Source: Bacteroidota bacterium (GTDB taxonomy: Bacteria > Bacteroidota > Bacteroidia > Bacteroidales > ML635J-15). From it: a stretch of DNA of 64,000 nucleotides. A program made the position numbers and the translations under genes. The stretch is taken from positions 3,463 through 67,462 of the forward strand of contig JAYEFQ010000134.1 of NCBI GenBank assembly GCA_034658655.1, in the 5' to 3' direction. The first letter of the stretch is position 1; the number at the start of each line of letters is the position of its first letter. A model generated the notes under the pieces. The model had not been told where the DNA came from, made no database searches, and saw only the letters and a program-made list of their open reading frames with translations. Positions 1 to 64,000 of this stretch are shown here, in pieces.

Positions 1-3000
1 ACAACTGGAATCCAAATGTATCATCCGGGGAAACCGCAACAAACCTAGCTGCGGGCGATTATGATGTCACAATTTCGGATAGTGGAACTTGTATTTTAGT
101 GCTAACAATCAATGTACCTGTAGATCCAAATACATTATCTGCAACTATTACAGACACTACACACATCAGCTGTTTTGGTGGAAATGACGGTGAAATAGTT
201 ATAACTGCAAGCAACGGTTATCCGCCTTATTCATACAGCTGGACAGGTTATCCAACAGAAACCGGAAACACATTAAGTAATTTAATCGCTGGAAATTATG
301 AAGTGATTGTAACAGATAATGTCGGATGTGAAATCACTTTAAACCAAACACTTAACGAACCATCACCACTTACCATTACTGGTGACAGCATTACCAATAT
401 ACTATGTTTCGGTGACAATACAGGTGAAATTTTCACTACTGCCGGTGGAGGAGTCATTCCTTACACTTATACTTGGGAGGATAATTTAGGAACAGACTTA
501 GGAGTTAATGCAGATAATATTTCAGGACTAAGTGCAGGTGATTATACGCTTTTCCTTACTGATGACAATAATTGTGGACCCGTATCGCAGAGCTTCACAA
601 TTACAGAACCTGCAAACTCACTAACACTTAGCATTTTAGTCGATAGCATACCATCATGTCCTGGTTTATTTGATGGTGGATTAACTGCAACTGCAGCCGG
701 AGGAACCGCACCTTACTCCTATCTTTGGGATGCTCCGATTGCCGGAAATACAAATCCAATACAAACAAACTTAGGAGCAAATAACTATTCAGTGACTGTA
801 ACAGATAATAATGGATGTACAGCTGAAAACAATATAACATTAAACGATCCAACACCATTATCCATCAATATTGTCACAAACGATGTGCTTTGTTTTGGTG
901 ACGCAAATGGTGAAGCTATTGCTCAAGTTTCTGGTGGAACTCCAATTTACACGTACAATTGGGAAGATGCACTTAGTAATATTGTTTCACTTGACGACAC
1001 AGCATCCAACTTAATTACAGGAAACTATTACCTTACAGTTACCGATGCAAATGGATGTAATGAAATTGCATCTGCGGTAATCTCAGAGCCAGATGCATTA
1101 ACGGCAACAACTTCACAAGTAAATGTATCCACTTGGGGAAATAATGATGGATCGGCAACAGTAAATCCATCTGATGGTACTCCAACCTACACTTATGAGT
1201 GGGAAAATGCAGCAGCTCCCGGAGTTATTATCTCTACCAACCAAACTGCAAACAACTTAAGCGCAGGAACATACAACATTACAATAACCGATGCGAATGG
1301 ATGCATTTGGACAGGATCTGTAACAATTACCGAACCTAACGACCCACTCGAAGGAAATATCATTACACATCAGGATGTTTTATGTGCCCCAGACAGCTCC
1401 GGGACACTTACTGCTCAAGCCTATGGAGGAACAACTCCTTACTCCTACTATTGGGAAAACAGCAGCGCAACATGGAATGCAAGTACGGCAACAATAACAA
1501 ATCTTCCGGCAGACACATACTTTTTAACAATCACAGATGCAAATGCTTATGAATGGGATACAACGGTTACAATTACTCAACCAGCAGAACTCATTATTGC
1601 AAATGGAAATCATACCGATAATTTATGCTTTGAAGATTCTGCAGGAACTGCAAGCATAGTTGTAAACGGTGGTGTTCCAATCTACAATTATCTGTGGAAC
1701 GACCCGACGAATTCAACAAGTGATAATATTTCCAATGCGCCCGCAGCGACTTACCTTGTTCTTGTCACAGATCAAAATGGATGTACTGCCGATACAAGCA
1801 TTACAATTACAGAACCAACCGAAATTCAGATTTCAATCATAACCACTGCAATGCCAACCTGTTTTGGAGACAGTGACGGATCTATATCAGCAAGCATTTC
1901 AGGCGGAACAGGAGCATACAATTATGTATGGGAAGATGATGCATCTGTACTTGTCTCAGTAACAGATACTGTGATTAATATTCCCGCAGGAAATTACTAT
2001 TTAACAGTTACCGATGCAAATGGATGTGAATCGACCGCTATTCATACCTTATCTGAACCATCAGATTTAACAGCAACCACTAACCACACAAATGTTACTA
2101 CATGGGGAAATAATGATGGAACTGCATCCGTTCTTGCGGCCGGTGGAACAACAACGTATTCCTATAATTGGGAAGACAATGCAAATCCAGGAGTTAGTAT
2201 ATCGACAAATGCCAATGTAAACAACTTATTTGCAGGAACATACAATATTACCGTAACCGATGCAAACGGATGTATTTGGACAGGATCTGTCACGATTACT
2301 GAACCAAACGATCCACTTGGAGGAAATATCACAAACCATGTAGATATCTTATGTGCCCCAGATTCAACCGGACAACTCACTGCATCTGGCTACGGAGGAA
2401 CTCCTGCATATTCATATTATTGGGAAAATTCAAGCGCAACATGGTCATCGAACTCATCTGTAATTACAGACCTTCCCGCTGACACATATTATCTAACCAT
2501 TACAGATGCTAACCTTTACGAATGGGATACTGTTGTAACGCTTACTCAACCAGCAGAATTACTCATTTCAGCAGGAAACCATACAGACATCCTCTGTTAT
2601 GAAGACAGTACAGGAACTGCAAGCATAAATGTTGCCGGAGGTATTTTCGCATACATCTATCAATGGGATGACCCAACACTTTCTACAACTGATGATATTG
2701 CAAATGCTCCAGCAGGCACCTATACAGTAATTGTTACTGACCAAAATTCATGTACTACTGATACGAGTATTACAATCACTCAACCAGATGCATTAAATCT
2801 AACGATGATAGTAACGGCAGAACCACTTTGCTTTGGAGACAATAATGCATCTGCAGGCATAACAATTAATGGTGGCGCGCCAAATTACAACTACAGCTGG
2901 GAGAATAGCTTGGGGAGTTTAATTTCCTTAAGTGATACACTCGTCAATGTTGGTTCAGATTATTATTATTTAACGATTACTGATAATAATGGCTGTGTCA

Positions 3001-6000
3001 TCAATGATAGCATTGAAATTACAGATCCTCCATTGCTTAATGCAACAATTACAAATACAAATGTATCCACTTGGGGGAATAATGATGGCTCAGCAACAGT
3101 CAATCCATCTGATGGTACTCCAACCTACACTTATGAGTGGGAAAATGATGCCAGCCCTGGAACAATAATTTCCACAAATCAAACCGCAGATAATTTATAT
3201 GCCGGCAGTTATTCTGTCACTGTAACGGATGCAAATGGTTGCGAATGGTACGGTTCTGTTACAATTACTGAACCAAACGATCCGCTCGGTGGCAATATTA
3301 TTGTACATGAAAATGTTTTATGCGCTCCGAATTCAACCGGAACATTAGAGGCAGCAGCGTTTGGCGGAACACCTGATTACTCATATTATTGGGAAAATGC
3401 AACGGTAACATTAACCTCAAACAATGCCGAATTTAATAATTTACCGGCAGGTTCTTATTTCCTCACAATTACTGATGACTTAGGATATACATGGGATACA
3501 GCAGTAATTATTTCTCAACCACCGGTTCTGGAAATAACCAACACCTACCAAACAGACGTAACCTGCTATGGCGATTCAACCGCCTCGGCTAGCATTGCAG
3601 TAAACGGAGGCACTATGCCGTATAATTATGCATGGGACGGATTCGCATCAACTAATGATACATTATTCAATCTTCCAGAAGGAGTGTATTATGTTACTGT
3701 TTTTGATTTCAATGGATGCATGGCTGACACATTAATTAAAATCGAAACGAATGACTCCATTGAAATGAATTTCATGGTCACAGCTATGCCACTATGTAAT
3801 GGGGGAAATGAAGGCTCATTATTTGTTACGATGACAGGCGGCACAGCTCCTTTTACATATTATTGGGAAGATGAAAGTAACAATAACATCTCAAATACAG
3901 ATACTGTAACCGGATTACCAACCGGCAATTATTATCTTACCGTAACAGATGCCAACGGATGCATACAAAACGACTCTGTCTTTTTACCAGAACCAGATCC
4001 ATTAGACTTAAGCTTAAGCGGTGTTGATGCAACAGGTTTTGAAGCCTCGGATGCTTACGCATGGGCCATAGAATCCGGAGGAACTCCCACTTATTACTAT
4101 CAATGGGAAAACATTACTGATCCAGGAAATATCTTATCAAATCAGGATACACTTTGGAACGTAACATCAGGAACTTATAACTTGACATTAACAGATGATA
4201 ACGGATGTACAATCGAAGATCAAATAACATTAAATCAACCAGACGAGCTAGTACACACCATTATCGGCAGCAATGTACAATGCCATGGAGACACAACTGG
4301 CGGTGCTTGGATGCAAGTTAGCGGTGGGGTTCAACCATACTCCTACTCTTGGGAAGATGAAAGCGGCACCGAAATTTGGACAGACAGTGTCATGATTTAT
4401 ATCCCGGCTGGAACTTATTATGTCACAGCAACTGATGCCAACGGATATACAACCAATGATTCGGTTACAATTATTCAACCACCTGCACTTTATTTTGGAC
4501 TCGACAGCGTACAAAACATACTGTGCTATGGTGATAATTCTGGATATATTGATTTAAATCCAAACGGCGGCACCCCTCCCTATAATATGGAATGGATACT
4601 CACAGATGATCCCTCAACTATTCTCGATAATGATGACTTTATTGAAAACATTTTTGCCGGAGAATATATGTTCACGATTATTGATGACAGCACTTGTGTT
4701 TATGATACAATCATTACAATTACACAACCCGATAGCCTTGAAGTTATTCTAGAAGCACAGGGAGATGTCACATGTTATAGCTACGACAATGGGTTTATTG
4801 ATGTTGATGTGATTGGTGGAACACCACCATTTCAATATGAATGGTTAGATGAAACAAATACCGTGTTTGAAACCGACACCGATAGCGTTGGAAATCTTGC
4901 TCCGGGAGCTTATACAGTACTCGTCTCTGACGCTAATCTCTGCGCTACAGACAGCATAAACTTTTTAATTACTGAACCAGAAGAATTCACCTTCAATGTT
5001 AATATTGATTCGGTATATTGCTTCGGGGAAAACACAGGCAGTGTACAAATAAATCCGAATGGAGGAACACCTGCATTTGATTATGTTTGGATATTTGAAG
5101 GAGATACTATTATTAATAGCAATTACCCTGCACTATTCAATCTCGAAGCAGGCGATTATGAAATATTTGTCAATGATGCAAATACCTGCTCGTATGACAC
5201 AACACTGACAGTGCAAGAGCCGACATCCTATCCGAGCTTAAGCATTGACCTCACTGACTCACTTGATTGTTATGGGCTTTCAAACGGCGAAATCACAGCC
5301 CAAATCAACGGAGGGACACCAGATTACGACCTATTTTGGTCAAATGGCAGTGGTGGTGACGGTGAACTTGAGGACATTAGTAGCGGCGTACATATCATTA
5401 CAGGAATAGAAGCCGGAAACTTTGTCTTCCAACTAAGTGATGCTTACGGATGTACTACAACTGAATCAATTCTCGTTCCTGAACCAGATGAAATTATTAT
5501 TGATTTTTTCAATAACGACATCTCATGTAATGGAGCAAATGACGGACAAATACAATCTTTGGTAAGCGGAGGAACAACTCCATATCTATATTCTTGGGAC
5601 GGAAACTCTGTGGTAACAGACACTGCGATAAACAATCTGGCACCAGGTTGGCATTCACTCGAAATCACAGATGCAAACGGATGTACACAGATAGATTCTA
5701 GTTTTATTTTTCAACCCGACTCATTACTCATCGAACTTATAGACACTTTATTCCTTAATTGCAATGGAGATGAAAATGCATCAACCTTTCCAGTAATTAC
5801 CGGAGGAAACACTCCTTACCAAGTCGATTGGCTTAATGAAAGTGGAGATACAATTCATAACACACCATATATTAATAACATTGGCAGTGGATGGTATTAC
5901 CTGCATGTAAGCGATGCAAATGGCTGTTATACTTCAGATTCTATGTACGTTTATGAACCCAACGCATTATCAGCAAGTATGGAAAGTTTCTTAACATCTT

Positions 6001-7646
6001 GCCCCTCTTCCGCTGACGGATATGCTGTAATAACTATGGATACAGGAGCAGGAACACCTCCATATTCATACGACTGGAATAATCCTGAACACTCAGTAAC
6101 TGATACAGCAGTAAATTTGAATGCAGGTTGGTGGTATGTTACTGTAGCAGATGACAATAACTGTATCTACTTAGATTCTGTTGAAATCTTTTCACCAGAT
6201 TCATTACTTATGAGTTTTACAACGACACCCGTACAATGCAATGACGTTCCAGGCAGTGCAGTAATTTCAACCACCGGAGGAACACCATCCTATTCATATG
6301 AATGGTCAACCGGTGACTCTACAGGGATTGTTCCTAATATTCCTGCAGGAATACATGTTGTAACAGTTACAGACTCTCATAGCTGTACTTGGGCTCAACA
6401 AGTACTCATAGAATCAGTCGGCAGCATTCATCCTGAAATTGAAATTACAGAACCTATTTCATGCTACGGAGTTAGAGATGGAGTATTAACAGCGATTTTA
6501 GATGATGGAGCGCTACCATTTGAATTTGATTGGAATACAGGTGATACAACCCAAAGCATTGATGAATTAATGGCAGGAACCTACTTTGTTCAAGTGATGG
6601 ATGCATGGGGTTGCATTGGAAATGATACACTTACACTCACTCAACCTGAAGGAGTAACTGTCGATTTCATCACTCAGGATGTTTTATGTAAAGGTGGCTC
6701 CTCTGGCTGGGCTCAAGCAATAGCTAACGGTGGAAACGGCAACTTCTCTTATGCTTGGGATGCAAGTTTCTACGGAAACCCATACACAAATCTTTCAGAA
6801 GGAAATTACACAGTGATTGCAACTGACCAAGAAGGTTGTTCTGGAATGGGTACGGTTTATATTAACCAACCCGACAGTGCAATTTATGCCTTAGCAGAAG
6901 CAAGAGACGTCAGCTGTTATGGATACAATAACGGACGAGGCATTGCACAAGGATTTGGTGGTCAAGCACCATATCAATATATGTGGTACGGTCCCGGGAC
7001 AGACACCATTTATCAACAACAAACTGGTGCAACTTTATTCCCAGGCAATTACACATTACTTGTTACCGATGACAATGGTTGTAAATATGATACAATCATT
7101 AAAATTCGTCAACCAAGCCCAATTTACATTGATGTTGCTGGTTCTGGAAATCCAAGCTGCAACGGACTTGAAGACGGATGGATACAACTTGACAGCATCA
7201 CAGGAGGAACCCCACCATATTCAATTCATTTGAACGGTGGCGGACTAAATTGGACACAACAAAACACATACATTGACAGTGTTCCATCAGGACAATACAT
7301 TATCAATGTATATGATGCAAATCATTGTCTGCAAAATAATGAAGTCATCATTTTAACACTAGCAGAATCTGAAGAAGATTGCATACGCATTCCGGCTGCA
7401 TTTTCACCAAATGGAGATGGATATAATGATGTCTGGCAAATTGATAATCTAGATTTATACAGACGCTGTTTAATACAAGTTTACAATCGCTGGGGACAAT
7501 TATTATACGAAGGCGGATGGAATGATCCGTTCTGGGACGGAACATATAATGGTAACCCTGTACCAACTGGTGCATATATCTATTATGTGAATCTAGGAAC
7601 TAATAGTAGAAAACCTTTAACCGGAACAGTCACTGTAATCCGATAG
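1..7646 (+). CDS. Giant cell-surface adhesin of ~30 tandem SprB-type repeats with a T9SS type-B (gliding-motility-associated, CHU_C-like) C-terminal sorting domain; 5' end lies outside the window
   Basis: The frame is open from nt 3 (NWNPNVSSGETATNLAAGDYDVTISDSGTC continues the repeat), so the GTG at 99 is not the start. Repeat signature every 75-80 aa: C-x-G-x-x-[DN]-G ... GG-x-x-P-Y-x-Y-x-W ... L-x-AG-x-Y-x-[VL]-T-[VI]-TD-x-NGC. The last ~85 aa (IPAAFSPNGDGYNDVWQI...VYNRWGQLLYE...WDGTYNG...GAYIYYV) fit the type-B CTD pattern. Confidence 0.85.
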   Translation, partial: NWNPNVSSGETATNLAAGDYDVTISDSGTCILVLTINVPVDPNTLSATITDTTHISCFGGNDGEIVITASNGYPPYSYSWTGYPTETGNTLSNLIAGNYEVIVTDNVGCEITLNQTLNEPSPLTITGDSITNILCFGDNTGEIFTTAGGGVIPYTYTWEDNLGTDLGVNADNISGLSAGDYTLFLTDDNNCGPVSQSFTITEPANSLTLSILVDSIPSCPGLFDGGLTATAAGGTAPYSYLWDAPIAGNTNPIQTNLGANNYSVTVTDNNGCTAENNITLNDPTPLSINIVTNDVLCFGDANGEAIAQVSGGTPIYTYNWEDALSNIVSLDDTASNLITGNYYLTVTDANGCNEIASAVISEPDALTATTSQVNVSTWGNNDGSATVNPSDGTPTYTYEWENAAAPGVIISTNQTANNLSAGTYNITITDANGCIWTGSVTITEPNDPLEGNIITHQDVLCAPDSSGTLTAQAYGGTTPYSYYWENSSATWNASTATITNLPADTYFLTITDANAYEWDTTVTITQPAELIIANGNHTDNLCFEDSAGTASIVVNGGVPIYNYLWNDPTNSTSDNISNAPAATYLVLVTDQNGCTADTSITITEPTEIQISIITTAMPTCFGDSDGSISASISGGTGAYNYVWEDDASVLVSVTDTVINIPAGNYYLTVTDANGCESTAIHTLSEPSDLTATTNHTNVTTWGNNDGTASVLAAGGTTTYSYNWEDNANPGVSISTNANVNNLFAGTYNITVTDANGCIWTGSVTITEPNDPLGGNITNHVDILCAPDSTGQLTASGYGGTPAYSYYWENSSATWSSNSSVITDLPADTYYLTITDANLYEWDTVVTLTQPAELLISAGNHTDILCYEDSTGTASINVAGGIFAYIYQWDDPTLSTTDDIANAPAGTYTVIVTDQNSCTTDTSITITQPDALNLTMIVTAEPLCFGDNNASAGITINGGAPNYNYSWENSLGSLISLSDTLVNVGSDYYYLTITDNNGCVINDSIEITDPPLLNATITNTNVSTWGNNDGSATVNPSDGTPTYTYEWENDASPGTIISTNQTADNLYAGSYSVTVTDANGCEWYGSVTITEPNDPLGGNIIVHENVLCAPNSTGTLEAAAFGGTPDYSYYWENATVTLTSNNAEFNNLPAGSYFLTITDDLGYTWDTAVIISQPPVLEITNTYQTDVTCYGDSTASASIAVNGGTMPYNYAWDGFASTNDTLFNLPEGVYYVTVFDFNGCMADTLIKIETNDSIEMNFMVTAMPLCNGGNEGSLFVTMTGGTAPFTYYWEDESNNNISNTDTVTGLPTGNYYLTVTDANGCIQNDSVFLPEPDPLDLSLSGVDATGFEASDAYAWAIESGGTPTYYYQWENITDPGNILSNQDTLWNVTSGTYNLTLTDDNGCTIEDQITLNQPDELVHTIIGSNVQCHGDTTGGAWMQVSGGVQPYSYSWEDESGTEIWTDSVMIYIPAGTYYVTATDANGYTTNDSVTIIQPPALYFGLDSVQNILCYGDNSGYIDLNPNGGTPPYNMEWILTDDPSTILDNDDFIENIFAGEYMFTIIDDSTCVYDTIITITQPDSLEVILEAQGDVTCYSYDNGFIDVDVIGGTPPFQYEWLDETNTVFETDTDSVGNLAPGAYTVLVSDANLCATDSINFLITEPEEFTFNVNIDSVYCFGENTGSVQINPNGGTPAFDYVWIFEGDTIINSNYPALFNLEAGDYEIFVNDANTCSYDTTLTVQEPTSYPSLSIDLTDSLDCYGLSNGEITAQINGGTPDYDLFWSNGSGGDGELEDISSGVHIITGIEAGNFVFQLSDAYGCTTTESILVPEPDEIIIDFFNNDISCNGANDGQIQSLVSGGTTPYLYSWDGNSVVTDTAINNLAPGWHSLEITDANGCTQIDSSFIFQPDSLLIELIDTLFLNCNGDENASTFPVITGGNTPYQVDWLNESGDTIHNTPYINNIGSGWYYLHVSDANGCYTSDSMYVYEPNALSASMESFLTSCPSSADGYAVITMDTGAGTPPYSYDWNNPEHSVTDTAVNLNAGWWYVTVADDNNCIYLDSVEIFSPDSLLMSFTTTPVQCNDVPGSAVISTTGGTPSYSYEWSTGDSTGIVPNIPAGIHVVTVTDSHSCTWAQQVLIESVGSIHPEIEITEPISCYGVRDGVLTAILDDGALPFEFDWNTGDTTQSIDELMAGTYFVQVMDAWGCIGNDTLTLTQPEGVTVDFITQDVLCKGGSSGWAQAIANGGNGNFSYAWDASFYGNPYTNLSEGNYTVIATDQEGCSGMGTVYINQPDSAIYALAEARDVSCYGYNNGRGIAQGFGGQAPYQYMWYGPGTDTIYQQQTGATLFPGNYTLLVTDDNGCKYDTIIKIRQPSPIYIDVAGSGNPSCNGLEDGWIQLDSITGGTPPYSIHLNGGGLNWTQQNTYIDSVPSGQYIINVYDANHCLQNNEVIILTLAESEEDCIRIPAAFSPNGDGYNDVWQIDNLDLYRRCLIQVYNRWGQLLYEGGWNDPFWDGTYNGNPVPTGAYIYYVNLGTNSRKPLTGTVTVIR
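850..3540 (+). repeat. Higher-order tandem repeat inside the adhesin gene: 969-nt unit (323 aa, four SprB repeats), about 2.8 copies
   Basis: The Trp codon of the motif STWGNNDG sits at 1134, 2103 and 3072, an exact 969-nt spacing. Stretches such as ccatctgatggtactccaacctacacttatgagtgggaaaatg are identical between copies 1 and 3. The outer boundaries are approximate. Confidence 0.8.
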
Positions 7647-7658
7647 TTTTAAGAAAAC

Positions 7659-8591
7659 ATGATAAAAAAAATAAAACATATCATATTAATTCTTGCAATT
7701 CTGATGCTTACAAAGGCAGGATTTACACAACAATTCCCCCTATACAGTCAGTATTATCAAAATATGTTCATTTTGAATCCTGCCTTTGCCGGGACAGTAT
7801 CTGATTATTCTCCGCTGAGACTTAGTGTTCATAAACAATGGCTGGGAGTCAATGAATCTCCTTCAACACAATATGTATCATACCACCAGCAACTGCAACA
7901 AGAAAATATTGGAATTGGAGGACAATTATTTCACGATAAATTCGGCCCCATTGAAACGATCGGGGCAAATTTCACTTACGCTTATCACTTAGAATTAAAT
8001 CGTGAATTAAAATTAGGCTTAGGACTTTCTGCCCAGCTCATGCATTACCGATTAAGCTTAGAACAAGAAGATTTTTATGGATTTGAACCAATATTAACAA
8101 GTGAACGATTGCAAATTGTAATTCCAGATGCACACTTTGGAGTCTTAATGTATCATGATAAATACTGGGTTGGGCTTTCCGTTACTCAACTATTTCAATC
8201 TAAAATGAAATTAACAGGAACATGGGAAGAAGAATCCAATCAACTCGTAAGACATTACTTTGCATCCGCTGGATATAATTTTAAATTTCCATATAACAGA
8301 AACGTTGAACTCCTTCCTTCCGTATTAATAAAAACAACCGAAGTAACACCGATACAAACAGATTTCAACATTAAATTGACTTTTTATGGGGACTTTTGGT
8401 TCGCATTTAGTTTAAGACCGGATGATTCATTTGTTGCAATGATGGGATTAACTTTTGACAAATATTATTTTGCCATTTCCCATGACTTTACCTTTAGCGA
8501 TATCAGTTCTGTGACAACTGGTTCTGAAGAACTTTCCTTCGGTTGGAATATCGAAGATGCAAGAATTGGACCGCGTGCTTTTTTTGACTAA
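7659..8591 (+). CDS. PorP/SprF-family type IX secretion membrane protein (paralogue 1)
   Basis: Signal peptide followed by QQFPLYSQYYQNMFILNPAFAG, then SPLRLSVHKQWLG..SPSTQ, which I recall as the hallmark N-terminus of the PorP/SprF family. About 310 aa. Starts 12 nt after the adhesin stop. Confidence 0.85.
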   Translation: MIKKIKHIILILAILMLTKAGFTQQFPLYSQYYQNMFILNPAFAGTVSDYSPLRLSVHKQWLGVNESPSTQYVSYHQQLQQENIGIGGQLFHDKFGPIETIGANFTYAYHLELNRELKLGLGLSAQLMHYRLSLEQEDFYGFEPILTSERLQIVIPDAHFGVLMYHDKYWVGLSVTQLFQSKMKLTGTWEEESNQLVRHYFASAGYNFKFPYNRNVELLPSVLIKTTEVTPIQTDFNIKLTFYGDFWFAFSLRPDDSFVAMMGLTFDKYYFAISHDFTFSDISSVTTGSEELSFGWNIEDARIGPRAFFD

Positions 8592-8746
8592 GCTAAAAAG
8601 AGCAAAAAGCCTGCCCCGATATTTTCTTCGGGGAACGAATTTAAATCGTCAATTTATTTCAGAACAATCCCTGAAAATATCAAAATAAAAAAAAGTTTTG
8701 TTTTCTTTAAAAAATGTCGTATTTTTCAATGCCAAAATGCTGAACT

Positions 8747-9658
8747 ATGAAAAAACTTTTAATAATTCTACCAATCGTTTTTGCAAGCCTATATTCAATG
8801 GGGCAACAAATGCCGCTTTACAGTCAGTACCTGATGAATACGTATTATATTAATCCAGCAGCTGCAGGCTCAAAAGAATATTCCCCAGTAAAACTTAGTG
8901 TACATAAACAATGGCTAGGCATAAAAGATTCGCCATCCACACAAGTTGTAAGTGGACATATGATGTTAGAAAACGATGTTGTTGGACTAGGTGGTATCAT
9001 TTTTAATGACAATTTTGGACCAACAAGTCACACAGGAATTCAAGTGAGTTACGCATACCACTTTTATATTAATCGTTTAAACCGTATCTCACTCGGATTG
9101 TCAGCATTAGGATTTCAGTATAAAATGGATCAACGCTTTTTCACACTGACAAACCCTGATGACGACGCAATTTCTTACCAAATTGAAAAAACATTTGTCC
9201 CCGATGCAAGTTTTGGTGCCTATATTTATGGACCTAAATATACCGCAGGGATTAGTGCTGCTCACCTATTTCAATCTAAACTGAAAATCAATCAAAATTT
9301 GGATGAAAACATCATGGTAAGACACTATTTTTTATTTGGTAGTTATCGTTTCGAATTTAGAAATACACCTTTAGTTGATATTGAACCATCAATTCTTGTA
9401 AAATCCATTGAAACCGTTACTCCACAAGTTGATTTTAACGTAAAATTCTTTTATAATGACGACTATTGGGCAGCATTTAGTATCAGACCTAATGATGCAT
9501 TTATTGCAGCAATCGGATTAAAAATTGATAATTATTACTTTGGGTATGCATATGACTTTACCTTTAGCGACTTGTCAAGCTACACAATTGGCTCTCAAGA
9601 AATTGTTATTGGAATTAATATTGGCGAACGTATTCGAGGTGGTCGAAGTTTCTTCTAA
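8747..9658 (+). CDS. PorP/SprF-family type IX secretion membrane protein (paralogue 2, tandem duplicate)
   Basis: QQMPLYSQYLMNTYYINPAAAG ... SPVKLSVHKQWLGIKDSPSTQ. Collinear similarity to the preceding ORF runs to the shared C-terminal YDFTFSD(I/L)SS..(T/I)GS(E/Q)E. Confidence 0.85.
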   Translation: MKKLLIILPIVFASLYSMGQQMPLYSQYLMNTYYINPAAAGSKEYSPVKLSVHKQWLGIKDSPSTQVVSGHMMLENDVVGLGGIIFNDNFGPTSHTGIQVSYAYHFYINRLNRISLGLSALGFQYKMDQRFFTLTNPDDDAISYQIEKTFVPDASFGAYIYGPKYTAGISAAHLFQSKLKINQNLDENIMVRHYFLFGSYRFEFRNTPLVDIEPSILVKSIETVTPQVDFNVKFFYNDDYWAAFSIRPNDAFIAAIGLKIDNYYFGYAYDFTFSDLSSYTIGSQEIVIGINIGERIRGGRSFF

Positions 9659-9684
9659 AAATAATTTAAAATACACTCCATACA

Positions 9685-9723
9685 AAAGCGGCTGCCCTTT
9701 ATCGGACAGCCGCTTTGATTTTT
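9685..9723. terminator. Bidirectional rho-independent terminator between convergent genes
   Basis: 10-bp GC-rich stem AAAGCGGCTG / CAGCCGCTTT with a 12-nt loop, followed by GATTTTT. Lies between the PorP stop (9658) and the pepD stop (9739). Confidence 0.6.
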
Positions 9724-9738
9724 CATGCGATATAAATT

Positions 9739-11199
9739 CTAAGCTTCAGGGATATCTTTCAAAGTATCTAACAAGTGATCCCACCACATTTGTACGGTTT
9801 TGATATCAACTTTTTCCTCAGGAGTATGTGCATTTAAAATGGTTGGTCCTATTGAAATCATATCCAAATACGGATATTTTTCTAAAAATAAACCACATTC
9901 CAAACCGGCATGTATTGCACGCACAATCGGCTTTTTATTAAATATACGCTCGTAAGATTTTTCAGATATTCTTAAAATCTCTGAATCTGGATCTGGTGCC
10001 CAACCAGGATATCCATCAGAATGCTGAATATCTGCATCAACCATTTCAAAAACCGAAGCGACCATTGCCGAAATATCTGTTTTTCCTGACTCCTTAGAAG
10101 ATCGTTGACTGGTAACAATTTCAATCTCATTTTCACCAACATATTTTACTGAGGCTAAATTCGTTGAAGTCTCAACCATATCTTCAACTTCTGGGCTCCA
10201 TGCATGTACTCCATGTGGGCAAGCATAAATTGCATTCATCAAATTTTGCTGTGTTTTCTTATTTATCACAAAATCTGGTAAATCTACATCACTCACAGTA
10301 AATTTCATGTTAGGCTCACGTTTGCCATTTTCTTTCTTTAAAACTTTAGCAAATTCATGATAATCTGCTTTCAATTTCTCTACATATTTTTCTTTTACTG
10401 TAATAATAGCATATGCTTCACGTGGAATTGCATTTCGCTTATTTCCACCATCAAAAACATTCAACCGAATACTAAAATCCTTGCTAGCTTGTTTCAAAAA
10501 GCGATTCAAAATTTTATTTGAATTTCCGAGATCCTTATGAATTTCATCCCCACTGTGTCCACCTCTAAGCCCTTCAACTTCAAGTTTCAAAGCCACATGA
10601 TCTTTTGGCACAGCTTTCTCTATATATTTAAAACGTGCATTGGTATCAATCCCACCGGCACAACCAATAAAAATTTCGCCTTCATCTTCAGAATCAAGAT
10701 TAATCAGAATTTTCCCATCAAAAAACCCTGGTTGCAACGCAAATGCTCCGGTTAATCCGGTTTCTTCATCCACTGTAAACAAACACTCTAATGCAGGCAA
10801 TTCCAAACCATCAGATGTCAATAAAGCCATTGCTACAGCAACGCCAATACCATCATCTGCACCCAAAGTTGTCCCTTTTGCTTTAACCCAATTTCCATCA
10901 ACAACGGGCTGAATAGGATCCGTATTAAAGTCAATTTCTACATCTTTGTTTTTCTCGCAAACCATATCCATATGAGATTGCAAAACTACCGGTTTACGAT
11001 TTTCGTACCCGGAGCTAGCTGCCCGTTTAATCAAAACATTTCCAATTTCATCTCGCTTAGCATCTAAATTATGCTGTTTTGCAAAATCAAGTAAAAATGC
11101 AATAATTTGGTCCTCTTGCTTTGAAGGACGCGGCACCTGACAAATATCTTCAAAATAGTGCCAGACTTTTTCCGGCTGTAAATGTGATAATACACTCAT
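9739..11199 (-). CDS. pepD: Aminoacyl-histidine (Xaa-His) dipeptidase, M20 family
   Basis: MSVLSHLQPEKVWHYFEDICQVPRPS... and HMDMVCEKN, DDGIGVA, DEETG motifs typical of PepD. I prefer the ATG at 11199 over the track start at 11220, which adds MYLKIKI. Confidence 0.85.
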   Translation of the reverse strand: MSVLSHLQPEKVWHYFEDICQVPRPSKQEDQIIAFLLDFAKQHNLDAKRDEIGNVLIKRAASSGYENRKPVVLQSHMDMVCEKNKDVEIDFNTDPIQPVVDGNWVKAKGTTLGADDGIGVAVAMALLTSDGLELPALECLFTVDEETGLTGAFALQPGFFDGKILINLDSEDEGEIFIGCAGGIDTNARFKYIEKAVPKDHVALKLEVEGLRGGHSGDEIHKDLGNSNKILNRFLKQASKDFSIRLNVFDGGNKRNAIPREAYAIITVKEKYVEKLKADYHEFAKVLKKENGKREPNMKFTVSDVDLPDFVINKKTQQNLMNAIYACPHGVHAWSPEVEDMVETSTNLASVKYVGENEIEIVTSQRSSKESGKTDISAMVASVFEMVDADIQHSDGYPGWAPDPDSEILRISEKSYERIFNKKPIVRAIHAGLECGLFLEKYPYLDMISIGPTILNAHTPEEKVDIKTVQMWWDHLLDTLKDIPEA

Positions 11200-11413
11200 A
11201 ATTTTTATTTTTAAATACAAGCATGAATGTAAGAAAAAAATTGCAATTTAAAAACCTCTTTCAAAATTTTAACGTATTTTCACCCAAAATCCGCAAGGAA
11301 ATTTATTTTATTTTCTGTATCCCTTGCGGCGCATTCGATTAAGTAAATCATCTCATTTGGGGTCATTCTTCATCCAAATGAGTGATTTTCTAAATCGGAA
11401 TTAAATTAGGCAT

Positions 11414-12061
11414 ATGAAAAGATTTCTTATCATTTTCGCAGCATTTCTATTTCTTTTGCATTTAAATGCATGCAAAGAAGATGAAATTAATATAATAGAA
11501 GGGCAAATAATTAATTATCCCGAAAATGAAGCCCTCGAAAATGTGAATATTCTTTGTGAGGTTAAGGTTATTCAGCAAGCATCTTACAACAATAGTTGGG
11601 AGACAATCGGCGAGACGAAAACAGAATCAGACGGCAGTTTTCGATTTGAATTTGAAAGCCTTAGAGCGCAGGAATATCGCGTAAGCCTTAGTCGGGATGG
11701 ATATAGAAATAAAACCCTTAATTTTCTTCCAAAGGATTATTCAGATACCTACAATATTCAAGAAACATTAGTAAAATCAGCAAGGCTGGAAATTCACATT
11801 AAAAATATGATTTTCCCAAACAGCAATTCTGATGAAATAAAAATTCGAGTTAGTGATATTCCTGAGGAATGCACAGACTGCACAATTGCAGAATTCAAGA
11901 CACTAACAGGCGCATCCATAGACACAACCTTAATTTATCAAGTTGCCGGAGACGACGAAGTGTTTATTGAATATACCATAAATAAAGATGGAAGTGAGTA
12001 CTTTCAAAGTACAAAGTATATGGAGGCGAATACCGTCAACACGAAAAATATAACATTTTAA
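11414..12061 (+). CDS. Hypothetical lipoprotein with a carboxypeptidase-regulatory-like N-terminal segment
   Basis: Signal peptide with lipobox (LHLNAC). IEGQIINYPENEALENVNILCEV resembles the CarboxypepD_reg beta-sandwich start. No recognisable catalytic motif. Confidence 0.45.
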   Translation: MKRFLIIFAAFLFLLHLNACKEDEINIIEGQIINYPENEALENVNILCEVKVIQQASYNNSWETIGETKTESDGSFRFEFESLRAQEYRVSLSRDGYRNKTLNFLPKDYSDTYNIQETLVKSARLEIHIKNMIFPNSNSDEIKIRVSDIPEECTDCTIAEFKTLTGASIDTTLIYQVAGDDEVFIEYTINKDGSEYFQSTKYMEANTVNTKNITF

Positions 12062-12263
12062 TGATTGCATCATTCACAAATAATCCTAACTGAGTTTATA
12101 ACAAAAAGAGTCAAACTGACTTCCCCTGACAATCTAACGGTAAGTGTTTACATGTCCGTAAAACTACGGAAAAACTAAGAAAAAACACATAGATAAAAAC
12201 TCAAGTATTTTTACGCTTGATTTCAGGCATTCGCTCCCGTACTTTTACATAAAACATTGTGTT

Positions 12264-12923
12264 ATGATACGAATTTTGATAGTTGATGATCATAAAATTG
12301 TCCGCCAAGGTTTAAGGGCAATTATAAAAACATGTGCAAACATGCAAGTTGTTAGTGAATGCACGGATGGAAATGAAGTCGAAGCAATAGTTTATTCAAA
12401 AACAATTGATATTGTTTTGATGGATATTAACATGCCAAAAATGGATGGCATAGAAACTACTGAAATACTCAATAAAAAGCATCCTGAAATAAAGGTCATT
12501 GCCCTTTCCATGGAGTCAGATTACTATGTGATACAGAAAATGTTAAAAGCCGGCGCAGTTGGATATGTTTTAAAAACAGCAGGTGCGGCAGATATCCTAG
12601 AAGCCATTGAGAAAGTATATACCGGAAACAATTTCTTTTCAAAAGAAGTAAGCAATCAAATTATGGCTAGCATGATGCGCCCAAACAAAGAAAAAAGAAA
12701 GAAACAATTACAATCAGACAGGCAATCGGTTAATCGACTCACTAAAAGAGAGATGGAGATTTTAAAGCATATAGCAAATGAAGAAACCAATGAAGAAATT
12801 GGTGTTATTCTTAACATAAGCTCTGGAACTGTGGCAACACACCGCAGAAATTTATTGCAAAAACTTGAAGTGAGAAACTCCATCGGATTAGCAAAAATAG
12901 CTTATCAAGTAGGATTAGTATAA
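12264..12923 (+). CDS. Two-component response regulator, NarL/FixJ (LuxR-type HTH) family; orphan, with no adjacent kinase
   Basis: Receiver domain (ILIVDDH ... VLMDINMPKMDG ... K in VLKTA) plus C-terminal LuxR HTH (LTKREMEILKHIANEETNEEIGVILNISSGTVATHRRNLLQKL). Confidence 0.9.
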   Translation: MIRILIVDDHKIVRQGLRAIIKTCANMQVVSECTDGNEVEAIVYSKTIDIVLMDINMPKMDGIETTEILNKKHPEIKVIALSMESDYYVIQKMLKAGAVGYVLKTAGAADILEAIEKVYTGNNFFSKEVSNQIMASMMRPNKEKRKKQLQSDRQSVNRLTKREMEILKHIANEETNEEIGVILNISSGTVATHRRNLLQKLEVRNSIGLAKIAYQVGLV

Positions 12924-13533
12924 ATGCATATTATAGTAAGCATTACTGAGTTCAGTTGAAAACGCATAAAGCCATACTACTAAATATCAACCACTTATAA
13001 CAATACTTGTCATTATGATAAATCACTTTATTTACGCAAAAACGAAGCGATACTGAATCGTTTTTCCCAGAAATAAATTTGGGACTAATAGTTCGGTATT
13101 ACTATTACACACCTGTTTTCGGAAGTTTTCTTCTATTTATTTGGAAAATCAAAGCTGAAACAAACCAAAATATCACTGCAATATGAATAAAGAAAAATTT
13201 AATTTAGACACACTATAATACTCCCCAACATTCACCATATTCTGCATGAAAATGAGGTGGATTATGTTCATCGAAGAACATTCTGATTATTATTCCGTAA
13301 AATCTACTAATTTATGGCATAATGTAAAGACACAAAAAAGCAAGCAGTAATATCAAAATTACTACTTACTTTCTTTGTTACATAGATTCAACCAGCAAAT
13401 CTAACTTTACCATTAATAGATGTAATTGAATGCACATTTCTGAATGCCTTTTATGGCAAAAATTGCCTGCATAAAAAGCTGCATCTTTCGTAACAAACCA
13501 ACATTAATTATTATTTTTACGAAAAATGTAAGT

Positions 13534-13893
13534 ATGCATTTGTTTTATATTTTTATTGGTGGTGGTTTAGGTAGTTTGTCTCGATACGGAATGTCGCGCT
13601 TGGTGCATGGTAACGATACAATAAACCCGCTTGCAACCTTTTTAACAAATTTCCTGAGTGTTATTATTTTAGGACTTGTGTTGTTTGGTTTGACAAAAAC
13701 AAAACTTATGTCAGACAATTTGCATGCACTCCTAATCGTTGGTTTTTGTGGCGGCTTTAGCACCTTTTCAACCTTCAGTTATGAAGTATTTGAAATGATG
13801 CGGCAAGGAAATTATTTAATGGCCGGGTTAAATGTGTTTGTAAGTATATTACTGGTATTATCGGTTTTGTTTGTGTTGGCTAAAATGTTTTAA
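13534..13893 (+). CDS. crcB: Fluoride ion channel CrcB/FluC
   Basis: MHLFYIFIGGGLGSLSRYG ... GFCGGFSTFSTFSYE is the CrcB signature. The 30-codon extension from the track start (13444) is not CrcB-like, so the ATG at 13534 is preferred. Confidence 0.85.
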   Translation: MHLFYIFIGGGLGSLSRYGMSRLVHGNDTINPLATFLTNFLSVIILGLVLFGLTKTKLMSDNLHALLIVGFCGGFSTFSTFSYEVFEMMRQGNYLMAGLNVFVSILLVLSVLFVLAKMF

Positions 13894-13895
13894 TA

Positions 13896-15524
13896 ATGAA
13901 GAAATTTCTTATTTTTATTATCGCAATTTTTACCGTGTTTCAACTCGAAGCACAAAATTACAATTTACCCTCAACTCATCCCAAATTGATTGTAGGAATT
14001 ACAGTAAATCAATTGCGTTATGATGCGCTGTACAAACTTTGGGATCAGCTTGATGAGCAGGGCTTTAAAAAACTGATTAATCAGGGAGCTTATTGTCGAA
14101 ACACGAAGTTTGATTACCTGCTAACTCAATCTGCTCCTGGATATGCAACCATTGCTACAGGGGCACAACCTTCAGAGCATGGAATTGTTGCTGATTTATG
14201 GTACGAGCCTTTGAATGTGAAGTCTGTTCATGCAGTGCAATCTCGCGAGCACAACCCGGTGGGGGTAACGAATCGGGATAACGCATGCTCTCCACAACAA
14301 TTGATGGGTACTACACTGAGTGATGAGTTGAAATTGTATTTTCAAAACCATAGCAAAGTATTTTCAGTATCAATGGATCCTACTGCGGCTGTATTAAGTG
14401 GCGGATTTAAGGCTGATGCTGCGTATTGGGTTGATGATGAAACAGGGAAATGGGTTAGTTCATCCTATTACATCAATGAATTGCCCAAATGGGTAAAAAA
14501 ATTCAATAAAAACGATTATCCATCCGTTTATTTTGAAAGAACTTGGAACCCAACCGATTCAATTTATCGCTTTGCTTTGCCTGATACCAGCTCCTATGAA
14601 TATGGATACGATGCCGAATTTAAAACCTTTCCTTTTTATTACCCAGATATTTATCAAAAATATGTAGGGAAGAAGTTTATTAAAATGATCCCTGAAGGTA
14701 ATACCATGACAACCGATTTCGCCGTACATACGCTGGTTGAAGAAAAAATGGGTGACGATTTAATTACAGATGTATTGCAAGTCAATTATTTCGCGACAGA
14801 AAACATTGGTAAATATTTTGGCCCAGATGCCATCGAAATGCACGATGCACTATTGCGTCTTGATAAGGAAATTGCTCACCTTGTACACACCATTGAAAAG
14901 CAAGTAGGAAAAACAAATGTGCTTTTTTATCTTGTCGGAAGTAGCGGAGTAAGCAATAATCCCGATTATTTGCGAAGTGAAAAACTGCCCGCCGGAAAAT
15001 TTCGGCATCATTACGTGCTTGCTTTGCTCGAATCATATTTGAATGTACTGTACGGGGAAGGAGATTGGATTAAAGATTATCATAACTTGCAAATTTATTT
15101 GAATCGAACCTTGATTGAAGATGCAGGTTTGAGCTTGTCGAAAGTGCAGGATAAAGTTGCTCAATTTGTATTATCATCTAACGGAGTTGCAAGTGTGTTA
15201 ACAGCTACCGACTTGCAACGCACAGAATATTCAAGTGGAATATTCCAGAAAATGCAGAATTCTTTTCAGCAAAAGCGTTCTGGTGATGTAATTATTGCAT
15301 TGAAACCCGGATGGATACAAGATGTGAGTTATTCTGCTGACCATAATTCTGCATACACCTATGATACTCATGTTCCATTGGTTTTTTATGGATGGAAAAT
15401 TCGTAAAACACAGATTGGAAAACCAGTTAATCCGGCTGATATTGTGCCTTCAATTTGTAATTTAATGAACATTCCGCACCCAAGTAGCGTTAGTGGAATA
15501 CCAATTGATGAAATATCACGTTGA
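13896..15524 (+). CDS. Secreted alkaline phosphatase / nucleotide pyrophosphatase-phosphodiesterase family protein (PafA-like)
   Basis: Signal peptide, then KLIVGITVNQLRYDALY and SAPGYATIATGAQPSEHGIVAD, matching the NPP-superfamily core. The ~540-aa size matches Bacteroidota PafA as I recall it. Starts 3 nt after crcB. Confidence 0.65.
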   Translation: MKKFLIFIIAIFTVFQLEAQNYNLPSTHPKLIVGITVNQLRYDALYKLWDQLDEQGFKKLINQGAYCRNTKFDYLLTQSAPGYATIATGAQPSEHGIVADLWYEPLNVKSVHAVQSREHNPVGVTNRDNACSPQQLMGTTLSDELKLYFQNHSKVFSVSMDPTAAVLSGGFKADAAYWVDDETGKWVSSSYYINELPKWVKKFNKNDYPSVYFERTWNPTDSIYRFALPDTSSYEYGYDAEFKTFPFYYPDIYQKYVGKKFIKMIPEGNTMTTDFAVHTLVEEKMGDDLITDVLQVNYFATENIGKYFGPDAIEMHDALLRLDKEIAHLVHTIEKQVGKTNVLFYLVGSSGVSNNPDYLRSEKLPAGKFRHHYVLALLESYLNVLYGEGDWIKDYHNLQIYLNRTLIEDAGLSLSKVQDKVAQFVLSSNGVASVLTATDLQRTEYSSGIFQKMQNSFQQKRSGDVIIALKPGWIQDVSYSADHNSAYTYDTHVPLVFYGWKIRKTQIGKPVNPADIVPSICNLMNIPHPSSVSGIPIDEISR

Positions 15525-15566
15525 TTATTAATGAATAAATTGTACCTTTATCATAAAATTTAGCTT

Positions 15567-16325
15567 ATGAAACGATTATTGATAATTTTCACCACAATGC
15601 TTTTTGCAATTTCTGCAATCGCTCAAGAAAATAATACTCAGCCTGTTGAGGATACAACGCTAACAACACAAGATTCTATCGTTCCATGGACAGGGAACAT
15701 GGTGGGACTGAACGTGTATCCGGCCTTTGGGATGCTCGGAGGTGGCGTATTGCCTGCATCAAAAATATTTTTTCAATATCGACATATGTGGGAAAAAACA
15801 AACTTGCGTTTTAGTGTAAATTATATAAATTATTTTTCGGATAATGAGCGAATGGATATTGTTGGAGTTGAAGACAGCTTGATGACATTACGAGAGTTTG
15901 CAAATATTTTTTACTCGCTTGATTTCAGAGTTGGAATAGAACGTACCTATCATATCGACAACTTTCGTTTTTATTACGGTATTGGTGCTATTGCTGGGTA
16001 TCACCATTTAGGGAAAGAATACTACGTGTATGATAAGCCTTTTGGAGGGTATCCGGTAGAATATATCAATACATCGATTGTATATCAGAATGCTGGTTGG
16101 TATCGTGCCGACATGTTAAAAGTTGGTGCTGATATTACGCTTGGTGTTGATATTATTTTATCTGAAAATGTAATTATGTCAGTGCAATATGCTCCAGAAA
16201 TTGCGTACTATTCTAGAATGGATAGTCAGCGTGATGATCAGGCTGAAGTGTTTGTCGGTGATGTTGACGATTTCATGGATTTTCGAGCAGATTTTATTGA
16301 TGTGGTATTAAGTGTAGGATTTTAA
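15567..16325 (+). CDS. Hypothetical secreted protein, probably an outer-membrane beta-barrel
   Basis: Signal peptide (AISAIAQE), alternating aromatic/glycine-rich strands, C-terminal VLSVGF. No specific family recognised. Confidence 0.4.
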   Translation: MKRLLIIFTTMLFAISAIAQENNTQPVEDTTLTTQDSIVPWTGNMVGLNVYPAFGMLGGGVLPASKIFFQYRHMWEKTNLRFSVNYINYFSDNERMDIVGVEDSLMTLREFANIFYSLDFRVGIERTYHIDNFRFYYGIGAIAGYHHLGKEYYVYDKPFGGYPVEYINTSIVYQNAGWYRADMLKVGADITLGVDIILSENVIMSVQYAPEIAYYSRMDSQRDDQAEVFVGDVDDFMDFRADFIDVVLSVGF

Positions 16326-16951
16326 TGGATAAGCATATATCAGAAATTAAGCATTTGATTTTTGACCTCGGGAATGTTTTATTACCTATCGATTTTAATG
16401 CCCCAGTAAAGGCTTTTCAAGCAATTGGGTTAACAGATTTTGATCGCCTTTACGGAGAAATTCAACAAGTGGATTTATTTAATTTGCTTGAAACAGGAAA
16501 AATTTCCGAATCCACTTTTCGTAATGAAATGCGACGAATATCCGGATTAAACTGGACAGATCAACAAATTGATGATGCATGGAGTGCGATTATTTTGGAC
16601 TTCAGAGCATCCACATTTTCCATGTTGGAGCGACTTGCCGTATCGTATAATTTGTATTTACTTAGCAATTCAAATTCCATTCATTTTACACGATATAATC
16701 AACAAGTTATTGACAAATTTCATCCCGACGGATTAAATGCATATTTCAAGAAAGCTTATTATTCGCATAAAATGGGTTTGCGAAAACCTGATACTGAGAT
16801 TTTTCACGCTGTTTTACGCGATGGTGATATCAAGGCTAATGATTGTTTGTTTATTGACGACAATGAAGCAAATATCATATCAGCAAAAGCACTGGGTTTC
16901 AACACATATCATCACAACCCAACTGATATCATTGAGGATTTATTCAACTAA
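16325..16951 (+). CDS. HAD-superfamily hydrolase (subfamily IA-like)
   Basis: Motif I FDLGNVL, motif II LLSNSN, motif IV FIDDNEANI. The start overlaps the previous stop (TAATG). Confidence 0.8.
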   Translation: MDKHISEIKHLIFDLGNVLLPIDFNAPVKAFQAIGLTDFDRLYGEIQQVDLFNLLETGKISESTFRNEMRRISGLNWTDQQIDDAWSAIILDFRASTFSMLERLAVSYNLYLLSNSNSIHFTRYNQQVIDKFHPDGLNAYFKKAYYSHKMGLRKPDTEIFHAVLRDGDIKANDCLFIDDNEANIISAKALGFNTYHHNPTDIIEDLFN

Positions 16952-16957
16952 TACTGA

Positions 16958-17000
16958 GCTTATCCGTGGCTATTCAAATTTGACCCTTTCAGGGTCTGAA
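16958..17000. repeat. 43-nt intergenic direct repeat, copy 1 (contains the hairpin GACCCT-TTC-AGGGTC)
   Basis: gcttatccgtGgctattcaaatttgaccctttcagggtctgaa is identical to 17171-17213 except for one base. Confidence 0.8.
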
Positions 17001-17170
17001 ACGCTGAATTACAGCCTTTAATAAAACGTTATTTGTGAATTTGCATCCATTTTTGTCATGATTTTTGCAATTCCACTGATTCTAATTTCCGGGATTAATT
17101 TGTGCGCAAAAATTTCGCCAAAAATTCATGTGGGGTTAAATTCTTTATCCACGGATTGCACTCGTCCCTC

Positions 17171-17213
17171 GCTTATCCGTCGCTATTCAAATTTGACCCT
17201 TTCAGGGTCTGAA
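17171..17213. repeat. 43-nt intergenic direct repeat, copy 2
   Basis: gcttatccgtCgctattcaaatttgaccctttcagggtctgaa. See copy 1, 213 nt upstream. Confidence 0.8.
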
Positions 17214-17250
17214 CATCGCCTATTCTATCAACCTTATTCCTTAACAACCA

Positions 17251-17673
17251 CTAATTGATAATATCAACTTTAAGTATCCGCTCGTTATTTTCTATTTCTA
17301 TTATCACCCGAACATAAGTATCGGGGAGAAGCGATTCTACTTGTTCTGGCCACTCAATAAAAATTTTATCTGCACTGTCTAAATATTCTTCAAATCCTAT
17401 TCGTAAAATATCTTCCGGTTTTTCAATTCGATAAAAATCGTAATGACAGATTAGCTCTTGCTTCTCAGTGTAATATTCATTCAAAATCGCAAATGTTGGG
17501 CTAGTTACTAAGTCTTCAACCTTAAGTTGCTCACAAATTGTTTTGATAATAGTAGTTTTTCCAGCACCCATGTTTGCGTAAAATGCAAAAACCTGAAAAT
17601 CTGAAAAATCATTTATGAATTGATTTACAACTTCATTGATAGCTTCTAACGATTGGATGCGATATGTCTTCAT
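17251..17673 (-). CDS. tsaE: tRNA threonylcarbamoyladenosine (t6A) biosynthesis ATPase TsaE
   Basis: Walker A in FAFYANMGAGKTTIIKTI followed by SPTFAILNEY and HYDFYR, the TsaE/YjeE signature. About 140 aa. Confidence 0.85.
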   Translation of the reverse strand: MKTYRIQSLEAINEVVNQFINDFSDFQVFAFYANMGAGKTTIIKTICEQLKVEDLVTSPTFAILNEYYTEKQELICHYDFYRIEKPEDILRIGFEEYLDSADKIFIEWPEQVESLLPDTYVRVIIEIENNERILKVDIIN

Positions 17674-19232
17674 TATGATTTTGGTGTAAGATGAATAATT
17701 GGAATAAGCATTTCTTCCATTGAAATTCCTCCGTGTTGGAAACTGTCTTTGTACATTTTCATGTATTGATTGTAATTATTCGGATAGACAAAATAGTCAT
17801 TGCCACTTGCAAACACATAGGTTGAACTGATGTTTGATTTTGGTAAATAGGCTTTTTGTGGATCGGTAATTTCAAATACCTCTTTCGGATTGTAATTTAG
17901 GCTTTTCCCTTGTTTGTACCGCAAATTGGTAGTTGTAGTTCGTTCACCTACAATTCGAATCGGGTTTTGAACCCTGATAGCGCCGTGATCGCTGGTTATA
18001 ATAACTTCTGCTCCTATTTCTGCAATTTCATTAAATAATTCCAATAAAGGGGAGTGTTGAAACCAAGATTTTGTTAATGAACGATAGGCTGCTTCGTTTT
18101 CAGTCAAATCTTTAATCATTTTCACATCTGTGCGTGCATGCGATAACATATCCACGAAATTTACGACAATTGTGTTTAAATCGTAATGCAGTAAATTATT
18201 TAATCGGGAGTTTATTTTTTTTACGTATTGTATGTCATATGCTTTTTCATAATGCACACTTTTCTCATTTCCGAAAAAACGATGAATCATTTTTTTAACC
18301 ATATCCTCTTCATGCATGTTTTTCCCTCCTTCTTCATGGTCGTTTTTCCATAAGTCAGGATAAATTTTGTTGATTTCAGAGGGCATAAGCCCTGAGAAAA
18401 TGGCATTTCTAGAATATTGTGTTGATGTAGGAAGGATGCTGAAATAAGTTTCGTCTTCGCGGATATGAAATTGTTTCGCTAAATTGGGTTGAATTGCTTT
18501 CCAATGGTCGTAACGCAAGTTGTCGATAATAAAGAAAAATACCTTTTTATTTGCTTTAAGCAGTGGGAAAACTTTTTGTTTCATCAACTGATGCGACATT
18601 AGCGGTTTCTCGTCTGATTTGGGATCTAACCAATGAAAATAATTTGATTTTATGTATCGGAAGAAGGCGTTATTTGCCTCCTGTTTTTGCATGCTCAAAA
18701 TATCATCTAAGGTATGGTCTTCAGAGTTTTCAAGTTTTAATTCCCAGTCAACAAGTTCTTTATACACTGTGTCCCATTCATTGTGCGTTCTAATCTCATT
18801 AATTCGCATTCCAAGTTGTCGAAATTCAATTTGGTAATCCATACTTGTTTTTTCAGAGACAAGGCGATCTGTGTCCACATGTTTCTTTATGCTCAAAAGA
18901 ATTTGTTTCGGATTGACAGGTTTGATAAGATAATCGCTGATACGGCTACCAATTGCCTGATCCATAATGTCTTCCTCTTCACTTTTGGTAATCATAATTA
19001 CCGGTGTTGAGGGACTTATGCGTTTAATTGCTGTTAAAGTTTCCAAACCGGAAAGTCCTGGCATATTTTCATCTAAGAAAACTAAATCGAAAATTTTTTC
19101 GCGAATTGTTTCAATGGCATCTTGACCATTCGTTGCCGTTTCGACTTCATATCCTTTATGTTCTAAGAATATGATATGTGGCTTGAGCAGATCAATTTCA
19201 TCATCTGTCCAAAGTATTTGAATTTTTCTCAT
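17673..19232 (-). CDS. porX: PorX-type T9SS response regulator (receiver domain fused to a PglZ/alkaline-phosphatase-like domain)
   Basis: Receiver (ILWTDDE, DLVFLDENMPGLSG, IKP) plus PglZ-like domain (FFFIIDNLRYDHW, ITSDHG). The 519-aa length and architecture match PorX. The stop shares one nt with the tsaE start (TAATG). Confidence 0.8.
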   Translation of the reverse strand: MRKIQILWTDDEIDLLKPHIIFLEHKGYEVETATNGQDAIETIREKIFDLVFLDENMPGLSGLETLTAIKRISPSTPVIMITKSEEEDIMDQAIGSRISDYLIKPVNPKQILLSIKKHVDTDRLVSEKTSMDYQIEFRQLGMRINEIRTHNEWDTVYKELVDWELKLENSEDHTLDDILSMQKQEANNAFFRYIKSNYFHWLDPKSDEKPLMSHQLMKQKVFPLLKANKKVFFFIIDNLRYDHWKAIQPNLAKQFHIREDETYFSILPTSTQYSRNAIFSGLMPSEINKIYPDLWKNDHEEGGKNMHEEDMVKKMIHRFFGNEKSVHYEKAYDIQYVKKINSRLNNLLHYDLNTIVVNFVDMLSHARTDVKMIKDLTENEAAYRSLTKSWFQHSPLLELFNEIAEIGAEVIITSDHGAIRVQNPIRIVGERTTTTNLRYKQGKSLNYNPKEVFEITDPQKAYLPKSNISSTYVFASGNDYFVYPNNYNQYMKMYKDSFQHGGISMEEMLIPIIHLTPKS

Positions 19233-19278
19233 GGATATTTATTTTTAGGATTAATTGTAATAATTAGAGAGGGGTGAA

Positions 19279-21975
19279 TCAATAATTATTACGGTAAAAT
19301 TTCAAATAAAGATCAATATCTTTTTCTTTCTTCAAAATCTCATAATTACTTTCTGAAACGACAAATTGTATATGTTCAATGTCATCAATCACCTCAAAAA
19401 CAGTCTGATTATTTTTTATCAGATTCATGTAATTCATAGACTGTTTGCTGTTTTTGAATGGTTTAACATGTATCAAGCTTATATCCTCTGAAAAGAGAGA
19501 AATATTTACTTTGAAAGTTCGCATATTAAAAGTGAAAATATTAAAGCTATTCACTTCAAATTGTAGCTTTTTAGTATCAGCACGTTCTTCAAGTGTTGCT
19601 ATTATATAAAGATGCATTTCATTCGTGTCAAAGCTGTAAAGGCTTTCAGCCTTAACATCGTCAGAAACGGTTGTGTCATTTTCAGTGCTTTCAATTTCTG
19701 GAGTTGGTCTGCTGTCCAAATCGGCAATAAGCGCATCCATATCTGTTTCACCAAGATAACCAAGAATTTGCATCGCCCGATTAGATAGTGCATCTTCTGG
19801 GAAATTCTGAATAAACTCTGCTAAATTTTTCTTAAAAACCAATTGGTCAACATCTAATGCGCTAGTAATAATCTGTATGAAACGAACTTTTGGGGCATAG
19901 GTGCTTTCGGGGTGATTCTGCAAGAAAGTGTTTGCTTTCATTTCTGCCTGTTGAAATTTATTTTTTCGGTAAAGTTCGTAAAGAGTTTCATATTCTAAGC
20001 GTTGCTGCCTTTGCTCTTCGGCCAATTCTTGCATGTAATTCGGATTTTTGAGCAATTTGGCATAATGGCTTTCGGGGAATAAATTCATCACTTTTTGTTT
20101 GTAAGAATTGGCCTCATTTGACTTCCCTTTTTCTTTGTATAGCTCATATAGGCTATAATAGGCAGGAAGTTTATAGCCATGTTCAGGAAAACGTTCATCC
20201 AATGATTTAAAAGCCGTAATGGATTTGTCATAATCGTTAAAATCACGTTTGTAAATTTCTCCCATTGCAAAAAGGGCATCCCGAATGTTTTCATTGGAAA
20301 CGGCCATTAATGAATCATTCAAAGGTAAATCTTGCATATAATATGCTCTGGATTTATTGTCATTGACACGCGCTACTGTATTTGAATCGGATGCTACGCT
20401 ATCTTGTTCGGCATAAAAATCATCTTGAACCACAGATTTATTGGAGCGTCTCCAATGGTCTTCCAGTTCACGCGTTCCCCATTTTTTCTTAAATTCATTT
20501 TGTCCGAAACTTAGGGTTGCCGGATTATAGAAATACCAACCACCTCCAGAGGGTGCATTAATTTGATTTGAGCCTCTGCGTTGATCGAAGAGCATAGAGT
20601 TTTGTTGACGTTCCCTTTCCATCTCACGCTCTCTTTGCTCTTGCTCAATGACAGTTTGAATTTGCTCATCAATTAGTGCATTTCGCTCTTTTTCTGGTAA
20701 AGATGCAATGTGTTGGAGGCTGTCTTGAATTTCTACAACATCCATTTGAATTACTAACCCGGTTAGGTTTCGGGACAGATTTCTTATTTCATCATATCGC
20801 TGGTGTTCATTTGACAAATTCATGATGCAGGTGTCATAATATGCTTGCGACAATCTATAGTTTGGGATTTTATAGTAAATATTTCCCAATTTCATGCATG
20901 ACATCGCTTTTTGGCTATTATTTGAAAAGCTATTTTCGCTTGATAGTTTGTAGTTTTTGATTGCTTCATCTCGCTTGTTGTTTTCATATTCTATCTCTGC
21001 TAAAGCATAATATACTTGATCCAGATAGTCAATGTTTTTGTCGTCGCGGATCATTTTTGTCAGTAGCTTTTTCATGTCTTTATAGCTACCACCAAGTTTT
21101 CCATAACATTCTGCCATATTGATTTTGGCATTAAATGACATTTCGTAAGTTGCACTGCTTTTTACTACCTTTTTAAACATCTGAGCCGCCTTACGATAAT
21201 CGTTTTTCTCTTTATAGAGTTGTGCCAATAAATATTGATATCTCGTTCTTTCTGATTTGTTTTTGTTTCCTTTAATGGCTTTATGCAGGAGGGGCATTGC
21301 AGCATCTTTTTCTCTAAGTTTTAAATGATATGCAGCTTTGAGAACATCTACATCTGCTTGTAATTCTTCAGGAAAATCTTTTTCAGCATCAATCTGATCT
21401 AACCATTCACGGGTCATTTTCATGTTGTTTGTTGCCAAATTGGTTCTGGCCATCCAGTACATGGCATCATATTTAATATCCTCTTTACGGAATTCTCGTA
21501 TGATATACTCAAAATTTTGACGAGCAGGCAAAAATTCTGTTTTCATGAAATATGCTTTCCCCATAAGCAAGTAAGAATCGTCAACCCATTTATTGTATTC
21601 ATTTTTTTTCATGAATTCTTGATCCTTTTTGCTGAGTGTACCTCCTTTTTGCTTAGGCTTTGCTTTTATCGAATGATATTTTATCGTTTTAGATGCTTTA
21701 CGGATGGCTTTGTCCATATCACCGGAAATTGTCGATGCTGTTTCTTCATTTCCAAGGATATAAACGGGGAGCAGTTGGGTGAAGTCGTCGCTGTGCTGGT
21801 CTTCGACACGTTTAATGCCTTTTCGGTACGCTTCACGCCCGTTGAAATATACATTATAATGCGCCGTAATGTTGTGATAAGTGCGGCTAATGAATGTATT
21901 TTTTTCCGTAGAGCAACTCATCACCAGTAAAACGATGACGAGAAATCCAATGATATGTTGTTTGACCTGTTTCAA
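19279..21975 (-). CDS. TPR-repeat lipoprotein, probable PorW/SprE T9SS periplasmic lipoprotein
   Basis: Lipoprotein signal (LLVMSCS). The mature N-terminus CSTEKNTFISRTYHNITAHYNVYFNG resembles the PorW/SprE start as I recall it. Many TPR-like repeats, ~900 aa, directly upstream of porX. The family assignment rests on memory, not a search. Confidence 0.55.
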   Translation of the reverse strand: MKQVKQHIIGFLVIVLLVMSCSTEKNTFISRTYHNITAHYNVYFNGREAYRKGIKRVEDQHSDDFTQLLPVYILGNEETASTISGDMDKAIRKASKTIKYHSIKAKPKQKGGTLSKKDQEFMKKNEYNKWVDDSYLLMGKAYFMKTEFLPARQNFEYIIREFRKEDIKYDAMYWMARTNLATNNMKMTREWLDQIDAEKDFPEELQADVDVLKAAYHLKLREKDAAMPLLHKAIKGNKNKSERTRYQYLLAQLYKEKNDYRKAAQMFKKVVKSSATYEMSFNAKINMAECYGKLGGSYKDMKKLLTKMIRDDKNIDYLDQVYYALAEIEYENNKRDEAIKNYKLSSENSFSNNSQKAMSCMKLGNIYYKIPNYRLSQAYYDTCIMNLSNEHQRYDEIRNLSRNLTGLVIQMDVVEIQDSLQHIASLPEKERNALIDEQIQTVIEQEQREREMERERQQNSMLFDQRRGSNQINAPSGGGWYFYNPATLSFGQNEFKKKWGTRELEDHWRRSNKSVVQDDFYAEQDSVASDSNTVARVNDNKSRAYYMQDLPLNDSLMAVSNENIRDALFAMGEIYKRDFNDYDKSITAFKSLDERFPEHGYKLPAYYSLYELYKEKGKSNEANSYKQKVMNLFPESHYAKLLKNPNYMQELAEEQRQQRLEYETLYELYRKNKFQQAEMKANTFLQNHPESTYAPKVRFIQIITSALDVDQLVFKKNLAEFIQNFPEDALSNRAMQILGYLGETDMDALIADLDSRPTPEIESTENDTTVSDDVKAESLYSFDTNEMHLYIIATLEERADTKKLQFEVNSFNIFTFNMRTFKVNISLFSEDISLIHVKPFKNSKQSMNYMNLIKNNQTVFEVIDDIEHIQFVVSESNYEILKKEKDIDLYLKFYRNNY

Positions 21976-22029
21976 GTTTTTTATTTTCCTTTAGTTTAAA
22001 CTCAAAAATAGTAGCTTTATTATTAAAAA

Positions 22030-23874
22030 CTACTCAACGGTTACCGATTTTGCCAAATTTCTTGGTTGATCCACATTGCATCCGCGTAAAACTGCAATGA
22101 AATAAGATATTAATTGCAATGGAACTACTGATAGTAATGGTGCTAATGCAAAGTCTGATTCAGGAACTTCAATAACATGATCTGCCATTTTGCTAATCGT
22201 GTCATCGCCTTCAGTGACAATGGCAATAATAATCCCTTTTCTAGCCTTTACCTCTTGGATATTGCTAACTATTTTGTCGTATGATTTATCTTTAGTTGCA
22301 ACAACAATTACCGGCATGTTTTCATCAATTAGTGCAATGGGACCATGCTTCATTTCTGCTGCTGGATATCCTTCTGCATGTATATAGGAGATTTCCTTTA
22401 ATTTAAGGGCTCCTTCCATGGCAACAGGATATAAATATCCACGCCCAAGATAAAGTGCATTGGTTGCGTTTTGATATAACTTGCTGATTGCTTCTATTTT
22501 ATCAGACTTTTTAAGGATTGCAGAAATTTTGTCAGGGATTAATGCTAGTTCTTCAATTAAATCGCTGTATTCCTGATTGGTTAGCTCTCCGCTTTTTTGC
22601 CCAATTTGCATTGCAATCATAGTAAGCACTGTTACTTGTGCGGTAAATGCTTTGGTTGATGCGACTCCAATTTCTGGTCCGGCATGTGTGTAAACGCCAC
22701 CGTCAGTTGCACGTGGGATACTTGCGCCAACAACATTACAAACACCAAGTACTGTAGCTCCTTTTTTCTTAGCAAGTTCGATGGCTGCCAATGTATCTGC
22801 AGTTTCTCCACTTTGACTGATTGCAATTATAACATCATCTTTATAAATAATCGGGTCGCGATAGCGAAATTCACTAGCATATTCAACTTCAGTAGGGATG
22901 CGGGCAAACTCTTCAATTAGATATTCGCCTACTAAACCTGCATGATAACTTGTCCCGCATGCAATGATGATGATGCGTTTTGCATTTGTTAATGCATCCA
23001 TATTATAATGTAACCCACCGAGTTTTAGTTCATGAGTTACTGGATTGATACGACCACGAAAGGTATCGGTAATTGAACGGGGCTGCTCATGTATTTCTTT
23101 GAGCATATAATGATCATAACCAGATTTTTCAATTTCATCAACATCCAAATCTAATTTATGTACAATCGGTTTTTTCTCGCCTGTATGTTTGCTGTTCAGG
23201 TTTTTAAGATTTAATCCGTTTTTACCAATAACAGCCATATCGTTATCTTGTAGATAAATAACCGATTTTGTGTGTTCGACAATCGGGGTAGCATCACTAG
23301 CTAGAAAATATTCGCCAGAGCCTACACCAATAACGAGTGGGCTCCCTTTTCGGACAGCAAATAAATGGTCTTTTTCATCTGTGCAAGCAATGACAAGCCC
23401 ATATGCACCTACTACCTTGCTTAAAGCTAGCTCTACAGCGGTTCCTGCATCTACATTGCCTTTTAGGTAAATGTATTCAATTAAATTTGCGAGAACTTCA
23501 GTATCCGTTTCACTTTTAAATTCGTAACCACGATTAACCAATTTTATTTTAAGTCGATTGTAATTCTCAATAATCCCATTATGAATGATTATGAATTTTC
23601 CGTGCATACTGGTGTGAGGATGCGCGTTTATGTCATTGGGTTCTCCGTGAGTGGCCCAACGCGTGTGCCCTAGCCCAATGTTGCCTTCAATGTTTTTGCC
23701 TTGTACCTCTGTCTCTAAATCAGAAACTTTGCCACGGCATTTGTATGTGCTGCAATGGTCGTTTATTAATGCAACACCGGCTGAATCGTAACCGCGATAT
23801 TCAAGCCTTTTTAGTCCTTTTATTAATATTGGGTATGCTTGTTTTTCACCAATGTATCCAACTATTCCGCACAT
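22030..23874 (-). CDS. glmS: Glutamine--fructose-6-phosphate aminotransferase (isomerising)
   Basis: MCGIVGYIG N-terminal nucleophile, two SIS domains, C-terminal NLAKSVTVE. 614 aa. Confidence 0.95.
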   Translation of the reverse strand: MCGIVGYIGEKQAYPILIKGLKRLEYRGYDSAGVALINDHCSTYKCRGKVSDLETEVQGKNIEGNIGLGHTRWATHGEPNDINAHPHTSMHGKFIIIHNGIIENYNRLKIKLVNRGYEFKSETDTEVLANLIEYIYLKGNVDAGTAVELALSKVVGAYGLVIACTDEKDHLFAVRKGSPLVIGVGSGEYFLASDATPIVEHTKSVIYLQDNDMAVIGKNGLNLKNLNSKHTGEKKPIVHKLDLDVDEIEKSGYDHYMLKEIHEQPRSITDTFRGRINPVTHELKLGGLHYNMDALTNAKRIIIIACGTSYHAGLVGEYLIEEFARIPTEVEYASEFRYRDPIIYKDDVIIAISQSGETADTLAAIELAKKKGATVLGVCNVVGASIPRATDGGVYTHAGPEIGVASTKAFTAQVTVLTMIAMQIGQKSGELTNQEYSDLIEELALIPDKISAILKKSDKIEAISKLYQNATNALYLGRGYLYPVAMEGALKLKEISYIHAEGYPAAEMKHGPIALIDENMPVIVVATKDKSYDKIVSNIQEVKARKGIIIAIVTEGDDTISKMADHVIEVPESDFALAPLLSVVPLQLISYFIAVLRGCNVDQPRNLAKSVTVE

Positions 23875-23892
23875 AGTAAATTAGGTTTTTTG

Positions 23893-25152
23893 TTAAAAAT
23901 CAGATGTGATAATTTTTATTTGTAATGGAAAATCGGGATGAGCTCCACCATATATTGCACAGTAATTTGCACTTGTTCTGTTATTAAGGGCAAAAAGCGA
24001 TAGAAAATTATCTACGGATAAATCTCCACTTAATAAATCCTGTAAATAAAATGGAATATTAAATGTGTAAGATCCGTCGTCATTAAATTCCCCACCAAAG
24101 TGACTTGAGTTCACTTTATAGTCTGTTAAAAATTCATACAATTCATCATCATTTTTGTAAACGACAGTTAATTGCTCCGGAATATCAGAGGAATTAAAAT
24201 AGTCTTTCGCTATGGTAACTTGTAATTGTGCTCTGTTTATCCCTTTTTCCATGATGGCATTGAATTTAACAGAGTCTTTAATGACAAGTTCTGTTTTAAG
24301 CCCTGCGGCTGATTGAATAAATGCATATTCTTGATTATCGGTTTGATTATTAATTGCATTAATTATTTCAGATGCCCCGCTGGAATAATCATGATCAAAC
24401 ATGTTAATACGAACTGCGTTGCTGTTGATTAAAAAATCATAAATCGTCGTATCATTGTAATGCATAATCATTCGAGAATCATCTGATAGCAAGTCAAAGT
24501 AAGCAATGCAACCACCGTCAGTACCTGAAGGTATAATCTCAAAATATAAGCCTTTTATTGCGCTCAGAAAAGCAACTTCATCTTTATAAATTGTGTTATC
24601 AGAAAAAAGCGACAAAAAATCGGGTTCAGATATTGTAAATGCAATCGTGTCCTCGCCAGGTTTTGGCATAAAACTGTAAGTTCCAAGTTGCCGGAGCCCC
24701 GTACCCACATTATAATCACTATAATAAGTAGACTCAATATCAAAAACAGTATCTAAAACTTGATAAAGGTTAAATTTGATATTGCTTAAGGTATCACCAA
24801 AGTACCCACCATAATTCAATACCATTGACATTGAATCGACATTAATGGTTACATCTTCGCTAACATTCCCACTAGATAGCATTATTTGGCTAATAAACGA
24901 TGCGTCTGTTTGTCCAAAATCACTGTCAACATAAGAACCTAATAAACTAAGGCTACGCTCATCGGTTGCAACACTATTGTCTCGCACCGTGCGAGTGAAA
25001 ACACTTAAACTGTCTGTGGCTAAAATGATTTTATCTGATCCTGGTTGCAGTCCAATTCCAATGTCAGAAGGTTCTGTTTCGCATGCAGTAAAATTAATAA
25101 GCACACCAATAATTACGCTTGCGAAAAGGAGCGTTTGAAATAATTTCTTCAT
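23893..25152 (-). CDS. Hypothetical lipoprotein (DUF4270-like by position and size)
   Basis: Lipobox (NFTAC). Sits between the short glycogen-synthase-like gene and glmS, an arrangement I recall as conserved in Bacteroidota for DUF4270. No catalytic motif seen. Confidence 0.45.
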   Translation of the reverse strand: MKKLFQTLLFASVIIGVLINFTACETEPSDIGIGLQPGSDKIILATDSLSVFTRTVRDNSVATDERSLSLLGSYVDSDFGQTDASFISQIMLSSGNVSEDVTINVDSMSMVLNYGGYFGDTLSNIKFNLYQVLDTVFDIESTYYSDYNVGTGLRQLGTYSFMPKPGEDTIAFTISEPDFLSLFSDNTIYKDEVAFLSAIKGLYFEIIPSGTDGGCIAYFDLLSDDSRMIMHYNDTTIYDFLINSNAVRINMFDHDYSSGASEIINAINNQTDNQEYAFIQSAAGLKTELVIKDSVKFNAIMEKGINRAQLQVTIAKDYFNSSDIPEQLTVVYKNDDELYEFLTDYKVNSSHFGGEFNDDGSYTFNIPFYLQDLLSGDLSVDNFLSLFALNNRTSANYCAIYGGAHPDFPLQIKIITSDF

Positions 25153-25159
25153 AAAATAT

Positions 25160-25966
25160 TTACGTCTCTAAAATTTTGTCATAAAACGATGAATAGTTCT
25201 GAACGTAGTTTTCTTCATCTTGGTATTCGAGGATAGGTTTTTTTGATGCTTTTGCGTACTCCAAAAGCACAGGATTAACTGTCTCGCTGCCTAAAATGAT
25301 TGCATCGGAGTAGTCAATTGCCAGTTTGTTCAGACTTAAATAATCTGCATTTTTCAGTGATTCAAGATCTTTGAGTTCTACACCTTCAAATAATGCAGTA
25401 TTAACAACATTCGGATTGAGGTTGTTTTTAAAATTGTCATCATAAAGTGAATAAACAATTTTAATGTCGCTAAACAAAGGGTCATCTTTGTATGATTTTT
25501 TTAAATATAAAGGGACAAATGCTGAGAACCATCCATGAACATGGACAAGGTCTGGGCTCCAACACAATTTTTTAACAGTTTCAATAACTCCGCGCGCATA
25601 AAAAACCGCTCGCTTATCGTTGTCTTCAAATTCAATCCCATTTTTATCTTTGATAACGGCCTTTCTTTTGAAAAAATCTTCATTGTCAATGAAATAAACC
25701 TGCATTCTAGCTGCTTGAATTGATGCCACTTTAATAATTAAGGGGTGGTCGTAATCTTCAATGATGAGATTCATTCCTGATAAACGAATCACCTCGTGAA
25801 GCTGGTTGCGCCTCTCGTTGATACTCCCAAATCGAGGCATAAAGGTTCTAATTTCTTTTCCAGATTCTTGAATGCCTTGCGGTAGGTATCGTCCTATTTT
25901 TGACATTGGGCTTTCCGGTAGGTAAGGAGTTATTTCCTGTGCAACAAATAAAATCTTTTGTTTCAT
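25160..25966 (-). CDS. Short glycogen/starch-synthase-like protein (GT5 N-terminal domain only)
   Basis: KILFVAQEITPY ... RTFMPRFG ... VHVHGWFSA resembles the GlgA N-terminal half. The 268-aa form is common in Bacteroidota. Confidence 0.7.
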   Translation of the reverse strand: MKQKILFVAQEITPYLPESPMSKIGRYLPQGIQESGKEIRTFMPRFGSINERRNQLHEVIRLSGMNLIIEDYDHPLIIKVASIQAARMQVYFIDNEDFFKRKAVIKDKNGIEFEDNDKRAVFYARGVIETVKKLCWSPDLVHVHGWFSAFVPLYLKKSYKDDPLFSDIKIVYSLYDDNFKNNLNPNVVNTALFEGVELKDLESLKNADYLSLNKLAIDYSDAIILGSETVNPVLLEYAKASKKPILEYQDEENYVQNYSSFYDKILET

Positions 25967-26077
25967 GATATTAACATGTATTGTTATATGGATACAAAAG
26001 TAAACATTTTTAAGGAAATATACAATTTATACTTTCCTTTGATTGTTGGGAATATTAAACCAGCAAATGTAACTTTA

Positions 26078-26147
26078 TTATACCGATTGTGATTTAAAAC
26101 TACAGATATGCTACGTCTATCGGTGTTGATTCTACATCGGCATAATA
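26078..26147. repeat. Dispersed ~70-80-nt intergenic element, copy A (partner in inverted orientation at 55976-56054)
   Basis: ttataccgattgtgatttaaaactacagatatgctacgtctatcggtgttgattctacatcggcataata aligns with the reverse complement of 55976-56054, apart from an 11-nt indel and a few substitutions. Confidence 0.75.
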
Positions 26148-26374
26148 CCGGAATTTTTGATTTTAAAGTGGTATTATAAAAAGATTTTCACCCCGATTTT
26201 TAATCCAATCCCGCTCATCGCAAAATTTTCTTTAAGACTTTTTCCTGATACATCATCAGGGATGTCGATCGTATAATCAAAACTGTTCACATAATCAGTT
26301 TCTATTTCATACCTATTTAATTTCAAAAACCGTTATATTATTTGTACTTTTGCTTCATGGGGAAAGTCTTTACA

Positions 26375-26442
26375 ATCACGGTTGTCCGGTAAAAATATAA
26401 TAATGAACTAAAATTAATAAGATTTCTCGGACAACAGTGATT
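26375..26442. repeat. 47-nt dispersed repeat (partner at 35986-36032); here it forms the left arm and loop of a long hairpin
   Basis: atcacGgttgtccggtaaaaatataatAatgaactaaaattaatAag differs from the copy at 35986 at 3 positions. The arm ATCACGGTTGTCCG pairs with CGGACAACAGTGAT at 26428-26441. Confidence 0.75.
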
Positions 26443-26640
26443 TGATAATTTAAAAAATGTAAAACAATGGTTACACGAATTTGTAAAAAACAAACTCCCT
26501 AAAAACAGAGTTCTAAGCATTACACATAATGACTTTTATAGCGTGTTTTAAAATTAAATTAGTATAAGAGTGAGCCAGCCAGCCCAACTGGGCGTCAGCG
26601 TTGAGCAACAGGCATCGTCTGTTGGTTGTCTCGATTTTTT

Positions 26641-27750
26641 TCAATCGATTATTTTATTGATTAGGCAAATGTAAGCGTGGTGAGAGTGATGCGTAAAAAT
26701 TTTGTCTGGATTATGTGGATGTTTTTTATGATATGCTTCATTTGGCTGTAGGACAAACGATTGCCCTGTTCGCACATAGTGCATGGAATTCGAAAATTCT
26801 GGTAATGTGATTTCCCCAATTGCATTGCAAATTCCTGGTGTTAATTTTTCTCCAAAAAAATTTCGATAGTTTTTCAAAGCTTTTTCCGGATGTTTTTTTA
26901 GCAATTTGTAGATGCGTTTAAGTGCGATTTGTTTTGGAAGTTTTTCTTGTTTAAAACGATCACTAACTTTTGCAAATGGATTAATGGCATTGAAATCTTT
27001 TGTTGTTTGTACACTTAAAGGCATTTCCGGTACCCAATCCAAAGGGTTGATAATGTTAAAAGCCCATCCGCCTTGCGTTTTTTGTTCAAAATCGTAGGCA
27101 AAGTATAGATTTCCTACACGAGGAGCCGCCGTGCAGTATGTTTTAATTTTCAAATCACTTGGAAACCTACCGGTGTCGATTTTATGCAAGATTTCTGCGC
27201 TTAACAAGTAGGCAATTGCACCGCCTTGACTGTGTCCGGTGATTATGATATCTTTAATTCCTGTTTTGTAAATGGAATCAATACGAGGTGCAATGTCTTG
27301 CATTAAATAACTGGTACTTATTGTCCAGCCAGTATGTACGTATGCCTGTGGATTTTCAGAAAAACAGTATGCTAGTTTTTCTCCTTCTGCTGTAATGATT
27401 TCTCCTTTGGCAGGAATCATTGCTGCGTAGAAATTAGTAAGCCAGCTTTCAGATTTCGCTGTGCTTCCTCGCACAGTAATAATTGCGGTATTGTTATTAT
27501 TACACCATAATTCCCACAAATTATCAAAGGCAATGGTTTCCGAACGATATTTACGAGTGAAAGTTTTAGGCTCCGGAATAGGGTTTAAGCTATCGTTTAC
27601 GTATTTTTCGTTTCCGCCAGTTCTTGCGCTAACAAACATTACTTCAAGTAACTCTTGTTTGTCAAAGCCTGCATTCAGATTTTGTGCATAAAGCATCGAG
27701 CTGAGCGGCAGTAAAATAATTGTTAAAAAATATGCAAGCCTATTCTTCAT
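26641..27750 (-). CDS. Secreted class-3 (GxSxG) lipase-family protein
   Basis: ITGHSQGGAIAYL nucleophile elbow. The signal peptide MKNRLAYFLTIILLPLSSMLYAQ begins at the ATG at 27750. The track start at 27879 would run 140 nt into the upstream gene. Confidence 0.7.
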   Translation of the reverse strand: MKNRLAYFLTIILLPLSSMLYAQNLNAGFDKQELLEVMFVSARTGGNEKYVNDSLNPIPEPKTFTRKYRSETIAFDNLWELWCNNNNTAIITVRGSTAKSESWLTNFYAAMIPAKGEIITAEGEKLAYCFSENPQAYVHTGWTISTSYLMQDIAPRIDSIYKTGIKDIIITGHSQGGAIAYLLSAEILHKIDTGRFPSDLKIKTYCTAAPRVGNLYFAYDFEQKTQGGWAFNIINPLDWVPEMPLSVQTTKDFNAINPFAKVSDRFKQEKLPKQIALKRIYKLLKKHPEKALKNYRNFFGEKLTPGICNAIGEITLPEFSNSMHYVRTGQSFVLQPNEAYHKKHPHNPDKIFTHHSHHAYICLINKIID

Positions 27751-29875
27751 AAATAATATCAGAGTATTCTTCGAGTTCGCCAATAATTCGGAATTCTGTG
27801 CGACGATTTTTCGCTCTTCCGTCCTCATTGTCCGTTCCGTCAGAATTTGAATTTGGTGCGATTGGGTTTTCCTCACCATATCCTTTGGCAGTCATTTGTT
27901 CCTTTGAAATTCCTTTTTCCATCAGACAATTTACAACTGACTCAGCGCGTTTTTGCGACAATTCCATATTATATTCATTACTACCAACACTATCAGTATG
28001 TGAGCTAATTTCAACAATAATTATCGGATGTTTTTTCAGTAATTTGTAAATTGTATTGTGAATAACGCGTTCTGCTTCTTTCGTAAGTTCTGCTTTGTCA
28101 TATTCATAATACACATTTTTCAATGTAATTGGCTCAGTAGGGATTGTATTTACAATAATTGCATCCATTATGATGGTGTCATCCTGTGTAATTGGTTTGG
28201 TTGTTAGGGAAAATACTTTTTCATCCCGATTAAAATCTTTGACTTTTAGGCGGTAATCGATTCCCTGCTCTAAATTAAACCAAAACCTACCTTTTTCGGT
28301 AGAATCTGTTTTGATAAACACTTCTTCGCTAGTTTCCGGGTCTATCATAAATAAAGAAACAGGATATTTATGGAGTAATTTTATGGATGCAGTATCTTTG
28401 TCTGTAGTTACATGATCGAGTCTCATATCTTGCTCATATTCAGCACGAATTGAGTTGTAAAAATCTAAATCAGTAATACCGTAAATTTCTCCGGTTAACC
28501 AAATTCGTATGTAATCGCTGTCGATAAATTGGTAAATGTCATCGCAGCAGGTTTCATGTCTAAGCGATTGTCCGCCCGGCCGATTTGAGACGAAATATCC
28601 GGTATATCCTTCTTTATAAACATTGTAATACAGGTCGTCATAGCTTGAATTGACCGGTTTTTGCATGTTCTTTGGTTTGTTGAGTGATCGACCTGAGCCT
28701 CTGGTTTTAAAAATATCTAGTCCACCGATGTTTGTGTGTCCATTTGATGCAAAATACAACGTTTTTCTGTCAGCATCATAAAATGGTGTGATTTCATCGG
28801 CCACGGTATTAATTTTTCGACCACAGTTTCTTGGGCTTTTCCATTCTTCACGTCTTGGGTCAAAATAACTGTACCAAATATCCATTCCTCCGTTTGTCCC
28901 ATCTCTATCTGATATGAAATACAACATATCTGTGTTCCTTCGGGAAATTCCCACTGCTGGCATGGTTGAGGTGTAGTAGGGGTCATTAATGATTTCGGGT
29001 AAAATTTCGGGTGTTTGCCATTGATTGTTTTCCAGTTTTGATAACCAGATACGACAAATTATTCGTTCATCAAATTCGCGAGAACAACGTGTGAAGTAGA
29101 ACCTATTTCCATCGGGAGAAAAGGCTCCGTTTCCAGTATTAAAATCTGGGCTATTAATTTGATCAGCTCCAAATTCTCCTGTAATTTTCCATGAATTTCC
29201 TTGTTTGTACGCTTGGTAAAATTTCCGTTTTGGAATGCTGTCTTTTACCGGGTCAAAGTATTTTATATCATCTAATTGCAATGATGCAAAAACCAATCTG
29301 TTTTCATCAATAATCATGGGATTAAAGTCAATGTGTTTGTGATTGATAGGTTTCCCGAGATTATTCACAACGAAGTTCGTATTTAAAGTGTCAGAAAGCA
29401 CCATTTCTATACCTTCAATTTCTGATCGCATCCTGTCTTTGTAGTATTTCTGATCTTTACTTTTTATATCTTTTCGATATCGTGTGAAAATATTAAATTC
29501 CCTTAGTGCATCTTCATATTTCCCTTGCATTTTTAAGCATTCAGCATATTTGAACTGAGCTTGAGGATATTTTCTGCGTTTTTCTTTAAATGCTTTGAGA
29601 TAATAATTTTCAGCTTCTGGATAGTTACGTTCTTTAAAATATAGTTCCCCTAAAATGAAAAGAATTTTAGCGTTATTAGGTTTTTCTTTGATGTAGGCTG
29701 AGAGGTAATCAATTGCAGTAAATAAATCGCCTGCAGCAAGTGCTTTTTCTCCGTAGCGTTTTAATTGCCGAGGGTTCATTTCGGTCATATCCTGTTGTGC
29801 GATTGCGTTTTGGTTAATACCGAAACCAACAAAACACAGCATCATTGCAAAAAATAGTTTATGCATAATTTTCAT
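27740..29875 (-). CDS. PorE (PG1058)-like T9SS protein: TPR + WD40/TolB-like beta-propeller + CRD-like + OmpA_C peptidoglycan-binding domain
   Basis: N-terminal TPRs (GDLFTAIDYLSAYI..., AENYYLKAF). PD40-like blades (FSPDGNRFYFTR, MLYFISDRDGTNGGMDIWYS, TLYFASNGHTNIGGLDIF). C-terminal OmpA_C (FEISSHTDSVGSNEYNMELSQKRAESV...GRAKNRRTEF pattern). This is the four-domain order reported for P. gingivalis PG1058/PorE. Confidence 0.65.
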   Translation of the reverse strand: MKIMHKLFFAMMLCFVGFGINQNAIAQQDMTEMNPRQLKRYGEKALAAGDLFTAIDYLSAYIKEKPNNAKILFILGELYFKERNYPEAENYYLKAFKEKRRKYPQAQFKYAECLKMQGKYEDALREFNIFTRYRKDIKSKDQKYYKDRMRSEIEGIEMVLSDTLNTNFVVNNLGKPINHKHIDFNPMIIDENRLVFASLQLDDIKYFDPVKDSIPKRKFYQAYKQGNSWKITGEFGADQINSPDFNTGNGAFSPDGNRFYFTRCSREFDERIICRIWLSKLENNQWQTPEILPEIINDPYYTSTMPAVGISRRNTDMLYFISDRDGTNGGMDIWYSYFDPRREEWKSPRNCGRKINTVADEITPFYDADRKTLYFASNGHTNIGGLDIFKTRGSGRSLNKPKNMQKPVNSSYDDLYYNVYKEGYTGYFVSNRPGGQSLRHETCCDDIYQFIDSDYIRIWLTGEIYGITDLDFYNSIRAEYEQDMRLDHVTTDKDTASIKLLHKYPVSLFMIDPETSEEVFIKTDSTEKGRFWFNLEQGIDYRLKVKDFNRDEKVFSLTTKPITQDDTIIMDAIIVNTIPTEPITLKNVYYEYDKAELTKEAERVIHNTIYKLLKKHPIIIVEISSHTDSVGSNEYNMELSQKRAESVVNCLMEKGISKEQMTAKGYGEENPIAPNSNSDGTDNEDGRAKNRRTEFRIIGELEEYSDIIYEE

Positions 29876-29878
29876 CTC

Positions 29879-30895
29879 CTAATATCTGTCACAAGGTATT
29901 GTAATTCGTTTTAAATCGCTGATAAAATTTGTATAAACAATGCTTAGCTCAAAGGCGCCACGCATGTTTGTCGCTTTACTAAGTGCAGACACATTTAAGT
30001 CATAACTTATTCCTACATCAATTCCCATGACACCAACTCCAAGGATAGCGACAATGGCATCGGTGGAGTGAAATTGTGTCCTCATTTGTACACCTGTATA
30101 TACTTTGTCTAAAAGTTCTTCCAGCGGGAATTTGTATCCAATTATTCCGCCGACAAGATAGTTGCTGGCATTTTTTTGGTAATTTGTGTAAAGATTTGGC
30201 TTTGCATACCACATCTCTTTTAACGGAATGTATGCATTTGCATTAAAAGCAAAGCGAGGTGCAAGTTTTGCATCTTCACGAAGGAAAGAAAGTTCTGGGC
30301 CATTAATATGGTGTGCACTAAAACCAACTACGGGAATAATATCATTAAAATTGCTGGTCCATGCAAGTCCTAAGGTTACATCCGGGTAGTCAATATTTTC
30401 ATCCCAAGATTCTAGATAATTTGGCATATTTGCATCAAATAATCCAGATTGGCTGTCATATTGTCCCGGGAAAGTCAGTTGGTCTAGCTCATAGCTATGA
30501 ATTGTATATCCTGCTTGAATGCCTGCAATAATCGTATGTCCATTCAAATTGTATTGATACGCAAATGAGAGCATAATTTTGTTTGCAGTTAAATTTGCAG
30601 AACCACTTTGGTCATTTAGCACGTAAACTCCGAGACCAATTTCTCCTTTACGTAATTTAATTGGTTTGTCAAATCCTGCAGAAATTGTTTTGAATGGAGT
30701 TCCGACAGCGCTCCATTGATTTCTGTAGTTATTTGTAAACCTCCAATTGCCATCAAACATCCCTGTATAAGCGGGGTTGACGGATAGTGGCGTTTGGCTG
30801 AATTGAGAGAAATGAATGTCTTGTGCATTGACTTGATTTACCCCCAAAACAACAAATAGCCAAAAAAATGCTTGAAAAAAATGGTTTTTTAGCAT
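29879..30895 (-). CDS. PorP/SprF-family type IX secretion membrane protein (third copy in window)
   Basis: Signal peptide then QDIHFSQFSQTPLSVNPAYTG ... YRNQW, the PorP/SprF N-terminal signature. 4 nt upstream of the PorE-like gene. Confidence 0.85.
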   Translation of the reverse strand: MLKNHFFQAFFWLFVVLGVNQVNAQDIHFSQFSQTPLSVNPAYTGMFDGNWRFTNNYRNQWSAVGTPFKTISAGFDKPIKLRKGEIGLGVYVLNDQSGSANLTANKIMLSFAYQYNLNGHTIIAGIQAGYTIHSYELDQLTFPGQYDSQSGLFDANMPNYLESWDENIDYPDVTLGLAWTSNFNDIIPVVGFSAHHINGPELSFLREDAKLAPRFAFNANAYIPLKEMWYAKPNLYTNYQKNASNYLVGGIIGYKFPLEELLDKVYTGVQMRTQFHSTDAIVAILGVGVMGIDVGISYDLNVSALSKATNMRGAFELSIVYTNFISDLKRITIPCDRY

Positions 30896-30925
30896 ATTAA
30901 TCTTTTATTTATGCTTCAAATATAG

Positions 30926-30933
30926 TATTTTTG
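30926..30933 (+). promoter_or_regulatory. Candidate Bacteroidota -7 promoter box (TAnnTTTG) for the PKD adhesin gene
   Basis: TATTTTTG lies 32 nt upstream of the ATG at 30965. No convincing -33 TTTG at canonical spacing, so this is tentative. Confidence 0.3.
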
Positions 30934-30964
30934 TTTGTGTATCCAATTAACTAAAGGGATTATT

Positions 30965-33900
30965 ATGTCATTACAAATGAAATTTTTTGTTTTTCTTATT
31001 GTGTTTAGTGTCTCAGGAGGCAGTGTTTTTGCACAACCTTCAGCGAGTTTTACTGCTAATCCGGAATCTGGATGTGTTGGTGAAGTCGTTTATTTTACAA
31101 ACACTTCTGATTTATTATCATGTAGCGGACCAAATTACGAATGGGATTTTGACAATGGGCTTACCTCAGATCTTGAAAACCCACAAATTACTTTTACTAC
31201 AGCTGGAGATTATGTTGTTAGTTTAACAGTTACTTGTGACGAAGGGTTTGATACCTATACGTTTACAGTAGAGATATTGCCAACTCCAGATGCGAGTTTT
31301 ACCGTGGGTGCATATATGGGCTGTGCGCCTTATTCGGCTCAATTTACGAACAATAGTACACAAGGAGGGGGTACAATTGATGAATGGTACTGGACATTTG
31401 GTGATGGTATTAGTTCGGCTGAAGAAAATCCAAATCATCTATATAATACTCCTGGAAGTTATTCAGTAACACTAAAAGCAACAAATGCTAATGGCTGTTT
31501 TGATGTGTTTGAAATACAGGATATTATTCAGGTTTCTGATACTCCATCCGTTTCAATTATGGCTTTGCCTCAAGCACATTGCCAAACTCCTATTGATGTG
31601 TTTTTTGATGCAACCGTTAATGTCTCATCTGGCTTGGGTTATACTGCAGCTTGGGATTTTGGTGATGGCGGAAGTAGCTCGAATACAGATGAAACACACA
31701 CATATACAAGTCAAGGTAATTTTGATGTGCAATTAATTATTACTGATGATTATGGATGTGAGCGAGTGCTTGACAGTTTAGATTATATTCACATTCATCC
31801 GGTTAATCCAGAATATCAAATTTTTAATTCCAGTTCTGATTTAGTAACCAATGGAATTGTCTGTATTGATCAAACGACTTATTTTTCTTGCCAAAATGAA
31901 GGATATAATGTTCGATGGGATTTTGGTGGTGGAATGGTTTCCAATAGTCCGGTTGCAAGTATAATATTTACTACAGCAGGAACACATGAAATTACAATGA
32001 CAGTAGATCCCAATGGGGATTGTGAAGTTTCTGAAACGTTTACTGTGGAAGTGGAAGCTCCAAGTCCATCTTACACAATCAATCCTGCAGATGGCTTTGC
32101 TTGCGACATCCCCTTTGTTGTCGATTTCACAAGCAGCACAAGTGCTGATATTGCAGAATATGAGTGGTTGTTTGGTGATGGAAACAATTCAAATGAAGAA
32201 AATCCCAGCTATTCATATGAGAGTTTTGGAACGTTTCAGCCTGTGCTTCAGGTAACATCAGTGAATGGTTGTCTTGGAATTTATTCTGGTGCTGATGTTA
32301 CAATACAACAACCAAGTGCAAATTTTAGTATTGATACTACTGAGGGCTGTATTGGCTTGGAGGTAACAGCTGCTTATGATTCACTGACTCATCCTGATGC
32401 AATTTCATCTTTTTCTTGGGATTTTGGCGAAGATGGTGTTCCTGCTTATGATGGCAATACCGTAGAATCCTATGTATATGATAATGTGGGTGAATTTGTG
32501 ATTGAGTTGGCAGTAACCGATACTTCAGGTTGTACAAATATATTCACGCAAGATGTGCAGGTTGGAGATCATCAAACCCCGAGCTTTACTTTTGATCCTC
32601 TCGGAACGTATATTTGTCCTTTAGATAGTATAAGCTTTGAGTCAACTTCTGTTGAGATGGATTCAATTGACGAATTTGAGTGGCTTTTTGGTGATACTTT
32701 AGAGTGGCAATGGGGGACAGAGACCGGTGATATTCTCGATGATTTTCAGTTTGACCAAGATACCGGATGGGTTCAAGTGGTTCATGTAGTGAATCATAAT
32801 GGTTGTCGGGATTCTTTATTTATGAATTCACTCTTTTATATTAGTGGTCCGATTATTAATAGTATTAACAGTACATATGATTGTGATTTGGGCAATGAAT
32901 ATGAGTTCTATGTTAATCTGATTGAAGCCACAGAATGGGATTGGATTATCGAAAATGAAAGCGGAGGACTGGTTGACCAATTTTTAAATACCACCGATAG
33001 CACTCTTTTATATACTTTCCCTGCTGATGGAGAATATGAGATTTTTGTGGTGGCAAGTAATGTCGATTCAGGATGTGAATATGAGGATTCAATAACAATT
33101 AATGTGATACAACCTACGGCCTTGTTTGGTTTAACTCCAAGTTCTCAATGTGCGGGTTTACCTTATTCTTTTGATGGGTCTGGCAGTTTAAATGCGGAGC
33201 AATATTATTGGGAATTTGGAGATGGAGAGGTTACAGAATGGTCTGAAGATCCCACAGCACAACATACCTATAATTATATTGGTGATGTTGATGTTACACT
33301 TCATGTGATGGATGCAAATGGTTGTGAAGATGAAATGACATTAACATTACATATTGTTGGCCCTGAAATAAGTTTAGATAATTTGCCGGAAATAGGATGC
33401 ACACCCTTTACTTTGAACTTAACGGGTGAGGTGAGTGCTGAAGATCCTGTGATATTAATTGAATTTATAATTGGAGATTGGGATACTACCCTTGATGTGA
33501 GTGCGCTGGGACAAAATACTGTGCCTTTTGATTTTACAAGTGTATTTACACAAGAAGGCATATTTGATTTAATTATTACTGCCCGAACAAATAATTGTCC
33601 GGTTGGTAATACGGTTGTTTGGGAAGATTTTCTTAATCTAACAAGCCTCGAGGCATCATTTATTTCAAACATTCAAGGGACATGTGTTGGAACTGAAATA
33701 CAGTTTACCCCTGGAGAAGAAAACGGAAATTATGATTACGATTGGGACTTTGGTGATGGGAATTATAGCACCGAAACCACTCCGGGTTACACTTACGATA
33801 ATCATGGGGTGTATTCTGTAAGTTTGACCATTAGTGATTCGGAAAGTGGGTGTGTGTCAACGGAGAATCGAGTTGATTATATTGAAGTTCAGGAGGCAAT

Positions 33901-35428
33901 TGCTGATTTTACGGTTACACCGACTAGTGTTTCTTGTCCGCCATTACAGCCCGACATTACAAATAATAGCCCTGGATTATATGGTACAACTTATGAATGG
34001 AATTCTGGATATAATGAAAATTCCACTGAATTTGAGCCGGATTTCACGTACAATCATGCAGGTGAATATACTTTAACAGTACTAGCTGAAACTTCCTTTG
34101 GTTGTACAGCTGAAGCTTCTGAGTTATTGACGGTGTCTGGTCCTGCCGGAGAGCTTGTGGTAAGTGATAATCAAGTGTGTCTGCATGAATCCATCGATTT
34201 TGAAATTATAAATGGCGAAGGAATAGATGCAATTGCCTGGACATTTGGCGATGGTGCTGGTGCGTCGGGAGAAACCGCAAGTCATGCTTATGCGAATATG
34301 CCATCAAGTGGAAATAGTTATCCCGTTGTAGCAACGCTTACAGGAGGAAGTTGTGATGTGCAGTATGAAGTTGATATCTTAATTTATGACGTTCATGCAG
34401 AGTTTTCATTAATTGATCCGGAAACCAGTGCCTTTATGGATACTTTTGCGTGTAGCCCAATGGAAATTAGTCTCAATAATATTTCTACAGGTGATGATTT
34501 GTCATATTTATGGACAATTTATGAAACATCAGAAACCTTTACTACTGAAAATTTAGAGTCAATGGTTTTTGTTAATAATTCACAATCTGATAGTATTATA
34601 AATGTAACTTTAGAAATTGAAAACTCTACTGTAGGATGTGTTGACGATACAACTGTTCAGCTTGTTGTCGGAAATGTTCCGCAGCCAAATATCACCCCTG
34701 ATACGATTGTATGTCAGGATGATATCTTTAATTTGCATGCTGAAGGTGGAGGTACTTATTTGTGGTATCCAGGGATGTATCTTAGTGAGACAGAAATTGC
34801 AAATCCGCTTGTGCAACCAGAAGAGAGCATGATATATTATTTGACTGTAACGGGCGATAATGGTTGTGTAAATACAGATTCAATGCATGTTGGAATTCAG
34901 CTTCCTTTAACAACTATGCTCGACCAATTGACGGATACCATAAATATTGGGGAAAATACAAGTGTGCTGGTAACAACTGACCAAGAAAATGCATTGCTTA
35001 GCTGGACACCTGATGTTGCAAGTATCTCATGCTTAGATTGTGAAAGCCCAATTTTTAATCCTGAAGAAAGTATGGATTACCAGCTTGTTGTATCTGATAG
35101 TTTGCAATGTTTTTCTGAGGAGTTTATTGTGAGCATCACAGTCGTAGAGAATTATACTCTTGATGTACCAAAGGCATTTACACCCGAAGGAAATCCAGTA
35201 AATAGGCTTGTGTTTGTTCGCGGAATAGGGATTCGTCAATTACGTGAGTTTTCTATTTATAATCGTTGGGGCGAGAAATTATTTACCACTGACGATATAA
35301 ATCAAGGTTGGGATGGTTATTACAATGGTAAATTGCAGCCGGTTGATACCTACGTTTATTTTGTTGAAGCCGAAATGTATGATGGAACCGTGCGCACGAA
35401 AAAAGGGAATATCCTGCTGATGCAGTAA
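30965..35428 (+). CDS. PKD-domain-repeat surface protein with a T9SS type-B C-terminal sorting domain
   Basis: Signal peptide (MSLQMKFFVFLIVFSVSGGSVFAQ). At least 10 PKD units (F..N.S......W.FGDG..S....P.H.Y...G.Y.V.L.....GC). C-terminus VPKAFTPEGNPVNRL...IYNRWGEKLF...GWDGYYNGKLQPVDTYVYFV is a type-B CTD. The track start at 30935 is a TTG; the ATG at 30965 is preferred. Confidence 0.85.
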   Translation: MSLQMKFFVFLIVFSVSGGSVFAQPSASFTANPESGCVGEVVYFTNTSDLLSCSGPNYEWDFDNGLTSDLENPQITFTTAGDYVVSLTVTCDEGFDTYTFTVEILPTPDASFTVGAYMGCAPYSAQFTNNSTQGGGTIDEWYWTFGDGISSAEENPNHLYNTPGSYSVTLKATNANGCFDVFEIQDIIQVSDTPSVSIMALPQAHCQTPIDVFFDATVNVSSGLGYTAAWDFGDGGSSSNTDETHTYTSQGNFDVQLIITDDYGCERVLDSLDYIHIHPVNPEYQIFNSSSDLVTNGIVCIDQTTYFSCQNEGYNVRWDFGGGMVSNSPVASIIFTTAGTHEITMTVDPNGDCEVSETFTVEVEAPSPSYTINPADGFACDIPFVVDFTSSTSADIAEYEWLFGDGNNSNEENPSYSYESFGTFQPVLQVTSVNGCLGIYSGADVTIQQPSANFSIDTTEGCIGLEVTAAYDSLTHPDAISSFSWDFGEDGVPAYDGNTVESYVYDNVGEFVIELAVTDTSGCTNIFTQDVQVGDHQTPSFTFDPLGTYICPLDSISFESTSVEMDSIDEFEWLFGDTLEWQWGTETGDILDDFQFDQDTGWVQVVHVVNHNGCRDSLFMNSLFYISGPIINSINSTYDCDLGNEYEFYVNLIEATEWDWIIENESGGLVDQFLNTTDSTLLYTFPADGEYEIFVVASNVDSGCEYEDSITINVIQPTALFGLTPSSQCAGLPYSFDGSGSLNAEQYYWEFGDGEVTEWSEDPTAQHTYNYIGDVDVTLHVMDANGCEDEMTLTLHIVGPEISLDNLPEIGCTPFTLNLTGEVSAEDPVILIEFIIGDWDTTLDVSALGQNTVPFDFTSVFTQEGIFDLIITARTNNCPVGNTVVWEDFLNLTSLEASFISNIQGTCVGTEIQFTPGEENGNYDYDWDFGDGNYSTETTPGYTYDNHGVYSVSLTISDSESGCVSTENRVDYIEVQEAIADFTVTPTSVSCPPLQPDITNNSPGLYGTTYEWNSGYNENSTEFEPDFTYNHAGEYTLTVLAETSFGCTAEASELLTVSGPAGELVVSDNQVCLHESIDFEIINGEGIDAIAWTFGDGAGASGETASHAYANMPSSGNSYPVVATLTGGSCDVQYEVDILIYDVHAEFSLIDPETSAFMDTFACSPMEISLNNISTGDDLSYLWTIYETSETFTTENLESMVFVNNSQSDSIINVTLEIENSTVGCVDDTTVQLVVGNVPQPNITPDTIVCQDDIFNLHAEGGGTYLWYPGMYLSETEIANPLVQPEESMIYYLTVTGDNGCVNTDSMHVGIQLPLTTMLDQLTDTINIGENTSVLVTTDQENALLSWTPDVASISCLDCESPIFNPEESMDYQLVVSDSLQCFSEEFIVSITVVENYTLDVPKAFTPEGNPVNRLVFVRGIGIRQLREFSIYNRWGEKLFTTDDINQGWDGYYNGKLQPVDTYVYFVEAEMYDGTVRTKKGNILLMQ

Positions 35429-35500
35429 TGAGTCGAGTATGAAGTAGAAAACTTGTAAAGTTTATAAAATACATGGAATAATCGGCTTGCGATGAAACCA

Positions 35501-35617
35501 AGTAGCGCAAAGTTTCGCAAAGAAAAATTGAATAGAAAAAGAGTTTGATGCGTAGGGGAAAGTAGCGCAGAGGTTCGCAAAGGGGCAAAGTTTCGCAAAG
35601 AAAAATTGAATAGAAAA
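35501..35617. repeat. Intergenic direct repeats built from AGTAGCGCA / TTCGCAAAG words (33-nt perfect repeat x2)
   Basis: gcaaagtttcgcaaagaaaaattgaatagaaaa occurs at 35507-35539 and 35585-35617. agtagcgcaaagtttcgcaaag (35501) versus agtagcgcagaggttcgcaaagg (35561). A related copy agtaacgcaaaggttcgctaag lies at ~44489. Confidence 0.8.
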
Positions 35618-35985
35618 GAAGTGATAAGTATTCAAATGAATTGAGCATGTGATTAACCCTGACTTTAGGTCGGGGTAGAAAAAATAAGAAAGAAACAATT
35701 TAGCCCTGCCTATACAATTCGCAAAGTTCATAAAGTAAAAGGAGTTCGTAAAGCAGAAGGAGTAAGCTGCTTATAACGAGTGATTTATCAAAATGACAAA
35801 TATTATTATATCCAAGAAAATTCTAAAAATCATCATCAAATTTATAATCTACAAGGCACACAATAATGTGATTTTCATGCTAATTTCCCTGAGCATTGGC
35901 CTGATACATGTGGTACAATTACAAACTTAACAAATTATTATTATGTCCGAACAATTTGGCAAGAAACTCATAAATATTATAAAAT

Positions 35986-36032
35986 ATCACTGTTGTCCGG
36001 TAAAAATATAATGATGAACTAAAATTAATGAG
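35986..36032. repeat. 47-nt dispersed repeat, second copy (partner at 26375-26421)
   Basis: atcactgttgtccggtaaaaatataatgatgaactaaaattaatgag, 44/47 identical to the copy at 26375. Confidence 0.75.
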
Positions 36033-36146
36033 CTTCCCCACCAGTAAAAACTGACATGCCAGCCTACTCAATTCTGCAAAATACTATGACCCCCGACACA
36101 CTGCGTTACAGGGTATCGGGGTTATATGATATTTGTAATAAAAGAA

Positions 36147-37025
36147 TTAACTAAAATTTTCCACTGGCATTTTACGATCCACTTTTTTAATCAATCCTGC
36201 AAGTACTTTTCCAGGACCAATTTCTGTAAAATGATCAGCGCCATCAGCAATCATATTATTCATAATTTGAGTCCAACGTACCGGGCTTGTTAACTGAGCG
36301 ATTAAGTTTTCTTTTATCTCATCTGGCTTTGAATGCGCTTTGCCATCAACATTTTGATAAATTGGACAAATTGGCTCAACAAAAGATGTTTCTTTAATTA
36401 CTTGTGCAAGCTCTTCGCGTGCAGGTTCCATAAAAGGAGAATGAAATGCACCACCAACTGGAAGAGGTAAGGCGCGTTTAGCCCCAGCTTCTTTCAAAAC
36501 CCCCATTGCTTTTTCAATTCCTGCTTTTGAACCTGAAATCACAACTTGTCCCGGGCTATTATAATTTGCCGGAATAACAACTTCATCAATTGCGGCACAT
36601 TTTTCTTCCACAACAGCATCATCAAGCCCAAGAATTGCAGCCATGGTTGACTCCTCAATCTCACATGCTTTTTGCATTGCCAAGGCACGTTTTGAAACCA
36701 AGACAAGTGCATCCTCAAAGCTCAAACTTTTATTCGCAACCAAAGCAGAAAACTCTCCAAGAGAATGACCTGCCACCATATCAGGAACAAAATCATCACC
36801 CATAACCAAAGCACGAATTACAGAATGCAAAAAGATTGCAGGCTGAGTTACTTTCGTTTGTTTCAATTCCTCCGGAGTTCCTTCAAACATAATATCGGTA
36901 ATTCGGAATCCAAGAATTTCATTCGCTTTTTCAAATTTTTCTTTGGCTTCAGGGTAATTGTCATACAAATCTTTACCCATTCCCGGGAACTGAGCTCCCT
37001 GACCTGGAAATACAAATGCTTTCAT
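36147..37025 (-). CDS. fabD: Malonyl-CoA:ACP transacylase
   Basis: FVFPGQGAQFPGMG, GHSLGEFSALV active-site serine motif, 292 aa. Confidence 0.95.
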   Translation of the reverse strand: MKAFVFPGQGAQFPGMGKDLYDNYPEAKEKFEKANEILGFRITDIMFEGTPEELKQTKVTQPAIFLHSVIRALVMGDDFVPDMVAGHSLGEFSALVANKSLSFEDALVLVSKRALAMQKACEIEESTMAAILGLDDAVVEEKCAAIDEVVIPANYNSPGQVVISGSKAGIEKAMGVLKEAGAKRALPLPVGGAFHSPFMEPAREELAQVIKETSFVEPICPIYQNVDGKAHSKPDEIKENLIAQLTSPVRWTQIMNNMIADGADHFTEIGPGKVLAGLIKKVDRKMPVENFS

Positions 37026-37043
37026 TCGTTTATATTTTTTTGT

Positions 37044-37670
37044 TTACATTAATTTAGTGCCGATTAACTGCAAAAACTCTTTTCTAGTCGTATCTTTCAA
37101 AAATGCTCCCGTAAAGTCGGACGTTGTAGTTACGGAGTTTTGTTTTTGAACTCCGCGCATTTGCATACACATATGACGAGCTTCAATAACAACAGCAACA
37201 CCAAGTGGGTTCAAAGCATCTTGAATACTGTCTTTTATTTGTGTTGTCAAACGCTCCTGCACCTGCATTCTGCGAGCAAAAGCCTCCACAACCCGAGCAA
37301 TTTTACTTAAGCCCGTAATGTGATGATTTGGGATATATGCTACATGAGCTTTCCCTACAAACGGCAACATATGATGTTCACACATTGAAAATAAATCAAT
37401 ATCTTTCACAATAACCATTTGCTGATAATCCTCCTTAAACTTCGCTGACTGAAGAATTGCTGCAGGATCCTGATTGTATCCTTGCATCAAAAATTGCATA
37501 GCTTTTGCTATGCGCATCGGAGTTTTTTCAAGCCCTTCACGGGTAACATCTTCACCAAGAAGTTTTATAATTTCGTGATAATGCTTTGCTAACTCATAGG
37601 TTACTTTATCATCATATGCATCAGTACGAACAAATCCGCCAATTTCTGAATCATTAATCGTAAATTCCAT
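37044..37670 (-). CDS. folE: GTP cyclohydrolase I
   Basis: [21 protein letters not shown] and [15 protein letters not shown] are classic FolE motifs. Confidence 0.95.
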
Positions 37671-37701
37671 AATTATATTAATTTTATGGATGCAAAGTAA
37701 A

Positions 37702-37709
37702 CAAATTTA
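37702..37709 (-). promoter_or_regulatory. Candidate -7 promoter box (TAAATTTG on the minus strand) for the folE-fabD unit
   Basis: The reverse complement of caaattta matches TAnnTTTG, 32 nt upstream of the folE ATG. The -33 element is not convincing. Confidence 0.3.
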
Positions 37710-37732
37710 TTTTTAATCAAGTTCTTGACACT

Positions 37733-38377
37733 ATGAATCACCATTTAATCATCACACCGACACTTGCAGAAGCGAAACTACTGATTTCTGCATTGAACAT
37801 GAAAAACATAGAACATAGACTATATTCTGTTAAAGACAACTCCATTGATTTATTGGTTTGTGGCCCCGGCCTTCCGGCTGCTATGTTTCACACGATGCAA
37901 CTGCTTACATCAAAAAAATACGACATTATTCAATTGGCGGGAATTGCAGGGAGTTACAATGAAAAACTCACTACCGGTAGCCTAGTTTGCATTGAAAGTG
38001 AGCAATTTGCTGACATCGGCGTCCATGACAACCGAGAATTCACCTCGCTTTGCACCCATACAGAATGGATGGAAATTTACCGCAACGGGAAAATTAAAAA
38101 TCCCCATCGGGAATTAATGCATAATACAAAACTGCCTTTAGCTACATCAAATACGGTAAATACAAACAACTTAACGCTAGAAGGCATCCCGACTGCAGAT
38201 ATTGAAAATATGGAAGGTGCTGGACTATTTATGATTTTTAATGAAATGAAAATTCCGTTCCTGGAAATCAGAGCAATCTCCAATCAAGTGAGTGAACGAA
38301 ATAAATTGAAATGGAATATACATACCGCAGTTGAGAACCTGACAAATTATCTTGTTGGGAAAGTTGAAAAACGGTAG
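37733..38377 (+). CDS. mqnB: Futalosine hydrolase (PNP/MTAN-fold nucleosidase of the futalosine menaquinone pathway)
   Basis: ~214 aa with LLVCGPG, AGIAGSY, SNTVNT, ENMEGAG and RAISNQV..R..W, the MqnB-type pattern. The neighbouring mqnD supports the call. Confidence 0.65.
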   Translation: MNHHLIITPTLAEAKLLISALNMKNIEHRLYSVKDNSIDLLVCGPGLPAAMFHTMQLLTSKKYDIIQLAGIAGSYNEKLTTGSLVCIESEQFADIGVHDNREFTSLCTHTEWMEIYRNGKIKNPHRELMHNTKLPLATSNTVNTNNLTLEGIPTADIENMEGAGLFMIFNEMKIPFLEIRAISNQVSERNKLKWNIHTAVENLTNYLVGKVEKR

Positions 38378-38386
38378 AACGTGATT

Positions 38387-38651
38387 GCGTTCCGAAAGTT
38401 TTCTGGAAGCGAGGAAAAAATTGTCATTCAATGGGAAAGAAAAAAAGGGTCATTCAATGGGAAAAACGAAGATGCGTAGTGGCAAAAAAGCAATTGTCAT
38501 TCGATTGGAAAGGGAAAACGATTGTCATTCAATAAAAAAAATCGATGGGGCGTAATGGCGAAAAAGATTGGAAAGTTAGAAAGTAGAAAGTGGAGAAAGT
38601 TGGGATTCGCTAATGAGTTGACTGTTTAACTGCTGACGAAGACAAGGGTTT
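38387..38651. repeat. Modular intergenic repeat block (order A-B-B-B-B-C) between mqnB and mqnD
   Basis: A = gcgttccgaaagttttctggaagcg (38387). B = gtcattcRatNggaaa at 38423, 38449, 38496 and 38524. C = ctgctgacgaagacaagggttt (38630). The same modules recur at 42732-42874 in the order C-B-B-A. Confidence 0.8.
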
Positions 38652-38769
38652 AATAGGTTAGTAAGTTTTTAGTTAATAAGTTGGTAGGTTGGAATTTATT
38701 TAAAGCCCATCTCAATATTATTTATTACTTTGTTAAACAAATAAAAATACATTAGAAACGCTTTAAGAT

Positions 38770-39558
38770 ATGAAATTAAAACTCGCTATATCGTCCTGTC
38801 CCAATGATACATTTATGTTTGATCATTTTCTAAAACATACCGATTTAGATATTGAATTGCTGATTGAAGATATCGAAAGCCTCAATAAAATGGCAATGAC
38901 AGAAGAATCTGATATTACAAAACTATCTTATCATACCTTTGCAAAACTAACCGAAAGTTATAATTTATTAAATGCCGGTGGAGCTTTGGGCGAAAACTGC
39001 GGTCCGATTCTAATTTCAAAGCATAAAGCATATCCTGATGAAATTTCCGACATGAAAATTGCAATCCCAGGTGAGATGACTACCGCTAATTTACTTTTAG
39101 ATATTTTCTATCCTAAAGTTAAGGAAAAGCAGATCTATGTTTTTTCAGATATTGAAGATGCAGTACTTGACGGTGAATGCGATGCAGGATTAATTATTCA
39201 TGAAAGCCGATTTACGTATGAACAAAAAGGGCTAAAAAAAATCATTGATATCGGTGAACTTTGGGAAAATCATTATCATTTACCAACCCCTTTGGGAGGC
39301 ATTGCAATTCACAAAAGAATACCAGAAGCTATTGCTTCAAAAATAGACATTGCACTAAAAAACAGTATTTTACACGCATTCAAGCAGCCTGAAGAAGCCA
39401 TGCCATTTATTCGTAAACATGCGCAGGAAATGGAAGATGAAGTCATGAAAAAGCATATTACATTATATGTCAACAATTACTCCGTCGGAGATGATCCTGC
39501 AGTAAGCAAATCAATTAAAAAACTGCTCGACCTACATCAACAAAACATTACGAAATAA
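38770..39558 (+). CDS. mqnD: 1,4-dihydroxy-6-naphthoate synthase (futalosine pathway)
   Basis: N-terminal LAISSCPNDTFMFDH (SPCPNDTF-type motif of MqnD rather than MqnA), periplasmic-binding-protein-like fold length of 262 aa. Confidence 0.7.
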   Translation: MKLKLAISSCPNDTFMFDHFLKHTDLDIELLIEDIESLNKMAMTEESDITKLSYHTFAKLTESYNLLNAGGALGENCGPILISKHKAYPDEISDMKIAIPGEMTTANLLLDIFYPKVKEKQIYVFSDIEDAVLDGECDAGLIIHESRFTYEQKGLKKIIDIGELWENHYHLPTPLGGIAIHKRIPEAIASKIDIALKNSILHAFKQPEEAMPFIRKHAQEMEDEVMKKHITLYVNNYSVGDDPAVSKSIKKLLDLHQQNITK

Positions 39559-39715
39559 TATTTTAATATAATTGTTGGGCGAACGTTAAAAGCTGTATCT
39601 TTGCCGAGAGCAAGTAAAAATGGCTTTGTGTTGAATGTTACCTTACCTAAGAACAGCAGACCCTATCATTCACCGCATTTCCAAGAATTATTAATAATCT
39701 AATTATAAATAATTT

Positions 39716-41530
39716 ATGCAAAATCACAGTTTTCATATCCCTGTAATGGGAGTTGCTTACACCATTGACACACCGTTGCGTGTAGCCCATCTCGGAATCG
39801 ATTCTGTCGTTTCGTTACTCGATGATGTTTTGCTTGAAAAACTCCGTAAAGTATTTTCAGCAAATTATAATCAAGCATTTGAAGCAATTAAACCGAATGA
39901 TACTGATTCACGGGCAAAGCGCATTACCTCTTACCTGAATCTGATGAACAAAGTTTCTGAGGAGAAATTTGAGGATTTAAAAAATGCATCGCGGGCAGAA
40001 TTCATGAAATATATCAATTTGCTTCCGAAACAATCTCCTGTATTTAAAGAGTTTAAACAAGGAATTAGTCAAAATTTGACTTTTGACAATATCCGTAACA
40101 GGATTAAAAAAAAGATGACACGTGGCAGCATTGATGTCAATATCATGACGAAAGTTGACAAAGCGCATTATGACAAAGATGGACAAATGCCTGCGGAGTT
40201 TAATGATGCACATGCTGCTTTACGCGGATTTGCAAAAAGCGATCTTGAATCGTCTGTCGTATTTTCTGCAGGTATGAATCCACGACTTTACAGTTATATT
40301 GAGAAATTTCGCGATTTTTTCCCTGACAAGGAAATGAATCTGAAAAAGAAAATCACATTAAAAGTCAGCGATTTCAGGTCAGCAATGATTCAAGGAAAAT
40401 TTCTTGCAAAAAAAGGTATTTGGGTTTCTGAATATCGCATTGAATCTGGGCTTAATTGCGGAGGTCATGCCTTTGCAACCGATGGATTTTTACTTGGTCC
40501 TGTACTTACGCAATTCAAAGAAAAGCGCGATGAATTGGTGGAATCAGTCCATGGTATATTATCAAAAGCTTTAAAATCAAAATCAATGCCGATTCCCGAA
40601 AAGCCTCTCCCATTGAAAATAACTGCTCAGGGAGGTGTCGGCACACATGAAGAACATGACTTCTTGATTAACCAATACGGTGTTAATTCTGTCGGTTGGG
40701 GAACTCCTTTTTTGTTGGTTCCCGAAGCGGTTTGCATTGATAATGATACGGTCAATAAATTGGCTGAAGCAAAACAAGACGATTTATTTTTAAGCGATAT
40801 TTCACCACTCGGTGTTCCTTTTAATAATTTACGAAGCAACACGAAAGACATTGACAAACGTGAGCGTATTGCGAATAAAGTACCAGGGAGTCCCTGTCCG
40901 AGAAAATATATAAGCTTAAATAAAGAATTTTCCGAAAAAGGAATTTGTACTGCCTCAAGAACATATCAAAAACAAAAAATTAAAGCATTGGATGCAAAAC
41001 AACTTTCTACGGAAGAATACAAACTTGAATACCAAAAAATTGTTGAGAAATCCTGTATTTGTGTTGGGCTAGGCACCACTGCTCTTATTCAATATGATAT
41101 TCCACATACTACTGAAGGAGATGGCGTTTCAGTTTGCCCTGGACCTAATATGAAATTTTTCAATAAGCAAATGAGCTTAAATGAAATGACAGATCATATT
41201 TACGGAAGAAAGGATGTTATGAATACAACAAATCGTCCTCACATGTTCCTTAACGAATTGGACATATATATTAACTATCTGCATTCGAAGATCGAGTCAC
41301 AAAAAACCCACGCAACTGAAAAGGATAAAACATATTATCAGCATTTTGCGAATAATTTGCTATCCGGAATTTCGTATTACCGAGACATTTTTCCAGAAAT
41401 TCATGCATCTAATCCTGAAAAACTTCAACAATCAATGACTCATTTGGACAAAAGCGAAGGTACTATTAATCAGATGATTGTCAAGATACAAAATGCATCA
41501 ATACCATTATTAATTATGGAAGAAGCCTAA
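39716..41530 (+). CDS. Conserved hypothetical protein, 604 aa; possible distant NMO/FabK-like TIM-barrel flavoenzyme
   Basis: Long clean ORF with no signal peptide. GLNCGGHAF and AQGGVGTHEEH ... WGTPFLLVPEA loosely resemble the AGGH and GGIGT motifs of nitronate-monooxygenase/enoyl-reductase barrels. The functional guess is weak. Confidence 0.4.
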   Translation: MQNHSFHIPVMGVAYTIDTPLRVAHLGIDSVVSLLDDVLLEKLRKVFSANYNQAFEAIKPNDTDSRAKRITSYLNLMNKVSEEKFEDLKNASRAEFMKYINLLPKQSPVFKEFKQGISQNLTFDNIRNRIKKKMTRGSIDVNIMTKVDKAHYDKDGQMPAEFNDAHAALRGFAKSDLESSVVFSAGMNPRLYSYIEKFRDFFPDKEMNLKKKITLKVSDFRSAMIQGKFLAKKGIWVSEYRIESGLNCGGHAFATDGFLLGPVLTQFKEKRDELVESVHGILSKALKSKSMPIPEKPLPLKITAQGGVGTHEEHDFLINQYGVNSVGWGTPFLLVPEAVCIDNDTVNKLAEAKQDDLFLSDISPLGVPFNNLRSNTKDIDKRERIANKVPGSPCPRKYISLNKEFSEKGICTASRTYQKQKIKALDAKQLSTEEYKLEYQKIVEKSCICVGLGTTALIQYDIPHTTEGDGVSVCPGPNMKFFNKQMSLNEMTDHIYGRKDVMNTTNRPHMFLNELDIYINYLHSKIESQKTHATEKDKTYYQHFANNLLSGISYYRDIFPEIHASNPEKLQQSMTHLDKSEGTINQMIVKIQNASIPLLIMEEA

Positions 41531-41553
41531 TCTGCATTATTCATAAAAATATC

Positions 41554-42696
41554 ATGAACGATAGTTTTCAAATTACGGCAAAATGCTTATCAGGCATGGA
41601 GGCAATCCTTGCAAATGAAATAGAAACCCTTGGTGCAAAGGAGATACAAACACAAACCAGAGCCGTATTTTTTCAAGGCAACACAGAAATGCTTTACACA
41701 GCAAATCTGCACTTGCGAACTGCGCTAAGGCTACTAAAACCTATCGAGAGTTTTTATGCTCATGATTTCGGCAGATTATATAAACGTATAAAGCGCATTG
41801 AGTGGGACAATTACATGCAAGTTGATCAGACCTTTGCAATTGATTCTGTTACGTTTGGGAAATATTTCAAGCACTCACTTTTCACCAGTTTAAAAGTAAA
41901 AGATGCCATTGCAGACTATTTTAGAGAGAAAACCGGCAAGCGTCCTTCAGTTGATCGGGAAAATCCGGATATTTTAATTAGCATTCATATTGTTGACAGA
42001 CAATGTACCGTTTCGCTTGACAGCTCAGGGATACCTTTAGATAAACGCGGATATAAAACGGAGAGTTCTGAAGCCCCTCTCAGCGAAGTACTTGCCGCCG
42101 GGCTAATTCTTAATAGCGATTGGAACGGAAAGACTGATTTTATGGATCCCATGTGTGGTTCAGGAACTATTGCAATTGAAGCAGCAATGATTGCAGGAAA
42201 CATTGCACCGGGAAAATTCCGTGAATTTGCGTTTCAACAATGGTCTGATTTTGATGAAAGTCTATGGAACAAAATAAAAACCCAAGCAGAACAAGCAGAA
42301 ATAAAAATTCCGGTGCAAATTTCAGCATCAGATATTCATATGCAAGTTGCAGATATTGCACGTACAAACGTACAATCCGCAGTGCTTCAAAATAAAATTG
42401 AAGTAAAAAACATGGACTTTTTCCAGTCAAGACCAATTTCCGACACGGGAATATTAATCATGAATCCGCCTTACGGAGAGCGATTAGACAACGACAAGGA
42501 CATGGATGCGCTTTACAAACAAATTGGTGATCATTTGAAAACCTTTTTCCCGGGATGGGATGCTTGGATTTTCAGCGGAAATAAAGAAGCAATTAAACAT
42601 GTCGGACTAAAGCCTTCTAAAAAATTAAATTTCTTGAATGGTTCAATAGAATGTAAATTTCATAAGTTTGAGCTGTACAAGGGGTCAAATGGTTAA
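41554..42696 (+). CDS. THUMP-domain class I SAM-dependent RNA methyltransferase (RlmL/COG0116-like)
   Basis: N-terminal THUMP region, SAM motif DPMCGSGTI, catalytic NPPYGERL. Confidence 0.85.
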   Translation: MNDSFQITAKCLSGMEAILANEIETLGAKEIQTQTRAVFFQGNTEMLYTANLHLRTALRLLKPIESFYAHDFGRLYKRIKRIEWDNYMQVDQTFAIDSVTFGKYFKHSLFTSLKVKDAIADYFREKTGKRPSVDRENPDILISIHIVDRQCTVSLDSSGIPLDKRGYKTESSEAPLSEVLAAGLILNSDWNGKTDFMDPMCGSGTIAIEAAMIAGNIAPGKFREFAFQQWSDFDESLWNKIKTQAEQAEIKIPVQISASDIHMQVADIARTNVQSAVLQNKIEVKNMDFFQSRPISDTGILIMNPPYGERLDNDKDMDALYKQIGDHLKTFFPGWDAWIFSGNKEAIKHVGLKPSKKLNFLNGSIECKFHKFELYKGSNG

Positions 42697-42731
42697 AGGT
42701 TAGAGGTTAGATCCGCCGGGAGGCTGCCTGT

Positions 42732-42874
42732 CTGACTGCTGGCGGAGACAAGGGTTTGAGGTTAGTTGAGAAAAAAGTCATTCGATTGGAAAAGGGAAAC
42801 GATGGTCATTCGATTGAAAAAAATGAGCATGCGTTCCGAAAGCTTTCGGAAGCGCTCCGAAAGTTTTCTAGAAG
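42732..42874. repeat. Modular intergenic repeat block (order C-B-B-A), second locus
   Basis: C = ctgactgctggcggagacaagggttt (42732). B = gtcattcgattggaaaag (42778) and gtcattcgattgaaaaaaa (42805). A = gcgttccgaaagctttcggaagcg (42831, with perfect palindrome TCCGAAAGCTTTCGGA), followed by ctccgaaagttttctagaag. Confidence 0.8.
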
Positions 42875-43015
42875 TGTAGATACGAGGAAATTTAAATCAC
42901 AGCAGTTAGCCAGCAGTTTTACACAGTGCAACCATTTAAAATTTGTTACCCCGCTATGCAGCTGGATGATTCAACATTATAAATATGATTACCTTCTGAA
43001 TCAAAATAGCCTAAA

Positions 43016-44380
43016 TTACTCACTTCGGACAATTCTTTTATTCTCAAAAACGAAAATAAATTCAGGCTCCTCTCCTTCCGTTTTTATAAAGATTTTTCCT
43101 CCAGCAAAATAGGATGGCGATTCATTCATAATTACATTCACTAATTGCCCAATTAAGGATTTTCTATCAGCATTGGATGTTTGCACTTCAAATTGTAATG
43201 AATAATCTCCTTTCGCTGTAAACGCTTGGTTAATTTCTGCAGTATAAAATGACTCTTTTTCTTTGCCTTTAATAAATTGAGCTAAATCTATGTTGCTATG
43301 AGAAACGGCTAACTCAACTCGGATAACAGTAAAATCAGTTTCTGTAAAAACCCTCATTGGAATATACCATCGTAAATTTTGTGGATTAACAGAAGATCTC
43401 TTCAATCTAATCGGGTCATTAACAGTAAACCGGACAGTGTTTTCACCATCAGGAATAAGAAAATCAATACTTATCTCGGTTTCTTTATAATTTTGAGAAA
43501 TTGTGAAATTTGCATTTTTAACAGAGAAACAAAAATCAGCATCGTAATTAATCTCTAATGCCTCGTCATCATTAATTAGTTTATGATCTTGCAAAATGGC
43601 ACAATCCGACTTAAACAAAACCTCTGAATCCATTTTAAAGTAACGATCCGAAGACAAAAGTTTTAAAACCAATCGTCCACGCTCATGTTTTTGTACTTCG
43701 AATCGTAAATTATCCAAAAGTTGTTCTATTTCGGATTTAATAATTGATGCTTCGGTTTTTCTAGACCCAGTAAATATTTTCTCTAAGGCAATTGTTTTGC
43801 TACGAAGTATTTTTAAGTCAGCAACACGATTACATGCCCCTACACTTTTTCTCAACGCTTTCAACTCTAGCGTAAAGGCACGGTCAGTTTGCTCCCATTC
43901 CTTTATAAGATTATTCAACTCCATTTCAGTAAAAGGATACATAATATGATAATGCACTTTTGTCATTTTATTCGGATATTTTTGCTTTTCCCAATAATAT
44001 GCTTCTGATTTACTTAAGCTTACCCCCTTCAGCGAATTTAAAAAGTCAGTTGTGATATTTGTTTGTAATTGCGTGTCTTCCCGATATTTTGACATATTAT
44101 CAATAACTGTTTCATTGATTGAAATATTCATTTCCGAACTAATATTGACAGCCACAGAGTTGACAATTCTTTCTTTTAGCTTTTTTAGTACATCATTTTG
44201 GGCATTTTCAAAATTTGCTCCTACCCCTTCAATAATTATGTACCCATTATTAAGTCCATAAACCCATGACGGTCGTTTTTTTTGAGAAACTTCAACTGCT
44301 CTGGGCAAAGAGCAAGACAGAAAGCCAACAAAAATCAAAAGCAAAAATGCTATATAAGTGATTCGTTTTTTCATTTGCAT
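43016..44380 (-). CDS. Hypothetical lipoprotein, 454 aa, no recognised family
   Basis: Signal peptide with lipobox (GFLSCS). Uninterrupted ORF with typical codon usage. No motif I can assign. Confidence 0.5.
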   Translation of the reverse strand: MQMKKRITYIAFLLLIFVGFLSCSLPRAVEVSQKKRPSWVYGLNNGYIIIEGVGANFENAQNDVLKKLKERIVNSVAVNISSEMNISINETVIDNMSKYREDTQLQTNITTDFLNSLKGVSLSKSEAYYWEKQKYPNKMTKVHYHIMYPFTEMELNNLIKEWEQTDRAFTLELKALRKSVGACNRVADLKILRSKTIALEKIFTGSRKTEASIIKSEIEQLLDNLRFEVQKHERGRLVLKLLSSDRYFKMDSEVLFKSDCAILQDHKLINDDEALEINYDADFCFSVKNANFTISQNYKETEISIDFLIPDGENTVRFTVNDPIRLKRSSVNPQNLRWYIPMRVFTETDFTVIRVELAVSHSNIDLAQFIKGKEKESFYTAEINQAFTAKGDYSLQFEVQTSNADRKSLIGQLVNVIMNESPSYFAGGKIFIKTEGEEPEFIFVFENKRIVRSE

Positions 44381-44682
44381 ATGTTTATCACTTCCTATTC
44401 ATAAATTATACCAAAAACGAAATAAAAGTATTGAATTTTTAATGAAAATTAAAAAATCAACTATGTGATTAAAGCTTTGAAGAAAAAAAAGTAACGCAAA
44501 GGTTCGCTAAGATAATTGCATTTTCACTCAAGTCTTCGTTTTTCCGTAAACTTTTAATCTTTGAAAATCAAACATAAATAGTGATTTTAAAAGAGTGAGA
44601 GTGAGAATTGAGTACAGAAAAAACAGAGCGAGAGTGTTTCGTTCGTACTCCGTACTCACTTCTCACTCTCGCTCTGTTTAAG

Positions 44683-44755
<73 letters not shown>

Positions 44756-45011
44756 ATTTTTTCGTAATGGGAGTACAAATATAGGGTTTTATTTTTTCCG
44801 ACAAAACATTCAAATAAAAAATTCTCCAATTTTCTGTAATAATTTACCGAGGTTGGATATAATGCCTTCAAAAAGAACATTTTGAATGTTATTTTATTGA
44901 AAAATAAAAGGATAATATCTTCAAAGAAAAATACAATAATTTTTAAATATATACTAAATAAAAATTTAAACTTGTTATGAAACGAAAAATTGAATTAAAC
45001 TGGGGAAAAAG

Positions 45012-45434
45012 ATGGTATTCAACACTGAGTCCAACGGACACAAAATAACCATGGATGGTTACAGCAGGGATGTTGGCGGTGAAGACAACAGACCACCACC
45101 AAAACCAATGATGATAGTTGCATTAGGAGATTGCAATGGTCAGTTTGTTGTGCCTTTGCTGAAAAATATGCGTGTGGATGTTGTTGATTTTAAAATCATT
45201 GTTGAAGCCGAAGAAACAGAAAAATATCCCAAGCATTATTCAAAAACACATCAGATCTATATATTTACTATAAAAGACCTCAATAAAAAAATAATCGAAA
45301 AAGCCGTTGATTTGTCTGAAAATAAATATTGCGGAGTAACTTATACATCCACTTGCGGACATACAACAAAAAGCAACTACCCATCGCAGGTAAATGCACC
45401 AGTAAGTTATGGTAATAATATTGAAAGCGCCTAA
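45012..45434 (+). CDS. OsmC/Ohr-family protein (N-terminus apparently split off by a frameshift; see findings)
   Basis: HKITMDG ... PKPMMIVALGDCNGQFVV ... ENKYCGV carries the two conserved Cys regions of OsmC-like proteins. An upstream 11-codon piece MKRKIELNWGK lies in another frame. Confidence 0.65.
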   Translation: MVFNTESNGHKITMDGYSRDVGGEDNRPPPKPMMIVALGDCNGQFVVPLLKNMRVDVVDFKIIVEAEETEKYPKHYSKTHQIYIFTIKDLNKKIIEKAVDLSENKYCGVTYTSTCGHTTKSNYPSQVNAPVSYGNNIESA

Positions 45435-45453
45435 CTCCTGAACCCCTGAGTGT

Positions 45454-45514
45454 CATTTTTCAGAAGTTTGCGAACTGAAAAATGCAACACGAAGCAATCC
45501 CGACGCATGTCGGG
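45454..45514. terminator. Two hairpins between convergent genes (probable bidirectional terminator region)
   Basis: CATTTTTCAG-11 nt-CTGAAAAATG (45454-45484) and CCCGAC-gcat-GTCGGG (45499-45514), between the OsmC stop (45434) and the trmH-like stop (45527). Confidence 0.45.
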
Positions 45515-45526
45515 GCTCCTGACTCT

Positions 45527-46303
45527 TTATCTCTGAAATGGTTTTCTTAATTCAGCAATTAGAATTGCACTTGCCGTTGCGACATTAAGCGACTCCATCT
45601 CATGATTTTCAATTGGAAAACTGGGAATAGCAATTCGATTTGTGCATAAATTCTCAATTTCAGAAGAAATACCCTGACCTTCATTGCCCATTATTAATAT
45701 TCCTGAAGAAATAGGTTCTAAATTAAGCATATTTTCTCCGTCCATAAAACTTCCTAGTACAGGATAATCGGGAAAATGGAATTTATAATCTGATATAAAA
45801 GTTGACAAATTAAGATAATGTATTTTCACACGTAAAAATGCACCCATAGTAGATTGTATAACTTTTGGATTGGTATAATCAACCGTGTTTTCTGAACAAA
45901 TGATATGACGTACACCGTACCAATCGGCTATGCGTAAAATGGTTCCAAAATTTCCGGGATCCTGAACATAATCTAAAACCAACACAAGTTCTTCCGTAAA
46001 ATTATCGTAAGAAAACGTTTTTACATCCTCCATTGGCATAAGTGCAACAACTGGTGCGGGAGTTTTCAAACTTGAAATTTGTGATAATTGTTTCTGATTT
46101 GCGACAACAAAATCTGTGGATTTTAAAATGGAATCATGTGTATTTATCCAAGCCTCACGCCCAATAACTACCTTGGGTTTTGTTTCAGAATGTAATGCCT
46201 CAAGCACAATTTTTTCTCCCTGTATCAGATACTCGCTGAGTTCATAGCGAAATTTCTTTTGCTGTAAGCCTCGAATTTGTTTTACTTGTGCATTTGTCAA
46301 CAT
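45527..46303 (-). CDS. TrmH/SpoU-family RNA 2'-O-methyltransferase
   Basis: DYVQDPGNFGTILRIADWYG, IMGNEGQGIS and SLNVATASAILIAEL are the three SpoU motifs. Confidence 0.85.
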   Translation of the reverse strand: MLTNAQVKQIRGLQQKKFRYELSEYLIQGEKIVLEALHSETKPKVVIGREAWINTHDSILKSTDFVVANQKQLSQISSLKTPAPVVALMPMEDVKTFSYDNFTEELVLVLDYVQDPGNFGTILRIADWYGVRHIICSENTVDYTNPKVIQSTMGAFLRVKIHYLNLSTFISDYKFHFPDYPVLGSFMDGENMLNLEPISSGILIMGNEGQGISSEIENLCTNRIAIPSFPIENHEMESLNVATASAILIAELRKPFQR

Positions 46304-46381
46304 ACAGCAAAGATAAAATAATTATTTCAGGATGAGTGAAGCGGGTAAAAACAAGCTAACATCATTTTTAAAAACCGCTTG

Positions 46382-47726
46382 CTATTCTTTCACAAATTGC
46401 CCCCAATAAAATTTACCATCTGCATTTACACGAACAGTATAAAGGCCTGAAGTCAGATCAGAAAGGTCAAGTTCAGCACCTGCATTGTACGTTTTATCAA
46501 TACACAATTGTGCTTGTTGATTAAAAATTTTCAAGCGACCTGCTTGCGCGTCAAAATTAATACGGACAAAATCGCTTGCCGGATTTGGGAAAATTTCAAG
46601 TTGATTCATTCTTATGTATTGCACTTGTGCATTTGACGTATAACAATCAGGATTGCAACCTTCCTCCAAACAACCACATTCATCAACCTTGATAACAAGT
46701 GAAGACTGCACGCCGCCCGGAAACATTTCGCTATCGGTGCTTAAATACTCACCAGCCATAATAAAGCCGCCATCACTTGTAGCTGTTAAGCTATATGCCT
46801 TTGTGTAACACCAATCAGCATCCGTATTTTCAGGAAAACATTCATAGTAATTTACCCATTGTACATTGTATTGTGTATCTATCTTTATTAAAAAACACTT
46901 TCCCTGTATAAGATGAATTTATACCAGCAAGGTATATTTCTCCTGTTTCAGACTGATAAACATCATTCACATAATAACTCATATTATTCAAGGAAGAGTT
47001 ACCCCAACTTAAACTCCGCTTCCACAACACATTACCATTGGCATTCATTTCACCTATCCATATGGTGCTACTATCATTGTGGATGCGTGGTGCTCCTGGA
47101 TTAATTGTATTGCGAATATATGGATCACTATAAGTAAATAAAAAATTACCATCTGGTTTTGGAAAAACAAAAGGGCGGTAATTTAAGGTATCATAATGAC
47201 CAAAGGCACAGCGCCACAATTCATTACCCAAGCTATCTACTTTTAAACAATATGCATTTTGGTTTATAACAGACGATGTGGTTATGGGCTCCTCAAAAGT
47301 AAAAACAAAACCACCATCATTTGTAGGACATATTTGTAATGGCCTTTTTATATCAGCATACAGATTACTTGAAGTGGTGCCATACTCCCTGCTAAACATT
47401 AAATTGCCTAAAGTATCCATTTTATGAAAAGACAAGGTAAACTTGTTATTATAATCGAATGCGTAACCAAGTATTAACAAATCTGAGTTGAAGGACTCAA
47501 TAACAAAAAACAATATCCCTTTTTCTATAGTTAATTCAGGATATAACTTTAAAGAAATAGTATCTAAAGTGCTATTTGAAAATTTTATAAGCATTGGATA
47601 AAATCGATTAGCATCATACTCTATATGGCCTGTCAAGTAAATTGCATTTCCATCATTAGCCACAGCCTTTGAATTAAAAGCAAATGTTGTATTTAATAAG
47701 GAGTCAATAAAAAAATCCTCATTCAA
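46382..47726 (-). pseudogene. Disrupted gene for a beta-propeller-repeat protein with a T9SS type-A C-terminal domain (frameshift; no signal peptide)
   Basis: The ORFs at 46842-47726 and 46382-46759 join into one frame if one T is removed from the T6 run (plus-strand A6 at 46890-46895): ...SSYTGKVF-LIKIDTQYNVQWVNYYECFPENTD..., which restores the recurring K.D..GN..W repeat. C-terminus LEIFPNPASD...LTSGLYTVRV is a type-A CTD. The 5' piece starts at a TTG with no signal peptide. Confidence 0.6.
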
Positions 47727-48047
47727 TAGGGCATCTCCATTGTTTGATATATTTTGTAATAAAATTTCATGAGCGTTTCTTCTTTTTTTTGTAAAGATAA
47801 AAATTCAAAATGAGTTGGGAAGAAATCTGTAACGGTTTTTTCTACATTGCTTCAATGATAAATTATTAACGAATAAAAACTTTCATGCCTTTTCACAATA
47901 AAAACCGAAGAGAAATCATTATCTTTACTAATCAAAATAAATTAAAACAATCAAGCGTGAGATATATTGAATTTACAATACATGACAAAATTGCAAGCAC
48001 AGGGCTGAGCAAAGCCTTCCACTTAATATATTTAGCACTCCTAATAT

Positions 48048-51000
48048 TTATTTAAATGCCGCTTCTGACAATCCCTCATCACTCAATCTAAGTTTTTCAA
48101 AATAATCAGGAACCGCTTTACCAGTCAATTTATCAACATAAAGTTTTGCAAGATATTGTGATAACATGAAACCATGTCCGCGTAAGCCAACAAATAATCC
48201 CAATCCTGGATCGACGATATACCGTGGTTCCACATAATATCCACCCCAAACAGCTTGAAAACTAACCGATGACAATTCAGGAATCCAGTCAACAAAAACT
48301 TCAGAAATGATATTCATGAATTCATGGGTATTGACTTTTAAATTTTTATCTGATTCTTGAGGATCAACTGCAGGTGAAGCACAACCAATAATTTGGCCGG
48401 TTTCAGCAAGCTGTTGTCCGTAAACCGCTGAAAATCCCTTGTATTTCCGGCGATCAATCAACATATCAAGCGTATTTCCATCTTTTCCAAGAAAAGGCAA
48501 ACGTTTGGTAATAAATGCCTGATGACGAACAGGATATAATCCCGTATTGATATTTAATTTATTAGCAAATTCCTCAGCCTGAGAACCAAGTGCATTGACA
48601 AAATGCTCGGTTTCAAATTCCTGATAACTATCATCGTGCAATTGAACCAGAGCAATAGTTTTATCACCTTCTTTGTAAAGATCAATAAGTTTACAATCCT
48701 CAAGGACTTTACCACCTTTTTCCTCGCCAATATGTCGGAGTAAATCAATAACTTTCCCTGGAGTTGCTTGCCAACAATCGTTAGTAATAAGCGCAGATTT
48801 ATATTTAGCTATATTTTTATTGAAAGCTGGTGAAATTTCTTTATCAAAATCTTTCGGATCAACCATATAGGCGTCACTCCATGCCATAGAAGCATCTAGT
48901 GATTTATAGGTTGCTTCATCATGAGCAAAACTTATATAGCGAATATCACGATAATCGATGTTGTTAATATCCTGAAGATCCTTAAATATTTTCTTATTTT
49001 CATTTGCAATATCAGCCAAAGCTGGGAGAGAGAAAGCGGGACGTCCACCAGCAATGTTTCGCCATGAGGCACCTCTGCCAGAATTAATCATTACAGGATC
49101 CATTCCGGCATCAGCCATATAACGAAGCAAGGCTGAACCACCAATACCACCACCAGCTATTAATGATTTTACTTTAACACGTTTGGGCTTATCAGATTTC
49201 ACATTTGTATATATGCGTTCACCAGAATTATGTGGATACAACTCTGCCATAGTTACCTGATTGGAAAGCGGAGCACGTGGAGTTGGATCCCCAATAATTT
49301 CAACACCATAAGGTGCAATCATCTGACGTAAACGTTTCACACAACGCGTACCACGACAGGCACCCATTCCCAAACGTGTTGTATGTTTGATTTCGTCAAT
49401 AGAGATGAATTTACGATCTCCAATTACCTCAAGCACACGTTCCAATGTTACATCTTCACAATGACAAACAAAAGTTTTGGAAGGATGCTCATCTGCACCG
49501 TCATCAAGTTCTACTGGCTCTGGATAATTCTCCTTCACAACAAAACCTCGTGCATTCATCAACTCTTCACCATGCAAATCGTGAGATTTCACACGTGCCA
49601 TATTGGTTTTATTCGGTTTTTTCTGAATTTTTTCAATCACCCCTTCACCAATTTTCTCACCATTGCTATCAACAAGGTAAACATCAGCACCTACTTCTAC
49701 TTCGTATTCAATTGGTAAAAATATCCAATCTTTTTTCAAATTATAACCGAAAATTGCCAATCCCGGACATTGAGTAACACATTTCATGCAACCAACACAT
49801 TTATCAAAGTCAATTTGAGGGACTGTACTGGTAGATGTTTTGGTAATTGCACCATAAGGACAAGAAAATGCACAAGGATTACATGCAAACCCATAAAGAC
49901 AGTCGATTAACACAAATGGTTTTGCCATTGCACGTGCTTCATCAGGTTTGTATGGCTCATCAATGATTTTCACAGGATGCTGCTGTGATTCAATATATTC
50001 TTTGGATACTGCAAGATAATCGTCATAATCATAACGATTTTTCATGGCGTCTAAAATTTCGTAAGCAGTTTGTTTTCCTTTCAGGACAGCACTTGTTCCT
50101 TCTCCGATTCGTAAGGCATCACCAACTGCATATATATTTCGTCCGAAAACTTGTTCGCCTTTTTCTTTCAACTGATCATCAGGAATTAATCCAGTACACA
50201 CATTAATTGCATCAATGCCATAAATTTTCTGTTCCGTTCCCGGGATAGGTTTAAAATTTTCAGATTTTGCAATCACGGCACCAATAATTCCGGTATTATC
50301 ATCATTCGGAATGGCTTTAAGCAGAATATAACCGGTTTTAATTGGGATTCCTAATCGTCTGACACGATTTGCCTGCACAGGAAATCCGCCTTCATGAGGC
50401 ATAGCTTCAATAATGGCTTTCACATTTGCTCCGGCTTGCATTAACTGGTATGATGTAAGATAACCAATATTTCCGGCACCAATTGTCAGAATATTTTTAC
50501 CTAAAAGAGTAAACTCTTGGTTCATCATTTTCTGGATAACTGCAGCAGTATAAACGCCAGGTACATCGTCATTCTCGAAGCCAGGCATAAAAGGAACTGC
50601 ACCGGTTGCTATGATAAGATGATCGGCAAGCACATAAAATATTTCATTCGTATGGATATTTTTAACGGCAAGGCGTTTGTCTTCTAAAATATCCCAAACC
50701 GTAGCACTTAAAATAATTCCATCAGTATCTTCACCAGCGAGTGTATTGGCAATATCAAAACCACGCATTCCGCCATATTTCTTTTCTTTTTCAAAAAAGA
50801 AAAACTGATGGGTCTGCATATTAAACTGTCCTCCGATTTTATCATTGTTATCAATGACAATATTATCCACATTGTGCGCATTTAACAGTTCGCGGGCAGC
50901 GAGTCCGGCAGGACCAGCACCAATAATGGCAACCTGTGTTTTGTAAATGGCATATGGCTCATCAGCTTGTGCAGACTCAACTGAAGGTCGATATTCCTTT

Positions 51001-51281
51001 GGGATTTCACGAACTTCTTTTACTCCATCAACAGGTGTAATACATATTCGTTTGATTTTTCCATCAACAAGCATTTCACAAGCTCCACATTTACCAATAC
51101 CACATTCAAGCGAACGATTTCGATTTTGAATGGAGTGTGAATGCACAGGATATCCTGCTTGATGTAAAGCCGCAGCAATGGTAAATCCCTTTTCTGCCTC
51201 AATAATGTTTCCCTCATAACGAAAGCTAACCTTTTCAGGTTTAGGAATATCTAAAATCGGATGTTGATTAATTTTATGCAT
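48048..51281 (-). CDS. Multidomain FAD/Fe-S oxidoreductase: single-chain fusion of HcnA-like 2Fe-2S, HcnB/OoxA-like FAD/NAD(P) module, 2x[4Fe-4S] ferredoxin, BFD-like [2Fe-2S] and HcnC/OoxB/DAO-like FAD dehydrogenase
   Basis: aa ~55-80 ECGIGKCGACEMLVDG. aa ~115 VAIIGAGPAGLAA, with a second Rossmann TIGAGNIGYL and AVGDA. aa ~470-525 CNPCAFSCP...CVGCMKCVTQCP. aa ~610-660 CHCEDVT...GMGACRGTRC. aa ~705 LIAGGGIGGSALL, followed by a DAO-type domain to the C-terminus. Confidence 0.75.
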   Translation of the reverse strand: MHKINQHPILDIPKPEKVSFRYEGNIIEAEKGFTIAAALHQAGYPVHSHSIQNRNRSLECGIGKCGACEMLVDGKIKRICITPVDGVKEVREIPKEYRPSVESAQADEPYAIYKTQVAIIGAGPAGLAARELLNAHNVDNIVIDNNDKIGGQFNMQTHQFFFFEKEKKYGGMRGFDIANTLAGEDTDGIILSATVWDILEDKRLAVKNIHTNEIFYVLADHLIIATGAVPFMPGFENDDVPGVYTAAVIQKMMNQEFTLLGKNILTIGAGNIGYLTSYQLMQAGANVKAIIEAMPHEGGFPVQANRVRRLGIPIKTGYILLKAIPNDDNTGIIGAVIAKSENFKPIPGTEQKIYGIDAINVCTGLIPDDQLKEKGEQVFGRNIYAVGDALRIGEGTSAVLKGKQTAYEILDAMKNRYDYDDYLAVSKEYIESQQHPVKIIDEPYKPDEARAMAKPFVLIDCLYGFACNPCAFSCPYGAITKTSTSTVPQIDFDKCVGCMKCVTQCPGLAIFGYNLKKDWIFLPIEYEVEVGADVYLVDSNGEKIGEGVIEKIQKKPNKTNMARVKSHDLHGEELMNARGFVVKENYPEPVELDDGADEHPSKTFVCHCEDVTLERVLEVIGDRKFISIDEIKHTTRLGMGACRGTRCVKRLRQMIAPYGVEIIGDPTPRAPLSNQVTMAELYPHNSGERIYTNVKSDKPKRVKVKSLIAGGGIGGSALLRYMADAGMDPVMINSGRGASWRNIAGGRPAFSLPALADIANENKKIFKDLQDINNIDYRDIRYISFAHDEATYKSLDASMAWSDAYMVDPKDFDKEISPAFNKNIAKYKSALITNDCWQATPGKVIDLLRHIGEEKGGKVLEDCKLIDLYKEGDKTIALVQLHDDSYQEFETEHFVNALGSQAEEFANKLNINTGLYPVRHQAFITKRLPFLGKDGNTLDMLIDRRKYKGFSAVYGQQLAETGQIIGCASPAVDPQESDKNLKVNTHEFMNIISEVFVDWIPELSSVSFQAVWGGYYVEPRYIVDPGLGLFVGLRGHGFMLSQYLAKLYVDKLTGKAVPDYFEKLRLSDEGLSEAAFK

Positions 51282-51426
51282 AACTCAAATATTAAACGCT
51301 AAACAGCACCTAAAAGTCTGCAATAATTATTAAAAGACAAATGAGATTTATCAGCTTTTTCCTTTGTAAAATTCAAGCAGCATGATATTCCTAAACAAAT
51401 ATGACGCAAGCATTTAGAAAACACAC

Positions 51427-51690
51427 TTAATTTTGCTGCCTTAACTCGTTATAATACGCTTTCAGTCTTTCTTTTCGTATTTGGGCAATTTCGTACCAAG
51501 GTATTCCTGAAATTGCACCATCAATCGAAAACAAAATGGTTCTGCCGGCATTTTTATCAATGGTAATAACTTTAGCGAATGCATTTTCTGCACCGGTTTG
51601 CTGCAATTCTTCCAAGCTGTTAATCCCAACCCTATTCAACTTCAATTCAAGCACTTTCCCAATGTTAAGTGCATCACATAATTTTGTCAT
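51427..51690 (-). CDS. TfoX C-terminal-domain (HhH) small protein
   Basis: 87 aa. LNIGKVLELKLNRVGINSLEELQQTGAENAFAKV resembles the TfoX_C helix-hairpin-helix domain. Confidence 0.55.
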   Translation of the reverse strand: MTKLCDALNIGKVLELKLNRVGINSLEELQQTGAENAFAKVITIDKNAGRTILFSIDGAISGIPWYEIAQIRKERLKAYYNELRQQN

Positions 51691-51899
51691 GTTAAATCTC
51701 CCTAATAAATAAACAATTTGTTAAATCTGAACGCATAAAATTATAAATATATTTCCATAATTAAACAAAAACATCGAATTTAGCACTAACTTTTATAGTT
51801 TATACAATCATTTAACCTGCATCACTCATAAAAATAATATAAAAACACTTGTAGGTTTAATTTTCAACAACAAAAACAAAAATTCTAATAAGGATGTTT

Positions 51900-53435
51900 T
51901 TATTCGCTTTTTACGAGTGCTTTTATTTCATGCCAAATGAAGATATCCGCCAGTATAATTGGTCGATATTTCCCATACCAAACGAAGTTTCGCAGGCGCA
52001 TTTCAAGTGGATCAGTATCTTTTTCGGGCATAAAAACGCCATCGGGTGAACCGATAAAGTCAATTCGTCGGACTTGTCCGTCTTTGCGGTAAATTGTCAT
52101 GGAATTACTCACTTCTTTATTCACACCAATGATTTCATCTGTTTTATCATCGCGTCCATAATAGATGGTTTCGGCATTGCTCAAAACATCAATTTTATGC
52201 AATTCATTATCCCGTATCCAGGCTATCATATCTCTACCTGAAATTTGCGAATAGCGGATACTATCTTCTTGCATCACAATAAAAGCCGAATTTTTCATAT
52301 TGAGCTGTTCAGCTACCCCATTGCGCATTTTCATTTCAATTGTATCAGCAGTAATTTGGCTTTCGCCAGACCACAATATTGGGTTACCATACATCACAGA
52401 AACAGAATCTGAGTCGAAATAAACGAGAGAATCACATCTGCCCTGCATATCTTCCTTGAAAATTTGCACTTTATAATAGGCTGAAATCCGCCTTGCTGAA
52501 TCGCCCACCTCTTGCATAAAAACCGTATCTGCGTGGATATAGGTTGTATCAAGATTATCGTAATACATAACTAATGCAGAATCTGTTATGAATGATTTTC
52601 CGGTGAGTTCATCGTATTCGGCATAATTACCGGAGCCTGCAAATTGCTCTACAGTATCAAGCATATATATATTACGCCATGCTTTCCCGTACCGTATATT
52701 TCGGTCGTAAAACAGTGAGTCTGCCCAAATGGTTTGAGATTGTTGATACAGAATCGTATTTTCCCCAAAGGCAGAAATATCATTTTCAGTATCGTACCAA
52801 CCAATTTCACATTTAATGCGAGATGAATCACTAATTATATGTGTTGGACCAAGAAAATCAGTAATTTTCGACTCGGTATTATATTTTAATGTGTCAGCAA
52901 AAATGGTATAATCAGGATGAATTAAACGAACAGAATCGACAGCGAAATAGTCTTTTGTATCTGGATAGTAATACCCGTAATAACTTGACAAGTCGATATC
53001 TTCATGATCAATTTCTCCAAAATCGAAATAATATCCGATGTTTTTTTGACGGTCAAAGTTTAATGAATCGGTTATTAATCGCGACCCCTTGTGAATTAAA
53101 ACTACGGAATCCCGCATTTTGGCCATTCGAGTCTTTCCGTTATAACTCATAAATTTCCCAGTCATATTTACAGAGTCGCCTTGCTCAATACGAACTGACC
53201 CATAAGCATCCATGGTATTTGCTGACGGGAAAAACCAAGCAGAATCGCAATACATCATTGCATCTTCGTGCTTAAACACCACATTTCCGATAAGCCGACG
53301 AGCTGTAATCCCACTTGAGCGGTCAAAACGAGCTTCATCTGCATTCAGAACATTAATTTTCCGAACTTGCTGAGCATTGGATAAAAGCGGGAAGCACAAA
53401 AGTGCCACAAAAAGATATTTTAATAAAGACTTCAT
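51900..53435 (-). CDS. Secreted OstA/LptD-N-terminal-like repeat protein
   Basis: Signal peptide (LLSNAQQ). Repeated beta-jellyroll-like segments (ADEARFDR..., GNVVFKHEDAMMYCDSAWF, GSVRIEQGD) as in OstA-like domains. The start overlaps the MoxR stop by 1 nt. Confidence 0.5.
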   Translation of the reverse strand: MKSLLKYLFVALLCFPLLSNAQQVRKINVLNADEARFDRSSGITARRLIGNVVFKHEDAMMYCDSAWFFPSANTMDAYGSVRIEQGDSVNMTGKFMSYNGKTRMAKMRDSVVLIHKGSRLITDSLNFDRQKNIGYYFDFGEIDHEDIDLSSYYGYYYPDTKDYFAVDSVRLIHPDYTIFADTLKYNTESKITDFLGPTHIISDSSRIKCEIGWYDTENDISAFGENTILYQQSQTIWADSLFYDRNIRYGKAWRNIYMLDTVEQFAGSGNYAEYDELTGKSFITDSALVMYYDNLDTTYIHADTVFMQEVGDSARRISAYYKVQIFKEDMQGRCDSLVYFDSDSVSVMYGNPILWSGESQITADTIEMKMRNGVAEQLNMKNSAFIVMQEDSIRYSQISGRDMIAWIRDNELHKIDVLSNAETIYYGRDDKTDEIIGVNKEVSNSMTIYRKDGQVRRIDFIGSPDGVFMPEKDTDPLEMRLRNFVWYGKYRPIILADIFIWHEIKALVKSE

Positions 53436-54406
53436 TAATCTTTCAAATAGGCATCGATAATATCTTCAACAGTTAAAGATTCGGCTTCAGCTTTGTAGTT
53501 TTTCATAATACGATGGCGAAGAATAATTTTTGCAACCGCCTTTACGTCTTCAATATCTGGAGAGTATTTTCCATGTAAAACAGCATGAGTTTTTGCTCCG
53601 ATAATTAAATATTGTGATGCACGTGGACCTGCTCCCCATTGAATGTATTTTTCTGTTAATTCATGCTGATATTTTGTGCCCGGTCGTGTTTTTGCAACTA
53701 AACCAACTGCATAATTTAACACTTGATCGTTCACCGGAATTTTTCGAATTAATTTCTGAAACCCAACAATTTCTTCTGCAGTCATCACATTTTGCACTTC
53801 AAAATCAAAATCGGCTGTAGTATTTTTAACAATGGTAATTTCATCCTCAAAAGATGGGTAATCAACATAAATGTTAAACATAAAACGATCTAACTGTGCT
53901 TCGGGCAAAGGATAAGTTCCTTCCTGCTCAATAGGATTTTGAGTCGCCATCACAAAAAATGGTTCTTCTAATTTATAATTCGTTCCTGCAGTAGTTATTG
54001 AACGCTCCTGCATAGCTTCAAGCAGTGCCGCCTGAGTTTTAGGAGGCGTTCTGTTAATTTCATCGGCAAGAACAAAATTCGCAAATAATGGACCCTTAAT
54101 AAATCGAAATTGCCGTTTTTCATCCAAAATTTCCGTTCCAATAATATCAGACGGCATTAGATCTGGAGTAAACTGTATGCGCTTATTTTTTAATCCTAAT
54201 GCATTGGCAATAGTTGTTACCAATAATGTTTTAGCTAATCCGGGAACACCTACCAACAAACAATGTCCTCGAGAAAAAATACTAATAAGAACCTCTTCAA
54301 TTACCTGATCCTGACCATATATTACTTTTTTTATCTCATCCAACAATTGGGTATATTTTTCATTCAATATCCGAACTGCTTCAACGTCATTTCTTTTGTT
54401 TTCCAT
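53435..54406 (-). CDS. MoxR-family AAA+ ATPase
   Basis: Walker A LLVGVPGLAKT, Walker B VLADEINR, sensor region ATQNPIEQEGTYPLPEAQLDRF. 323 aa. Confidence 0.9.
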   Translation of the reverse strand: MENKRNDVEAVRILNEKYTQLLDEIKKVIYGQDQVIEEVLISIFSRGHCLLVGVPGLAKTLLVTTIANALGLKNKRIQFTPDLMPSDIIGTEILDEKRQFRFIKGPLFANFVLADEINRTPPKTQAALLEAMQERSITTAGTNYKLEEPFFVMATQNPIEQEGTYPLPEAQLDRFMFNIYVDYPSFEDEITIVKNTTADFDFEVQNVMTAEEIVGFQKLIRKIPVNDQVLNYAVGLVAKTRPGTKYQHELTEKYIQWGAGPRASQYLIIGAKTHAVLHGKYSPDIEDVKAVAKIILRHRIMKNYKAEAESLTVEDIIDAYLKD

Positions 54407-54499
54407 TCTTTTCTGATTTGTAACAAATGTACAACTTATTCATGAAAAAAAAAGTATCTCAGAGAAGATGATTTTTTTTAAAGGGTGAAAAAATTATAT

Positions 54500-54507
54500 T
54501 AATTTTG
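54500..54507 (+). promoter_or_regulatory. Candidate -7 promoter box (TAATTTTG)
   Basis: Matches TAnnTTTG 22 nt upstream of the ATG at 54529. Tentative. Confidence 0.3.
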
Positions 54508-54528
54508 TAAAAATAAAAATTTGATATT

Positions 54529-54987
54529 ATGATTCAACGCATACAAACATTATTCCTAATTGGCGCAATGATTTCTTTAGGAGTCTTATTTTTAATTCCA
54601 TTGGGGCATCTAATCCCGCCAAATGAAATGATTTTAAATTTTCAATTCAATGGCATTCAAGCAGATAAAATTGTTGAAAATGCATATCAGACTATCCCAT
54701 TAACAATACTAATGGGCATGACCGTTTTTTTAAGTTTTATCACAATTCTCATGTATAAAAACCGTATTTTACAGATTCGCTTGTCGGGAATAAATATTTT
54801 TCTGATTATCGGACAAACCGGCATGTTTTTATACTATTTCTTTGATGCGGCAAAACAAATTGATGCCGAAAAACAATTTAACATAAGCATTGTACTACCA
54901 ATTGTTGCTATAATCTTCCTTTACCTTGCAATACGTGGCATTGCCAGAGATGAAGCCTTAGTGAAAGCAGCCGACAGAATTCGTTAA
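54529..54987 (+). CDS. Small integral membrane protein (DUF4293-like)
   Basis: MIQRIQTLFLIGA start and four predicted TM helices, as I recall for DUF4293. 152 aa. Confidence 0.55.
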   Translation: MIQRIQTLFLIGAMISLGVLFLIPLGHLIPPNEMILNFQFNGIQADKIVENAYQTIPLTILMGMTVFLSFITILMYKNRILQIRLSGINIFLIIGQTGMFLYYFFDAAKQIDAEKQFNISIVLPIVAIIFLYLAIRGIARDEALVKAADRIR

Positions 54988-55658
54988 TGAGTGTCGCGAG
55001 CGCCAAAAATAATACTCCCGACTCGAACCATTGTCGCTCCTTCTTCAATCGCAATTTTATAATCGGCGGACATTCCCATGCTAATTTCTGAAAAGGCATC
55101 ACTATTTGGAAAGAATCGGGTTTTTAATTGTTCGAAGATTGATTTTAAGTGCTTAAATTCTCTACGAACCTGACCCATATCCTCAGTAAAGGTTGCCATA
55201 CCCATCACACCGCAAATTCTAACATTTCCAAAGCCATGAAAGCTATCTGATTCAAGCATTTGCTCAGCCTCCTGCATATCCAGACCGAATTTTGTATCCT
55301 CCTCTGCAATATGAAATTGCAAAAGACAATCAATTGTACGTTCTGCTTTAGCTGCTTCTTTATTAATTGATCGCAACAATTTCATTCTGTCCACAGAATG
55401 AATCATATGTATCCAAGGAGCAATATATTTAACTTTGTTAGTCTGCAAATGCCCTATCATATGCCATTGAATATCTTTTGGCATTTCAGGATATTTTGCC
55501 TGTAATTCCTGCACCTTGTTTTCCCCAAAGACTCGCTGTCCAGCTTCATACGCATGCAAAATTACTGAAACAGGCTTTGTTTTTGATACCGCAACCAATT
55601 GAACCTGTTCCGGAAGTTGAGATTTTAAATTATTTAATTGTTGATGTATGGGTAACAT
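54984..55658 (-). CDS. yggS: YggS-family pyridoxal-5'-phosphate homeostasis protein
   Basis: LVAVSKTKP (PLP lysine), FGENKVQE, HMIGHLQTNKVK, SMGMSADY. Confidence 0.9.
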   Translation of the reverse strand: MLPIHQQLNNLKSQLPEQVQLVAVSKTKPVSVILHAYEAGQRVFGENKVQELQAKYPEMPKDIQWHMIGHLQTNKVKYIAPWIHMIHSVDRMKLLRSINKEAAKAERTIDCLLQFHIAEEDTKFGLDMQEAEQMLESDSFHGFGNVRICGVMGMATFTEDMGQVRREFKHLKSIFEQLKTRFFPNSDAFSEISMGMSADYKIAIEEGATMVRVGSIIFGARDTH

Positions 55659-55975
55659 ATCTTATTTTTTTGCAAAATTAGTGATTTTATATGCAAAACA
55701 CTAAAATTCTTGGCTCTATTAAACAACATTATTGTTTCAAATATTTTGTCATCTTGAAAAATGTTTTAATCAAATTGATTTTATTGATATTTTTATTTTT
55801 GATGATGAAAAATTGGTAAAATAATTATTAAGTGTTTAATAAATATAAAATATCGAATATCAAATGAAAAATGATAAAGTTAGATATGATTTACAGAATC
55901 TATATAAACACATATCGATATAATTATATTGCCTCTATTAAAACAAAAATATCTGGAAAACTCAAAATTGCAAGT

Positions 55976-56054
55976 ATTATGCCGATGTAGATTCAACACA
56001 AATAGGCGTAGCAAAGCGTAGCCTATCGGTAGTTTTGAATCACAATCGGTATAA
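55976..56054. repeat. Dispersed ~80-nt intergenic element, copy B (inverted relative to 26078-26147)
   Basis: tattatgccgatgtagattcaacacaaataggcgtagcaaagcgtagcctatcggtagttttgaatcacaatcggtataa. Its reverse complement aligns with copy A. Contains the internal duplication gcgtagc-aaa-gcgtagc. Confidence 0.75.
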
Positions 56055-56204
56055 CACCATTTTTTTAAATAGAGCCAAATTCTTTGAAAATATCTTCAAA
56101 GGAAATCGCATGAATAATGCTGGGTAATAATCAAAATAATATCATGTGTTTTCTATTGAATTAATATTTTTTGTAACTTCGTACTGATATTAGAAGTTGG
56201 TACA

Positions 56205-57266
56205 ATGAAAAAATACATCTTTTCTACATTTATAGCGTTGCTCACAATCCTGTTAATAAGCTGTGACACAGACAAGTGGTACCACGTACCACCTAAAGCA
56301 TCTGACTATGTAGAGCACTTTCAGGCTATGGCTGAAAATCGAGGTTATGATATTGACATTGAAGAAAGCGGATTAATTATTGAATTTGGTTCAATTGAAG
56401 AAGATTTAAATTCTAAACTCTATTATGAGGATCCGATACGCATTGTCATTGACGAAAATGCTTGGAATAATTCCAACGAAGAACTTAAAGCACTTGAAAT
56501 TTACAGAAATCTTGCTTTGGGTTTTCTTAATAGACAAACACTTAATGAGAAATTTCCTAACGGAGAATGGAAAAGTTTAATGCGAGGTGAAGTATTTGAT
56601 GAAAATGATAATAAAACCTTGAATTTCTTTGGATTTCGTCAAGATCACTACATCAATGAAATGTTTTATCTGGAAACGGAAACCCCTTGGTGGGCAGATT
56701 ACACTTCATTATATGACAGTATAAGAATGCAAGATGCAGATGATGTTTTATCTGATGACGTTTCGCTTGATGACTTGGAATGGGATTATATTTCTACTGG
56801 TTTAGACATCGATTTTGAGAATGAAGAGCTCATTATAGAAAACGATAATGAATATGAAACGTCTATCTTGGCACAATTAGAGACTTACCTAAACGATGAC
56901 TTTTTTATTGAAACCATTATTAAAATTGATAATTCGGAACCTAGTACTTTTAGTGGACTGATTTGGGGCGGAGCCGGAATTAACACATTTTATGTGAATG
57001 GATATAATGATGCATGTGAAAGTAGAATGTATAATGCTGCTGAAGACTACGATTATTGTCATTTCACAGATTCCTGCTCAATAGTTATCCCCAATGGATA
57101 CAATAAAATATCCATCCGCAAAGTCAATGAAAAGTACCACTTTTTTATCAATGAAAAATTTATTTATATTACTGATATACACAAACTATATGGCAATCAA
57201 TTTGGATTTTACATTGGTGGCAATAGTACAGTACATATTAATAGACTAAGTATAAAATCGGAATGA
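56205..57266 (+). CDS. Hypothetical lipoprotein, 353 aa
   Basis: Lipobox (LLISCDT). Acidic central region. The C-terminal ~130 aa look like a lectin/jelly-roll fold (weak). No family recognised. Confidence 0.45.
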   Translation: MKKYIFSTFIALLTILLISCDTDKWYHVPPKASDYVEHFQAMAENRGYDIDIEESGLIIEFGSIEEDLNSKLYYEDPIRIVIDENAWNNSNEELKALEIYRNLALGFLNRQTLNEKFPNGEWKSLMRGEVFDENDNKTLNFFGFRQDHYINEMFYLETETPWWADYTSLYDSIRMQDADDVLSDDVSLDDLEWDYISTGLDIDFENEELIIENDNEYETSILAQLETYLNDDFFIETIIKIDNSEPSTFSGLIWGGAGINTFYVNGYNDACESRMYNAAEDYDYCHFTDSCSIVIPNGYNKISIRKVNEKYHFFINEKFIYITDIHKLYGNQFGFYIGGNSTVHINRLSIKSE

Positions 57267-57342
57267 TATTTGCTAAAGTATCCTATTTTGATTAAGAATT
57301 AAACCGAATATTAATAAACAAAAACGATTAAACCATAATCAC

Positions 57343-59985
57343 ATGAAAAAATTATTCTTTTTTATATCTGTATTACTGTTTGCCGGGGCTATTTTCAGCC
57401 AAAGTATTACCTTAACTTCTCCAAACGGAGGACAAACTTAGGCAGGATGCACAAACCAATCTATCACATGGAATTCGAGTGGAACATCAGATTATTATTC
57501 CTTGGATTATTCAACCGATAACGGTTCTTCTTGGACATCCATTACCAGTTATTACAACACAACTTCTGAATCCTATTCATGGACTGTTCCAAACACATCA
57601 TCAGGCATTTGCTTGATTCGAATTACCGACTCAAACAATTCCGGAACCAGTGATATAAGCGATGCAGTTTTCACCATTACATCTCCGCTTACCGTTTCAA
57701 CTCCGAATGGCGGAGAAACATGGGAAGGAAGTACTGCAGAAAGCATTACGTTTACAAAAAACGGAACATCAAATTATTATGATATTTCCTATTCAACTGA
57801 TGCGGGCGGAAGTAACTGGACAAATATCGCATTCAATCAAAACATTACAAGCGACTCCTATCCATGGACAGTACCTGGCTCAGTTTCACAAAACTGTTTA
57901 ATTAAAGTCACCGACAATGTTAACACCTGTAAAACAGACATGAGTAATCAGGTATTTGCAATTGGCACAGCAGCCATTGACATTACTGTTGATGCACCTG
58001 CAGGTGGCGAAGTCTGGAACGGTTGTACAACACAAACAATCAATTGGACATCCATTGGAACTTCCAACGATTATGATCTAGCTTACTCAATTGATGGCGG
58101 TGCAAACTGGACATCTATCGAAGATGATTACAACACAACACTCAATACTTACGACTGGACAATTCCAAATGAAAACTCTGCTAATTGCCTAATTCGTGTC
58201 AGAGACGCAAACAATACCAATTTTTATGGCATTTCTCCGACAGAATTTGAAATTGCAAGCGTAATTGCTGATGCAGGGGAGAATTTTGCACTGTGTATGG
58301 GCGGTAGCCAACAACTTTCAACAAACGGTGGCGTTACATATGCTTGGTTACCAACCAATGGATTAAGTGATCCAAACATTGCAAATCCAATAGCAAATCC
58401 AACATCAACAACAACTTATACCGTTTTTGTTACTGACGCAAATGGATGTACAGATTCTGATGAAATTACCATCACTGTAAATCCTATTCCGGCATCACCG
58501 GTAGCAGGAAGCAACTCCCCTGTTCCACTCAACGGAACATTGGAATTAACTGCCAGCACCGTTGCATTTGCAAATTATACATGGACAGGACCCAATGGAT
58601 ACACCTCCAACCTGCAAAATCCGGAAATCAATAATGCTAACTCTGCTTTGGATGGCACATACGAAGTCACTGCCATTGTTTATGGTTGTGAGAGTGCTCC
58701 TGCTTCCACAGCTGTTACTGTATCTGGAACACCATCAAGCATCATCCTTAATGGTGCAGTGATTACCGAAAACAACTCACCTGTCAATGGAGTCAGCCTA
58801 AACCTGACCGGTGACTTAAGTAATAGCTTTACAACTAATCCTGACGGATTATACTCTTTCGCAGTGGACAATGGCGGAGCATATGAAATTGCAGCATCCA
58901 AAAATAACGATGTCACTACAAATAATGGAGTTTCCACATTGGATATCATTCTAATGCAAAGACACATTCTCGGTGTTCAAGCTTTATCTTCACCATACAA
59001 AATTATTGCTGCTGACGTTAACCGATCAGAATCTGTGAGTACATTGGATATTCTTTACACACGTGCATTGATTCTTCAAACTTCGAATAGCTTACCCGGA
59101 GGCGACCTTTGGACATTTGTCAATAGCGATTATGTATTCCCAGATGCACAAAATCCATTCCCATATGAGCAAACTCGATTATATAGTAGTGCAACGGAAC
59201 TTGCTGATCAAAATTTCACAGGAATTAAATTGGGCGATGTCAACAACTCATGGAATAATAACATCGCAAAATCAGGAACTGAAAACTTGAACTTCAGAAT
59301 TGACAACAATAATTCAAGTTTTGGAGAAGTGATTGAGATTCCTGTTTATGCTGATAATTTTAATAACATCAGCGGATTCCAAATGAGCATTGAATGGGCA
59401 GAAAACAAACTGGAATTTGTAGAAATTGATAACCAAGCAATTGAACTATTTTTCAATTCTAATCATTTGAACAATGGCATGCTTTCTTGCCTGTGGAGTA
59501 CAGAAAATGCTAATGGCTTTGATATTGACAGTGATGACGTACTTTTCACAATGAAATTTGAAATCATTTCAGATCTAAATGAAACTGCAAGCATTAGTTT
59601 TAACTCAGTATTAACAGAATCAGAAGCATACAACCATGAACTTGACATTATGAACATTCAACTTGATGGCGGAGATATTATCCTGAACAATTACCTCTAC
59701 CTGAATGAAAATGAGATGAGCACTGTACTCAATGCCTATCCAAATCCATTCAGAGAATCAACGAGATTGGTATTTTACCTTCCTAAAGCTGCCAAAGTGA
59801 ATTTTAAGCTGTATTCTATCACAGGAAAATGCTTATGGACATATTCACAAAACTATATGAGTGGCAAGCATAGTTATGATTTTAATGGAAGGAACAAACA
59901 AGGCGAAAAGCTTTCACCCGGAACTTACATTTTACGTTTCAGAGCAAATAATACGCTTAAAAACCACAAATTGATTATTCAATAA
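57343..59985 (+). pseudogene. T9SS type-A-CTD surface protein (4 Ser/Thr-rich ~95-aa repeats, Ig-like modules, CRD-like, dockerin-like and cohesin-like modules) interrupted by an in-frame TAG at 57439-57441
   Basis: The ATG at 57343 gives the signal peptide MKKLFFFISVLLFAGAIFSQ in the same frame as the track ORF (57502-59985). The only interruption is TAG where repeats 2 and 3 have Trp (GGQT*AG versus GGETWEG and GGEVWNG). C-terminus LNAYPNPFRESTRLVFYL...LSPGTYILRF is a type-A CTD. Confidence 0.6.
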
Positions 59986-60004
59986 GGCTGAAAAGTAAAA
60001 TGTT

Positions 60005-63000
60005 ATGATTATGAAATATTTAATAAGCATATTAATCGGAATCAGCATAGGACTATCTAGTTTTGCGCAGTCCGATGCTGTGACTATCCGAATCGGATCG
60101 GACGAAGGCATTAAAGGTTCAGAAGTACTAATCCCTGTAACAGCAGAAAACTTTACGGACATTCTATCTGCTCAAGGCAGCATTGCTTTCAATGAAAGTT
60201 TATTGCAATTTATCGGGACTGAAAACTACGGACTAAGTGGCATGACAGCCTCCTCCTTTGGAACAAGTCAAACCGGTTCAGGATACTTGACATTTTCATG
60301 GTATGACGCAAGCTTAATTGGCGAATCGCTTACAGACGGAACAACACTTTTTGCTATGCGATTTGAAGTTTTGGGTAGTACTGCTCAAACAACTCCAATA
60401 CAGCTTAGCAGCGATATTACACCTGTCGAAATTGTCAATAACTTGTACAACACACTCACAGTTTACGACCAAACAGGACAAGTAAGCATTCTTGCAAATC
60501 CTAATCCAGGAGTCGAACTCAATATCGGATTTTCAAACCATTCCGTTCCTGTGGGAGAAGAAATTCTTATCCCTGTAGAAGTCTCAAACTTTGACTTAAT
60601 CACTGGAATACAAGGAAGTATAACTTGGAATCCTTCAGTGATAAGCTTTGTTTCAACAGAATCTTATAACCTAAGCGACATGGGTTCTGGAAATTTCGGA
60701 ATAAATCAAACTGCATCAGGAACGCTTACTTTTAGCTGGAATGATATCGACCTTAGCGGGGAGACTCTCACTGACGGGCAATCTGTTTTCAGCCTACGTT
60801 TTCAGGCCGTTGGCAGTACAGGAGAACAAAGCAATTTAAGCTTAGGCAATCATCCAACCGGATTAGAATTTACTGACGTATCACTTTCAAGCATAGACTA
60901 TACGACAATTCCTGGAACAATCACCATTGAAAATTCATTACCAAGTGCAGATGTTTCCCTTCTGGCAGATTCTGTTGAAGGTGGTATCGGAGCTGTAGTT
61001 CAACTTCCTGTTAGAGTAAGCGATTTCTCAGACATCATTTCCTTGCAAGGAAGTTTATCATTCGATTCTAACATTGCAGAATTTGATACTATTATTCAAT
61101 ATGGCTTACCATCATTAGCTTATGCAAATTTCGGAACCAACAACGCAAGTTTAGGAAGCTTAAGTTTCTCGTGGAACGACCCTACCCTTGCCGGAGTTAC
61201 GCTTCCATCAAATAGTGCTATTTTTGTTTTACAATTTACGCTTATTGGAAACATAAGCGACATCTCTCCATTAGATTTTGTTGAAACACCAACTTCCTTG
61301 GAATGTGTAAAGAATGATTTTACAGTATTGAGCACAAGCACAAATCCAGGACAACTTAAAATCATCGATGTATATGAACTGGAAATTACCAATGTTTCTG
61401 ATGATGAATTTTGTGCCGAAGAAAGTTTTACAATTCAATACTTTGCTGAAGGAAATTTCCTTCCCGGAAACACATTTGCACTTGAATTATCCGACAACAC
61501 AGGTGATTTTTCGAGTACGACTGTCATTGGAAGTATAATAAGCACAAGCTCCGGAAGTGTAAATGCGACACTTCCAACAAACTTGTCTTCCGGTAATTAT
61601 CAAATAAGATTAAACGCAGATATGCCAGAATACACAAGCGATATTTGGGCAACTACACTTACTATTAATGCATTACCAAATGCCAATGCAGGTTCGGACG
61701 AAGAAATTTGTCTCGGCAATTCTGTAACACTAACTGCAACAGGTGGAACAATTTACAGCTGGGATAATGGCGACAATACTGATGCAATTACTGTTAATCC
61801 TACCGTTGACACCGAATATATTGTCACTGTTGAAGATGTTTTTGGATGTCAAAATACTGACACGGTGCAAGTAATAGTACATAATTTACCAACCGCTTTT
61901 GCAGGTAACGATCAAGACATTTGTCTCGGAGAAACAATCACACTTACTGCAACCGGTGGTGTAGATTACGAATGGAGCAATGGAGATATGACAGTGAGTT
62001 CAGATATTACTCCAACCACAAACACAGAATACATTGTCACAGTTACCGATGCAAACACATGCTCAAATACCGATACAGTATTGGTTAATGTTTTTGAAGT
62101 TATTGCTGATGCAGGAACTAACGAGGACATTTGTGAAGGGGAATCCCTAACGATCACGGCAACCGGTGGAACAGATTATGCTTGGTCAAGCGGAGATAAT
62201 ACTGCTACAACAACAGTTAATCCAACAGCGGACACTGAATATTATATCACAGTTACAGGGGTGAATCTTTGTACAGATATCGATACGGTACTCGTCAATA
62301 TTTTTACACCACCTGGAATTCCTGAATTACCATTAGGAATTATAGACCGTTGTTCTTCCGCAACAACAGACACTTTTACGATTCCTTCAATAAATAATAT
62401 TAGCAATTATATTTGGGAGACAGACATCATCGATTTTGGTAGTATCTCAAGTACTGATACAATGGCAATAATCCAATGGTCAGCGAATTTTCATGGAGAA
62501 TTACAACTGTTTGTCACAGTTGAAAATATCTGCGGTAGTGCTACCTCTGAACATTTGGTAATAACAACAACAGAAACACCTAATGTAAACTTGGGTGAAA
62601 ATCAAACCATTTGTGAAGGAGACAGCACTTACCTTACGGGACCTGAAAATGCAACCTATGCTTGGTCAAACAGCTTAACAAGTCAAGGAATTTGGGTTAG
62701 TACATCAAATATTTATTGGCTTGAAGCATCAAACAACAGATGTATCAACACAGATAGCATCGAAATTTCCACATCTAATCCGGAATTTTCCTTTGCTGAA
62801 GACACAATTTACACAGATTTACCATATATATTGTATTCCGAAAGTGGATATGACTCCTATCTATGGTCATCAGGAGAAACGGAAGATAATATTACAATCA
62901 CAGAGCCGGGATGGTACACTGTAAACATGTGGAATGAATATGGTTGCGAGGTTTCAGACTCTGTTTATGTTGATGATTTAACAGGTATTGATTTACATGA

Positions 63001-63229
63001 GACATTTAGCTTTTCTGTTTATCCAAATCCGGCAAATAAAGCAATACAAATTCATGCATCGAATTATCCATGTACTGTAACGATTTACACAATTACAGGA
63101 AGGAAAATCAAACAGATACGAATTAAGGCTGACAGACAAATTAACTTAGAGAATTTCTCTCTTGGCACCTACTTAATTAAAGCGAAGACAATTAACCAAA
63201 CATCACAAAAACAATTTGTAATATTATAA
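60005..63229 (+). CDS. T9SS type-A-CTD surface protein with three tandem cohesin-like modules, followed by Ig-like C-x-G...GG..Y.W modules
   Basis: Signal peptide (GLSSFAQ). Three homologous ~135-aa modules at about 60074-60493, 60512-60919 and 60947-61369 (G.E(V/I)LIPV...Q(G)S(I/L).(F/W)(N/D)...(L/I).F...G.L(T/S)FSW.D...(L/V)F..(R/Q)F...G). Three tandem ~70-aa modules at 61669-62305. C-terminus FSVYPNPANKAIQIH...LGTYLIKA is a type-A CTD. Confidence 0.75.
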   Translation: MIMKYLISILIGISIGLSSFAQSDAVTIRIGSDEGIKGSEVLIPVTAENFTDILSAQGSIAFNESLLQFIGTENYGLSGMTASSFGTSQTGSGYLTFSWYDASLIGESLTDGTTLFAMRFEVLGSTAQTTPIQLSSDITPVEIVNNLYNTLTVYDQTGQVSILANPNPGVELNIGFSNHSVPVGEEILIPVEVSNFDLITGIQGSITWNPSVISFVSTESYNLSDMGSGNFGINQTASGTLTFSWNDIDLSGETLTDGQSVFSLRFQAVGSTGEQSNLSLGNHPTGLEFTDVSLSSIDYTTIPGTITIENSLPSADVSLLADSVEGGIGAVVQLPVRVSDFSDIISLQGSLSFDSNIAEFDTIIQYGLPSLAYANFGTNNASLGSLSFSWNDPTLAGVTLPSNSAIFVLQFTLIGNISDISPLDFVETPTSLECVKNDFTVLSTSTNPGQLKIIDVYELEITNVSDDEFCAEESFTIQYFAEGNFLPGNTFALELSDNTGDFSSTTVIGSIISTSSGSVNATLPTNLSSGNYQIRLNADMPEYTSDIWATTLTINALPNANAGSDEEICLGNSVTLTATGGTIYSWDNGDNTDAITVNPTVDTEYIVTVEDVFGCQNTDTVQVIVHNLPTAFAGNDQDICLGETITLTATGGVDYEWSNGDMTVSSDITPTTNTEYIVTVTDANTCSNTDTVLVNVFEVIADAGTNEDICEGESLTITATGGTDYAWSSGDNTATTTVNPTADTEYYITVTGVNLCTDIDTVLVNIFTPPGIPELPLGIIDRCSSATTDTFTIPSINNISNYIWETDIIDFGSISSTDTMAIIQWSANFHGELQLFVTVENICGSATSEHLVITTTETPNVNLGENQTICEGDSTYLTGPENATYAWSNSLTSQGIWVSTSNIYWLEASNNRCINTDSIEISTSNPEFSFAEDTIYTDLPYILYSESGYDSYLWSSGETEDNITITEPGWYTVNMWNEYGCEVSDSVYVDDLTGIDLHETFSFSVYPNPANKAIQIHASNYPCTVTIYTITGRKIKQIRIKADRQINLENFSLGTYLIKAKTINQTSQKQFVIL

Positions 63230-63271
63230 CAAAATGTGTACCTTTCACGTTTATTTAGAAATTATTCACAG

Positions 63272-64000
63272 GTGTCAAAGGGAAAAACAACAAATAAAAT
63301 CGCTTCATTAGAAGCTCAGATTTCAGAATTAGAAAATAAGCTTGATGCTATTTCTAGCAGCAAACCTGTTATATATAATCCTGAAAATTTAGCTTTTGGG
63401 CAGTTCGCAGAAAACATACCTGATACTGTATTGATTCATGACATGGAAGGCCAAGTGTTTTTCATTAATAATGTTGGGGTCAAAATGCTTGGATATAGCG
63501 ACAAATCTGAGATACTAGGTCGTAATTTAATCGACATGACCCCACCTGAACATATCACAGAAATAATTAAACGCAAAGAGTTGCGTGAAAAGGGAAATGA
63601 AAAATCTCAAAAATACATACTTGAAGTTTTTAGTAAAGACAAAAAAAGAATACCAGTTGAAGCACAATCGAGCCTGATTTCTTACAAAGACAAAAAATTC
63701 ATTTTTGTGACTCTTCATGATATTACCGAACAAAAAAAACTTGAAACGGAACGACAAAATATTCAAAACCGATTACAACGTGCCGAAAACATTGCGAACA
63801 TAGGAAATTGGGAATTTGATTTAAACAACAATCGCGTTAATACATCGGCTGTAGCACAACAAATTTATGGTTTATCAAAGCCTGAAATGACGATTACAGA
63901 TGTTCAAAAAATACCGCTTCCACGGTATAGAGATTACCTCGACAAAACATTAAAGGCACTTATAAACGATGGGAAAGCTTATAATGTTAGCTTTAAAATT
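63272..64000 (+). CDS. PAS-domain sensor protein, N-terminal part (3' end outside the window; not in the ORF track because no stop is reached)
   Basis: The frame is open from 63230 to the window end. FGQFAENIPDTVLIHDMEGQVFFINNVGVKMLGYS...RNLIDMTPPEH...KKRIPVEAQSSLISYKDKKFIFVTLHDITEQKKLE is a PAS fold, followed by a second PAS start (ANIGNWEFDL). The start is uncertain (GTG at 63272 or 63236). Confidence 0.6.
   Translation, partial: MSKGKTTNKIASLEAQISELENKLDAISSSKPVIYNPENLAFGQFAENIPDTVLIHDMEGQVFFINNVGVKMLGYSDKSEILGRNLIDMTPPEHITEIIKRKELREKGNEKSQKYILEVFSKDKKRIPVEAQSSLISYKDKKFIFVTLHDITEQKKLETERQNIQNRLQRAENIANIGNWEFDLNNNRVNTSAVAQQIYGLSKPEMTITDVQKIPLPRYRDYLDKTLKALINDGKAYNVSFKI

Follow-up and report, generated by a model that had tools for sequence, protein, structure and literature searches.

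Dockerin and cohesin modules beside T9SS sorting domains in two adjacent Bacteroidota genes: a candidate surface network with one disrupted member

Pairing of cohesins with dockerins is the textbook way in which Gram-positive cellulolytic multi-enzyme machines are assembled, and the T9SS is the textbook route by which Bacteroidota place proteins on their surface. The type-I pairs of clostridial cellulosomes (CipA, OlpA and OlpC of C. thermocellum; ScaB and ScaC of Acetivibrio cellulolyticus) belong to the same two Pfam families as the modules described here. In the XDoc dyads (type II/III; C. thermocellum CipA XDocII, 2b59/5k39, and R. flavefaciens CttA) the dockerin is set against an adjoining β-sandwich, presumably a buttress. 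A 2009 catalogue by Peer et al. (FEMS Microbiol Lett 291:1) is said to cover non-cellulosomal cohesin and dockerin modules. Those of C. perfringens GH84C (2w1n/2jh2) and A. fulgidus (2xdh) likewise lie outside cellulose degradation, often on one polypeptide, but have neither T9SS sorting nor the TTR-DOC-X unit (transthyretin-like module, dockerin and X module) described below. The cellulosome-like complex predicted for Ca. Stygibacter (Cloacimonadota) was, like ours, deduced from genomes alone; it belongs to another phylum and combines plain C-terminal enzyme dockerins with a CBM-bearing scaffoldin, and a TTR-DOC-X-COH cassette is not described for it (PMC8542988). Our literature search found no functional study of T9SS-anchored cohesin/dockerin proteins in Bacteroidota.

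The two genes analysed here, A and B, lie within a 64-kb stretch of DNA, which as a whole is termed the window, and gene B begins 19 nt past the end of gene A (Table 1). Gene A has the N-terminus MKKLFFFISVLLFAGAIFSQ and encodes, in order, a signal peptide, three Kre9/BNR-like repeats, Ig_7/PKD-like domains, the TTR module, the dockerin, the X module, a cohesin and a T9SS C-terminal domain (CTD). Gene B has the N-terminus MIMKYLISILIGISIGLSSFAQ and encodes a signal peptide, three cohesins, a stalk of Ig-like/PKD/Ig_7 domains and a T9SS CTD. Pfam detected no catalytic or carbohydrate-binding module in the stalk of gene B, and no CAZyme or CBM in either protein. Each gene carries a signal peptide plus a type-A CTD, the signal peptide of gene A being severed by an in-frame TAG. 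All elements of the preliminary description were recovered where it had placed them, and each lies far beyond chance. It had assigned type-A T9SS CTDs to both proteins, and the profile scores agree with it (cut-offs 27 bits for PF18962 and 23 bits for TIGR04183). By analogy with established type-A cargo of the T9SS, the CTDs would be cleaved and both proteins attached to the cell surface.

Table 1. Features of genes A and B, with coordinates in the window
Feature	Coordinates	Strand	Description
Gene A	57343..59985	+	880 codons including in-frame stop; from ORF list, translation and Pfam
Repeats of ~95 aa, gene A (n=3)	57403..58257	+	Kre9_KNH/BNR/Reelin-subrepeat-like; weak Pfam matches
In-frame TAG, gene A codon 33	57439..57441	+	TGG>TAG nonsense codon
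TTR module, gene A	58708..58902	+	transthyretin/CarboxypepD_reg-like beta-sandwich directly upstream of dockerin
Dockerin module, gene A	58897..59097	+	two F-hand repeats; Pfam PF00404
Dockerin repeats	58906-58974 and 59008-59076	+	joined by nearly invariant linker L-x-SPYKIIAAD
X module, gene A	59098..59274	+	~60 aa, beta strands; family HMM 94 bits
Cohesin, gene A	59278..59712	+	in cis with dockerin; PF00963 41.3-45.7 bits
T9SS type-A CTD, gene A	59716..59982	+	PF18962 32.6 bits; TIGR04183 40.4 bits
Gene B	60005..63229	+	1074 aa, intact
Cohesin 1, gene B	60080..60490	+	Pfam Cohesin 38.2 bits; HMM from class-1 cohesins 107 bits
Cohesin 2, gene B	60518..60934	+	Pfam Cohesin 46.3 bits; family HMM 105 bits; PDB 4ums cohesin E=0.007
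Cohesin 3, gene B	60962..61369	+	Pfam Cohesin 25.1 bits, just above cut-off; family HMM 89 bits
Stalk, gene B	61400..63004	+	Kre9_KNH-like, PKD_4, Ig_7 and PKD_6-like beta-sandwiches; Pfam near or below cut-offs
T9SS type-A CTD, gene B	63011..63226	+	PF18962 42.3 bits; TIGR04183 40.0 bits

A cohesin-like module had been proposed at 59284-59690 of gene A, together with three homologous tandem modules at 60074-61369 of gene B. All four exceed the curated cut-off of Pfam Cohesin (PF00963, 24.1 bits). The whole-protein Pfam scan of gene B listed no cohesin, so each of its modules was scanned singly; with an HMM derived solely from cassette cohesins they reached 89-107 bits, which ties them to the module of gene A. 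BLASTP related the cohesin of gene A to cohesins 1 (E=1e-14) and 2 (E=3e-12) of gene B, and the three cohesins of gene B to one another (E=1e-24 to 1e-32), and the four strand motifs said to be common to the modules are visible in the BLASTP alignment. The AF2 model of the gene A module can be superposed on solved cohesins, whose fold is a nine-stranded flattened β-sandwich (jelly-roll). In Foldseek searches the best 17 matches, and almost all of the best 50, were cohesin-containing chains (rmsd 2.4-3.5 Å, sequence identity to characterised cohesins 12-22%), 2w1n of C. perfringens and 2xdh of Archaeoglobus fulgidus among them. The module is nearer to type-I cohesins (3ul4_A, 5nrm_A, 4dh2_A; target-normalised TM 0.73-0.79) than to type II (0.53-0.61), and its predicted fold is that of a cohesin, not of a generic Ig/CBM sandwich.

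The dockerin of gene A was equally recognisable. Pfam Dockerin_1 (PF00404, curated cut-off 22.9 bits) scored 26.0 bits on the full-length protein and 29.2 bits on the isolated segment (E=1e-6), in keeping with the duplicated segment reported earlier at 58903-59079. The two segments, DVTTNNGVSTLD-IILMQRHILG and DVNRSESVSTLD-ILYTRALILQ, form a loop-helix, a linker helix and a second loop-helix, with AF2 helices at A532-543, 551-557 and 567-577. A profile of 42 family dockerins searched against the PDB sequences returned 24 matches, all of them dockerins, the best being the ScaB dockerin (4uyq_B/4uyp_B, E=2.5e-11). The segment resembles clostridial dockerins in its near-symmetric duplicated F-hand and in the basic residues at helix positions 17/18. 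At calcium-ligand positions 1, 3, 5, 9 and 12, loop 2 has the canonical D,N,S,S,D, conserved in the family, and loop 1 of the dockerin in the window has D,T,N,S,D. Of the ligand substitutions claimed previously (T, S, R), the Arg falls on loop position 4, a non-ligand, and the Ser agrees with the family consensus for position 5 of loop 2. Across the family, loop 2 follows D-x-N-x-S-G-x-V-T-x-x-D (D1 in 111 and D12 in 118 of 119 sequences), whereas loop 1 is atypical, with positions 3 and 5 variable or often hydrophobic and with two residues fewer in about half of the members. Almost no variation is seen at H541, I542 and L543 of the helix or in the linker SPYKIIAAD. The conservation of loop 2, of these helix residues and of the linker points to purifying selection on the F-hand.

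In clostridial cellulosomes the dockerin is a free C-terminal module, whereas here it lies between a TTR-like sandwich and the strands of X. The TTR module has five predicted strands and Foldseek matches to TTR/CnaB-like sandwiches; Pfam PF13620 stayed below its cut-off (24.9 bits), and the family HMM gave 74.5 bits. The X module, always directly 3' of the dockerin, carries the motif LW.FV..DY.F...PFP...NQ.F.GIKLGDVN.SW, in which W, F, K and D do not vary across 48-91 aligned sequences. TTR-DOC-X (190 aa) was predicted as one compact unit (pLDDT 92.4, pTM 0.86). The dockerin is thus embedded in a conserved unit, new here, and does not stand free. Unlike in the XDoc dyads, sandwich elements flank the dockerin on both sequence sides, and no known X module matched TTR-DOC-X in structure. 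Searched with the TTR-DOC-X model, Foldseek yielded nothing but TTR/CnaB-like sandwiches (E 3e-3 or weaker), with no dockerin among them, probably because the 60-residue helical part is too small within the 190-residue query.

Genes A and B are one copy of a very large Bacteroidota family, found mainly in Saprospiraceae and Chitinophagales and in some Bacteroidales or Cytophagales, whose members NCBI already labels 'cohesin domain-containing protein'; the gene B orthologues P0121 and P0122 (58-67% identity) bear that name. The cassette TTR-DOC-X-COH-CTD terminates many different proteins in Saprospiraceae, Chitinophagales and other Bacteroidota, with dockerin and cohesin always about 60 residues apart and in fixed order (116 of 140 dockerin-bearing ORFs). 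Two textbook devices, the dockerin-cohesin pair and the T9SS sorting domain directly behind it, are thus fused on many cargo proteins. A second protein class ends in TTR-DOC-X with neither cohesin nor sorting domain (34 of 94 in one set, 11 in another), and cohesin-only proteins carry one to five cohesins each. A cassette gene is followed by a cohesin-only gene on the same strand at 13 of 120 other Bacteroidota loci, which are unrelated and belong to different families, and the exact order of A then B is kept in three syntenic relatives. Single genomes hold several copies; for example, the exact motif PYKIIAADVN occurs on five contigs of MAG CAZCXH01 and on four of Umea1_bin-0343. The cassette, the class ending in TTR-DOC-X and the recurring cassette/poly-cohesin gene order are new here. 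This genomic context speaks for a functional link of genes A and B, and modules that occur separately as well as jointly are what binding in trans would lead one to expect.

The reading that we put forward, and hold to be somewhat on the probable side, is a non-covalent network of cohesins and dockerins at the cell surface that depends on calcium and has gene B as a trivalent hub. Proteins of the A and B types would be exported through Sec and the T9SS, the CTD presumably being exchanged for a lipid/LPS anchor. Seated on the TTR/X sandwich, with Ca2+ stabilising the second F-hand if not both, the dockerin would bind the cohesin of a different protein at its sheet face. Proteins with both modules would chain together, poly-cohesin proteins such as that of gene B, whose three cohesins cap an Ig-like stalk, would act as multivalent hubs, and proteins ending in TTR-DOC-X (proteases, esterases and others) would be held non-covalently. 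The outcome would be an outer-surface protein network with the logic of a cellulosome and other content. The data establish what the modules are, their fold, the conservation of the cassette and of the gene pair, the sorting signals and the lesion in gene A; we infer Ca2+ binding, cohesin-dockerin binding, the choice of partners and surface anchoring as parts of this scheme. Should the modules bind in the manner of their homologues, large environmental Bacteroidota groups, the Saprospiraceae among them, would organise their surface proteome by a plug-and-socket network, and synthetic scaffolding in diderm hosts would gain a new orthogonal set of cohesin-dockerin pairs. Pontibacter aydingkolensis KACC 19255, a carrier in culture, makes a direct test of the idea feasible.

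Several observations speak against the network. The first F-hand loop of the family is atypical, no route over the outer membrane is known for proteins ending in TTR-DOC-X, Foldseek on TTR-DOC-X gave no dockerin, and the only dockerin found in the 64-kb window sits in a disrupted gene. Docking of A onto B on one cell would be geometrically awkward, because the dockerin of A lies near the anchored C-terminus and the cohesins of B at the far tip of the stalk. In addition, the AF2 model of the 425-aa, four-module cassette (pLDDT 92.9, pTM 0.79), with only short low-confidence linkers, implies a fixed mutual arrangement and suggests that the modules pack together within one chain, so that a clasp in cis fits at least as well as docking in trans. 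The dockerin may then bind the cohesin of its own chain and form a rigid, calcium-stabilised base above the T9SS anchor, a structural role with no assembly, and cohesin-only proteins such as that of gene B and dockerin-only proteins would be derived side branches. The constant order and spacing of the two modules would suit such a clasp, and cellulosomal proteins are known to have both dockerin clasps within one chain and X-Doc buttresses, PMC3821032 reportedly being an example. Co-variation analysis yielded no signal for or against the clasp. We regard the clasp as rather unlikely, as it leaves unexplained both the cohesin-less proteins that end in TTR-DOC-X and the dockerin-less proteins with three to five cohesins encoded next door.

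The dockerin-terminated relatives carry Peptidase_S8, Peptidase_S9, esterase, VWA, ThuA, GSDH, Kelch and FG-GAP domains, and the enzymes that end in TTR-DOC-X bear a Sec signal peptide and lack a T9SS sorting domain. An extension of the network reading, which we consider quite improbable, takes the cassette as a general sorting and display device of environmental Bacteroidota, in which these enzymes would get to the surface and remain there only by docking into the cohesin of a CTD-bearing partner. Docking would take place after export or already in the periplasm, with the enzymes 'hitch-hiking' through the T9SS translocon, and poly-cohesin proteins like that of gene B would serve as loading hubs in a cell-surface 'exoenzyme rack'. 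Saprospiraceae dominate protein hydrolysis in wastewater sludge, and their cell-bound protein hydrolysis in activated sludge is a long-standing observation. Such a device, if real, could explain it.

Gene B, with three cohesins and a CTD, has the cellulosomal trait of a scaffoldin with several cohesins and a surface anchor, and gene A, with both modules, resembles the adaptor scaffoldins. The differences are that the host is a diderm Bacteroidota, that the anchor is a T9SS type-A CTD and not SLH or sortase, that the first Ca loop is non-canonical, that most family members carry dockerin and cohesin fused in cis and that CBMs and glycoside hydrolases are absent. We rejected the cellulosome label, because A and B have no CAZyme or CBM and the dockerins of their relatives are borne by proteases, an esterase, VWA and other domains. 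The same absence, the degenerate first Ca loop, the low identity to characterised cohesins and the lack of a functional study could also mean that the modules are homologous to cohesins and dockerins but have lost their interaction, serving as spacers, as glycan- or ligand-binding adhesin domains or as generic β-sandwich and Ca-binding elements. Against this, the dockerin helices, loop 2 and linker are strongly conserved over hundreds of sequences, and the dockerin and cohesin genes are persistently linked. Those non-cellulosomal pairs that have been tested (C. perfringens toxin complexes and Archaeoglobus fulgidus) do bind. A loss of binding is, in our estimate, very improbable.

Whatever the family does elsewhere, the copy in this genome is damaged. 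The premature stop that had been noted in the dockerin gene is a TAG in place of a conserved Trp, which is present in three orthologues (...SPNGGQTWAGC...) and in the paralogous repeats of gene A itself, and it separates the signal peptide from the remaining protein. TAG serves as an ordinary stop in the window (5 of 29 long ORFs), and the longest restart ORF (57502, TTG) has no signal peptide. The orthologues L003_A and L004_A are intact, with 2595-2603 aa and the same C-terminal cassette. Gene A is some 1,700 residues shorter, has three repeats against roughly 27, and aligns colinearly by BLASTP with only the last ~880 and first ~300 residues of the orthologues. Since its signal peptide is followed by a nonsense codon and its repeats are greatly contracted, gene A is most likely inactive in this genome, which would leave gene B without the dockerin of its neighbour. 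We find it fairly probable that gene A is a pseudogene here and the A-B pair a decayed relic, gene B being a lone stalked adhesin or binding dockerins encoded elsewhere; a second gene of the window with a T9SS CTD (46385-47726) also looks frameshifted. A single-base substitution could, on the other hand, be a sequencing or assembly error, and repeat collapse is a common assembly artefact. The 847-codon frame after the TAG is fully open, and the cassette is 69-72% identical to those of the orthologues with all conserved residues kept, so any inactivation would be very recent.

The preliminary description had proposed one dockerin-like and one cohesin-like module in a first gene (gene A) and three further cohesin-like modules in the next (gene B; cohesins B1, B2 and B3), with a type-A T9SS sorting domain (CTD) at the end of both products. 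We ran the modules against Pfam and all of them passed the curated cut-offs. Against Dockerin_1 (cut-off 22.9) the duplicated segment of gene A scored 26.0 bits when the full protein was scanned and 29.2 bits when scanned by itself. BLASTP confirmed the homology of the cohesins, with E-values of 1e-14 and 3e-12 for the gene A module against B1 and B2 and of 1e-24 to 1e-32 among B1, B2 and B3, and the four strand motifs said to be shared were all seen in the cohesin alignment. Cohesin was absent from the full-length Pfam scan of gene B, though each module passes the gathering score singly, so the miss is a scanning artefact; poly-cohesin proteins may be systematically overlooked by whole-protein annotation pipelines, and the case is a warning for automated annotation. 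Both products begin with a Sec signal peptide of typical form and end in a type-A CTD, matched by TIGR04183 (40.4 bits for gene A and 40.0 bits for gene B, cut-off 23) and by PF18962 (32.6 and 42.3 bits, cut-off 27); these CTDs were all that an NCBIfam scan of the two genes recognised. No public assembly on record contained the exact sequence of gene B. The earlier observations were borne out in full, and the interpretation built on them gained partial support, covering module identity, fold, sorting and genomic linkage.

Features of the two-gene locus and of other sites discussed in the window
Feature	Position	Strand	Remarks
Second T9SS cargo gene, apparently broken by a frameshift	46385-47726	-	294-aa ORF (46842-47726) and a stop-to-stop piece (46385-46918), overlapping in different frames
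Lipoprotein gene	56205-57266	+	353 aa, predicted; LLISC lipobox; adjoins gene A upstream
Gene A	57343-59985	+	880 codons from ATG 57343; stop at 59983-59985
N-terminal repeats of gene A	57403-58257	+	three, ~95 aa each, Kre9/BNR-like
Premature stop in gene A	57439-57441	+	in-frame TAG, codon 33
Dockerin repeats of gene A	58906-58974 and 59008-59076	+	duplicated segment
K-x-G-D-V-N end of the X strands	59245-59274	+	residues 635-644 of gene A, IKLGDVNNSW
Cohesin of gene A	59278-59712	+	~140 aa, after the dockerin; Pfam Cohesin 41-46 bits (cut-off 24.1)
Gene B	60005-63229	+	intact ORF, 1074 aa; 19 nt after gene A
Cohesins of gene B		+	three N-terminal modules; Pfam Cohesin 38.2, 46.3 and 25.1 bits, each scanned alone

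Residues 456-880 of gene A were modelled with AlphaFold2 from a 91-sequence alignment (mean pLDDT 92.9, pTM 0.79), and the model comprises, in order, five strands, a helix, a short helix, a helix, three strands, a sandwich of nine or ten strands and the CTD sandwich. A Foldseek search of the PDB with this model returned cohesin-containing chains as its top 17 matches and as almost all of its top 50. By target-normalised TM-score, type-I cohesins were closest (3ul4_A 0.79, 5nrm_A 0.78, 4dh2_A 0.73) and type-II cohesins further off (0.53-0.61); the matches also took in cohesins of C. perfringens (2w1n, 2jh2) and A. fulgidus (2xdh), which are non-cellulosomal. The predicted helices at residues 532-543, 551-557 and 567-577 correspond to the linker helix and both F-hand exit helices of a dockerin. 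Single-sequence searches against the PDB gave weak matches only (E 0.007 or weaker), and a family profile was therefore needed. Built from 42 family dockerin segments and searched against all PDB sequences, the profile gave 24 matches, every one a dockerin, headed by the A. cellulolyticus ScaB dockerin (4uyq_B/4uyp_B, E=2.5e-11) and continuing with 8zvk, 8x39, 4dh2_B, 5nrk_B, 1daq, 2ccl_B and 1ohz_B. Among the best of these is a solved 151-aa fragment with two tandem dockerins that is labelled 'Serine protease' (8x39_A/8x3a_A).

Column statistics for the calcium loops were derived from 119 homologues. Loop 2 reads D558-x-N560-x-S562-G-x-V-T/S-T-x-D569, as expected of a canonical F-hand loop of 12 residues, and D1 is kept in 111, N3 in 100 and D12 in 118 of the 119. 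A serine and an arginine had been listed earlier as substituted calcium ligands; the loop 2 serine turned out to be the family consensus, and the arginine sits at position 4, outside the ligand positions. Loop 1 conserves D523, N528, G529 and D534, is variable and often hydrophobic at positions 3 and 5 across homologues, and lacks two residues in roughly half of the sequences; gene A has D, T, N, S and D at positions 1, 3, 5, 9 and 12. Given a conserved loop 2 and an atypical loop 1, at least one functional Ca2+ site is expected. The conservation pattern speaks against the view that these cohesin and dockerin modules have lost binding altogether, which seems unlikely.

With its C-terminal half as query, gene A retrieved 127 homologues, onto which five sub-HMMs were mapped. 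The dockerin (DOC) is free-standing in none of them: a transthyretin/CarboxypepD_reg-like sandwich of about 65 aa (TTR) always lies directly before it, and about 60 aa of beta strands (X) always follow, with the motif LW.FV..DY.F...PFP...NQ.F.GIKLGDVN.SW, of which W, F, K and D do not vary among the aligned sequences. Predicted alone, TTR-DOC-X folds as a single compact body (pLDDT 92.4, pTM 0.86). Foldseek with this model found neither a dockerin nor an equivalent of the whole unit, and an HMM profile of TTR-DOC-X found no PDB structure spanning all of it. The invariant K-x-G-D-V-N that ends X resembles the first half of a third dockerin calcium loop, and one may speculate that it completes or replaces the degenerate first calcium site.

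The homologues fall into two classes. Class 1, to which gene A belongs, consists of a variable passenger followed by the cassette TTR-DOC-X-COH-CTD (COH, cohesin). Class 2 consists of a signal peptide, an enzyme or binding domain, and TTR-DOC-X up to the stop, without cohesin or sorting domain; among its passengers are Peptidase_S8, Peptidase_S9, esterase, VWA, ThuA, glucose/sorbosone dehydrogenase, Kelch, RCC1 and FG-GAP domains, and one such protein is annotated at source as lysyl endopeptidase. Many family proteins stop right after X, ending in ...GDVNxSWDPNTP (homologues P0029-P0116, e.g. P0101, P0104 and P0114, and loci L028, L068 and L097). They have a Sec-type signal peptide and no lipobox, cohesin or T9SS sorting domain, and no established path through the outer membrane to surface cohesins.

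The TTR-DOC-X profile matched at most 33,624 of 1.84 billion cluster representatives at E<=1e-3 and at most 6,593 at E<=1e-30; arrays of TTR-like domains also score, so that both counts are upper bounds. Many of the best 150 matches contain one full-profile match, placed some 240 residues ahead of the C-terminus or right at it. Species-representative genomes were searched with a degenerate DNA pattern encoding PYKIIAADVN, the ten-residue linker, and at least 120 stretches contained it. The matches listed are Bacteroidota throughout, mostly Saprospiraceae, Lewinellaceae, Phaeodactylibacter, Aureispira and Chitinophagaceae, together with a few 'Bacteroidales' MAGs and the cultured strain Pontibacter aydingkolensis KACC 19255, and several genomes hold three to five separate loci each. 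Some members are named 'cohesin domain-containing protein' or 'T9SS type A sorting domain-containing protein' at NCBI.

The order YggS, lipoprotein gene (354 aa), gene A, gene B is kept in three syntenic relatives (L001, L003 and L004), with protein identities of about 60-70%, and the gene B orthologues there also start with three cohesins. Among the 120 pattern-derived loci listed, 38 hold more than one family ORF, and in 13 (L022, L026, L032, L034, L042, L043, L046, L048, L053, L065, L077, L091 and L120) a cohesin-only gene, with or without a CTD, comes next after a class-1 gene on the same strand and encodes 1 to 5 cohesins; the intergenic gaps that were checked measure between a few and about 300 nt. 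An HMM built from class-1 cohesins alone scored the three gene B modules at 89-107 bits. This match and the recurrence of such pairs indicate that genes A and B form a recurrent two-gene module and are not together by coincidence. Some Saprospiraceae and Chitinophagaceae loci (L022, L032, L046, L065 and L091) encode three to five tandem cohesins per protein with no CTD in the visible part, and a small separate COH-CTD gene adjoins the five-cohesin genes of L032 and L091, an arrangement that hints at multi-tier assemblies. The lipoprotein, which matched nothing in Pfam or NCBIfam, holds the same position in the three syntenic relatives (39-71% identity) and was considered as a component; it is missing from all 120 other cassette loci listed, and is a lineage-specific neighbour outside the cohesin-dockerin system. 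A polysaccharide-utilisation or enzyme-cluster context was rejected, the neighbours being housekeeping genes (YggS, DUF4293, MoxR, LptA-like).

The reading that we moderately favour is that these are functional cohesins and dockerins that would join proteins non-covalently and Ca2+-dependently on the outer surface of Bacteroidota that bear a T9SS. Cassette proteins would be able both to offer and to accept a connection; poly-cohesin proteins such as that of gene B would serve as multivalent hubs, presenting their sockets at the end of an Ig-like stalk, and enzymes terminated by TTR-DOC-X would be the clients. Whether the gene A dockerin itself plugs into the gene B cohesins is a more tentative matter: the conserved adjacency of the genes favours it, the position of the dockerin beside the anchor of A and of the cohesins far from the anchor of B disfavours it, and such docking is possible rather than probable. 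The main rival, which we hold to be less likely, is an intramolecular clasp, in which the dockerin would dock on the cohesin of its own chain; the invariant cis arrangement of the two domains and the high pTM of the four-module model favour it. Mean-field direct-coupling analysis of 239 cis dockerin-cohesin pairs (Neff 225) yielded mainly gap artefacts and no credible inter-domain pair.

The premature stop reported in gene A was confirmed. Its orthologues start with MKKLFF...SQSITLTSPNGGQTWAGC, are 2595-2603 aa long and free of stops; in the window, TAG replaces the Trp codon of the segment SQSITLTSPNGGQTWAGC. The longest uninterrupted ORF begins at TTG 57502, and a restart there would give a product without signal peptide. 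Recoding of TAG was rejected, as TAG terminates 5 of the 29 long ORFs in the window. Gene A aligns with its orthologues over their first ~300 and last ~880 residues alone, and about 27 repeats stand in the orthologues (L003 2185-9972, L004 2156-9967) against its three, which reflects either a true contraction, through recombination between repeats, or collapse of the tandem array during assembly. Barring base-call and repeat-array assembly errors, the gene A product is predicted to be unexported in this organism, and the local dockerin gene copy is probably dead. The frame is open beyond the TAG and every conserved cassette residue is kept, so that any inactivation would be recent. What looks like a second broken T9SS cargo gene, whose stop-to-stop piece encodes a type-A CTD (PF18962, 41 bits), bears on whether the TAG reflects decay or assembly error. 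In L001 (ENA ERZ21878204, contig ctg7806l, 3574-15010) the gene A orthologue is split into 2066 aa and 457 aa and that of gene B into five pieces, probably through indel errors of long-read assembly and not biology.

In logic the system resembles a cellulosome, with scaffoldin, adaptor and dockerin-tagged clients. In contrast to a cellulosome, the system of genes A and B contains neither CAZyme nor CBM, T9SS takes the place of SLH or sortase in its anchoring, and its dockerin is embedded rather than terminal. The nearest published parallel that we found concerns Ca. Stygibacter (Cloacimonadota), for which a cohesin-rich scaffoldin bearing a T9SS-type CTD and dockerins on peptidases were inferred purely from genomes (PMC8542988). 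Rumen surveys assign dockerins and a few cohesins to Bacteroidetes (PMC6487960), and T9SS reviews name cohesin/dockerin solely as the clostridial alternative (PMC11611037). In the full-text literature searched, we found neither a functional or structural study of this family nor a functional study of cohesin-dockerin modules in T9SS organisms. The individual parts are familiar and already auto-annotated; the T9SS-coupled, TTR/X-buttressed cassette is a widespread, uncharacterised family, and its architecture, scale, conserved gene pair and CTD-less dockerin enzymes pose a testable question about surface-protein organisation in environmental Bacteroidota. The sole cultured isolate among the matches listed, Pontibacter aydingkolensis (L120 1-3714, NZ_JAHYXK010000012.1), carries a COH-TTR-DOC-X-COH-CTD gene with a cohesin gene directly after it, and the strain is therefore well suited to experimental work.
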